Assembly: GCF_009914755.1 (NCBI RefSeq) | Contig: NC_060937.1 | Length of the DNA stretch: 64,000 bases | Origin: the human T2T-CHM13v2.0 reference genome, Homo sapiens | Direction: 5' to 3' (one strand) | Shown here: positions 1 through 64,000 of the stretch, one piece after another | Layout: the number at the start of each line of letters is the position of its first letter | Numbering within the stretch: position 1 is the first letter of the stretch | The notes under the pieces: generated by a model | Told to the model about the DNA's origin: nothing | Database searches by the model: none | What the model saw: only the letters and a program-made list of their open reading frames with translations | Translations under genes and position numbers: made by a program

Positions 1-969
1 GTATCTGCATGAGGTCTCCCCTGAGAGTTCCTGGCCTTCCTGCTAGAGCCCCCATGCTGCAGATGAAGGCAGGCAGGGAGAGACAGACTCACCCTCCCCC
101 AGAGCCTGGTGGCTGAGGCTCACAGCAGGAAATCCAAGGCTGCTGGGGAAAGGGAGAGGGGACTGGGAAATGCACAGAAGCATGAAAAGGGTTGGGATCC
201 TTCCTTCCTGGGACCACATATATGTTTGTGCAGTTTTCTCTACATGGAGGCACCTGGCCAAGGGGTTCAGGGTGAGGACTGACCTCAGTCCACACAGAGG
301 TTGCCATTTTCCTCTATGATAAGCCATGTCTGGGGGCTGTCGACCCCATAGCCCACAAAGGGGTCCTTGTTCTTAATTTGCACAGAGACACTGACTGGGG
401 CCTCGGGGGATGGGGGCTGCTATCCCCTGCCCTCCTTTCACACCTACCCTCCCTCCTCTTTCTCAGGCTCCATTCTGAGGGCTCCCAGTTGAGGCACCCT
501 TCCTCACTTTGTACTCAGGGTTGCTTTTCCCTAGGTCAGAACTGAAAGTGGGTTTGATTCTACTGACTCAGACCTCGCTCCGGAATACTGTTTCTCTAAG
601 AAGTGTGGGAACCCTCAGCGAACGAGTGGGAGAGAGCAGTGTGGGGTTACAGCCAGGCACAGCTGAGACCCATCTGCCCTGTCCTGTGCCAAAGCCTCCA
701 GCCCTGCCTTCCCCTCTCCAATGATCACGTGATATGATGCCCCCTCCCCACTTTACTTTGTTCATTTCTTGACAACGAAGAAGAGAAAAGGGGGGGATGT
801 TTGTTTGCCTTCTCTCTAGAAACCCTCTGTACTGTGGGGCTGGCATGATGGTGGGTGGGAGGGAGTGGGAGATAGCAGTGGATGAGGTGCCCAGAGCCTG
901 GAAATTCTGGGGCTAAAACCTCTAATGAGGACTGCTCCTGGTCCTTATTACCAAAGTTATTTCTTGTTT

Positions 970-975
970 TTTATT
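970..975 (-). terminator. Candidate polyadenylation signal AATAAA
   Basis: tttatt on the + strand, about 800 nt downstream of the exon 15 stop. Downstream GU-rich element is weak. Confidence 0.2.
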
Positions 976-1773
976 TAGATATTTGTATCTCAGTGTCTAC
1001 AACAGTAAAATGTGGCCTAAACCAACTATAGCTCACAGGGATACTACAGTGAGCTGATATTAGAATGAAAGCATTATGACAACAATTTTAAAAATTCTTC
1101 AAATAATCCATCTTTTCTTTGGGATAGCCCTACTTTTAAAAATAGTCATCATAATCCACATGTCCCAAAGAGACATACTGCGTGTAATAGCTGTGTAAAT
1201 AAGGAACCTCTGGACTTTGAGATTCCCCTTGTGGGCCTCTGGAGTGGCTAAAGATTAGCTCCTGTCAGAAGGAATTCATTCCCTTCTTGGAGGTTCAGAA
1301 AGGCTTGCCTCCTATTACCGGGTTTCCCCTTCAGGTCAGCACTTCCGTCTTAGCCAGGCTGTAGCTAAGGGACCCTGAGTGTGTGGGACTGATCAGCCTT
1401 GCAGCTGATGGAGAGCTCGCCATTGGATTCCAGCTTCTTTTTGGGGGTACCATGAGCCAAACAGTAATCCCTGGTCCAGCTTAGTACTGGGTTTTTTTAC
1501 CCTAAACTCCCACCCTCTTGTCATTCCTGGAGCTGGGTGAGTCACAAATTTTGTCCCTCATCCCAGTTTTGGAAGCTAGAACAAAATGTGAAAAAGGTTC
1601 CAGCACGCGAGGGAAGCCTGTGCTGGAGCCTCTGAGGCTGTGGAGCAGAGGAAGCACTCACAAATCATTCCCCAGCTACCAGAGAGCTGCATGGGAAACG
1701 CCCAGAGAAGAACCTTGAAGACTAATGTATGTAGAACTCTTCAGCTGGATCTATCGGCCCAGCTCAAAGAACG

Positions 1774-1871
1774 TCATAATAACCAGGATGCAAGAGAAGA
1801 GTGTTCAGGGCAAGATGGTTGAACTGAGCCCTGGAGCTTGGTGGTGGGCAAGGATGCTTTCTGTGTTGACC
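1774..1871 (-). CDS. GUCY1B2: Exon 15 coding part (G)STQKASLPTTKLQGSVQPSCPEHSSLASWLL*
   Basis: tttgcag|GGTCAAC after an 80-nt intron; phase fits; TGA at 1776-1774. Gives 617 aa counted from ATG 29070, the length I recall for the deposited human protein. Confidence 0.75.
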
Positions 1872-1951
1872 CTGCAAATAATAAACATATCTGAAGTGGT
1901 TAGTGGAAAAACTACTCAACACTAATGACAAAGCTTCTCTTTTTTGCTTAC

Positions 1952-2103
1952 CCTTGTGATCAACTGGGGTTTTAGATCTCCCCATGATCTCATCCTCTGT
2001 GGCATTCAAGTTCTGGATCAAAAAGTATGTGGTCATTCTCCCTTTACCTTTCACTTCAATTTCACCCCTCTCAATGATTTTAAACCCTTGATTTTTCAAG
2101 GCT
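1952..2103 (-). CDS. GUCY1B2: Exon 14 (152 nt) (R)ALKNQGFKIIERGEIEVKGKGRMTTYFL...PVDHK
   Basis: tttctctgtgcag|AGCC...AAGG|gtaagc; RGxIxVKGKGxMxTYFL motif. Confidence 0.95.
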
Positions 2104-4589
2104 CTGCACAGAGAAAAAAAGTGCATCAGATATCAAAGATTGTGGGTCTGTAACTCAAGAGTTGGCTACAATGCAAAGGGCTACTCAAGAGGAAAAGTCC
2201 AGGACACAGGACACACAACAGCAGGGGAGGGAAGATCCCAGACATCTGCCTGCTGAAGCAGGACAGAGGCCGTGGGGAAAGTGAGGATGAGATATTCTGA
2301 ACAGGATGCCAAAGGCCAAAAGAGAACACAGGGACCCATCAAAACCCTCCCAACCCTGCCACCAATTTTCCTCCCTCCAGCTCAACCCTCATATGGGCAT
2401 CTCTCACGTTTCTACACACCATGCTGTCAGTGCCCATGTGGACACCACCTTTCATGTTTCTGCCACGTAAGACTCTTGGGTATCAACACTCTTCTTTCCA
2501 TCTTCCCCAAGTGCACCATATACCCCATGCTTGCTACTATGCTCATCCTAACTACCCAAGCTTTCTCCACCACAATTTCTGTCTGCCAAGGAACTGAAGA
2601 GGAGGACTATAGGGAAGGGACCATGAAAAGAGACAGAGCTATGGGGTAATTACAAAACGTTTCCCTGTTTATTTATTTACTAGCCACCAAGTGATGTTAG
2701 AGAAAAGCCAAAGAACCACTCAGACCAATGAGGATTCAAATTCATGACCACCTGCCTCGGCACTCCATCGAGCCTTCCCTTGCCCTTGGCCAGGTTGGTA
2801 GAGAGTTCAGACCTTCACCACAGTCCTCATGGGCCTCCATTTGGCATCTGCTCCCCTCACTCATACGCTGGTGGCTGTGCCTCCTACTTTATGCCCTGAT
2901 TCATCTACAAAATTACATTGATTACAGGTGAGAGCCTGTGACTTCTCACCCCATGACCACACCATCCTGTCCCCCAATCTCCGAGGATGAGGTATATTTC
3001 TTGTCCAGGGTCTCCTCACCCTCACCCCCTTCCCACCACCTCTGGGCCTTGCTCCATTGGCCACCCCACGCTTATCTTCATCTCCCATTCCATTTGCCTT
3101 TCTCCTTCTGCTTTTCAGTGTGCTTATGTCTCTTCCATCCTAAACAGAAGCAAACAAAACAGCCTCTCACCTGCTTTAATCTCATGCAAACTTTCTCCTC
3201 TTTTTATTCTTCAGCCCAACGTCTATCCCACCATTCTACTACAACCACTTTTGAGAATGTCCCCAAAACCTCTAGTGAGTATTTTTCAGTCCTTATTACT
3301 ACATTTGACATTTTTGTTCAATTCTTCCTTCCTAAAGTCATCCACAAGAGTGCTTCTCACCCTCAACTCTCCTGGTCCTTTCTGAGTATTTCTTCTCCTG
3401 TCTCTTCCCTGGGCTCCTCTTCCTTCTGTGCCACTTAAATATTGGTTCTGCACAGGATTCCATTCTTTTCCCACTGTTCTTTGCACACTGCATCCTTCCC
3501 TGGGTTGATCTCATCAACTCTCATGACTGTTATTACCACCTATATGTTGCTTACTCCAAGTCTGGATCTTCAATAACTCAACTCCATCCATTTTATGGCA
3601 CCTCTAGCTGAATGTTCCACAGTTCCTTTGAACCCAGCGTGTCCAACCTAAACTCATTGTCTGCCCCTATGATCTGGGATACTTCTCATTTGTCCCATTG
3701 CAGATGGCCAGGCCACCATTCAAGCCCTAGTCACCCAGAATGGAGACCCGGGCTCCCCCCTTCTTCTCATCCCCCATTTCTAACTACTTTAGCTGGTTTT
3801 ATTTTCCCCCATATTCCCACCACTAATGTTCTGATTCAGACCAAACTCCTAACAGGTCTCATCTGTCTCATTTTCTGGTTCTCAAATATGCCCTTTCAGG
3901 GTCTCTAGAGTGGTCAGTGTCAAATAGGACCCTGACCCTGTCACTGTCTTCAACCTCACATTCGTTGGGGGCTTTTCCTCACCTACGGCATAGGGCTCTT
4001 GCCCTTCAGTAAGGCATGTGCAGCTCTCACTGCTCCTGCCTCATATTTTCCAATACAGAAAACCTCGGGTGTTTATAGTTCTCTGCACCTATTCTACATG
4101 TGAGCCTCTACCCACTTTTTACTCCCAATACCCCAATTTTGGCTAAATTTTACTCTGGAACTCCTTGCTCAAGATTCAGCTCAGGAATCTCCTCCATGAA
4201 GCCCTTTTTTACTGGGTCAAGCACCCTTGCCCTGGGCTCTCATGACACCCCCGGTGACTACCTTGAGGATAAGAGTGCAGCAGTTAAAGGGGGGACACTG
4301 AACTCTGACTCCGTGGGCTGCATCTGGGCTATTCTCCTTCCTAGCCTACCTGGTCCTGAGGCAAATGATTAACCTTTTTGTGCCTTTTCTTTCATGTAAA
4401 TAATAATAATAATGTATCTTCACAGAGCTGTTGCAACTGTAAATGAATTAACATATAAAAGAATTTAGAATAGAATGTGGCCTATTTTAAGTGCTCAAGA
4501 AACTATAAGTATTGTTTTATGCACATATTTGTCATTGTACTTATCTCACTTTAAAAATAATCAACTACAACTTTTCTTTTTTCTTCTGC

Positions 4590-4822
4590 TAGACCAAAGG
4601 TCAGCACGCTTTTTATATAAATAAAGACCAGATAGTAAATATTTTAGACTTTGTGTATCATATGGTCTTTGTTGCAGTGATTCAACTCTGCCTTTGTAGC
4701 ATGACATCAGCCATAGACTATATGTAAATGAAAGTGCATGGCTGTGTTCCAATAAAACTTTATTTACAAAAATGAACAGCAGACTAGATTTGGTCTGTGG
4801 GGTTATACTTTGCTGTTCCCTG
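4590..4822. mobile_element. MER58A-like hAT relic
   Basis: ccagatagtaaatattttagactttgtg...ggctgtgttccaataaaactttatttacaaaa. Confidence 0.7.
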
Positions 4823-5034
4823 AACTAAACTATATGCTCCTTGACAGTAAAAACTATGCTACAGTTAGAAGCTCAACTAAATTTATTATCTGCCACAATA
4901 TCTTCTGTAAGCCATTGAGACATGGAAGGAAAAACATGAGTTTCCTGCACTACCCCAACCCATGGCTGCTAGGCACTCTGTAAGTTCTAGAAAGAGGAAG
5001 GGACAAAGGAAGGCATGAATAAATGGAAGGCTAC

Positions 5035-5189
5035 CTGTAGGCTGTGGGACTGAGGTGCACTTTGTTGGGAAGCCCATGACTTTCCATCCTAGAAGCTGTG
5101 TTCACAGTGTCACCAAACAAGCAGTACCGTGGCATCTTGTCTCCTACAACATCTGCTAAGACTGGTCCAGTATGGATCCCCACTCTGAG
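5035..5189 (-). CDS. GUCY1B2: Exon 13 (155 nt) [51 protein letters not shown]
   Basis: gtacag|CTCAGA...TACAG|gtagcc; guanylate cyclase signature region. Confidence 0.96.
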
Positions 5190-5452
5190 CTGTACAGAGA
5201 CAGCATCACTGAAAAGAGACCATCTAATACTCTTGATTTTATTTGTAAGTTGAGATATAATTTACATAAAATAAAAAAAAGATATTAAAGTGTTTAGCTC
5301 CATGAGTTTTGACAAGTGCTTATATCCCTGTAACCACCACCCAAAATAAAATGTAAACTAGTTCCATTACCTTGCAAAATTATCTTGTGCCCCTTCTAGT
5401 TAAGCTCTCTCCCCATCTTCTTCAGCAGAGATAACTACATTCTCATTTCTTC

Positions 5453-5832
<380 letters not shown>

Positions 5833-6556
5833 TAGTATATACTGTTTTATATCTGGTTTCATTTACTCAACATAATGTTTTTGAGATTCATCTATATTGT
5901 CTTACATATCAGTAGTTATTTTTATCACTGAATAGCATTCTATTGTTAGAATACACCACATTCATTATCCAGTCTCCTTTTCATGAACATTTAGATTATT
6001 TTTCAGTTTGAATCTATTAAAATTAAGGCTGCTATAAACATTCCTGTACAGATATTTTTGTAGACATGTTTTCCTTTCTCTTAAGTAAATACCTAGAAGT
6101 GGAATTTCTGAGTCCCAAGGTAGATACAGATTTAATTTTATTTTTTAACAAAACAAGCCAAAAAACTACCCAGCAATTCTCCAAAGTTGTTTTACTGTTT
6201 TACATTTCTATCAGCGACGTGACACTTTCAGTTGTTCCCATTTTCACCATCATTTGGTCTTCTCGTGGGTGTGAAATGATATCTCACTGTGGTTTTAATT
6301 TGCGTTAAATTGGTGACTAATGATGTTAGGCACACTGTCACACACACATTGGCCATTCATATATTTTCTTTTGTAAAAAAGTCTGTTCAATTTTTTGCCT
6401 GTTTTAAAAATTGAGCTGTTTGTCTTTTATTGTTAATGTGTATGAATTGTACACATATTTGGATATGTAATATGTATGTATTACAAATATTTTTATCAGT
6501 CTGTGGGTTTGTGTATTTATTTTCTTTAATAAGCAGAATGTTTTAATTTTGATGAA

Positions 6557-6952
6557 TGTATTCATCTGCTTAGGCTGCCATAGCAAAATACCACAGGCTG
6601 TGTAGCTTAAACAATGGAAATTATTTCTCACAATTCTGGAGCCTGGAAGGCCAAGATCAAGCTGTGGGCAGGGTTGGTTTCTCCTGAGGCCTCTCTGCTT
6701 GGCTTGTAGATGTCCACCTTTTTGCTGTGTCCTCACGTGGTCCTTCCTCTGTGCACATGCATTCTTAGTGTCTCTTTACGTCCAAATTTCATATTTTTAT
6801 AAGGACATCAGGCACGTTGGATGAGGGCTTACTCTTAAGGTTTCATTTTACTCAGTAAAGCCTCTAGCTCCAAAGACAGTCATGTTCTGAGGTAGTGAGT
6901 ACTAGAGTTTCAAAATAAGAATTTTGGGCAAGACACAATTCAGCCTGTAACA
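6557..6952 (-). mobile_element. MaLR solo LTR (MLT1A/MST-like) inserted in L1
   Basis: TG...CA ends; 5-bp TSD atgaa at 6552-6556 and 6953-6957; ggctgccatagcaaaataccacaggctg...cttaaacaa. Confidence 0.85.
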
Positions 6953-9940
6953 ATGAAGTTTATCATTTTTTTCCCTTCATGGTCAGTGTTTTTTGTGTCC
7001 TATCTAAAAAAAAAAAAATCATTGTTTTCCCCAAAGTCATGATGCTATTCTTTATTTCCATCAAGAAGCTTTGTGATTCTAGATTTTATGTTTCGATTTG
7101 TGATATATATCAAATGATTTTTTTTGTATATGGGGTAAGGTAGAACTGAGGTACATTTTTTCTTTCCACATGATATTCAATGGTAACAGAATCATTTTTT
7201 AAAAAGAGGTTGCCTTCCCCACTCAATTATTTGGTGCCTTGGTCAAAAATCAATGGACTAAACATGGAGTCTATGTCTGGACACTCTGTGCTGCTCCAGT
7301 GGTCTCTTTGTCTATTCTTCTCCCAATCTCACTCTGTTTTTTTTTTTACTGTTGCTTTAGAATAAGTCTTAAAATTAGTTGTGTACATCCTCCAATTTTG
7401 TTATTTTCTAAGAGTGTTCGGGTTAGTCTAGATTCTTTACATTTCCATATAAATTTTAAAATCAGCTTGTGAATATTTTCTAAGAAGCTTGCAGGGATTT
7501 TGATTGGTATTCTACGGAATCTATACATCAATTTGGGGAAAATGGACAGCTTAAATATATTGAGTTTTCCAAAGAATACGGTATATCTCTCTATTTAATT
7601 AGGTCCTCTTTAATTTCCCTAAGCAATACCTTATAGTTTTAAGCATAGAGGTCATATGTATCTTTTGTTAGATTTACTCCTAGAAATTTAATTAAGTTTA
7701 TTTTCTTTTTATTTCATTTTCAATTTTTTGTCCTTAACATATAAAAATTTAATTAATTTTCCTGTATTTATGCTATGACCTTGCTAAACTCATTTATTAG
7801 ATCTTGTAGTTTCCTGTAGTTTGTATAAGAGTTTCTAGGTGCACCATTATTTGTTCTGTGAATAATGATAATTTTATTTCTTCATTCATTTCCAAACTTA
7901 ATGTCTTATATTTCTTCTTCTTGCCTTAGTTCACTGGGTAGAGTTTTTGGTATGCTTTAACTAGAAGTGGTTGTCTTTGTATTTATTCTGCTTGGGTTTG
8001 CTGAGCTCTGGATGTGTGCATTGATATCCTTCATGTTGAAAAATTCTCAACTATTATCTCTTCAAATATTTCTTCTTACCCATTCTCACTCTGTTCTCAT
8101 TCTAGCATTTCAGTTACATATATGGGAGTCCATTTGATATTGTCCTACAGATATAGAGTGTCTTGTTCCCCTTTTTAACCCTGTTTTCTTCTTTGCATTT
8201 CAGTTTGGGTGATTTCTATTTCTCTGTCTTCAAATTCCCTGATTTTTTTCTCTATTGTGTCTAGTCTTTGTTGAGCCCATAAAATTAATTCTTTATTTCT
8301 GATTTCTGATATCATAGTTTTCTGTTAGATATAGATATAGATGTAAATATAGACAGTATGTACGTATTTCCCATATCTTCACACTTGTTTTGCCCCTTTT
8401 CTTATAGACCCTTTAAAATATTTATCACACTAATTTTAAAGATCCAACATCTAGGCTATTTCTGGACCTGCTTCTATTGACTATTTTCTCTATTGGCTAT
8501 CCACTATATTACTATTTTCTTGTTGCTTCTTGCATCTCATATTTTTCATTATCTAATTGAATGACCCATATTGTGTGTGAAAATACAGTAGAGACTGAAG
8601 TAGATAATATTTATCCACCAGAAAATGTTACATCCCTACAGAATTAGGCTGCTGGAATGGGCAGTAAGTAAATCTAATCCATATTTGAGTTGGGTCAGGG
8701 CTTTTCCAGAAATATTGGTAGATTCCATGCACCACTGGTTTCAAATATTATGAAGGCTGAATCAGAACTTTCAGTACAGCAGAGCTTAGAATCTGAGCAC
8801 CAGCAAGACTCTGAGGACCTTGAATGCTGTACAGCCAATCCACAGCTTTTGGAGTTGTAGGAGATCTCCTCCTGCATTACAGCCCAACAGTGAGATTTTC
8901 AGAAGTCTCTTTGCTCTTCAGTCCCACCCTGGCTCTCTGCACCTTGGGAAAATTTTCTCTGCCATTCCTCCTTGCCCTCATACTTCAAAAGGTCATCGTA
9001 GTGTACTTGGTGAAGACGAAGAGTACTTCAGTTGGATTTCTCTCAGTTCTCTTACTCTAACATTAGCCTTTAATGGGCCACTGCTTTGCATTTGGGAAAG
9101 GCCCCAAACACCTCAGGGACTCGGGAGTTCTCTCAGCTCTCCTCTCCTGTCCTAGTTTTTGGCTGACTGATCCCCTGCACTTGGCCTATGAGGAAGAGTT
9201 GGTAGATGGGTACAGACTCTGTGGCTGGGACTCTTTGGCATTCTAACCTGTTGTTTCAGCCCTGTGACCATTAAAAGTCCACTAAAATTTAGACGGGATT
9301 ATCCCTACCCTCACCTCTGGTGGATTACTTCTTCTGCTGCCCTGCCAGGATTGAATGCAATTATGGGTGTCTTCTCTTTGAAAGGTTTGTCACTTCCTGG
9401 AATTTAGTTTATTTTGATTCCTTTGCTTTCTGGTGGGGGAAAAAAAAACTGCTAGCATGGGAACAACAGTCTCTTACAGCTTTCTACATCCTAATCAGAT
9501 TGCTTGTTGTTTTTACTTGCTAGATTTTCTTCTGCTTGAAATAAAATTATAATTTCTCTAGGAAAACAGGATTCTCTGAACCCTTCAAAGCACCTAGTAA
9601 TACTGTCTCATACATGGATGGATCTCAGTAAATGTATATTAAAGCTATATGAATAAAATGATAGAATATCTCAGTGCAAAATAATTGCACAATTCTGTTA
9701 AGAGAGAAAGTGTTTCCAGTTCTCTCCCCTACATCCTTGAATAAACCCATATGATATGCTGTTTCTGGTGGATATTTAATGATGCTCCTAATTATGTCCA
9801 TAGTCTTACCTTGGAATTGCTAACATCCTTTCCTATTTTTTTCTTGGTAAATCCACCTTGAGAGTTTCCAACAATTCATTGTCTAATTTCATTCTTATTG
9901 GTGTAGCATTATTTTCATCTCTGGCGCTATACCCCTTTCA

Positions 9941-9987
9941 TACACACATGCACACACACACACACGCACACACACACACACGCACAC
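9941..9987. repeat. Imperfect (CA)n microsatellite
   Basis: tacacacatgcacacacacacacacgcacacacacacacacgcacac. Confidence 0.9.
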
Positions 9988-11146
9988 TATGCTTTCCATT
10001 TTTATTTTTATTTTTCACCAGTGACTTACACAAGCATCCTTTAACTGAAACATTTATCTCTTATCTAACCTTCTTATATCTCTTCCCTCATTGCCTCTCA
10101 TCCTGATTTTTTATTTATTACATTGGATTTTTATTCCACTGATGCACACTGTGTTTACAATGAGTCATTATGGCAGCTATCTTGTTCTTGTGACTATCTA
10201 AGGCCAGCTTTTACTTAGAAGACTACAGTGGATGCTGTAGCCATGATCTGCACTGTTTCTCAGCTTCTAACTCACCATGGTCAGAGTGAGTGCAGCAGAT
10301 TTTCAGAATCTCCTGTAAAAAGTTATAATGTGGAAAAATCATATTCCATCTTATAATTGGCTTTGTTTATTTTGAATTGACTAGTTTATTTTAAATTTCT
10401 GACTGATATTAGCAGAGGAAGGACCTAGAAATCAAAGGCAGAGAGACGCCACTCTCAGCCATCCCAGGAGCATTAGGATCTGCTGAGCCAGCGGAGGAGG
10501 ACATTCATTTTTCATCTCCAAAACTGTTCAACTTTTAGAGTGTGAACAAACTTCCAGACTTGGAAGCGTACTTTTCTGTGAGAAAGGCGAGCAGATGTCT
10601 CGCTAGTGGCCACTTGGTGGAAGGAAAGCCATTCTGAATATCTTACGGCATCACGGTGCCTGGCCTGCTGACTGCAGGCAGCTTCACACCTCAGCCTGAG
10701 TTCTGAACCTGTCAGATGGCATGTTGGAGACACAATTTCCTAAGCAGGAAAAGTTGGCTGCTCATTAAACCTGAACCACTTGTTGAAATGCTTGAACATA
10801 AAAGCAGGAATTATAAATGAGCTGGTGTTTAAGATGGATTGAGCCCTGCTAGGTAAATAGGAAGAACTGCTCAGCACTGTCCTGAATTACCAACAAAGGA
10901 AGCTTGCAGTCAATCGTAGGAAAACCTTGAGCACCGCAGCCTCCTCTGAAATTTGAGAAAAGTTGAGACTATAGGAGCCTTAGGAATATCTCTATTAGGG
11001 ACATATGCAAGAGAAGAAAAGGGCTAGGATACATTACCCATTTTAATGACAGCAACTTACCCAGTAATCACCTAAGCACATAAGCAGAATTCTACTTTTG
11101 TGTGTGAGATGTTTGGCATTAAGCCAAGTACTCAGTTGCTCTCTAC

Positions 11147-11293
11147 CTGGATGGGTTCTCCAGTAACAGGATTCGTCACTTCCTTTGCAGAAATTCTCAT
11201 CCCCAAGGCAAAATTAGCCACTCTTTGAGCATGGTTTCCAATAGGCACTGGTACACCTCCTATCACCATATAAGCATCTCCTATTGTTTCTAC
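11147..11293 (-). CDS. GUCY1B2: Exon 12 (147 nt) [49 protein letters not shown]
   Basis: tgacag|GTAGAA...CAG|gtagag; ETIGDAYM motif (GTP-specifying Glu, second Asp). Confidence 0.96.
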
Positions 11294-11881
11294 CTGTCAG
11301 GGAAAAAAAAATAGGTATTCAGAGGGATTCCTTCATGCACTAAACATGTCACTACACTTTTTTTCATTTTCCATATATAGACAAAGGGACTATACTAAAG
11401 CTGGTAATTGATTCTTTGCTAAGGGTATGAGGAGCATGAGGGAGGAGGTGAGAAAGAAAAGGACTCAGGAAACAACCATGAGAGAGCCAAAAGGCCTTTC
11501 TGCTTTTGGTGGAAACAAATCCCAGAAAAGACGAAGCTCCTGGGGTAGTCATGTGATGCTATATATGAGATAACACATTGTTTAGATTCGATTTTCTGCT
11601 GAATTTAGGAGTAGGAGAACTACACTCTATGAAAACACCTGACATCTAGGTGCCCCTCAAGGGCACCAGAGTGCCATCTTAGCACTGAGCATTGTAAAAA
11701 GAATTTCTAAAAACTAGAATTCCTAAAATACTTCCAATTCCCTTTCAGCTTTTATTCTGACCCCACACTCATCCACACCAAACCCCAGACCAGTGCAGAC
11801 AGAGGCAAAGGGAGACTTAGAATCAAGCACTCGCCCTGCGTGAGCACACCGTGAAACACCCCACACTGCACAGACACTTAC

Positions 11882-12030
11882 TTTATAGACTGCGTGCACA
11901 CTGGTTAATCTGTCAAACTTGGAGTACATGGAATTCAGCACGTTCACTATTTGTATAGGTTCACAGGCAGTACAGATGTTAGTAAATGTCACTACATCGC
12001 TGAAAAGAATCGTGCAGCTTTTAAATTCTC
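11882..12030 (-). CDS. GUCY1B2: Exon 11 (149 nt) (G)EFKSCTILFSDVVTFTNIC...HAVYK
   Basis: ttgtag|GAGAA...AAA|gtaagt; cyclase domain, first metal-binding Asp. Confidence 0.96.
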
Positions 12031-12479
12031 CTACAACAGAAACCAGGTATCAGTGAGAAACAAGGAGATCGACTAATAAGTCCATGAATTCTGGATTAAG
12101 AGGCCCTGTGAGAATCAAACCTGCCCTGTGCCTTGTGGGAAAAGTAGCTGGATGCCATTCCCCATTCAGCATCACCCAGCACACGTTTACTGAGTGCCCG
12201 CTGCAAGCTAGTCGTAGTAGGAGAATCATATCACAGGGGGCAAGCAGACCAGGCCCTCGCCCCCAAGGAGCCCCCAGTCTAATGAAGGAGACATAAAAGT
12301 GAACAAATCCTTCCAGTAAAATGTGACCAGTGCTGTGGGAGGACAGAAAGGGCCCCTAGCAAGTGGGCCAAGCAGAGCCTGAGCTACAGGAGACCTGGGG
12401 ACAGGGCTGACAGAGACTGGTCACTGTGAAGTGATGGGTCCCTGTCTTTGAATGGCAGGAAACCTACCTTGTCCTGAAC

Positions 12480-13460
<981 letters not shown>

Positions 13461-15363
13461 GACTCCTTGAATGCAGCCGGGTGCCTTCTTTGTTAGTTAA
13501 GCCTCTGATGGTAATTTCCCCTTTGTGGAACTTTCCCTTCTCCTTGGCTTCTGGCCTATCATCCTCTCTTCATATTCCTCCTACCTTTCTGATCTCCTTG
13601 TTTTATATCTTTCCTTGGCTTCTCAACCTTCTTAAGCACTAGATGTTCCCTAAAGAGTAATACTCCACTCTCTTCTCACTTCCTGTCCTCTAGGTGATCT
13701 TATCCACCATTCAGAGTCTATGATTAACCCCGCCCACATTGCAATAACTCCCAGATGTATAGCTCCATGCCACAATGTTCCTATGAGCTCTCACTAAGAT
13801 TCCTACCACTGATCATGCTGTGTGGAGTATCCCACAGACATCTCCAGCTCAATGGTTCTAAAATGGACCTTATCATTCTCCCCCAACCCTGCTCTTCTTT
13901 CTGGCCCTGTCTTAGGATAAAGCATCCCATTTTTCCATGCGAGAAGCCTCAGACCCATGCCTGCCTCCGCTGTCTTACCTTCCCCATCTGGTCAGTGAGG
14001 AAATCCTGCTGATTCTTCCTCAGGCTGCCCTAATTCAGGCCTCTACCATCAATCAGCTGCGCCCTTATGGTCTTTCAGCACCCCCTCATGCATTCATTAC
14101 ACTGCAGCCAAAATCGGATTTATAAAACTCATCCTGTCACTTCCATAATAAGAGAAGAAACTTCAATGAATTCTCACTGCCTACAAAAGACAATTTCCTT
14201 TTCCCTAATAGTCCAAATTCATCACTGCATCACCTGAACCCCACCCTACCCACTCAGCGTCACCAGACCCCACTTTTCCACATACCCCACGCTCTGGGAA
14301 CATGCCCCATGGTATTCGTTTGCACATTGCCTTAACTTTGACTCTTACTAGCCCATTCTCCAAAAATGCCTTTTTCCTCTTTGCTTGCTGAAATTCAGCC
14401 TCAAGGCCCAACTCAAGTGTCACACACTTTTGAGAGGTACCTCCACAACTCCAACCCACCCCCCTATCTCTTATCTCCTGACATCTATTTATTATTAATT
14501 TCCCTGTCCCCATGTTGCCATAGCACCTTGTGTGATGGAAAGAGTATGGATTTTGGAGTTAGATGGCCTTAACGCAGTTAGTTTCCACCTCTTTCATTTA
14601 TCAGCTGCGCTGAATGTCAATTTGCTCAGCAATATGGTATGGACAACACCTCCTTCATAGAAATGTTGAGAAAATTTAATGAAACTGCACATGTAAAATG
14701 TCTAACATGGATCCTGGCACAATAATTGCTCCTTAATGCAAATTAGTTTCTTTTCCTTTGGTCATTTCCACCCCCATTAATTTATTCTGCATATATCTAT
14801 CAAACTCATGAGGCTGTAAACTCCTCTGTGTCCCCAGATCTGGAACAGCACCCTGGCACAGAGTAAGTTCACCAGGCGTGTCTGGTGAATGAACACAATC
14901 CCATGACAAACGGAAAGTGAGTTCAGGGTAAACACAGCATCCCTGCCTCCATAAATAGTATACTGTCCCAGAATGGTCCTCAGAGGAACCCTATGATTTA
15001 ACTAGTGTGCGAGTGTATTATTTCTAGTTATAGTTAAGAACCCTACTCATTGTCACTGAGTAATGAGGCCAGTCTCAGGACATATCCTTAAATTCTTAGA
15101 GAATTTAATGTGTGTGTAGTTGACAACCATTTTTATATAATTCATGTTTCACTCCTGTATTATTTTTATTATTATTATTATTAATGTAGAGAGAACAAAG
15201 CTGAGAATATGCAGGTGGAGTAATTACCCCAAGATCATGCCACTTACAAGTGACAGAGCCAGAATTCAAAACCACTTCTGTCTGGCTTCAAAGCCTGTGG
15301 CCCTGACCACTAAGACATACCACGCTCTGCTCAGAGGACGCTGTGGAGGAGAGGGTGCCTTAC

Positions 15364-15684
15364 CTGCAGCCACCTTTTTGCCCTCCCTCAGCTGGTTGGC
15401 CACGTGTTTGGGCAGCATGGCATAAAGTAAGGTCTCTGTTTTCTTCTTTTCAATGGCCAAGTGCTTGGAGAGGACCTGTAGCTCCTCCTTCTTCCTTTCC
15501 AGCTGGTTGGACAGCTCTATCTCAGCCAGCCGCTGCTGGTTCAGGAGGATGAGATCCCTGGTGGTGTCGTGGGGGGCGATGTCAGAAAGATGCATATTGA
15601 GTTCTTCCAGCTCTTGCAGGCTGCGGAGCTTCGGAGAGCACAGGTACACCATGCACCACATGGACTCCATCCAGATCATCTGGC
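15364..15684 (-). CDS. GUCY1B2: Exon 10 (321 nt) (G)QMIWMESMWCMVYLCSP...LSDIAPHDTTRDLILL...MLPKHVANQLREGKKVAA
   Basis: ggcaag|GCCAG...GCAG|gtaagg; PAS end plus coiled-coil signalling helix. Confidence 0.96.
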
Positions 15685-17487
15685 CTTGCCATCATGGAGA
15701 GAAATGCAACAGTAGAGTATGTCACCAGTAGGGACTGAGACGAGCTCGCTGGACAACCAATCATCTCCCACACTGTGTGCTTCTAGTTACTGCACAGTCA
15801 CGCTCTTTCTCTTTTACCCAAGGTCTGTGAGACCTTACTTATCTCCCCTCTGTCCCTAGCAGCTGTGTCCATTGCCTACATTGAAGTGGCTCCCATCTAT
15901 CAATGGCCTCCATGCTACCGATGCCAACACAAGTTCCTTGGCCTTTTCTTTACTCAGCCTTTCTGCTGTTTGATGATGTTAACCAGACCCTTCTTCCCGA
16001 AATCTCACTTCCTAGGACTTCTCTGACACTGCTTTCTCTCTGAGATGTCCCCTAATTCTTTGAATTTTTACTTACATTATTTTAATCTCATTCCTTAAAT
16101 GTTAGTGTTCCTGAGGGTTTTGTCTTGGTATTCTCATTTAGCATCACACAACTGCATCCTACACCATGCTGACTGCATCTGAATTTCCAGAGAAACCTTG
16201 CTTCCTGAACTCAATATGTGTATTTCTTTAAAAATAGATATGTTTGTTATGTTATTGTAAAAGCAGTACACATTCATTGCAGAAAACAAAAAAAGTGAAA
16301 GAAAATAGTAAAAATCACCCATAATCATACCACATGGATAATTACTGTTAATATTTTGTAGTATATCTTTGTTTTACAAAAAAACAGGGATTACATGGCA
16401 TCTTCTTTTCATAATCTGAATTTTTCACTTAAAATATATAACATATTCTTTCATAGTATTAAATATAGATATTCATCTTAATTTTTGCTGGTTACCTTGC
16501 TCATACTGTCTTTTATTAAATAATAAGCTAGTATTGATTATATTTTATCTAGCTTATCATTGTATAAACAACATTGTGATGAATAAGCTTGAGGCAGTCT
16601 TTGTGTATAATCATGGCTAGTTAGTTTGTTAAAAAGATATATTCTTAGACACGGGTTACTTAGACAAAGAATATCCTCATTTTTAAGGCTTTTGATACGT
16701 ATTGCCAAAATACACTCTAGGATGATTCTGACAATTAATACCTCCAGGAACAGTGTTTTTTTTTCTTCTGTTCTCCCTATTAGGTATCTGTTCATGGATA
16801 TCTGCACTGAACTCAACTTCGATCCCCTCCACAAATCTTCTCTTTCTATTAGTTCTTTCATTACATATGTAGTTAGTCCCTACGATGAGCTAGGCACACT
16901 GTTTTAAGCATTGAGGATACAGCAGTGACTCAAACTGGCAAAAATCCCTGCCTCAAGGACATTACATTATGTCTTTTTTTCAGTTAATTGCACCTTCATC
17001 ACCCAGTTACCCAATCAAGGAAGCTAATAATTATCCTAACGATTCTCTTCCACCCCCCACATCCAGTCACCAAGTCCTGCCTTAATTATCTTGTGAGTCT
17101 ATCCTCCAATTGCCACTCCAGTGCCACTGCCAGAGTTTAGCACTTTAGAGTTTCTTTCCTGGACTCCAGAAGCAGCCTCTGTCTGGCCTCCCAGGATCCA
17201 TTTTCTCTACACTGTGACCCATCCTTCACACACCTCCAGAGTGATCATTCTAAACATCAAATCTGATCATGGCAGACACTTCAGCATGTTTCCAGCTGCA
17301 TGATAGAGTTCAAGTCCTCATCTTGCCAGCCTCCTCTCCCATCACTCCACTCTACACCTCACTCGGGTTCCCAGAACATGTCATTCTCCCCTTGGACATC
17401 CCCCGAGTTCTGCCTGTGCTTATCCCTGGAATAACTAAACATCCCTCTAATAGAAAGATAGCTCAGAATGTGTGCCCTTTCAAGGCA

Positions 17488-18690
17488 TATGCAAAAATTT
17501 GCTCAAAAGGAATCAAAGACCTAAATGTAAGAGCTAAAACATAAACTCTTAAAAGAAAACATAGAAGAAAAGTTTCACAACATCAGATTTGGCAACAATT
17601 TCTTGGATATGGCACCAAAATCACTGGCAACAAAAAAGAAAATAGATAAATTGGATTTCATCAAAATTAAAATCTTTTGTGCATGAAAGGACACAACCAA
17701 CAGTGAAAAGGTAACATACAGAATATATTTGCAGATTATATATCTGATAAGAGGTTAATATTCAGAATGTACAAGAAATTCCTACAACTCAACTGCAAAA
17801 GCAAACAACTCAATTAAAAATGGACAGAAGACTTGAATAGACATTTTTCTGAAGAATAAGTAGAAATGGCCATTAACCACATGAAAAGATGCTCAATATC
17901 ACTAATCATTAGAGAAATACAAATCAAAACCACAATGAGATACCACTTCACACCCATTAAGATGGCTACTATTTTTTAAAAAGCAGATAATAAGTGTTCA
18001 TGAGGATGGTGGAGAAATTGGAACACTTGTCCATTGATGTCCATGATGGGAATGTAACATAGAGCAGCCACTATGAAAATCAGTATGGAAGTTCCTAATT
18101 TTAATAAATTAAAAATAGAATTACCATATAATCCAGCAATGCCACTTCTGGATATATATTCCAAATAAATGATGGCAGGGACTCAAAGAGATTTGTACAC
18201 CCACATTTGTAGCAGTATTATTCACAATAGCAAAGTGGTGGAAGAAATCCAACTGTCCATTGATGGGTGAATGGATACAGAAAATGTTGTATATTCATAC
18301 AGTGGAATATTATTCAGCCTTAAAAAGGCAGGAAATTCTGACACATGCTACAATATGGATGAACTTTAAAGACATTATGCTAATCGAAATAGGCCAGTCA
18401 CAAAAGGACAGGTACTGTATTATTCCACTTATATGAGGTATCTAGACTTGTCAAATTCATAGGAACAGAAGGTAGAATGCTGGTTACTGGGGAATTGAGG
18501 AAGGACAAATGAATTATTGTTTAATAGGCAGAGTTTCAGTTTTGCACAATATAAAAAAGTTCTGGAAATGGATGGTAGTGAAGGTACAACATACAACGTG
18601 TGAATGTGCTTAATACCAATGAACTGTACATTTAAAAATTATTAAAATGGTAAATTTTGTTATGTAAATTTTACTACAATTAAAAACAAA
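17488..18690 (+). mobile_element. L1MB-like 3' portion (ORF2 end plus 3' UTR)
   Basis: atcaaagacctaaatgtaagagctaaaac...caaatcaaaaccacaatgagataccacttcacaccc...gtttcagttttgcac...ttttactacaattaaaaac. Confidence 0.88.
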
Positions 18691-19065
18691 ATGTGGGCCC
18701 TACTAATAGTGAGTTAGATGATCATGTTGCTACATAAAATACAGACATTAATTTAATACCAATAGCACCTCATGCATTCTGAAAATTTTGGTAACATATC
18801 AGAATTTTATAATTACATAATGTATATACTTGTATAATTATGTATGTAACTATATTACATACATAGTTTACGTCTAAGCCAGAGATGGTTGAGGAAATAA
18901 AATATATTCTTTACAGATCAAGTCAAGTGGAAACGTCAGAAAAAAGAAAACGTGTTCTCAACGTAGCCCCTACCCTACTTTTTAGGAAATTGGAAAACTG
19001 CCTCTTCCCTTTCGGATCAATCTCTCAAACAGGTGGGGAGCAACAGGAAAGGAGTGAGTGATTAC

Positions 19066-19282
19066 CTTGAAGTTTGAGTGTAGTCCGACTTTGCCATGCT
19101 ACAGGCATCATTTCTCTTCGTGTCTTCAGGACAAATTGACTGTTGATAAATCTGCGGATGCTGAAAATGTTGAAGGTAACTTGAGGATGAATGATGGAGA
19201 AATACTCATCCAGTTGAATATTCTGGGTTTGGAGTCCTGGTACGTACTTCTGAATGTTCACTCTGGCTTGCTTCACCTGTAG
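19066..19282 (-). CDS. GUCY1B2: Exon 9 (217 nt) LQVKQARVNIQKYVPG...RTTLKLQ
   Basis: ggatag|CTACAG...CAAG|gtaatc; matches ORF 19025..19276; PAS domain. Confidence 0.92.
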
Positions 19283-20299
19283 CTATCCACAGAGGACAGA
19301 TATAAGCTGAGGAATAGAAAGCAACCTCCCTTCCCATAAACTTCCCCTTGGAAATAACATTCTAGCCATGTTCTGTGGCTCACTATCGGGAAAGGGGGTC
19401 AGTAATGGAATCAACATCATGGAAGTAATAAATTTTTTTGAAACAATCAAATCTGTGCTAATGTCTGAAAGAGAAAAGAATAATACGAGAGTGCTCAGAG
19501 GCTTATTTCCGACTAAAGAGAAATGAGGTTACAGCTCTCTGTTGGGCTAATAGTTCCTCCTTGCTCTCTGAGACAACTCTCTCTCTCACTCTCTCTATCA
19601 TTTACTAATGAAGAAACTAGCAAATTCTATAGCATTGGATCTATCACCCAGGCCTGGGTGAAGAAATCCATCAAGGGGGTGGGGGAATACCTTTCACTGC
19701 TATCTCCAGTGAACACACAGAAGGAAGAAGTAAAATAGGTGTCCTTTAAATGAGTTCCTAATCAATTCAGTTGACATATATTTTATCCATAGAAATGGAT
19801 TAACAATCAAACTTAAATAGTTATGCTCACAACTCTTACAGAGCAGTGGCTTGAGTTGGCATGACCCCTTCCCCATGTTCAAGAGGCAGAATGTGAAGCT
19901 GGGTGGGATGGAGACATACATGGTGGTCACAAGGATGGGAAGAGTTCATGGGTAGAATTCCACCCTATTGTTGCTACTGACTGTGTTCTGCTGTCTCTTT
20001 ATGTAGTGAATTTTAGTGTCACTTCCTTTTCCCCTTTTTTCTAATGGTAAACTTTCCCATGCATTCACTAGTTCAAACCTCCCTTTCTACCCTATCAAGA
20101 AGATCCTGCATAATGGATTCTGGAGGATACCACAATATGAAAAGCAAATCAATGGTCCTGCCAGGATAAAGCCTAGTCTCCCAAGCCCTGGGAATTTCTC
20201 AGGGACTTGAAAATCTCCACTGTTCATGAAGGACTGTAAATCATGCTCACTTCCCTGGCTTAGCCCCAATTCTAAGCTACAGAGGGAAGAGTCTCTTAC

Positions 20300-20403
20300 T
20301 GATTCATCGAATACAATGTGGAAAGGAAAAGCGTTGCAGAATGTCTTCTCTTCAATCCAGAGTCTCTCAGGATAAATTGGCTCAAAGGTGTTCATGAGAT
20401 GCC
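20300..20403 (-). CDS. GUCY1B2: Exon 8 (104 nt) (G)HLMNTFEPIYPERLWIEEKTFCNAFPFHIVFDES
   Basis: gtccag|GGCAT...TCA|gtaaga; FCxAFPFH motif at the start of the PAS/HNOBA domain. Confidence 0.95.
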
Positions 20404-21667
20404 CTGGACATAGAAAAAGGAAGTGCTGATGAGAAGCAGCTCCCGCCTCCACCCTTGCACAGAGCAGAGCTCGGGATAGGGATAGTATCTTAAGTGTTTC
20501 ACAAGCAAAGTGCAATCTCACTTCTTTTGCATGGACTCCCTCAGCATCTCCAGATGGCCACAGCAATTCTTCTTCCAAATTAAAACAAACAGAAAACTTG
20601 CTACCAGGTTGAGAAGCCCTCCTGCCCCCTGCCAAGTTTCTGCCTGCCGCTGAAGAGTTTCTGGGCCAATTGAGTATGTCTCGCCATGAACACAGAGTCG
20701 GCATTGAAATGGTGACAGCCAGACAATGAGCTAGCAGAGCAGAGCGTGTGCTCCGGGCCCAGCATCAGGGACATTTGCCATGGAGCTTTTTAGACTGACA
20801 GTTTTGGGTGGCACGTGAAAATTTAACCAACAGTCCTATTTGGCAGGGGGTAGAGATTCGAAATGGAGCCTTTTTGATATGAAAATCTCCTAGACAAAGG
20901 ATGTCAATTGCGTGTTTGACTCACTTGCCATGGCTTGAAGGACGCAAAATGCAGCCCTTTGAGCCCTGCAGACCTTCTCCCAGATGCGTGTCACCTGGCC
21001 CATTGAGTCGTGACGCAGAGCACCCTAACTCCCTTCTCCCAATGGATCAGAGCCCTTATTCAGACTCAGGCGTTAGGTGCTAATCGTTAGACGGGCTCAG
21101 TGCCCACAGGGGTACCTTAGCAAGCCTAATGCCTGCATTTTGCAAATGAGAAGATGGAGACTCTTGTCCAGGGTCACACAGCTCCTTAGGCACAGAGCCA
21201 GAAACTTGCTTTCTTGGCTCTTGATCTAGTGTCCTTTGCTTGGGCGACTAGGGTTGTTATCCACAGATCTCCAGTCCAGAAATGTGTCCAAATGGAGAAG
21301 GCCTGACTGCAGAAGACGAGCTGTGGAAAATTCATTGTTCCTGATGGCACATCAGTGCTCATCTTCCTTCTCTCCACCCATCACCTGTTGGGAGTGATTC
21401 CAATTGTGTCTCCAAAAACTTTTTCTTAGGACAGGGGAGATGATGTCTCCATGTCACCCGGCACAAATAATGAGAGGCAATGGAAGGACAATTAGAGCCT
21501 GACATTTTAAAGTTAAAAACCATGGTCACCAAATCCAAGCTTTGCAGAAACTAGTGCCAACACAATCACAGAGGGCTTGGCCCTGTCAGTGTACACTGGC
21601 CACTACTCCTGAGAATCAAGCAATCTTTCTGATCTCAGAGCTGAGCTTGGGAGAATCACTCACTTAC

Positions 21668-21779
21668 CTTTTCCAAACATGACTATGCTTCTCACAACAT
21701 CCCAGTGGGATTTTTTCACAGGACAAGCAGAGACATTCAAATATTTCTCCTTCATCTTGAGGAAAGCTGCCTGGAGGGC
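21668..21779 (-). CDS. GUCY1B2: Exon 7 (112 nt) ALQAAFLKMKEKYLNVSACPVKKSHWDVVRSIVMFGK
   Basis: ctgcag|GCCCTC...AAAG|gtaagt; open frame, phase 0 in and phase 1 out, consistent with neighbours. Confidence 0.9.
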
Positions 21780-22467
21780 CTGCAGGTGGCAGGGAGACAG
21801 GTACCTGGTCACATGACTGGAGAAGCACAAACCCCATTTGCTGTGATGGGGTCCACCTTTAAATAAGGAACTGTATCCATGGCCAGAGGAACAGCATGAG
21901 GGCTTACAAGATCACTTCTACCAAGACTTTAGCGTTCCCGGTATTTTTTAATCAAATTAGTCCTCATGCTGTTTCTCTATCAAAGAAAGCAATAACTTTT
22001 TAGAAAATCTCAAGAGGGAACTAGGATGATATCTGGCAAGAAAATCATGCACGAACATTTCTTCCTGTGGTTGAAGATTCTGCAGTGAACAGACTCTGAG
22101 ATGGACTTTGAAAATACTCTAAGGAATCAGAGACTAATCCTAATCTGGGTATTTTCACAAGCTATGTGCATGGAGAGCTGTTCAGCTAACATACATGGTA
22201 ACTTAAGCAGGTAATGATCACCCTATCAGTTGCAACTGGGGTGGCCAAGTACAGAGTCTTGAGTTGACTCAGGACCTATGACTGGTTCCAGCTGCAGAAG
22301 TGGGCACTGAAGACTGGAAAGATCAATTTATTTGAGGAGGATTGAAAAAAAAAAGCCATCAAATTCAAATTTCAAACCCTTCATATGGTTATTGTTATAG
22401 GTGAAAAATTGTCCAGGCTCAGGTGCATCCCAGAATGCTTCCCAGTATATATCCACTTAACCTTAAC

Positions 22468-22710
22468 CCAGCAATTCTCAACTGGGAATGATTTTATCCA
22501 TTACCCCCACTACGCAGACACTTGGCAATGCCAGGAGACATTTCTTTTTCTTTCTTTTTTGTTTTGCCACAAATGAGGGGATGAGGTTCTACTAGTAGGA
22601 AAAGACCAGGGCTGCTGCTAAGCACACTATGACGTGAAAGACACCCCATCAACACCAAAGAATTATCTGGTTCAAAATGTCAGCAGTGCCAAAACTGAGA
22701 AACTCTGCCT
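22468..22710. mobile_element. MER20-like hAT DNA transposon relic
   Basis: cagcaattctcaactgggaatgatttt...gacacttggcaatgccaggagacattt...aaaatgtcagcagtgccaaaactgagaaactctg resembles the MER20 consensus. Confidence 0.7.
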
Positions 22711-22736
22711 TAATTCCACTATTAGAAGGTCCAGTT

Positions 22737-22818
22737 GGTCTCCCATCCAAGCACTAACCAGGACCAACCCTGCTTAACTTCCGAGATCAGTCACGTTCAG
22801 GGTGGTATAGCCGCAGAC
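22737..22818 (-). pseudogene. 5S rRNA pseudogene (about nt 1-92 of 5S, 10-nt internal deletion, 3' truncated)
   Basis: Minus strand reads GTCTGCGGCTATACCACCCTGAACGTGACTGATCTCGGAAGTTAAGCAGGGTTGGTCCTGGTTAGTGCTTGGATGGGAGACC, matching human 5S rRNA (GTCTACGGCCATACCACCCTGAACG...). Confidence 0.95.
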
Positions 22819-23075
22819 ACTCGTAAGTGGGAGGTGAACAGTGAGAACACATGGACACAGGGAGAGGAGAATCACACGCCGGGGCCTGTCAGGGGGCAGG
22901 GGGCAAGGAGAGGGAGAGCATTAGGACAAATACCTAATGCATGTGGGGCTTAAAACCTAGTTGATAGGTACAGCAAACCACCATGACACATGCATACCTA
23001 TGTAACACACCTACACATTCAAAACATGTAACCCAGAACTTAAAGGAAAACGTAAAAAACAAAAACAAAAACAAA
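22819..23075 (+). mobile_element. L1PA (L1PA7/8-like) 3' end with A-rich tail, fused to the 5S copy
   Basis: gagaacacatggacacaggg...gcattaggacaaatacctaatgcatgtggggcttaaaacctag...cccagaacttaaag plus (A4-5C)n tail; shares TSD aaggtccagttg with the 5S copy. Confidence 0.9.
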
Positions 23076-23173
23076 AAGGTCCAGTTGATTCTGTTGTTTG
23101 CATAGATTTTTCCAAGACTCGTAGCTCTACTTAAGTGCAACTGTTCTTTCTAAAGGCACAGCAAACCCAGTAC

Positions 23174-23370
23174 CTCTTGGTCTCTCTCCATGCCCTGACT
23201 GTCTTGTAACCTTTTTGGCTTTGTCTTTCTCATCTTCCTGTGAGCCTTCTGTACAATCAGAAACACAACATGCTCCTTCTTCCCTGTCCTCTCCACTTCT
23301 TCATTCATGTCAAGAATGTCCATGATTACATCAATATCAAAGAAGTCTTTGGCCACAGCCTCAATGATAC
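23174..23370 (-). CDS. GUCY1B2: Exon 6 (197 nt) (G)IIEAVAKDFFDIDV...MERDQE
   Basis: ctgcag|GTATC...GAG|gtactg; matches ORF 23150..23356; end of H-NOX plus linker. Confidence 0.93.
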
Positions 23371-23771
23371 CTGCAGCAGAAGGACACCTATTGTCGAGGG
23401 ATGGCCGAAGGCAACTTTATCAGCAAAAATCATAAAATAATCAAATGGCAAAACTTCTGATGAATATTCTGAAGTTCACCAAGCCCAGGCCCTGCTTCAA
23501 ATCAGACATCAGTGACAGCCAATTAAATAAAAATATGCAGAGACTGAAGTTATACATGTTTGGATACCAAATATATCCATGCCACTTTAATTTCTAGTTT
23601 GGCATCTATTCATTTGTTTGTTATTTCAGGTAGGCATTTAACTCATTAAACAAACAAATAAACCTAGAGATAATGTAAGCAAAATTCAGTTGTAAAAGCA
23701 TTAAGGATCAAGTTCAAAAAAGTGTTCCCCTGGGAATCTATCCCAGGGTTATATACAAAATATAGGGAAAG

Positions 23772-24102
<331 letters not shown>

Positions 24103-24559
24103 TCATGATAGCACTGTTTACAAAAGCAAACGATTAGTATCAATGGAAAATTTAATAATAGGGGATTAGTTAAGATAATTACAATATGGAATATCATTCG
24201 GCCATTTAATATGTGGTTTTAAAGATTATGTGGAAACATGCTTTTTCTACAATGCTAAATGCAAATAAAAAGCTGATACAAAATAATATACGCAGAATTA
24301 TCACAACTATGTAAAAGCCTGTATGATTTAAAATGTTGAAAGAAAAGTACAAATTACTCATTTTTGTGGAATTTTGGAAACTTATTTTAAAAGCTCAAGG
24401 ACATTGGGAGCAGTGGTCAAGATGATATGAAGTCACACATTCTAAGAGTTTTAACTTCTTACCCGTAGCCAGTTATTAGCCATCCTGGAGAATCTATGGG
24501 GAAACCTTCCTCACTTCAGAAGCCCCATAGCTCTGCGGCCAGCTAAGCCATTTCCATAC

Positions 24560-24659
24560 CTGGTACAATGTGGCACAGACCACTTCTATCCGAGTAGCAA
24601 TGGAGAAACATTTTCCCATCTGCTCCTCTCTCCACACGAAACGATGGTGCATTCATCTC
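24560..24659 (-). CDS. GUCY1B2: Exon 5 (100 nt) EMNAPSFRVERGADGKMFLHCYSDRSGLCHIVP
   Basis: aattag|GAGATG...CCAG|gtatgg; APSF motif and YxSxR region of H-NOX. Confidence 0.95.
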
Positions 24660-25197
24660 CTAATTAAAAGACACACATTTTTCCCAGTGGACACAAATTG
24701 TGTAAATTATGCTTTTGACGCTTTGTGAAACAATAGTATTTACCCATTACATCATACAGAGCTATATGCCAACCCTCTCTCCAATCACATAGAAACTCCC
24801 ACTGTTTCTGCTCCTGTATGTCAGGAATTTTATACTATACCTACTGTACTTTAAACAACTCTATATGGCAAGTACTAGTTCCATTTGAAGAGGAAGAAAC
24901 TGAGGCTCAGGGAAGGCAAACCTAGGTTAATGGTAGAACAACATTTGATTCCCAAATGAGCCTTTGCACCGTGCCATGCTGTTTCTACCCATATTCCAAA
25001 AGCAGCTGTCTGCTGGTAACAGGAAGCCTTAGTGAGTTTCCGCCGCGCTTGGCCTGTGACCAAGTGACCATGGGCATCTTCACTTTCCAACACATCAGGG
25101 AATCAGAGAATTTGCAAGTAGAATTAATCAATGTCTTGTTCTGAAAGGATAATGTCTTCTGTGATATCAATTTGAACATTTAGAAAGTAGAACCTTC

Positions 25198-25495
<298 letters not shown>

Positions 25496-25775
25496 TCAAG
25501 GATACATCAGAAGAGATCCTCCCCTTTCTCCAGAAATGTTGACATTCAAGTACCTATCATTTCACAGTAAATGAGATGTATACTAGGAAAGAAGGATAGA
25601 GATTTTGCCTAGGGGAGTCTCTAGCTAGTTAGAGGGCAACTCAGCACCCTGGACACACAGCTTTTGGTCCAAGTGAGGGAATAGGTAAAGGAGATGGGTT
25701 CCTTCCAAGATCTTTGTCGTCTTCCATGGTGAAATGTTGTTAGTTAAAATGGGTTTCTTTTTTTTCCCCAAATAC

Positions 25776-26114
25776 TTTTTTATTTTTATTTTTTTTAATT
25801 TTTTATTTATTTTTATTTTTTTGAGATAGAGTCATGCTCTGTTGCCCAGGCTGGAATGCAGTGGCACGGTAACGGCTCACTGCAGCCTCTGCCTCCTAGG
25901 CTCAAATGATCTTCCCACCTCAGGCTTCTGAGTAGCTGGGATTACAGTCACGCCACCTCCATGCCCAGCTACTTTTTTTTTTTTTGTATTGTTTGTGGAA
26001 ATGTGGCTTTGCTGTGTTGCCCAGGCTGGTCTCAAACTCCCGGGCATAAATGATCTTGTCCACCTCGGCTTCCAAAAGTGCTAAGATTACAGGCATGAGC
26101 CACCACGCCCAGCC
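25776..26114 (-). mobile_element. AluJ-like
   Basis: Diverged Alu (ggctcaaatgatcttcccacctcag); caaatact on both sides. Confidence 0.92.
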
Positions 26115-26533
26115 CTCAAATACTATTTTTTTCTAATTCCAAAAGTATGTACCTAGAGAAAGTACATATATTTATCTGTATGTATGTGTGTTTACATCTT
26201 GACAAAATGTAAAGAGTAGTTGAGGCAGCACATATAAAAAGCATAAATAAAATAGGAAATTAACAGTTAATTTAAAAATTATATCCAAATCCTACATAGT
26301 GAAAATAAAGTAACAGAATACAGAGGCCTGAAAGAAAGTCCACGTGATCCTGCTTCATGCCCCTCACTCCTTACCCCCTGCCCAGAGACACTTCCAAAAG
26401 TTCATGCTTTTAGTTCTTCTGGTCAATGTCACTAAGTCTCTAAATAATATAATTACACTTTTATTTCTTGCTTCAAATAGGGCTTTTTAAAAGTGGAGAA
26501 TTAGGGCAAAGAATAACAGAATAAAAAAAATGC

Positions 26534-27103
26534 TTTTGCCTAAAGAGACAATCTATAATACTTTGCCCAGAATAAAGCACTATATAGCCGTTAGGTATCA
26601 TTACAGAACAGAATAGAAAGCCCAGAAATAAGGCTGTACACCTAAAGCCACGTGATCTTTGACAAAGTTCTTATTGTTCCAAAGAATAATGAGAACAGCA
26701 CAGGGCAGGATCTTTGGAGACAGGTGTGGGTTTGGGTCCAGCTCAGCCACCATGCCTGGGTGATTTGGGGACAGTTACTTGAACTTTCCGGACCTCAGTT
26801 TTCTCATCCGTATAACAGGAAAAATAAGACTGCCTACTCTTATGGCATCAAGAAGGTAAGTCAATGTTGACACATTACTTAGCCCAACACCTGCCTCATA
26901 ATTAGCACTCAATGAAGTTTGGCCAAAGCATAACAAGATTAAAGGCTCAGTTATAACCAGAAATGTATACCTTAAAGGCACTGCCAAATTACTAGATAGA
27001 CACAAAAAAAGTGAACATTATCTTACGTTGTTATTTTTGCCTAAAGAGACAATCTATAATACTTTGCCCAGAATAAAGCACTATATAGCTGTTAGGTATC
27101 ATT
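26534..27103 (+). repeat. 69-bp direct repeat (26534-26602 and 27035-27103, one mismatch)
   Basis: ttttgcctaaagagacaatctataatactttgcccagaataaagcactatatagcYgttaggtatcatt occurs twice. Confidence 0.95.
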
Positions 27104-27218
27104 GCATGTATTTTCTTCCAACTTGTATATTATAATATTTAAATATTTTATTTACCTCATTATGTGCAAAATGTCCTCAAATACCACCAGATAAGTTCTA
27201 TTCTATTGCTTCTCTAGC

Positions 27219-27470
27219 ATCACTTATAAGTGAGAGCTAAATATTGAATACACATAGACATAAAGATGGCAACAACAGACATCGGGAACTACTAGAGGAG
27301 GGAGGAAGGGATAGGGTCGAGGGTTGAAAAACTATTGGGTACTATGCTCACTACCTGGGTGTTAGCGTCAATCATACCCCAAACCTCAGCATCATGCAAT
27401 AGACCCATGTAAAAAACCTGCATATGTACCCTCTGAATCTTTTTTAAAAAATTGAAATTATAAAAAAGCA
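27219..27470 (+). mobile_element. L1 3' end (L1PA15/16 or L1PB-like)
   Basis: tcacttataagtgagagctaa...gggttgaaaaactattgggtactatgctcactacctggg...aacctgcatatgtaccctctgaatct. Confidence 0.85.
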
Positions 27471-28968
27471 AAGGAAAAAGATCATAGGATAAAAAATATA
27501 TGTGTTATAAAAAAATATTAAAAGGGCCTAACTCTATTTCTTTATATCCTAATTGTTGTGCTTTAGCTAAGAAATTGAAAGGAAGTTGTCAGGCAAATTA
27601 TCGTTAATTCTTAAACTGGCCATATTGAACAGAGAGAAAAGAAAGGGGAAGGAATAGAGTTATTATTTATTTATGGAAAGCTGATTTTTCTGGGCTGATT
27701 GCAATGCTAGACTTTTCCATCTTATCTCTTGTAATCCACATATTGCTATGAGGTAAGTTATCTTTTCCCTATTTATTCCTTTTTGTCTCTGTTTGTGTCC
27801 AATACCTTAAAAAGTACTTGATACATAGTATCACTCAATAAATATTAGTTACCCAATAAATATTATTAAATAAAATAAATTGAGATTCAGAGACGGCAAC
27901 TAACTTGTCCAGGATCGCACAGCTGTTAAGTGGTAGAGCCAGTGGGACAGTCTCATGGGCCCATCTGACCCCATAAGCAGGGCTGTTTCCACTCCCTCTA
28001 CCCTTGAGTAGTTCACATGATAACAATAGGACAGGCCCAGCTATTCATGCCCAACTATTCATGATTCATAATTGAAGTCAGTTAAGGCTTCCAAGCCTCT
28101 GATTCCTTATATGAAAAATGGAGAAAATAATACTTTTCCCATTTATCGTCTATGGGGGGGTGTAAGGGTTGCTGAGGCTTTTTAACATCCACAATCCCAT
28201 TTTGTCCCCATGACAACCCTGAAAGGGTGGATATGAACACCAATATAGAAATGGTGAAGGAAGATCTCGGTGAAATATATAAGGCCTTAAAATTAAACTA
28301 TGTTCTCTAAAGCAATAAACTATTATTATGATATGTATAAATGCTCTTTCACCTTTTCTTGTCTAAAAAATAAAAGAGAATCTAGGCATTTGAATTTCCA
28401 GTGATCTCTACAAACAAGAAACCCAAGGAAAGAACTCCAGAAGGATATATCCCAGTAGGGAAATTAGTTTCCTAACACCTCAGTCAGTCACCCATGGGTT
28501 AATCAGAGTTGGATGGTTTCCGATTCTGGCTCTTAGCCCTGTCAAGTCTTCCCTTCTGATACATGAATAACATGAATCTGGCTGCATATGCAATTTATCA
28601 GCTCCATCCTGGCCAGGAAACCTTAGGAGAGCTTTTGCAAATGCACTGAAACCTGACTGTTTTCCAGCCTTTGTTCCAATTGTAATGAGTCTCCAGGATT
28701 TAATTCCAAATCAACACCACACCCTATCTGAAAAGGCCATCCCTTCGGTTTTTGTGAGCCAGTTTATAAAAGTGGCCAGCAGGTGTTTCTTTTTCATTCT
28801 CTTCCAAAAAGAACTCCTGAGCCCACCAACACCAGGTACCAAGGATTCTGCAGATGGGAGGGTTCTCCTGCAACCGTGCCTCTGTTGGGGGAGGCGGGGA
28901 GCTGGCCCAGGACTGCCACAGCATTTGCTTCCTCTTGGGCAGCCAAGACCAGACTCAAGTGGCCTTAC

Positions 28969-29125
28969 CTGATAAGAGAGTGCCAGGTAACTGTGGAGGG
29001 CATCCAGGTTTTCAATAAACTCCATGAGATTTCCTCCCAGTGTCCGTAGCATCCTGTCATAGCCAGACATCTTCAGAATTGAAAGTATTCTCCAAAGAGT
29101 TTCAGGATGGCTTCCATGGAGACAC
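28969..29125 (-). CDS. GUCY1B2: Exon 4 (157 nt, frameshifted): (G)VSMEAILKLFGEYFQF* then MSGYDRMLRTLGGNLMEFIENLDALHSYLALSYQ in another frame
   Basis: ctacag|GTGTC...TATCAG|gtaagg. Length 157 does not fit phase 1 in / phase 0 out. TGA at 29075-29073, ATG at 29070-29068. Includes the heme-ligating His (DALHSYL). Confidence 0.95.
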
Positions 29126-31679
29126 CTGTAGAAACCAAAGCATACCCCCTAAATAAAATCTCCTGGAGGTGTGTGTTGTCCTTTGTGTGGTCTTCATTTA
29201 TTTCCAAAGGGTTCACATCCTGGCTGTGTGACACTATCGAGCTACTCTCTAAGCCGTCACTTGCCTCCTCGGTAAAATGCCAATAACCACATTGATGTCA
29301 TGGGCCCTTGGGAGGAGCCCCGTGCAGCCTGGCACTGAGTAGGTGCTTGTGAAACATAAGTCTCCTTGACAAATACTTCCTCAAAGTCGAGAAGGGGATG
29401 CAGAGATGCTGTACCCGCTTAGCTGCTGAAGCCAGTGCCCAGAACAAGCTTCACTCTGGGTGGGGAGGGCGCGACCCTCCACGAACACTGCCAACACCTC
29501 CCACATCTTTAAATGTAACAGTCAGTCTCTAACAAGAATACAAGGATGCCTCTGAGAAATAACTAATACACAATGAAAAAACTATGCCTTCAAGGCTACA
29601 GGATCCTGATTTACCAAAAAGATGATACCAAATACTTGCAGTGTCTTTCCCTTTCTCTCCTGACCTCCCTGTGAGGCCCAGTGTTCCTGTTCCATTCTCC
29701 ATAAAGATTTCTCTGAATTCTCTCTTCCTAAGTGTTGCATTTTTTTTTTCTTCCTAATTCATGGTAATTCTGGAGAGAAGCAACCCGATCCTACACGTTT
29801 TCTGTGCTAAACACAGCATAGGTGCCTGATGAACACCTGGAGGTAGATTTGCGGCATTAGTTGGAGCTGCTGCCCACCTCCCCGCTCCCCAGTCTACACT
29901 GTTGGAATAGACAGTAAGCAAGTGTCCACTTTATGGGAAAGACAGCAAACATTTTAAAAGAATATTTTATAGTTCTGACAACACACATTAATTACTGTTC
30001 TGTTACTCAATGTTTGCCCAGCTCTTATAAGGTAGCTAACCTTATTATCATGTCCTTTTTACAGCTGAGCCTGTTGGGGCTGAGTCATCTTTGTGAATTG
30101 ACTGCAGTCACATAGAGTTGCAGAGGCCAGATTTGTTGAAGAGGCTCCAACTCTAAGTTTAGCACTTTTTATACCACATCCCCCAGCCTCTGAAGCAGCA
30201 ATGAGAGAAGCAAGGAGTCTCCCCAAGGGAAGCGCTGCTTATGCGTTGGCATCATTGACACAGGAGACAGGGCATCCATCCATGCTGCTGGTCTGGAGAT
30301 CCTGTGAGAAACACCCTCTTATTTACAATGGGGCTGTGACACATGTAAGTCCTGGGGGCTGGGGCAAATGTCTGTAATGCCCAGGTTTATGGAAGGCCTG
30401 AAGAGCTCACCATCACCAGTATCTGTGGTTGCATCCTTGAAAAACTCTGTGATGCTCTGGCTGGATTTGGAATTCACAGCAAGGGACATTCCAGGTCTCA
30501 TGAGCTATCCAGGGCTAAATCCTACAGAGGACAGACGAAGGAGGTCTGGGCACTCTCCAGCCCCTGCTTGCTTCCTAGGATGGTCTGAAGAGCAGTTTCC
30601 CTACAGCTCATAGTCCACAGCCAGACCATGGGGCAGATAATTGTTCTGTAATCTGAGCAGGATAGAGTCCCCACTGAATTGGTCTAGTTTTGTCAGAGAT
30701 GAGTTGTACATATTTTCCAAGATGAGTTATACATATTTTCCAAAAATTGATTAGTCGGATCTGAATCTAGACGAAGCTTGGGATGGTAGAGAAGCCAGTG
30801 GTAATGGCCTGTGTTAATTGCCTCCGTTGGCTTCTTTGCTTGTGGGTGCATCCTGGCCGGCCTCAGGCAGGCTTGTCTATACACTGGTATAAATTCAAGG
30901 ACCACCTGCTAACCCCTAGGGGATCTGAGACAAATTCTACCAAGTTCCTTTCCAGTGCTTGAGTCTCTGGGAGGGGGACTGCTAAAAGGTAAACAGACAG
31001 ATGGGAAATTGTCCTTCTGCTCTCCTGCTTCCATCCCTCTGTTACCTCTGATCTAGCTTATTCAGACTAAGAAAAAACAGCTGTGCTGTGCATCCTGGAG
31101 GCTGGAGCTCTGAGCAGGTGCATCCTGTTACCTGCCAGGAAAAGCAGGGGTCCCAGCGGCCCCCCTTCTCCCAAGAACCTCTGCCAGGAGGACTGGGCTG
31201 CGTGTAAGCCAAGCAAAGTTATATTCAAGTAAGAGTGGCAGCTTTGGGTAAAAGACTGCCTGTTTGACTTTCAAATCTTTAAACTTAAAAAATCCATGAA
31301 GCTGTTTGTTCCAGGCTCTGGTTATTTTGTTTGTGGATGCCCAGCTCTGTTAAAAGGAAAGGACATCTGGCTGAGAGATGAACTGTTTCCCAAACAAGGA
31401 TCTTGGGTTTGAGTGTGGTGTTTTCCACCTGTAATGGGTTTGGAGCTTCTTCTAGAATTCTTAGTTGAGAATGCTTGTCCAGCAGGGAATAAAGGCCGCT
31501 TTTTTAAAAAAATCAGCACCTGTTTTAGTCTTTTATACAGTTTCACATCAGTGTATTTAAGATTCCAAGAACCCGCTAAGTCATAGGGGATCCAAGATAT
31601 ACAGGAAATGGTTAGAAACTGCAAGAAAGAACTAAACTAACTTAGGTGCCTTAAAATGTTTTTTTGATAGTGCAGGGGA

Positions 31680-32584
31680 GACTTTATACTATGCTTAGTA
31701 TTCTTTAATGTAAGAAAGAAGGGAAAACAAGGAAATAATCATCTATCTGCCTACTTGTGCAAAATTAAACACCAGAAGGATAAACCTGGATCTATTGAGA
31801 TTGGTTACCTACAGGACATTGGTAGGGAATGGGGTGGAAAGATTAGAAAAATTGTGGAGTTGGGGAAAATGACATTTTTCTGAGCATAACTTTTTGAACA
31901 GTTCTGGTTTGGGGAGTCATGTTAATGTTTCATATGCTTAAAATAAATAAAATATAAGATCAACAAGGATAGAGAAAACCCCTAAGATGGAGTACAAACA
32001 GAAACAAATTCACAGAACAGCATTTCAACAGAACAGTTTTGAATAACATAATCACCCAGGAAAAAAATTAACCCAGTAATATTTGAACATAGTATTTACA
32101 CTACTGTGTCTTCAGGCCAAAAACAAAAAGAACTTTAAACAAATATTTTACTGTAGTTAGTAGGCTTCCTTTTCACAGCAGTGTGGGTTAGCAATTCTGA
32201 AACTATGTTCTGAACAAGTAAATATATTGTGGATAGTGGGAGCCAGGTTTTTCCCTATCTGAGAATGAAGTTACAATTATGGAAAGGGGAGGAATAGAAT
32301 GAACCCTGTGCCTCTGGATTAGAAAATCTAACATAATAAGACAATGAAATCTATCATGGTTTTAGATATATCTATATTTTATATATCTATATCTATATCT
32401 ATATTTTATATATCTATATATCTATATTTTATATATCTATATCTATATTTTATATATCTATATCTATATATAGATAGATATATAGATAGATATAGATTAT
32501 ATCTATATATATTATATTATATCTATATATTATATATAGATATATATTATATATATAGATATATATATAGAGAGAGAAAGATGG

Positions 32585-32635
<51 letters not shown>

Positions 32636-33910
32636 ACATGTATTTTCCAGCACTGTCCACTAAGAGGGCCTAAAAGCAGTGATATCCCAGTAGCAGTGGG
32701 GTTGCCTAATGTCTAGATCTTAGTTTTTAAATGCTCTTCTCCTGTAAAAGGAATCAGGGCCTTGGGGAAATGGCAGATTCCAGGGCTGGGGCAGGGAAAG
32801 GATGAGATCAGCCTATAACATCTTGTTATGCAAGAAGGTAAAGAAGTGATCAAAGAATGATGGGGACATGTCAAAAGGACACAGGGGCCAGTTTAGGGTG
32901 GCTCTCACTGGCTAACTCTTGCACAATTTGAGCATCAAAATAAATAATAAAAGGAAAGGATTACAGCCTGTTTTTAAAAAATAAGAATCACAAATCTACA
33001 TTGATATAAGTAAATAAATACATGGGGGAGAGGGGGAAATTCTTCCTTACAGAAACTCAATGAATAAATACAAAAGGAATAATATTCTTAGAAAATCACC
33101 ATTTGACTTCCATCATAAGTATCAATTCAGACAAGAATCACAAATAAATACTAAAACTATGAAAGAGGGAGTTTGAGAAATGACAAGATATTTGCATAAT
33201 CTGAAAGTATCTCCTCACAAGGTACTAATTACAAAGGGAAAATGTAACTTTACAGTGGAGAAAGCTGGCAAATTCTACGTAAATCAAGTGATCAAAGTTA
33301 GCCTCACTAATAATAGGACAGATCAATGAATGGAATATGCCTCCTGATATGATAAACTGGGAAGGAAAAAGATCACGTCTGTGATCTTCCTGCCAGGAAA
33401 GCATAACCTGAATTATATCATGAGGAATATCAGATAATCCTCAATTGAGGGACATTTTGCAAAATGTCTGACCAGAACTTCCCAAAAATACCAATTTTAT
33501 AAAACATAAAGAGACTCAGAAACTGTTCCAAGCCAAGGAATACTGAAGAGACACGATAAGTGACATGATTCAGGATTTTCTTTTGTTCTAAAGGACATCA
33601 TTGGGTCAACTGGAAAACTCTCAATAAGGTCTATAGATTAGATAATAGCACTATATCTATGTTCATTTCCTGAGTTTGATTGTTGTACTGTAGTTATTTA
33701 AGAGAATTTTTAAGGACAAGAAGGCATCACATTTGCAATATACTAACAATTTCAAGAAAAAAAGTATAAATCTAGATATAAAGAGAAGGATAGACACTAT
33801 ATGGTAAAATGTCGACATTTGGGGAATATGGATAAATACTACATGGGAATTCTTTGTACTATTCTTGTAAGCCTTTTGCAAGTTTGAAATTATGTCAAAG
33901 TAAAAAAGAT
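31680..33910 (+). mobile_element. L1MC-like 3' UTR remnant containing microsatellites
   Basis: gaaaatcaccatttg...aattacaaagggaaaatgtaactttacagtggagaaagctggc...gggaattctttgtactattcttgtaa...tttgaaattat. Confidence 0.7.
32366..32632. repeat. Compound (TA/TATC)n + (GA)n + (TG)n microsatellite
   Basis: Directly visible; about 22 perfect TG units at 32586-32630. Confidence 0.95.
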
Positions 33911-34321
33911 TCTGTTGATTGCTCTGAAAAGACCATAGGGAATCTTACATAATAAGACCGTAAAGACCATGTTTATCCATGGCCAGCTGAAATACAGCTG
34001 CAGCCCAGGCCTCTGTAATGTTATGAATTTTGTTAGTTATAATCAGGGCATTATCAGTACATTTTTAATGTCTTTATCTTGTTAGAGACTAATACTGAAA
34101 TATTTATGGATGAAATTGTGAGAAACCTGGTAATTGCTTTAAAACACTCCAGAAAAAATAAAACTAGAAAAAGAGTGGAGGAATCAGATAGATGAAATAA
34201 GACTGGCAAAATATTGTTAATTAGTGAAGCTGGGTGGAGGGTATGTGGGCTTCTGTACACAATTCTCTCTACTTTTGCGTATGTATTAAAACATTTTTTT
34301 AAAATAAATAAAGGAGTTGAG

Positions 34322-34672
34322 TTTTTTTGGTTGGTTGTTTTTTTTTTGTTTGGTTGGTTTTTTTTCGTTTGTTTTTTTGTTTGTTTGTTTGTTCGTTTTT
34401 TTGAGACAGGGTCTCACTCTGTTGCCCAGGCTGGAGTGCAGTGGTGCTATCACGGCTCACGCAGCTTCAACCTCCCCAGGCTCAGGTGATCCTCCTGCCT
34501 CAGCCTCCTAAGTAGCTGGGACTACAAGTGTGTGCCATCACGCCTGGTTAATTTTTGTATTTTTTGTAGAGATGGGGGTTTTGCCATGTTGTCCAGGCTG
34601 GTCTTAAACTCCTGGGCTCAAGTGATCCACCCACCTTGACCTCCCAAAGTGCTGGGATTACAACACCCACCC
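34322..34672 (-). mobile_element. AluJ-like with degenerate (GTTT)n tail
   Basis: gagacagggtctcactctgttgcccaggctggagtgcagtgg...ctcccaaagtgctgggattaca. Confidence 0.92.
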
Positions 34673-35653
34673 AAGACTTTTTTTCCAGGAGGAAAATGAT
34701 GGTCACAAAGCTTCTATGCTTGATTCCCCAGGTGTGGAGACCTCTAACAAGCTTTTACATTGGAGTGTTGCATGAACTCAAACTTTCTGACTTAACAAGC
34801 ATGCGTCTTCTTTGTCACTGGGAAACATTTGCTTCTTGCTGGGTTTCAGCTCAAGGTACTGGAAAGAGTAGAGTTGGGCTGTCCAGGACTGGGGGACAGA
34901 GAGCGCCTGTTGAAGCCCCAGTGAGGCTGGCAGGGACACCATAGCCACCAAAGCAGAGCCTCCTGGACAAACAGCCCACTCAGGGCCAGACTTGCAAGAC
35001 CCCTGCCCACCTCCCGTCACCCAAGTCACAGGCAACAAGAGCTATTCCTCATGGCACTCTTCCTGAGTCACCCAGCAAAACATGTGCTCTTCAACAGGAA
35101 AGAGAAGTACATGCTCTACATTTGACAAAGTTTTCCGTTGAAAATGGGTAATTTTTCCCCCAAAGCGTTGGTATCCAAAGGATTACTCTTCAGATACCTG
35201 AAAAGAGCCATAATCTCACATACTCTTTTTCTCCAATGATATCACTAATGTCAGGCATGAGTTAGTTTATGGGGAAATATTTTGGAGTAGGAGAAAGAGT
35301 AGTCTGAGAAAAGGAAAGAAACATCTGCCCGTGTCCATGCTGTAGTTTGCAAGGAGGAAGAAGACTCTAAATTGGGAGGGTTGGGTTTCAGAAGTAGTCG
35401 TAAGTTTATACAGGCACAGAGAAAAAATAAACTGGAAGTCGATTAAGGCAGCTCAGGAAGGTGGTGCTCTGCAGGGATGAAGCAATTCCGCTGAAGCCTG
35501 GTAGAGAAGAAGCCTCCTGGTTCCCGTCAAACCTTGGAACAGAGTAGTCAGCCCTACCAGGGCCACAGCAGGGGGCCAGGGGTCTATCTGGTGGCAAGCA
35601 GGGGTGAGGGACAGGGCGAGGTACCTTGTTGTGTACCCACTCGGTGTCAGGCA

Positions 35654-35743
35654 TTTTGCTCACCTTATTTGATTTCTTCTGTAGGACAGATGAAACCCCC
35701 TGGGTTGTTGTCCTACAGAAGAAATCAAATAAGGTGAGCAAAA
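35654..35743. repeat. Perfect 35-bp inverted repeat with 20-nt spacer
   Basis: ttttgctcaccttatttgatttcttctgtaggaca (35654-35688) and tgtcctacagaagaaatcaaataaggtgagcaaaa (35709-35743). Confidence 0.97.
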
Positions 35744-37035
35744 CGTCACAGGTATCATTGCTGCATTACCAGGGGAACATTTACCCCAGGTTACATTATC
35801 AGGAGCCGGTGTAGCCAGGGGGCTCACCCAGGTCCGTCTGATTCCAAAGCCCTTGCTCTAGACATTGTCGACTTCCCCTCCAGTCTGTGGGATTAAGCAT
35901 CAGCCTTGGAATCAGCAGACCTGAATTCAAGTCTCCATTCGTGGCTGGTTGCACAGCCTGGGTTACTTGTCCCATCCTCAGAGGAGAATAGTGAAGAGCA
36001 AACGTTATAATGCCTGATTTCAAGACGTTGTCAATTTTGTGTTGTTCTTATTTTTAAAGATGTGAGTGCAGAGAGGCTTGCTGGCATTTGCTGATAGCTA
36101 ACTGTTGAAACACATTTTACTGTGGGTGTCTTCGCAAGCAAAGTCTAGACGGACACAGCTGTGCCAAATGGCTGTTGTGTGTTGTTTTGAATTTTGTCGC
36201 TTCAGATCACTAATAACCCACTTACACACTAAGTAGGCACTTATTCATATACAGAACAATTCCTTATGCAATGCTCAACCTGCCATCTGGTCCCCTCCTG
36301 AATTATGCTAATTGGAAAGCACAGAGCTATGCAGTGGCAGAGCGGTCTGGAAAAGTCCCAGCAATTGCTTCAAGGTAGGGAAATTGCATTCTGAAGCCCA
36401 CATGGAAAGCAAAGCCCTCACTAGTGGTGACTAAGCACACTTTTTCCCTTGTCAAAGGGAGGATTTTCAACTGACCAGTATATTTTGTTAGACAGTAAAA
36501 TGTCCTTCCTGTAGCCTTTCCTTTGGATGGGTCTTGCTCTCTCAGACTCATGGGAGTTGGAGACATACAGAATCACGACGGGCTTCCTGGGGCTGTCCTG
36601 ATTCCACATCTCATACATGTGTTCACTCGATTTTGCATCCCAACTTCTTGTTTGAAAAATGCATTCACCATACTCATTTACTCTTTCAGATAGATATAGG
36701 CCAATAGATGTTATGGAAATAAACTACAAGAAGAAAAGGTTCCTGACATTCAAAGCTAGGCAGAGAGAAACCACAGTGATGTACGTTGGCTTTCGGTGGA
36801 AAGGTGATGTGGGCCAGCCCACACATTGGTCTGTAGACTGGCTGCTGCCTCTACACATGTTGGTTGGGTTGGGAATGTGACGGCAGTGGGGCAGGTATGT
36901 GATGGCATCTCACTGCTGGAGGTACTGCCACACCGTTTGATGTACATGAGCACAGACAGCCACAAAAATGGACTGGGGTGATATGATATATACAGAGTAT
37001 TTCTTTCTGGAGATATACAAGCTGATTCAAGTTCT

Positions 37036-37361
37036 TATATTAGTCCACTAGGGCCACCATGACAAAATGCCATAGATGGGGTGGCTTAAACAACAGATAT
37101 TTATTTTCTCAGAGTTCTGGAGGTCGGAAGTCTGAGATCAAGGTGATAACATGATTACTTGACTTATAGAGGGTCACCCTCTCACCATGTTCCCATGTGA
37201 CAGGGAGTGAGAGAGCCAGTGCTCTGGTATCTCTCCTATAAGAGCTCCAATCCTATCAAGAGGGCCCCACCCTCATGAGTTCATCTCAACCTAATTATTT
37301 CCCAAAGGCCCCATTTCCAAATATGAATTTGGGGCATGGGGGCACAATTCAGTCCAGAGCA
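37036..37361 (-). mobile_element. MaLR LTR (MLT1A-like)
   Basis: ggggtggcttaaacaacagatatttattttctcagagttctggagg...cccaaaggccccatttccaaata...cacaattcagtcca. Confidence 0.8.
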
Positions 37362-37424
37362 GTTCTTAGGTTAAAAGATATTTTTAGAATCTTGAAAAAG
37401 ATCTGCATCCACCCTTGAGAGCAT

Positions 37425-37652
37425 GAAATGACCAACTTTTCCTGTGAAGGGCAGATAGTAAATAATAAATGTTTTCGGCTTTGTAGGTCATATGGTCTCT
37501 GCGCAGCTACTCAGCCCTGCCACTGTAACACAAAAGCAGCCATGGACGATGTATAAACAAAGGGGCACGGCTGTGTTCCAATAAAACGTGACTTACACAA
37601 ACAGGCAAGGGCCCAGATCTGGCCCATAAGCTGTATGTAGTTTGCTGACCAC
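37425..37652. mobile_element. MER58A-like relic
   Basis: aacttttcctgtgaagggcagatagtaaat...ggctgtgttccaataaaac...gtagtttgctgacc. Confidence 0.75.
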
Positions 37653-37674
37653 TAATCAGAGAGCTCAGAACATA

Positions 37675-38004
<330 letters not shown>

Positions 38005-38009
38005 CATAA

Positions 38010-38233
38010 TTTATTTTATTTTATTTTATTATTTTTAAGTTCCAAGGTACATGTGCAGGATGTGCAGGTTTGTTACATACATAAATGTGTGTCATGGTGC
38101 TTTGCTGCACAGATCAACCCATCACCTAGGTATTAAGCCCAGCACGCGTGAGCTAATTTTCCTAATGCTCTCCTTCCCCCCGACCCCCACAACAGGCCCC
38201 AGTGTGTGTTGTTCCCCTCCCTGTGTACATGTG
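38010..38233 (-). mobile_element. L1PA 3' end fragment
   Basis: gtacatgtgcaggatgtgcaggtttgttacata...cccatcacctaggtattaagcccagc...caggccccagtgtgtgttgttcccctccctgtgt. Confidence 0.88.
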
Positions 38234-39913
38234 GAACATAATTTTTTACCACAGCCATTTGAAGTGAACAGCAAAGCCTGTCTTCTTATAAGGGACAGTA
38301 TCTAGAGGTACAAAACATAGAAATACCCCCATCCTTCCTTCAGATTCAACATTTGGCTGACATTTACCAAACACCCAGTATGTGCCATGCATGTTGCTAA
38401 GTGCCTTACATTTGTTATTTGATTTAATTCATTCCTTCCCACAACCCTGTAAGGTATTATTCCTTTTGCAGGAGATCAACTCTCAGTGAAATTCTAGCCC
38501 AAGGTCACACAGCTGGTGTGACGGAAAAGAATCCACCCTCCATTCTCATTCTGGAATAACAACGAGATGTTCTTTCGCAGAGGGCTCAGACCAAATCAAG
38601 ACTACACGATACAGCCACTACGTCCTTCTGCTGCTGGGATCCCTTGGAATAAAATCAAGAAAAGACTAAAGGTGGGCTTAATTTCACTACCCATTGTAAG
38701 CTTTTTTGCCGTTTTATTTCCTAAGCTCTGTCAAAACTCCAGATTTTCAGCTCAAAAGTAGTCATCTCTCATTACAGAATTTCCACCTAATGATTTGTAT
38801 TCTTCCTGTGGAAGGAAGGTTACTAGATGCTCCTCTTACTTAGCTAGAAGAAAGGAGGTAATTGCAAACCACTGGACTTGCTCGTGGACCTCCTGCCCTC
38901 ACTAGGATCACAGATGTGCAGAATTGTCAGCCACAAGGGCAGCACCTAGGCTTTGCCTATGTGGGGTGGACATATTAGGATCAAGAGGGGATCTGTCTGT
39001 CTGGTTTGCAAAAGCATATTTAACATCGTAATCGCATACTTTTAAAAAAAATTAAAGTGATGCTTAAGAAAACAAAACAGGTAATCTCTTTGGCAGGTGT
39101 GTCAAGCATAAAGGCTGACAGGTGACCCTCTGGGGTGGCTGTGCTGCTGCCACCTGTTGAACAAAAAGGCCATAGCTGGGGAGCAGAGCTGAGTCGAGAA
39201 CCCAGGTCTCCAGGCCTGCAGCCCCTGGGAGCAGCACAGTGCTGTAAAGAGGACACATCCCGCTCTCAGACTCGAGCGCAGAAAGCTCGATGCTGTGTGC
39301 TTTTTGATAACCCAGCCCCACAGAAACCTCCCCTGGTGTTAGCTGCTGGAGAGACAAAAGGGCCTGGGAGTCCCCCCAAGACAGGCTGGACAGGATAGGG
39401 GTGAGGTTTGCAGGTATCACTGACACTTCCCAGTTCCTGGGCCAGCTTTGGCCTAGAATCTCTCTCTGTAAGCTTCTTTGGAGAGCGGAGCTGGTTGGTG
39501 GATTCGGGGAGAGGCCCAGCCGTGATTCTTGGGAAGCCACGTGAGCCCTGTCTGCCAGCTGCCTGTGTCCTCCCTCTAAGTGCTGCCGTGGTGGCAGGCT
39601 GGGAACTGGCTTTAGGAAGCATCCGGGAGGTGTTGCTGCTCTTGGCGCCTGAGTTCCAGGAGCTGAAGGAGCAAATGACTGTTTCACTCCTTGTGCCTTA
39701 TTTCCAGCCTCAGACACAACCTTGGTTCTATCAAAAGATGCAGGTGGGAAGTGACCAGGGGCTAACATACATCTGGTTGGAAGTTGTTTTAACAACCAGT
39801 TGGGACACCAGATTCCTCCTAGCTATGATCACCATCACCTGCCAGGCCTCGTTGGCAACTCTGGCCCCTGCTTGTCTCTGTGGCTCCAAGAGAGCAACAT
39901 GATGAGATGAGAC

Positions 39914-39975
39914 AGCAGGTGGCCCAGAGTGGACAGGGGAAGCAGGTGGCCCAGAGTGGGCAGGGGAAGCAGGTG
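39914..39975. repeat. 27-bp tandem repeat, about 2.3 copies
   Basis: agcaggtggcccagagtggRcagggga x2 followed by agcaggtg. Confidence 0.9.
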
Positions 39976-40919
39976 ACCACCTGTTACCAGAGAGGACTCT
40001 GAGCACCACACACATCCAGCTTCCTCAGCCTCAATGACTTCCCCCTCCCAGCTTGGCAGAGACTTTGGGCCTCTCCTGGATATGGATCCCTGGAAGGTCT
40101 TCTGCATCCAGGAGATGACCAGGAACATGAGAAGAGATGTAGATATCAGTCACAGCGCCATGTGAAAGCCATGGGAAAAGCCCTCTCATCTGTCAGATCC
40201 AGTTGCCTGCAAGTAAAGCTGGCACTATCTTTTTAATCATCAGATAATTTTTCTGAAATCCAAAGGGAAGGGAAATAAGCTCAATACCTCACACGACACG
40301 GGCACTTTACACATCACTGCTGCGCTCTGGAGAAGCTGCCTGTCCCTGCGGGCTTAGCATTAGCTAGCTGCCCTGGTGTGTTCTCAGGCACGCCTGCTGG
40401 GCTGATGACTGTGATACCTGCTACTGGCTTAAACCTATATCATTTCACAAATTGTTCCTGAGAATGGCAAGCCAATTTGCTAGGCCCTCAGAGGCACCAT
40501 GAAACCAACTCAAAACCATGGCCCCTGCTGCCAGACCCTCTGCAGGCTGCATAAGAGCCAGCTTGCACACTCCCAGGGACTGGGCCTAGCCTGACACTTC
40601 CAACAGGGCTATACCCGGTGCCAGGTGACAAGCATGAGGCCTGATGCAGCGTCTGAGTGAGATCATCCTTAAATGCCATCTCACACTCTCACAGTGACCC
40701 AAGGCAGCACCGCCTATGAGGAATGGGTGAAGGAAGTTCAACGGGAAGGGAAAGAGGAACCTCATCAAAGATCCTGGGTACAGAGGGGGGCTTCGGCTTC
40801 CTGCATAGATCCCTGGAGCCTGGGACGGTGGAGGCTGCCTGCCCCTCCCTCCCCTCAGGCCTGCCCTGGCTCATTGTGTACTCAGTGCTGGTGAGAAGGA
40901 AGGATAAAGAAAGCGAGGG

Positions 40920-41340
40920 TGTATTGGGTTGAATAGTGTGCCCCCAAATTCATGTCCACCCAGAACCTCAGACTGTGACCTTATTTGAAAAGAGAGCAGA
41001 TGTAGCTAGTTAAAATAAGGTGAGGACATAAGGGATTAGGGTGGGCCCTAAATCCAAAGGCTGCTGTCAATATGAGAAGGCCACGTGAACACACAGGGAA
41101 GAAGGCCTGTGGAGATGGGGACAGAGATTGGGGAGATGTGTCTACAGGCTAAGCGGTGCCAGCAACTGCCAGAAGTTGGGAGAGAAGCAAGAGACAAGTT
41201 ATCCCTAGAGCTTCCAGGGGAATGAACCCAGCCAACACCTTGGCTTTAGACTTCTGGCCTCCAGAACTGGGAGAGAATTGATGTTTGTTGTTTGAAGCCA
41301 CCTGGTTGTTGGTACTTTGTTACAGCAGCCCAGGAAACAC
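40920..41340 (+). mobile_element. MaLR LTR (MLT1B/C-like), followed by a GA-rich tract
   Basis: tgtattgggttgaatagtgtgcccccaaattcatgtccacccagaacctcag...gacttctggcctccagaactg...ctttgttacagcagccc. Confidence 0.88.
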
Positions 41341-42117
41341 AAAGGGGAGGGAAGGAAGAAAGAAGAAAGGAAGGGAAGGAGGGAGGGAGGGAGTGAGGGA
41401 AAGGAGGGAATGAGGGAAGAAGGGAGGGAGGGAATGTTTTTTGAAAGCCTATTATATGCCAGATACCACATATGATATTTTCACATATATTTTCTCATTT
41501 AATCCTCCAAATAACTCTGAAGATTAGATCTTGTTCAACCAATGAGAAAACTGTGACTATTTAGGTCATTTGTCCTCGGTCATTAAACTAGAAAGAGGCA
41601 GAGCTAATTTCTTTTTTTTTTTTCTTGTTTTTTTTTTTTTTTTTTTGTCCTGTACCTTGTCCCCTCTGGGCCTGGGGAGTGAGCAGATTAACAAGATAAA
41701 AAAAATCCAGTGCTAATACATCCACAGGAAAAACCATCCTGGGAGGACACGTACATTGTCAGTGGGACCATCCACACATGGTCCCCCTCCTATGACCCTG
41801 TCAATGGCATTTTCATGTCCAGGCAGATGGGAAAATATGCGATGGAGAGCAGATCGGGGAAGGGCCCTCAGCACACTGCAGAGCACCCCACGTCCATTTC
41901 CAGGTAAGCACGAGTGTAGGTGGCATAGGCGGATTCTCAATGTTGTTCCTCCTGACACCCAGAGATAATCATAGCAGACCATTCTAAAGGTATTGCAACA
42001 CCTGTAAAGCCAACATCGAAGCCAAACATGATGGCAGTGGTGCAGACGGTGCTGCTCATCATTTTTGTCTGTAAGAAGCCTAAGGCCACTCAAATGGAAA
42101 GGGTCATACCTGAGCCC

Positions 42118-43172
42118 TGTACTGGGTTAGAGTGCCCCTTAAAATTCATGTCTACCAGGAACTTGTGAATGTGACATTGTTTGGAAATTGGGTAATCAAG
42201 TTAAAATGATGTCATTTAGGATGGACCCTAAATCCAATATGCTTGATGTCCTAATGAGAAGATGGAAATTTAGACACAGAGACACAAATACAGGGAGAAG
42301 ACAGCCACGTGAAGACAGAAGCAGAGGCTGGAGTTATGCCGCCACTAGCCAAGGAAAGCCTGGGGCCACCCGAAGTTGGAAGAGGGAAAGAATTTTTCCT
42401 GAGAGCCTTCAGAGAGAGCACGGCCCTGCCAGCAACCTGATTTTGGACTTCTGGTCCCCTGAACCACAGAGAACGAATTTCTGTAGTTTTAAGCCACCCA
42501 GGTTGTGATACAGTCGGTCCTCATTATTTGAGGATTTCATATTCACAAATTTGGCTACTTATTTATCTGTAGGCCCGAAATCAATACTCACAGAGCTATC
42601 AAGGTCATTCACAGACACAGAATTTCCACCGGCCAACATGAATGCTTCTAGCCAAGGTAGAACAAGGCTGTGCTCTATGTTCTTATTTTAGTTTGAACTA
42701 TAACCAAGTGTCCTTCTTGCAGTCTATTTAGTGTCATCTTTTTCACATTTTTCTGCTTTTCTGTTGGTGATTTTGCTGTTTAGAATGACCCCCAAATGTA
42801 GGCTGAAGTGCCATCTAGTGTCCCTAAGCACAAGAAGACTGTCACATCCTTCCAGAGAACAGGCAGTGTTAGATTAGCCTCCTTCAGGCATGAGTTACAG
42901 TACAGTTGGCCAGCAGTTCAATGTGAATGAATCAACTATGTATATTAAATACGTATTTTTTTCACAGAAGCACACATGAAACAAAGTTATGCATTGATTG
43001 GTTGGCAAAAATCTTGTGACCAGAGACTTTCAGGAAACTAACCCTGTATTTCCCCTAGGAACAATGGTGCAGTATTCACTAATTCAGGATTGCAGCAGCT
43101 TTATAGACTATAACCAATGCAAATAATGAGAATCAACTGGGTTTTGTTACAGCAGCTCTAAGAAAGCAAAAC
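42118..43172 (+). mobile_element. MaLR LTR (MLT1B/C-like) split by a MER82-like element
   Basis: tgtactgggtt...aaaattcatgtctacc...tttaagccacccaggttgtgata [insert] ttttgttacagcagctctaagaaagcaaaaca. Confidence 0.82.
42511..43139 (-). mobile_element. MER82-like Tc/mariner (Tigger family) non-autonomous transposon
   Basis: Terminal inverted repeats cagtcggtcctcattatttg / caaataatgagaatcaactg; TA at the left junction. Confidence 0.8.
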
Positions 43173-43190
43173 AAGTTCTTTCATACTTAC

Positions 43191-43285
43191 CCAGAATGTT
43201 GCAGGCCTCTTGGATGAGCTTAATGGTGATGACGTCATCATACATTGTGTAGGTCATGAAGGCATCTTGTACTTCTGCAGAAGTT
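43191..43285 (-). CDS. GUCY1B2: Exon 3 (95 nt) (K)TSAEVQDAFMTYTMYDDVITIKLIQEACNIL
   Basis: ctccag|AACTTCT...CTGG|gtaagt; contains the H-NOX YDD motif; phase 2 in, phase 1 out. Confidence 0.93.
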
Positions 43286-46200
43286 CTGGAGGATAAATCG
43301 AGGTGCAGTGAATGCTCATCAGCTGGAGCTTTGCCCCAGGAATATATCCACTGACCCAGCAAGATATAATGTAACAATAATCTTCTTGATCATAAGGAAT
43401 GTGAGACACTGGAGTGTTTGGGTGTCAACTCCTCCAAGAAGCCTTCCCTGGACCTCAGTTTGAGCCCGGAGACCCCTTCTCAAGTACCCAGGATAGGCTA
43501 TGCATTTCCTCAACTTATATAAAGATTGTTGGTCTTACCCACTAGCTGGTCTCCTTGAGGATGAGCATTGTGACCTGTTTTTATCTTTGAACCCCCAGCA
43601 AGTGGCACTGTACTGAGCACATGTTCAGAACTTAATATATGGTAGTAAACTGGAACTCAATGGTCATAGAGTCTTGTTCTCTGAATGGTAGAGCAGCTGC
43701 TTGAGTTTCTCACTGTTTTGCAGTGTAGTTGGCTATGTTGCAGGAGTTATGGATGGACTTTAGTCTTCAACAGATAGCCAAGCCTGCTGAAAAGAGGCTT
43801 AGCCTGGGAGTCTGAGACTTGCACCCTTGGCTTGGCCCTTATGTGAGTCATCAAACTGTAGTTGGCAACTGAGTTAACAAATGGGGGAAGGAGGTTGGTC
43901 AGGGAATGCTTCTCTAAGAAAGGGAGATTTTGCTGAGACTGAAGGATGGAAAGGCAAAGAAGAGCCTTCTGGACAGAGAGAACAGGCTTCTAGGCAGCAG
44001 AGAACATGTTTGAAGAACAGAGAGGGGTCAGAGCATTCAAGCTTATCCAGAGCACACCATAGAATCTTGACACTGCGAGAAGTATGGAATTTTCTACATA
44101 TCCAATTTTCTAAATGTCCAATTTCTTACTGCACGCTATTTCTGACTGCTGGTTTTCCAGTTTCTTCTTGAATGCTTCCAGTGACAACAAGCTCATTCCT
44201 TTGCAAGGCAGCACATTCCACTTACCAACTGCTCTCTTTGATGGAAACGTCTTTCTTATGTTCAAATGAAACCCCCTTCTGGGCCCTCATAATACCTCCT
44301 ATTTATTAAGCATGTGCTTTTGGCCCAAGAGATGACCAATTTATTACTTATCATTCCTCGTACTGTTGAGAAGGCTGATGCTCAGAGGGATTAAATGTCT
44401 TGCTATGGTCACCGGTTGACAAGAGAAGGATCTGGGCTCTGAACTTCAAAGCCCACACCACTCCTGTACTGTGCTGCTGGGAATTTACTCACTGGCCTTA
44501 GTTCTACCCTTTAGGAAAATGCAGACTGGGCTGGTCCCTCCTCTGGATACCTAACCTTCTAATGTTTGAGGATCCTTATTCATCACTAAATTTAACTATC
44601 TCTTTATCATCTTTCTGGACTTCATCTTCCTCTCTGTAAAATGTGGCAATTATTATTACCTGCCCTTCCTATCTGCCAGGAGTGTTGGTAAGGATAAAAC
44701 AGGATAACAAATCTGAAAGAGCTTGGGGAAAATGAGAACCACCATGCAGATCCTAGGAGAGCTGTGATGACAATGAGAACAAAGGGGCTGCGTAGTGAGT
44801 AGGAGGTGACCAGGGCTGGGGTTTAGGAGACTTTGGTTCCAAGCTTATACCTTACACAAATAAGCTCTGAGGGAAAACCACTTTCCCCCTCTGGGCCTTG
44901 ATTTCTTTATCCGTAAAATAGAGGAGGTACTGGGCAAGATTTGTGTTTCTCCATCTTTTTTAACCTCTCTGCTACACACACATCCACTGGGGATTCTCAG
45001 ACAGCCCCAGAAACGCTTGTGCACGCAGTTGAGGATCTAGGACTCTAGCTTCTAGGACTAGAAGCTGCTTGAATTCTCCTTCACCTGTAAGAGTTCCTGT
45101 TTTGGCCCATGCCTATACAGTGCTTTCTAAGCATCTTCGGAGGCAGCTGTTCAGAGAAACCGGCTGTAGGCCTGCTCGGGCGAGGAGTGCTGTACACCAC
45201 CACTGCTGCCTAAGTGGGGCACTCTCCACCATGTTGGAGTTGCCTCTTACTCGCCCCCAGGGGCCCACAAGTCTCTGTGAAAACATGTGCCCTCCTTCTG
45301 CACCTATAAGCAAAACAGAAACACGTGGACGTGACCCCAGTTTAAACTTGACACATTGTCATAATGTGTTCTGAAGACCTTAGAAAGGGTTAAGTGACCT
45401 CCAGGACCGTCAGAAATGTAACAAACTCTGTGGCGCTCCCTGGCCCTCTGATGGGACCACCCATTCACCAATCTCTGGATCTGGCAGCCTGTTCTTTCCT
45501 GTAGGCTGAACTGATCATATTTTAGTGTCAAATATTTATTTGGGTTTGTATATATGTTGCACGTTGCTGGGATGCCAGACGTGCCCAGACTGTTATGATT
45601 ATACAGGGATTTTCAGCCTTGTTTATTGATCTCCACGATCCTGCATATAACATTTCCCACAGAGCCAGTGCACACTTGCATATGTAGTCATTCAAGCTGC
45701 TTTAGTAAAACAGTATGTTCACCAAGAATTTTTTTTAAATAAATAAACCAATTGATATCTTCCAATGAGATGACAGAGCCTCTCATATGCAGAGGAGAAA
45801 GAGAGAAAAATGACTATTGGAAAGCATTTTGAAGAGATCGAGTTGGAGATGCAAGAAATGTGGGAAATGAAGTAAGAGTTAGATGTTTCCAGCTCACACA
45901 AAGAGGAGTACCTGTCATGGAACATGAAAAGTGTCAGCCACATAGGTGCTTGTATGCATCCATGTGCAGGAGACTGAGGAATCAGTGTTTAATTGGCACC
46001 AGCAGGCATTCAATATATGTTCCTCTTTAGTTAGTTCCAACTAGCGATACCCAAAATATCTGAGCAGAAAATCAGGGCCAGGCTGCCTATAGCAGAGCAA
46101 CTCACAGGGCAAAATAAATACACAGATTCCTGAGCCCCAGGAGGTAGTGTCTGAAAATCCATATATTTTTAACCACTCGCCTCAGACGACTGTCCAGGTT

Positions 46201-46699
46201 TGAAAACCACTGCACAGAAACACTTTTTAGGATTCAGTCTGGCAAGGCAACAGGTTACAAATGATACATTTTACGTGGTTCAACCTTACTAAACTGATGT
46301 AATGGTTATTCAGAGTCCAGGGTGAGCCATAAAGCCCATAGGAAAAATGAACAGCACTTTGTAGCAAGATTCAGGCCAAGAGAATGGGATCAATTTAAGC
46401 CATAGGAACTCATTTTTTCAACAGCTCTCTTAATGGTAGGTGGGGAATTCATATAACAAACTTGCCTGTCACTGTGTGACTCAAGGTGTACTTGGGGAAA
46501 GAGAGGCCCAGAGAGGCAAAAGATTTGTCCTGGTGTCACAACCATCTGGAATTTAGAAAAAGCACCAGACTGTCTTTCTAGCCTGTCCTCCAGCTAGCCT
46601 GTCTGGCTCCCCACAGCTTTCCTAATAAAATCTAGACTTCTTAGGTGGACATACCCAGCCTCCACGACCCAGCCTCTGCACCCACTCCTCACCTCCAGC

Positions 46700-47070
46700 C
46701 ATTTATCCCATACATCCATTCCTCCAGCTACTCAAACTCCTCTCTTCCCTGCCTTCCCACAGGCTCTGCTCCACTAGAAAAGCTCTCACTTTCCCTGATC
46801 TGGCTAACTTGATTCTTCCTTCCCAACTCAGTGTCAGAATCCCGATTCTGGACATTCTCAGCCACTTGCAGATCCGGGCGTCCCTGCTCTGAGCCCCCCG
46901 TGCTCTCTGTATCACCTGTCTTCGTGCTAACTGCGAGTGGAATTGATTTGCCCATCTGCATGCTTCCTAGACTACCAAGTTGAAGGATCATGACAATGTC
47001 ATTTGATTTAATATCTTCAATACCTAGCCCTGTACCTGGCACACAACAAGTACTCAATAAATAATTGTAA
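46700..47070. mobile_element. L2 3' remnant
   Basis: cctagccctgtacctggcacacaacaagtactcaataaataattg. Confidence 0.55.
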
Positions 47071-47349
47071 GATAATTTCGGTGAGAGACCTAACTTGACA
47101 GAGGCTCACAGACTCTGTGTGTCAGGAGGAGACCTAGGAGTTAACCCTGGCTCTACCACCATCTAGCTGGATGACTTGGAGCAAATCTCACTGTGCCTCC
47201 ATTTCTTCATTTTTACAAAGATAGTATTCAACTAGGTCATTGTCATGAAGACTGTCATGTCTGGTCCTCCCCTTCTCTCCCTCAGCCACCAATGATGTCT
47301 CCTTCCTTGACCTCTGATTCACTTAGAAGGATGCTTAAGGCATTTAAGC

Positions 47350-48768
47350 CAGCAGTTCTCAAAGTATGACCCATGGAACCCCTGCGAATACCTAAGGTGT
47401 TTTTAGGAATCCATGAGGCCAAACTATTTTCAAAACCAAATTAAGACATTATTTGCCTTTTGTACTGATTCATATTTGCACTAATGGCACATAAGCATTG
47501 GTGAGTAAAATTTGGTGCCTTATAGCATGAATCAAGACAGTGGCACAAAACTATTATATTCTTTTTTTAAATCTTCAGTATATTATTTATAGTCATCATA
47601 TCCCTCATTGTCACATATGTGCAGTAAAAAAAAATGCCAGTTTTACTTTAGGTTGTTCATTTTGAGGTAGTAAAAATTACTAATGTTATGAAATCTTGAC
47701 CCTGAGTATACATCTTTTGAATATTTTGTGTAACAGAATGGGAAGTACGCACTCAAATAAAGTACTTCTCCTATATGCAGGAGTGTGAATGGTCACTTCC
47801 AGGAAAAGTACTTACACGATTGAGTTATGAGATGAATTAGCCACTTTTTTTAATGGAACATCATTTCCACTTAAAAAACCACTGACAGACGAACTATGGT
47901 TACTCAGACTTGGATATTTGGCACACATTCTCTTAAGAAAATAACAAAGTTAGCCTGTCACTTCAAGGAAAATAACTGGCAGAATGTGTTGCCAATGACA
48001 AAACTCAAGTTTGGGGAAAAAAGTTGCATCTTATACTGTAAGCTTATTAGCATCCCAATCCTTAGAGGCTAAGGTGATGATGATATTGACAAATGCAATT
48101 TTGATATTGTATAGTGAAACATGTCAACATTTGTAAGATTAGCACAAGTCAGTGAGCTAATAGTTTCCAAATAACTCATGCAAGCTAGTACAAAATGATG
48201 CGAAAAAATTTCTATCCAAGTGTAACACAGATCAAGAGATTTTAATATAACAGAGTACGAAGAAGGTCATCAGTACAGTTACAGATTCAACATTATAACT
48301 GACCTTTGAGAAAATACGATTTGTCAAGCTTTTGTGAGGTTTAAAAGAATAGCCACAATTATCTGAGAAGAGTATTAAATTCTTCTTCCTTCCATATTTT
48401 CTTCACAAGTTTCAACCAAAATCATATCACAGAATACATACATTGCGGAAGATGGAATCCCACTTCCATTACTTCCATTAAGTCAGATATTAAAAGAGAT
48501 TTCCAGAACTGTAAAGTAATGCCATCTTGTCATTAATTTATTTGAATAATATAGTTATCATAAAAATGTTACACTAACATGTACTATTATGTATTACAGC
48601 ATAATTATATAACATATAATTATTTTAGATAAATTTAAAAATGTTTTTTTAATTTGTTTTAATTTCTAATACCATAAATACCCATAGATTAAACAAAAGC
48701 TCTGTGGGGTCTTCAATAATTTATGAGAGTATAAAGGCTTCTGAATACCAAAGTGTTTAAGAACTTCT
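47350..48768. mobile_element. Charlie1-like hAT DNA transposon relic
   Basis: cagcagttctcaaagtatgaccc...actgacagacgaactatggttactcagacttggatatttggc...cctgtcacttcaaggaaaataactg...aagtgtttaagaacttctg. Confidence 0.8.
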
Positions 48769-49591
48769 GATTTAAATCAAGAGTGCTTCAGGTTTGCTTT
48801 GGAAGCTAATGAAGCTGAGGTTTCCAGGACAGGGAGGAAGCAGCCTCACCTGGCCCCCTCTAGCTTGAAGCCATCCCCAGCCTGAGGGGTCACCTTATAT
48901 GCCCTGGTAGTGGTCCTGGATGCCTGTGGGTGGGGCTGCAGACCACCCAGTCCTCAGGACCACTTGCTTCTGGTAGACTCAACACACATCCAGACTCTAC
49001 TCTAACCCCCAAAAAGGCATCTGAAAGAGAGGCTGCGCATTCCCAGTGGGGACCGCCTGGTCCAAGAGGACTTGCGTAAAAGTAGGGGAGATGGGTGGAA
49101 CAGGTCGAGGGAGATCAAACGCTGGAGTTTTCCCAGGACTTGCCAACATGAAAGAAGCACACTTCAGCAAGAAACTGCTGAGAAAGTTATGGATGTGCAT
49201 AAAGAAATTTGTCTAAGCTAACAATGAAAACAAAATACAATAAATACAATTTTCAGCCAGCCATGCTAGAATATTCATTCTATCCTCTTTATAGAAAATG
49301 ACATTATAAAATCATTGTCCAATGAACAGAAAAAGCAAAATACAGCCAAAGATGCAGGAAAGTATTATAAAAGAGGGTTAGTTAATTTATGATACTAACA
49401 ATAAAAACATGTTTCCAGCTTTTGATGTTTATGTTATCTGTCAGCTTTAAAGTTTTCTTCCTTAATTCTAAGAAGAGTACTTATTTTTGTAGCTAAATTT
49501 TTATTGGTAATTATATTCTTTTTAAAGGAGGCTTCCCAAATTATATAAGCTTCAGGCCTCGTGATATCTGTTTCTACTCCTACTAAGTTTA

Positions 49592-49907
<316 letters not shown>

Positions 49908-50414
49908 TTTATCTTCCATATAGTCATACTAAACAAAAGTATTTCTCAAGCTTTACCTTTGACAGCTTTTGTTAGAAAAAAATACTTCTGCTTTGTATAT
50001 TTAATATTATAATATTCACTATATTTTTAGAATTTCCCACAGATATTCTCATATGATCTTTTGGAGGCTGAGTCCTCCAGGTGAAATGCTCTGACCAGAT
50101 TGATTTCTAAGGGCCCTTCTGGCTCTGAGGGGCTGTGGTTTCAGGCAGCTAGATGAACCAGCAAAAATGTTTGTGGCCAGGAAAGGGACAGAAGTGGGGA
50201 GACAAGCAACATTTTTGGATCAAAGTTAAAAATAAAAACTCTCTGCTTTCAGCTACTTTTAAACTAGACTTTATTTATGGGAAAAGTAGATAACATGGAG
50301 GGCCAGGGGTTTTCAGTCTTGAAGAGAGGGTGAGAAATTTGGTGAGTCAATTGGATGGACGAGGGATAGCAGAAAAGGGAATGAATGAATTCTGACTTTT
50401 TCTGGCTCAATTAG

Positions 50415-50816
<402 letters not shown>

Positions 50817-51380
50817 TAATCAGGGTTCCTTGATTTTTTTAGATTGTAGAGTTCTTAGAGATTCTGATGAAAACTATGAACCCTCTCCCCAGAAAATACA
50901 TATAGTCACATGTACACGACATTTTAATAGATGACTTCGGAGGGTTCTCAGACCTTCTCAAGCCTATCCATGAACCTTTGGTTAAGAACCCATGACATAG
51001 AGAGAAGCCATGTAATCCCACCCACCTCTCTCCTAAATGGGTTGGTTGGGCTTGGTAGTCATCCATCCACCTCTCATTCATTTATTCATCTTCCATTCAT
51101 ACACACATGAATCATCCAATCATTCATTCCGTTTTCATGTATTTATTTATACAATGGAGAATATACGTCAGTCCTGATGGCTCTACCCATTACCTCTTCT
51201 TAGAGACCCCACCCTCCAAAGTCCATCTGAATGGGATACATATGGACTCCAGACCAAAGACCATCAAACCCTCTTTCTCAGGCATCTGCAATTGAGGCAC
51301 TGAGAAACTGAGCCAGTCTGATGATGGTGATCTCTTGAATCCAAAGGGCATATAGAAAAGCTTGGAAGAAACAGAAATTA

Positions 51381-51659
51381 AGTCCAATCATGGTGGCATA
51401 TACCTGTAATCCCAGCACTTTGAGAGGCTGAGGCAAGAGGATCACTTAAAGTCAGGAGTTTGAGACCAGCCTGGGCAACAAAGCAAAAGCCTGTCTCACC
51501 AAAAAATAAAATAAGATAACCAGGCACAGTGCCATGTGCCTCTTATCCTAGCTACTCAGGAGGCTGAGGCAGGAGGATCACTTGAGCCCAGGATTTGAGG
51601 CTGCACTGACCTATGAACATGCCACTGCACTCCAGCCTGGGTGACAGAAAAAAAAAAAA
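51381..51659 (+). mobile_element. AluJ-like
   Basis: cctgtaatcccagcactttgagaggctgaggcaagaggatcactt...gcactccagcctgggtgacag, poly-A; aacagaaat on both flanks. Confidence 0.9.
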
Positions 51660-52621
51660 GGAACAGAAATCAAAAGACTTTCAGAGAGAAGAGATAACCA
51701 GGAAAATAGAGTAAACGTGAAGGGAGATGCAGAGTTGGAAACAGACCTGCTGACTTTCTGTTTCCTCTGAGATTTATCTGTACTTCCTGCAATTGAGTTC
51801 TGTTAGAGTCTTCTGAATCTTTATAGTAACTCCTTTAAACATTAGCTTACATAGTGGATTGCTGATCCTTGGAAGTAAAATCCTGGACTAAGTTCTGCAA
51901 ACAAAGTGCCAAGGGGATGTTAGCCACCTCACCTATGCTCACAAGTGGATGAGGTGAGCACCATGATTATCTCCATTCACAAGTGACCACACCAAAGCTC
52001 AGAAACTTCAGTAACCCATTGTCATTAGAAGAAAAGTTCAGCTCCTTCTCATCTTCTACACATTTATATGTCCTGATCCCTAAAACCCTCTCCACCTTCA
52101 TCTCCTATCAGACTCCTCACATATGATATTCCAAGCATGTTAGATTTTTTTCTTCACTGAGTTCAGTCTGACCTCAGGACCTTTGCACTTGCCATTTTCT
52201 CTGGAACACATATAACTTCTCTGTCTTGAGGCTGACTCCTTCCTTCCTTTCAGTTCAAACATTACCTTTGCCAAGAGGTTTTCTCTAACCAGCTCAGGGC
52301 AACTGGCATCTTCTCTGCCCAGTCACCACTAAATACTCTAAATTTAGCTCTTTGCACAACCTGAGATTTATTTGTTTATTTGCCTGTTTACTGTCCTCCC
52401 CATTGGAATACATTCCCAGGGAACACAGCACTTGCCTATTCCCTTTGCCTCTATTCCCAGTGCCTGAAACTTTGTTCAGCACATTCTAGAAGCTAAATAC
52501 TTGTTGAATAAATACATTTGCCCAAGTCAAACAGCAAGTAAGTGATCCAGGCAAAATGTAAAGGTTTATCTGATTCCAAAGGCCTTACTCTTCCTAATCC
52601 ATTAGTTCCTTCTCATTGTTA

Positions 52622-52978
<357 letters not shown>

Positions 52979-54404
52979 GAGTGATTTATAATTAGAAATC
53001 TACAAATCTAGACTATAAGAGAGGAAAATACTGCAAGCAAAGGAGGAGAAACATCTGTTTCCTATTTCATGTTAAGATAAAATTTATGTCATAAGGTCTG
53101 GAAACATGCTTCATTTTACCTAATCATTTCTTCTTAAAATTTCTGTAGGAATTGATGGGTTTTTTCTTTCTCAGCTGAAATTCTACTCTAAAAGCATTAG
53201 GGAATTTGTTATTTAAATGTGGCCTAAGCAAATCCTTTTGCACAGCCAATAATCTCACCTTAATTTCTCCTTTAAAAGCTGAGTTTTCTGCACTAGTTTT
53301 TTTTTCTTTTTTCTTTTTAGTAAATTCTAATATGATGCAATTTTCATAGCTGGTGGACTTCTTAGATTGGCTTTATTTTTGGCTTAAAGATGCATTTCCA
53401 ATGCAATCGTATAGATGTCTAGTGCTCTGTATACAAACATCCTGAGACCCAGTTAAGCAGATAATTGAAGCTTCAAGATGAAAGAGATAAAACCTAATGA
53501 CACAAGCGCAGGATGTACCCTGCTGGGTTCTCTATTCCCAGACATATTTCTCTGGTTCCCTTGCATTCTTGTACCCTCATTCAAATGTCCTTTATCCCCC
53601 TGGAGGTCATGTGGATTCCTGTTTGTTTGGGAATGCTATGAGAACTGCTCTTCTAAAGGAAGAAAGAGATGACATTCCAGCCTTTCAGAGAGGTCGCACC
53701 AAGGATCCAAAAAGGAAAAAGTCTCTTCCATCCACTTACACATGGAAAGCTGGAGATTTTTTCCCCCTTGATTTGGAAAGATATGCTGAATATCTCAACC
53801 AATGAAGGTTCCAGCAGCTGGCCATGCTATCTGTGTTCAGTCATACCCGGAGGGTGAGAGTCCCTCCTTAAACAACACATCTCAGCTGCCTGTCGTAGGC
53901 AGAGCTGAACATGTCATTTTACCTCTGCTCATGTCTAAGTGCTCTGGCTATTTCTGGCTATTTTCAATGATTTCCAGAGCCCTGGCCTTTCTCCTAGGCA
54001 GGACAGGTTCTTCTAAGCAGCAGCTGAGCTGAGGCTAAATGTCCTAACCAGGAAATCACATGGTAGAAAATTCGTAAGTCAAAAATCAATCAACAAAAAT
54101 CCATCTCTCCCCTTCACGGCCTGGTCCCTAGCATTTATGAGGGTTCCTCAAGGCAGGGCTAGACAGTGGCCCACACTAGGCGTCAGGGAGATCAGACTGA
54201 AATGAGGAGTGGAGATAAAGCCATTCAGCAAATCACACTAACTTTAGGAGGCAAGGTCTCCTCTGGGCAAAGAGAAAGCCTTTGAGGAATATCTGCTTCT
54301 TCAAGATGGAAAGCATCATTATCTGACCAGCAGCAAAGTGGTTCTAATAATGTCAAGTATAATGTAATCTTAATGTAGCACCTATATCTCAGAGAGGAGG
54401 AAGG

Positions 54405-54900
54405 ATGCTTACTGAGTTTCTACTAGGCACTTCTGTGTAGATTGCACCACTCAATTCTCTCCTTAACCCTAGAAGATAGGTACATTATTCCCCCTTTATC
54501 AATGAGGAAACAGAGCTTCAGAGAGGTGAAGCAACCCGCTCAAGATCACACAGCTCTGAGCAGCAGAGCCCAGATGCAAATCCAGTCCAGTGGGACGCAC
54601 GCCACTGCCCCCCACCTCTCCCCCAACCCACGTGAGGACGAGCATCTTGAAAATAAGCCAATACCAAGCACTGAAGCAGCCATTATGCAACAGCAGCTTG
54701 CATTTGTTGAGTGCTCATCCTGGGCCACTCATTTTTTCTAAGTGCCTGGTTTGTATCATCAATCTCAGTTAACACTTGCAATAACCCCATGAGGTTAGCT
54801 GCTTTTATTATTTTTCTTTTCAGATGAAATACCTGAGTCGCAGAGTGGTTAAGTGCCATGCCAGGGTCATACAGACTGTAGGCCTTGCTTCTGGGCTTTG
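54405..54900. mobile_element. Two MIR remnants
   Basis: aatgaggaaacagagcttcagagaggtgaagcaacccgctcaagatcacacagct and cagatgaaatacctgagtcgcagagtggttaagtg. Confidence 0.6.
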
Positions 54901-55408
54901 AGTTCAGCATTGTAGCCCCAGAGCCCCCGCTGAATCCAACGACTGCTTCCTAAGGACTTGCAACAATGCCGTGTTTCTGAGAATATGAGTATCCTATTTC
55001 CCAAGTTGGTTCCCCACCCCACCATGCAGTGTCCACCCAACAGCTTGGCTGAGCCTGCCATCTCTCCTTCCTCCTCCTAAGACGCCTTGCCCTCTGCATA
55101 GGAGCAGCTGATCCTCTGGAAGGCCCAGGTGTGCATGGCTGGAGCTGACCTGCCCCTGTCAAGTTTGTAGCAGAGGAAACGATCCCAGTTTCCCATCTGA
55201 CATGGCCCTTCAGCACCCTAGTTCCTGTGTTCCAGGCATACCTGTAATGTTTCCACAGATTCTAAAGCCATCCAGGCCAAAAGGCTTATTTGCTTCTTCA
55301 ATCCTCCAGTGTTTTTCGTAGTACCAGGCCTACTATGGGAGCTCAGTAAACACATGTTTAAAGACACACCTCTCTTATTTCACCCAGAGCCCCTGAAAAT
55401 GAATTCCC

Positions 55409-55571
55409 ACGTGGTGGCGGGTGCCTATAGTCCCAGCTGCTGGGGAGGCTGAGGCAGAACAATCATTTGAACCTGGGAGGCGGAGGTTGCAGTGAGCCGA
55501 GATCACGCTACTGCACTCCAGCCTGGGTGACAGAGTGAGACTCCGTCTCACCAAAAAAGAAAAAAAAAAAA
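55409..55571 (+). mobile_element. 5'-truncated Alu (right monomer) with 14-bp TSD gaaaatgaattccc
   Basis: TSD at 55395-55408 and 55572-55585 encloses gtggtggcgggtgcctatagtcccagc...gagactccgtctc plus poly-A. Confidence 0.93.
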
Positions 55572-56439
55572 GAAAATGAATTCCCGTTGCCAGTTGCTCT
55601 TCCTTTCCCCAGGTAGAATGGCCTAATAGAAAGGAGTCTTTGCAGTTACCGACCTGGATTTGTGTCCCCACCCCAGCCCCCTTATGCACTGTGCAGTCTT
55701 CAGCATCATCCTCTCCGGGACTGTTTCCTCTTTGGTGAAGCAGGGCAATACCTTGCCTTGCAGTGTTCTTGTTGGGCTTTCAAAAGACCATTATATAAGA
55801 GGCATGGCCGAAAGTAAGTGCTTAAAATAAGAAGACTGCTCTTTCCTGTCCTCTATTCTTACTGAGTTTAGCCTTTACAACGCAATGGCTGTTACAAAAA
55901 ATAAAAAAATGAAAAAGTCTTCAGATGCTTCTCTTCCCACGGCCGCATAGGGGGCTGAAAAGGAGCACTTTAAGGTTCTGACAGCGCATCCTGGCCCTGT
56001 TGCTCCCTTGCTGTGCAGTCTTGGCCAAGTCACTTAACCTTTCTAGGCCTCAGTTTCCTCACCTGTCAACTGTGAAGATCTGGGCTAAATAATCTCTCAA
56101 GGGTCCACGAGTCCAAGGTTTCCCTGATCATAGTTACTCAGTGCTCCTACTTAAAATATTTGGAAATGAATATTCTTCGCCTCTATGAGGCCAGAGCTCC
56201 TTTTTCCCATCTAAACTTGTGGAGCTGTAAGCAATTTACCCCAGAGATGCTGATTTACCCCTGGGCTGCCTTCCCGAGAATAAGATGGTTGATGGTGTCC
56301 TGTGTGTGAGCAGTGGGCTGCAGTGACCAGGCCTGTGCAGGGCCATGGGTCTGGGCAGGACCTACCTGTGGCAAGTCACTGTGCTCTCAGCTCGATTTAT
56401 TTTATTTTTAAAATGGGGGTAGGAGGAAGAGGAGGGAAA

Positions 56440-57090
56440 GTTTGCATTAAGCATTTTAAGTTGTTTTTACATTACAAAAGCAATAAAAACATAGCAAATT
56501 TGGGAAATAGATGTTAGGAAAAAAAATCATCCAGCATTTTATCTAATTCAGTCACTATTAGTTATTATTTTGGTCTTTCTCTTAACCCTTTTTCATTTGT
56601 GTAATTTACCTAGTAGATATGTAACTTGTGTCTTTTTTGGTTTTTTTCTTATTTTTTTTAACAGTATTGTCATAAAAATTTGCAAGTTGCTTCATGATCT
56701 TTGCAATCACTATATCATGATGCATATTTCTTTTGTCATTCTATGTGTTTGTTGGTTTGTTTTTAACTACTAAAGACAATTTTTATTTTATTATTTATCA
56801 ATATAAAGCTACATTATATCTTTTTGCATATATATGCATATATGTGTGCACAAAGGTGTGCATTTCTAAGAGAATAGATTCTCGGGAATGGACTTACTGC
56901 TTCAAAGGATTTGATCATTTGCACAGCTTTTGGTACATGTTGTCAGATTGCTTTCCAAAGGGGCTGCACTGATTTACTATGCCATCAGCGATTACCCATT
57001 TTGCTGCATCTTAACCAGAACTGGTTATTATCATTTAAATTTTTTGGAGATTTAATAGGCAAAGCAGTGCCTAATTGTTTTAATTTGCAT
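56440..57090 (-). mobile_element. Old L1ME-like remnant
   Basis: gtcagattgctttccaaaggggctgcactgatttac...ctaattgttttaatttgcat. Confidence 0.5.
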
Positions 57091-57793
57091 GGCATTGATG
57101 AACTGAGGAAGCCAATCATTTTTCCATATTTTTGTTTTCCTCTCCCTTCCTAGGATCAAGTGATTTCTGAGGCACTTTCATCCCCAGCTTCTAACACTTT
57201 AGGTCTGGGAGCCTCTAGGGAAGCAGACAGATAGCACAAGATTGCAAGAGTCAGACAGGAGACTATATGGAGATATAAATGATGACATTAAGGGGTTACT
57301 GGACAGAGGCAGAGGAGAAAAACTAAGAATTAACCAAAGAACACCTAAGAAGTGATTCTGGTCAAACTTAAAAGGTATCTCCCCTCTTCTGTTTGGCAGC
57401 TCCCTTGATGTGCAATGGAAATAATGCAGTTGCTCTCTCTTCTGTGATTAGAAAGAGAAAATGAGAATTCATTCATGAGATAAAAGTTAAAATAATGTTG
57501 GTATTATTTACAGTGAGATCCCATTTAAGGCGATTTTGGTAATCAAGACTGATACCTTCATCGAAGACAGATAAGGTGTACCAGGTGTTTCCTGTATCTA
57601 ATTCATATGTTTACGGTACGGGAATTGGTCTCCCTAGTAAATGAATCTCTTTGAGAACCAGCTGTATCTTTTATGATGGGTTCATTCAACTAACTGGCTT
57701 AATCAAAAGGTCAGTAAAAAGCTGTAACCTTTAAAACACTGGAGGCTTACCAGTTGCTCCAGAGATACTTCATCTTCCCTTTCACATACTTAC

Positions 57794-57867
57794 TTCAATT
57801 TTTCCCATGTTTCTTCACCAAATTTCTCTATCACAAGAGATTGCAGACAGGTGTTGATAAATCCATA
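57794..57867 (-). CDS. GUCY1B2: Exon 2 (74 nt) YGFINTCLQSLVIEKFGEETWEKL, H-NOX N-terminus
   Basis: ttctag|TATGGATTT...TTGAA|gtaagt; MYG(F) H-NOX start motif; ends in phase 2. Confidence 0.95.
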
Positions 57868-59235
57868 CTAGAACACAAAACCAGAAGAAAAATATATATT
57901 ATGAGGCATGAAATCCCCAGTCATACACATCTTCATGTCTTTTAGGAAATGTGCAATGGCATCCTCTTGGAGAAACTAATTATACCTTTTCCTTGTTTCT
58001 CGTGATTTAATTTAATAGCTCTGCTCATTCCCAACTTAGGAAAAACCTGGCACCCCACCGCTTGGGTTATTTCTATATAGAAAACATATGAACTACATTT
58101 GAAATCAAATTGTAATTAGAGAAAGTTAAAGAAAGTATTTACTGTCAATTATAATCCTCTCCGAAATAAGGAACTGGTTTGTTAGAACAAAGAATTCAAA
58201 AACACACCAGTGGCATGGAGGTGTTTAGACCTGGCAGAAAGGAAGGGCACACACTTCATGTCGATTCCAAAAAGGCAGTGACAGGATGATTTTTTTTTTC
58301 TTTATAAAAATGAATCTATACCTGGGTGTGTGTGTGGAGAATATAACGAGTGCAGGAAAACAGAGGAGGAAACTCCAATAAGAAAGACAGCACCAGGTTA
58401 ACAGAAAGAACTGTCTTCTGGGTTTGCTCATTAATCTGTGCTCTTTCTTCTTCCTCCATCAGAGAAAAAAAAAAGGAGGACCCATGAACACTTCTGCTTA
58501 GTGAGGGATAGTGTGCCCCAGGCAGGCCACCTGCCTTCCGCAACTCGGGGCTCCTAACACAAGCAGGGTGATTGAGTTATGTTTGAAAGCACTGTGTGAG
58601 CTCAGCTTTCAAAATATTTCTTCCTGAAGGGAAGAATTCTTTTGTCACACAAATATCAGGCTCCAGATTTATTTTATAAGTTTGGATTTTCATATATATA
58701 GGAATTTCTTAAAGTGAAAGAGCCCAGTGCCAACAGGAAGGCGAGTGTCTAAACTCTGGTAGTTATTTTCCAGAAATGGAAATATTTGTCCTACTGGGCT
58801 ATATTTCCAGTTCCCCACCACCAATGTCATCCTTACTCCTTACTCCATCTTGTCCCGCCTCTACGCTCCCCAATATGTGCCCGCACCCTAGCCTGGCATT
58901 CAGAGCACTCTCTAGAACTGTCTTAATTTGTTTCATTTTATCACCTACTCCTGCTGCCTTAGGCTCATCCAAAATGCCTACCGCCCTTCCCCAAACAGAG
59001 ATGTCACTTCTTCAATGGATAGAGTTTCCTCCTTTCTCACCCAGTCAGCCCAGGGCAAGGCCAGGCTCTGATGCTACTGGGATACTGCCTGGTCTGCAGA
59101 ACCATTTCCTCTCCCTCTGCCAGACCCAGCCATCATTCCCTGTCAGGCTCACTGCTGGATGCCTCTGTGTCCTCAACACCACAGAGATGGTGTGTTAAAC
59201 TATCACATGCACACGCTCGGGTTTTGTATCTGTCA

Positions 59236-59370
59236 ACACACACATATATATATACACACAGGCATGTATGTATGGGTGTGCATGTATTTGTATATACTTA
59301 TATATATTATGTATGTTTATATGTGGCCATGTACACATATAAATGCATATGTGTGTATGTATATATATAT
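59236..59370. repeat. Low-complexity (CA/TA/TG)n tract
   Basis: Directly visible. Confidence 0.85.
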
Positions 59371-60449
59371 TTTTTTCCTGTCCTTTGTTAAATTGCAAGC
59401 TCCTCAGGGTCAGGAAGTAAGTGTCATTTATCTATATTTTGACTAAAGTGCCAAGACACTGTCTGCTACACAGGAGGTATTTAACAAACACTTATCGAGC
59501 AAGGAAGTACTGAAATGAAGCCTCAAGTCTCATGAAAATCTTTAAATAACCCGTTATTCAACATCAATCCAATGTAAACAAAGATAGCAATTGTTCAACT
59601 TAGCAATCTTTGCAAAAGTATGCCCAATCAAATAAAACATCATGCCCACTGCCCGAGCACTAGAGACAAACTTCTAGTGTGTAACAAGGGAAACTGAGGC
59701 ATTAGGGAATTTGAAGTCGCTGCTAGTTGATAACCACATCACCTACTTCTAGGTCATGACCACCCCGATAGTGTGCCTCTGTTTGATGAATTTAGGGCCA
59801 TTGAGTCATGTGGTCCAGCATTTGTCTTTGGTGTTCAGCAGTTCCCCAAGCTGGTACCAGAGTTAATCATTTAGAGACCTTGAGCTTATAGATCAGAGAG
59901 TGGCCCCCTCACCCTCTACTGATTATAAACATGTCCCTTTCCTGTCCACTGAAATCAGGTGACTTTCTCTGCCCCTGGAGAGAGCAAAAGAGGCAATGTA
60001 TCCCACACGATGTGTCGAGCATATGCGGGGACCTTGGTGTTTGCTGCCCACACCCAGGTGGAGGGGGATACTTGGTAGGACACACTCCCTACACATTTGA
60101 GGGCCTCATTGAAATAAGTAAGAATGGCAAGCCAGCACCAAAGTTCTCTAACCATCTGGAACTAGTGCTGCTCAACCAGTGAGATCAGCAAGCAGGCAGG
60201 GACTCTCATTTGCTGGTGACACCCAAATCTTTCAGAGGCTACTTGGGCCATGGCTGCAGCACCCCCAAAAACATCTGTGTTCCAAAGAAGCAATTAAAAT
60301 GTCTGAAAAAGTTAAGGTTTAGCCAAATCTTTCTCCTGTAAAGATGTTTTCACATTCCATATCCAGTCCTACTCACCGTGCCTGCCAGGCATTGGCTGGG
60401 GAATGTGGCTTCAAAATAAAATGCAGTCTCAGTAAGCCCAGAGAGGGAG

Positions 60450-60830
60450 TACAGCTTAGGAGAAAGGGTTTGGGCTCTGGAGCCAGAAGGGTTTCTGTTT
60501 CTGTGACTTGTAGCTGTGCAGCTTTGGGTAAATTGCCTAACCTCTCTGAGCCCAGTCTGCTCATGAGCTAAAGTGGACATAATACCGTTTGCTGTGTTGG
60601 AGGATGGTTGTTGGGGTTATAGAGTAACGGTTCTGAAGTTAGACCATGAGGGCTCATTGCTGACCCCAAGTCTTATTTGCTGTTTGACTCAAGCCAGATC
60701 TTACTCACCCTCAGTTGTCTCATTTGGAAAATGGGGGTGAGAATGGTCCCTTCCTCATAGGGTTTTAGTAAGCATTAAATGAGGTAATACGTGTGAGGTA
60801 CTTGGCACATAGTAAGCGCTCAGGAAACTG
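60450..60830. mobile_element. Tandem MIR remnants in intron 1
   Basis: ttgggtaaattgcctaacctctctgagccc and ctcagttgtctcatttggaaaatgggg...cattaaatgaggtaatacgtgtgaggtacttggcacatagtaagcgctca. Confidence 0.65.
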
Positions 60831-60923
60831 TAGCCTCTTAGATAACAGGCATTTTGAACAATAGGTGCTCAACAAACAGAAGCGGAAGGAAAGTCAGGGC
60901 CAAGGGTGCTGAGAGCTGCTCAC

Positions 60924-60926
60924 CAT
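60924..60926 (-). CDS. GUCY1B2: Exon 1 coding part (ATG only); 5' UTR extends to higher coordinates, TSS not determined
   Basis: Minus strand reads gcggcaggaacATG|gtgagc: A at -3, strong donor. It joins in phase to exon 2 (YGF...). An ATG-only first coding exon is also the GUCY1B1 arrangement. Confidence 0.8.
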
Positions 60927-60974
60927 GTTCCTGCCGCAGCTGCTCCTGGGGCCACAGGGATTGAGATGCAGCAC

Positions 60975-61160
60975 CAAGCGCCCGCCCTTCCTGCCAGCCC
61001 CTAGTCACTCAGGAGAGAATCCACAGCGTCTCCAGAAGCCTGTCTTGTAGAAATCTGGGCAGTCCACAGTGAAATTAGGAGCTCATCACTAGCCTCCAAG
61101 CAAGGAGCACACTGTTGGGTCCTCAGTCACCTGCGGGGTAAAGCATAAGGCCGCCCCCTC
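60975..61160 (-). promoter_or_regulatory. Probable proximal promoter/5' UTR region with GC boxes
   Basis: GGGCGG elements on the minus strand at about 60982-60987 and 61151-61156, just upstream of the exon 1 ATG. No TATA box or CpG island seen. Confidence 0.35.
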
Positions 61161-64000
61161 TGGTGAGCAAGTGGGACCTGCTGCCTGGCACCCCAAGTCG
61201 TGCACACCCCAGATGCTAAGCTCTCAGGAGTTCAGCCTGAAACCTGAAGCTTCTCCCCGAGCTGCCAACGGCACAGAACGCCTTTCTGCAAGCACAGAAA
61301 AGCATACACCCCTAAGCTCCTGTAGGAAGACTGCCTTGTAGATGAGGCTGTCTATTGAGTGATCTTTTTAGTGTATCTTTAATTAAACCACGTTGGATGC
61401 CATCCAAGAACGGCCTGCCTTGACCAACACTTGGCCCTACAGTGTCATAATGGGAAGTCCCCTGGTGCCTTGAGCCTTATCCTCCATCCCCATCACTGTT
61501 CCGTTTCAGGCTCTGGTGGGCTGTTTGCCAGAGGTCTATTTCCTGAGTATTACTTGTGGTCAGAGGTGAGAAATCCAGCCACTAACCAGGTCCAACAAAT
61601 GTCGCCTGTAGCTGTTCCAACACACATGCTAGCTTTGGTGTAAAAACAGAGAACAAATAAATACATTTAGTAAAATCAAAGGCTGGGGTAAGCCCTCCAG
61701 GCAGTGTGGAGGTGTGGGGCACTAGAGGGATGTGACTCATGGTTAAGACAGTCTGTCGAGGACCACAACGCCACAGACTGGGGCCGTCCACTGAAACGAA
61801 CGTCCAGGCATCGCACGCCCTCCTGGAAGACTTCAGCATCTTTCCCTTGGCATCCGAAGTTTGCTGAAAGATTCTTCCCTTCTCAGTAGGCACTCCTTCA
61901 CTCTCCGCTGTTGGCCTCCCTCTCCTATCCTGCCTGCCCTTCTTTCTGTCACTCTCCTTAGAAAGACTTCCTGGTCCTCCTTCCACTCAGCCTTTCTGGC
62001 TCCTTTGCTTTTACTCTCCCTGCTTAACTCACGCCAGCTCCTCCATAGAAGGACTTGACACCTGGAGAGACTGGTTTCAGCCCCCTCTTCTTTCTGAAAT
62101 GGGGACTTTACTTATTCTCAAAAGCTGGACTCTATGTGCTGCTCCTCTGTGGAAGGAACATGTGGTCAGGAGGAGAAAAAAAAAAAGGCTCAGGAATAGA
62201 TGATTTCCATAATTACGCTTCGCAAACCCTTGCCTCCATTCAGCTGACACTCTTTCTTTCTGCCCTGCCAAGCGGGCTTGCTCTGGCGCTCTCTCACAAA
62301 CCCCCTCCCCGCCCCCAACCCGCTTTTTCAAACACATACACCAGCACCCTCACATTTCACAATAAGTAAATGGTTTAAAAAAAAAATCTCCATTTTCTTT
62401 TTCATGCGGCAGATGGCAGTTCTCAGGAACTTGGTGGAAATTAGGCTTTCTGATTTTCTGATAAATTTCAACATCTCACACAAAAAGCACAAGCTCATTT
62501 TGATTCTGATGTTAAGTACCATATGGCATATCACCCGTGGAACGTGGCAGCTTCATAACCAGGGTAACAAGGAAGGGAGGGTCTTTCCTGTAACAACGAG
62601 GCTGAGTGGGAATGAACCAATTGGATTCCTGGGTGAATACCATTTGATAATAATATTGTATATGACAGTGGAGTAATTATCCCTCTTTTATGGTATGTGT
62701 TAATTTTCACTGCCAGTTTCCCTAATTACAACTGCCACCCAACGGACTACTTTTTGTAAATACTCTGTAAACATTTGAAAAGACATAGACAGTGCTTGTA
62801 CCAAAAAAAAAAAAAAAAAGTCCCTAGATTTTGAAACTGTCTGGAAAATTGGCTGACGTTTTATATGTTTTTCAATTGCATAGACAGCCAGGGAGGAAAT
62901 TTCACTATATGGAAATTCCCCTTCTCTCCTCCATGACATAATGGACCTCCCTGCCGATACTGTGACTGTTGTTTTGAGGGATATTTTTCGCTGTTACCTT
63001 TTTCTATATTAAGTGCGCAGTTTCATGATCTTTGACAAATGTACACTATTGTGTAGCTCACACCCTAATAAAGATATAGAACATCTCTGTGGTCATGGAA
63101 ATTTCCCCGGTACCCCTTCTCAATCAGTCCTACCACCCCCAGCTGCCCCTATTCCGATTACTATCATATTATCGCCACAGACTAGTTTTGCTTGCTCTTG
63201 AACTTCACGTGAATACAGTCTGTTCTCTGTTGTGCCTGGCTTAACTTGTTAACTCACTTTTGGTGCATTGAAGAGTTCAAACACCATTCCCCAAATTAGT
63301 AACATGTATGTAAACACAGTCTCGCTTGATGCGTGTCCTGTGATAAGTGATGAGATCCAATAAGCCACATCTCATCTCCCGTGGTCTATGTATGATGTGC
63401 GATGAGAAACACAAATCTTTTATTTTTCATAGACTTGCAGGGAGGGCGGGATACCATTGGGAGGTCGCTGGAGTAAACCTCTATCATTTAAGGAAAGAAA
63501 CTAAAGGGAGAATGCAAGGTAAGAGTGTCTGAGAAGAAGATAGAACCCTGATCTGGTTTTTGGTGGTTTGTTTGTGCATTTCTGGGAACGCAGCTGCCTC
63601 ATTCCTGGTAGGAAGCCTTTCCTGTGGTTGATTTGTTGCCCCCAGTCTACCTCAGACTGCCTGGCTTCTGAGCCGCTGCTGGCTTTCTTTCCAAGGCCTA
63701 CATCAGCAGAGGAAGGTGTCCCCGGACACAAGACAGGGTGTGGCTGAAGCTGGGCTCCCAGAGGCCTGTCTGTTAAAAAATACGCCCCCACCCCCCACCC
63801 CCCCAGGCCTGCCAGGTCTCTGAAATTCTCATTCCTTTTAGCTACAACTTGGGAAACTTCTGACAGAATAAAAATATATTCCTTTGGCTAAACAGATTAG
63901 CTAGTATTCACCTAAGAAGGAAAAGGACATAGAACAGTTCAACTTTGATGTGTGTGCTTCAGAGGGACTGAGAGGATCAATTTCCACATCAGTCCAAGGC

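What the first reader, a model, noticed from the sequence alone, without database searches (positions are those of the whole stretch)
22726..23087. Inverted 5S rRNA-L1 chimeric retrocopy inside a single TSD (possible twin priming on two different RNAs)
Seen in sequence: aaggtccagttg occurs at 22726-22737 and again at 23076-23087. Between the copies are an antisense 5S rRNA fragment (internal nt ~92 back to nt 1) and, head-to-head with it, a sense 5'-truncated L1PA 3' end with an A tail. The left junction tt|agaa resembles an L1 endonuclease site. The TSD end (ccagttg) partly matches the antisense of the next 5S bases (ccaggcg), giving microhomology at the priming point. Established: small-RNA/L1 chimeras (U6-L1, 5S-L1) are typically co-oriented, and L1 5' inversions arise by twin priming. 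Inference: here the second primer copied a different RNA (5S) in trans during one insertion event, an uncommon architecture that repeat annotation would report as two unrelated elements.
Basis: partly seen in the sequence, partly recalled or inferred. Interest (0 to 1): 0.7.

Follow-up and report, generated by a model that had tools for sequence, protein, structure and literature searches.

The report
Known inverted 5S–L1 chimeric insertion
A backwards piece of 5S ribosomal RNA and the tail end of an L1 jumping gene sit inside one target-site duplication, likely copied into the genome in one event from both DNA ends, and this exact insertion and its mechanism are already in print.

Summary
An exact 12-nt duplication (22726-22737, 23076-23087) encloses antisense 5S nt 91→1 and a sense, 5'-truncated L1 3' end with an A tail. 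Neither part has its own duplication, and the two parts are equally diverged (8/81 vs 24/220). This very locus is a row of Table S2 of Law & Burns 2026 (L1PA8, 5S:2-98, same 12-nt TSD, called contemporaneous from a multi-mammal alignment). Twin priming on a second RNA was proposed by Doucet et al. 2015 for snRNAs and by Law & Burns for antisense chimeras. The TSD end overlaps the 5S copy in 16 of 19 antisense chimeras, by 5 nt or more in 9 (null 4-11%). That favours base-paired internal priming over pre-cut RNA alone. At this locus the paired 5S bases are predicted helical, and the endonuclease site is only plausible. No uncatalogued chimera was found in 103 further loci slots examined.

The parts
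22726..22737 (+). Left TSD copy; its 3' end (22731-22737) is the likely second primer and can pair with 5S nt 98-92
   Evidence: Table S2 hg38 chr13:51027760-51027771
22722..22727 (+). Possible L1 endonuclease site TT/AGAA, only if the TSD is 14 nt with one mismatch
   Evidence: Table S2 scores AG/AAGG, EN motif No
22738..22818 (-). 3'-truncated 5S rRNA copy, nt 1 (22818) to nt 91 (22738), nt 26-35 deleted; RefSeq RNA5SP29
   Evidence: 8 differences in 81 nt
22818..22818 (.). Head-to-head junction; one base shared by 5S nt 1 and the L1 part, no filler, no 5S gene upstream flank
   Evidence: 24 of 28 L1 relatives aligned to the junction have TCT before it, the window has AGA
22818..23065 (+). 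5'-truncated L1 3' end (L1PA8 in Table S2), with a 7-8 nt internal deletion
23054..23075 (+). Decayed poly(A) tail
   Evidence: sequence
23076..23087 (+). Right TSD copy
   Evidence: Table S2 hg38 chr13:51028110-51028121

Best explanation
A backwards 5S rRNA piece and an L1 3' end lie inside one 12-nt target-site duplication, likely written in one L1 insertion in which each nicked DNA end primed reverse transcription on a different RNA (twin priming in trans). Shown: the single TSD, the orientations, the 5S copy ending exactly at the mature 5' end, a 1-nt junction overlap, equal divergence. Inferred: (1) ORF2p nicked the bottom strand and copied about 250 nt of L1PA8 RNA from its poly(A); (2) the top-strand end 12-14 nt away annealed to 5S nt 92-98 and primed cDNA to nt 1; (3) the two cDNA ends were joined; (4) the insert has decayed neutrally since, in an intron of the GUCY1B2 pseudogene, with no function.
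For: One TSD round both parts, none round either. Divergence 8/81 vs 24/220, Fisher p = 1.0. Table S2 flags the locus found_by_msa_prediction = 1 (legend). No 5S gene flank beyond nt 1, so the template was the RNA. TSD end pairs 5 WC + 1 wobble of 7, P = 0.004 at the fixed register. Class: TSD overlaps 5S in 16 of 19 antisense rows with TSD >= 7 nt, >= 5 nt in 9 of 19 (null 3.6-11.3%, P 6e-9 to 9e-5; 8 of 18 without this locus, P 9e-8 to 4e-4). Same geometry described for U1, U2, U5, U6 (Doucet 2015).
Against: 5S nt 91-95, 97 and 98 are predicted paired (unpaired probability <= 0.16), so the primer would have to invade a helix beside the loop at 87-90. The exact TSD gives a non-consensus endonuclease site. 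Table S2 shows C/T and A/G variation at the last two bases of the left TSD in other species, as a decayed 5S CpG would give; the true TSD may then be about 10 nt and the pairing only 4 WC pairs. Equal divergence has low power at 81 nt. No orthologue was seen here. I found no experimental reconstitution.
Confidence: 0.82

Rival explanations
1. One event, but the 5S template was a pre-cut fragment ending near loop D, copied from the second DNA end with little or no pairing or captured by end joining.
For: Law & Burns suggest targeted processing at loops C and D. First templated bases cluster at nt 36-45 (9 of 19) and 86-91 (9 of 19). The paired stretch here is predicted helical. 3 of 19 rows show no overlap.
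Against: The excess of TSD/5S overlap across the class. The same breakpoints occur in solo tailless copies, 47 of 81 at nt 38-43 and 23 of 81 at nt 86-92, for which Noll 2015 report no matching truncated RNAs and favour internal priming. The two models are not exclusive.
Confidence: 0.1
2. Two insertions at different times: a tailless 5S copy and an L1, one landing exactly at the edge of the other.
For: Solo tailless 5S copies are common (81 of 84 sampled copies are 3'-truncated, 52 with their own TSD) and L1 targets A-rich TSDs.
Against: No second TSD (best 4 nt), a flush 1-nt junction, equal divergence, the published co-arrival call, and 23 antisense against 4 sense rows in the class.
Confidence: 0.05
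3. Template switch or RNA ligation joined L1 RNA to an antisense 5S transcript before or during ordinary reverse transcription.
For: Established for sense U6/L1 chimeras.
Against: It needs an antisense RNA ending exactly at 5S nt 1 and does not predict pairing of the TSD end with sense 5S RNA.
Confidence: 0.03

Closest known systems
5S/LINE-1 chimeras, Law & Burns, Cell Genomics 2026 (PMC13174262), Table S2
   Same: This locus is a row of the table: hg38 chr13:51027852-51028099 L1PA8, 5S:2-98 antisense, same 12-nt TSD; all coordinates map to the window with one offset. Twin priming is named for antisense chimeras.
   Different: The paper leans to RNA processing for the breakpoints; the word stem 'microhomolog' has 0 occurrences in its main text. 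It scores the site as non-EN.
Inverted U1/U2/U5/U6-L1 chimeras by twin priming, Doucet et al. 2015 (PMC4476161)
   Same: 3'-truncated small RNA, opposite orientation, one TSD, complementarity with the insertion site, top-strand priming.
   Different: snRNAs only ('5S rRNA' 0 occurrences); their U5 truncations lie in a loop, here the paired bases are predicted helical.
Tailless 5S retropseudogenes, Noll et al. 2015 (PMC5322556)
   Same: 3'-truncated 5S, target-site complementarity, the same breakpoint hot spots.
   Different: No L1 arm; the EN-like TSD end is more often on the 5S sense strand (31 vs 10, 11 ties, of 52), i.e. first-nick priming.
L1 5' inversions by twin priming (Ostertag & Kazazian 2001; seen only as cited)
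   Same: Two primers, head-to-head join, one TSD.
   Different: There both primers copy the same L1 RNA.

Membership tests
Antisense 5S/L1 chimera | 5S copy within 50 bp of the L1 5' end | tested here: met
   directly abutting at 22818
Antisense 5S/L1 chimera | One TSD round both parts | tested here: met
Antisense 5S/L1 chimera | 5S antisense, start of 5S at the junction, 3'-truncated near nt 46 or 90 | tested here: met
   nt 1 at junction, truncated at 91/92
Antisense 5S/L1 chimera | Both parts arrive on the same branch | not testable with these tools
   no relatives held for this genome; published flag = 1; divergence compatible
Twin-priming product | Complementarity of the TSD 3' end to the inverted template | tested here: met
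   5 WC + 1 wobble of 7, P = 0.004 at fixed register
Twin-priming product | L1 endonuclease consensus in L1 orientation | tested here: inconclusive
   AG/AAGG exact; TT/AGAA with one mismatch
Twin-priming product | Poly(A) tail next to the right TSD | tested here: met
   23054-23075
Solo tailless 5S retropseudogene | TSD directly flanks the 5S copy on both sides | tested here: not met
   best match 4 nt
Sense U6-type chimera (ligation or template switch) | Small RNA co-oriented with L1 and usually full length | tested here: not met
   antisense and truncated

The most novel reading that the evidence does not exclude
The 3' ends of inverted 5S arms are set by base pairing of the second-nick DNA end with intact 5S rRNA at or beside loops C and D, not by prior RNA cleavage, so these 23 insertions footprint which parts of 5S RNA are open to ORF2p in the germline.
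Probability: 0.55. Interest if true: 0.33.

Novelty: already known. Interest (0 to 1): 0.15.

Why it matters
It is a clean example of L1 machinery using two different RNAs in one insertion, which bears on when the second strand is cut. The locus, the class and the model are published, so the finding itself adds nothing. The only increment is the class-level pairing count, which shifts weight from RNA processing to internal priming for 5S.

Tried and rejected
(1) Screen for uncatalogued chimeras. The A-run + antisense-5S pattern gave 24 matches at 19 distinct loci; 3 of 19 had a head-to-head L1 (L064, L073, L078), each matching a Table S2 row by chromosome, approximate place and 5S span. In the set not selected for an A run (84 of the 87 zero-mismatch loci among 495 matches; three were left out), 5 of 84 flanks hit the L1 reference loci; 2 (L105, L106) are head-to-head chimeras, both in Table S2, and 3 have their own TSD. 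Five loci are in both sets. The L1 reference covered only the last 1.7 kb or so. Of the 13 distinct loci only one (L108) was examined. (2) The idea that solo tailless 5S copies are also primed from the second nick arose and was rejected as selection by my pattern: the unselected set favours the first nick 31 to 10, 11 ties. (3) Separate TSDs for each part: none. (4) Primate orthologues: none held. (5) Function of RNA5SP29: 3 papers hold the whole word; I saw only the listing, and no title is about this locus.

Full report
Observation. The 12-mer AAGGTCCAGTTG lies at 22726-22737 and 23076-23087 and nowhere else in the window. Rfam finds 5S rRNA on the minus strand at 22713-22818, 32.6 bits, below the gathering score of 38. 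Alignment to the genome's own 5S gene (L002) gives nt 1 = 22818, nt 91 = 22738 and nt 98 = 22731, 78/88 identical, nt 26-35 deleted. The copy stops at the mature 5' end and has none of the gene's upstream flank. The L1 3' UTR begins at the same base, is 82-89% identical to 29 genomic copies and ends in an A-rich tail. The best exact repeat round 5S alone or L1 alone is 4 nt, round both 12 nt. The templated 5S part differs at 8 of 81 bases and the L1 part at 24 of 220 from the column majority of its relatives (Fisher p = 1.0): compatible with one age, though a weak test.

It is in print. Law & Burns 2026 (PMC13174262; I read the outline, sections 10, 18, 34 part 1 of 2 and 49, passages, part 1 of Table S2 and its first chr13 rows; passages of the bioRxiv version) list this locus: L1PA8 chr13:51027852-51028099:+, 5S:2-98 at 51027765-51027851:-, TSD 12 nt, found by proximity and by MSA prediction, EN motif No. 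These coordinates map to the window with one offset. By my count 23 of the 27 5S rows are antisense and 4 sense, 3 of the 4 without a TSD. The text says 5S segments are typically antisense, start at the junction and end near nt 46 or 90, and names twin priming for antisense chimeras. Doucet et al. 2015 (passages) drew the same model for inverted U1, U2, U5 and U6 copies, with complementarity to the insertion site. Noll et al. 2015 (passages) describe solo tailless 5S copies and argue for internal priming. Other supplements of these papers were not read. L1PA8 is about 40 million years old (recalled, no call).

Mechanism. Likely steps, all inferred: a bottom-strand nick and reverse transcription of L1 RNA from its poly(A) for about 250 nt; a top-strand nick 12-14 nt away; annealing of that end to 5S nt 92-98; cDNA synthesis to nt 1; joining of the two cDNA ends through one shared base. 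The last 7 TSD bases give 5 Watson-Crick pairs and one wobble with 5S nt 98-92 (P = 0.004 at that register, 0.40 at any register), and this register ties for best of all for the last 8 bases.

Class test. From Table S2 coordinates, the upstream TSD overlaps the annotated 5S in 16 of the 19 antisense rows with TSD of 7 nt or more (4 antisense rows with shorter TSDs were dropped), by 5 nt or more in 9. Simulated chance extension gives 3.6-11.3% for 5 nt or more, P 6e-9 to 9e-5; without this locus 8 of 18, P 9e-8 to 4e-4. Limits: the overlaps rest on the authors' annotation and multi-species TSD calls, and my null only approximates their scoring. Re-reading five catalogued loci in this genome reproduced the TSD clearly for two (L073/L107, L106), in part for one (L105), gave a different 12-nt TSD with one mismatch for L064 and nothing clear for L078. 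First templated bases cluster at nt 36-45 and 86-91, 9 of 19 each, as do the ends of solo copies (47 and 23 of 81), so the hot spots belong to the RNA and not to the chimeras.

Against. The paired bases at this locus are predicted helical, beside the open loop at 87-90. The endonuclease site is TT/AGAA only with a 14-nt TSD and one mismatch. The table's left TSD varies as C/T and A/G at its last two bases in other species, which suggests a decayed 5S CpG and a shorter TSD with weaker pairing. No orthologue could be read here.

Search for new members. 3 of 19 loci from an A-run-anchored pattern and 2 of 84 unselected 5S copies are head-to-head L1 chimeras; all five match Table S2 rows. The two sets share five loci, so 98 distinct loci were examined. 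The screens are partial: 100 of 495 matches were listed, exact-match patterns miss old copies, and the L1 reference was short.

Function. By the supplied annotation the insert lies in an intron of the transcribed pseudogene GUCY1B2, 86 nt from the exon at 23174-23370, with 5S in sense to that transcript. Nothing seen points to a function; three papers name RNA5SP29 (listing only).

Verdict. Interest 0.15.

Noticed in passing
window 22713-22818: The RefSeq bounds of RNA5SP29 equal the Rfam model span and reach 18 nt beyond the alignable 5S (22731) into flank and TSD.
   Followed up: yes
window 22793-22794 and about 22958-22960: Both arms carry a short internal deletion (5S nt 26-35; 7-8 nt in the L1 3' UTR); whether they arose at insertion or later is unknown.
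   Followed up: no
window 23773-24000: Alu-like element (SRP and mir-1268 model hits below gathering score).
   Followed up: no
L064 (G000:C1:233689841-233692879): A 12-nt TSD with one mismatch that overlaps 5S by 4 nt, where Table S2 lists a different 6-nt TSD for what appears to be the same locus.
   Followed up: partly
L085-L164 and five loci: Only 3 of 84 dispersed 5S copies with an intact 5' end are full length; most end at nt 42 (24) or nt 90 (15) with about 3 nt shared with the TSD.
   Followed up: yes
L063, 200-280 nt beyond 5S nt 1: A 10-mer matching the 5S copy recurs three times in a short tandem stretch near the copy.
   Followed up: no
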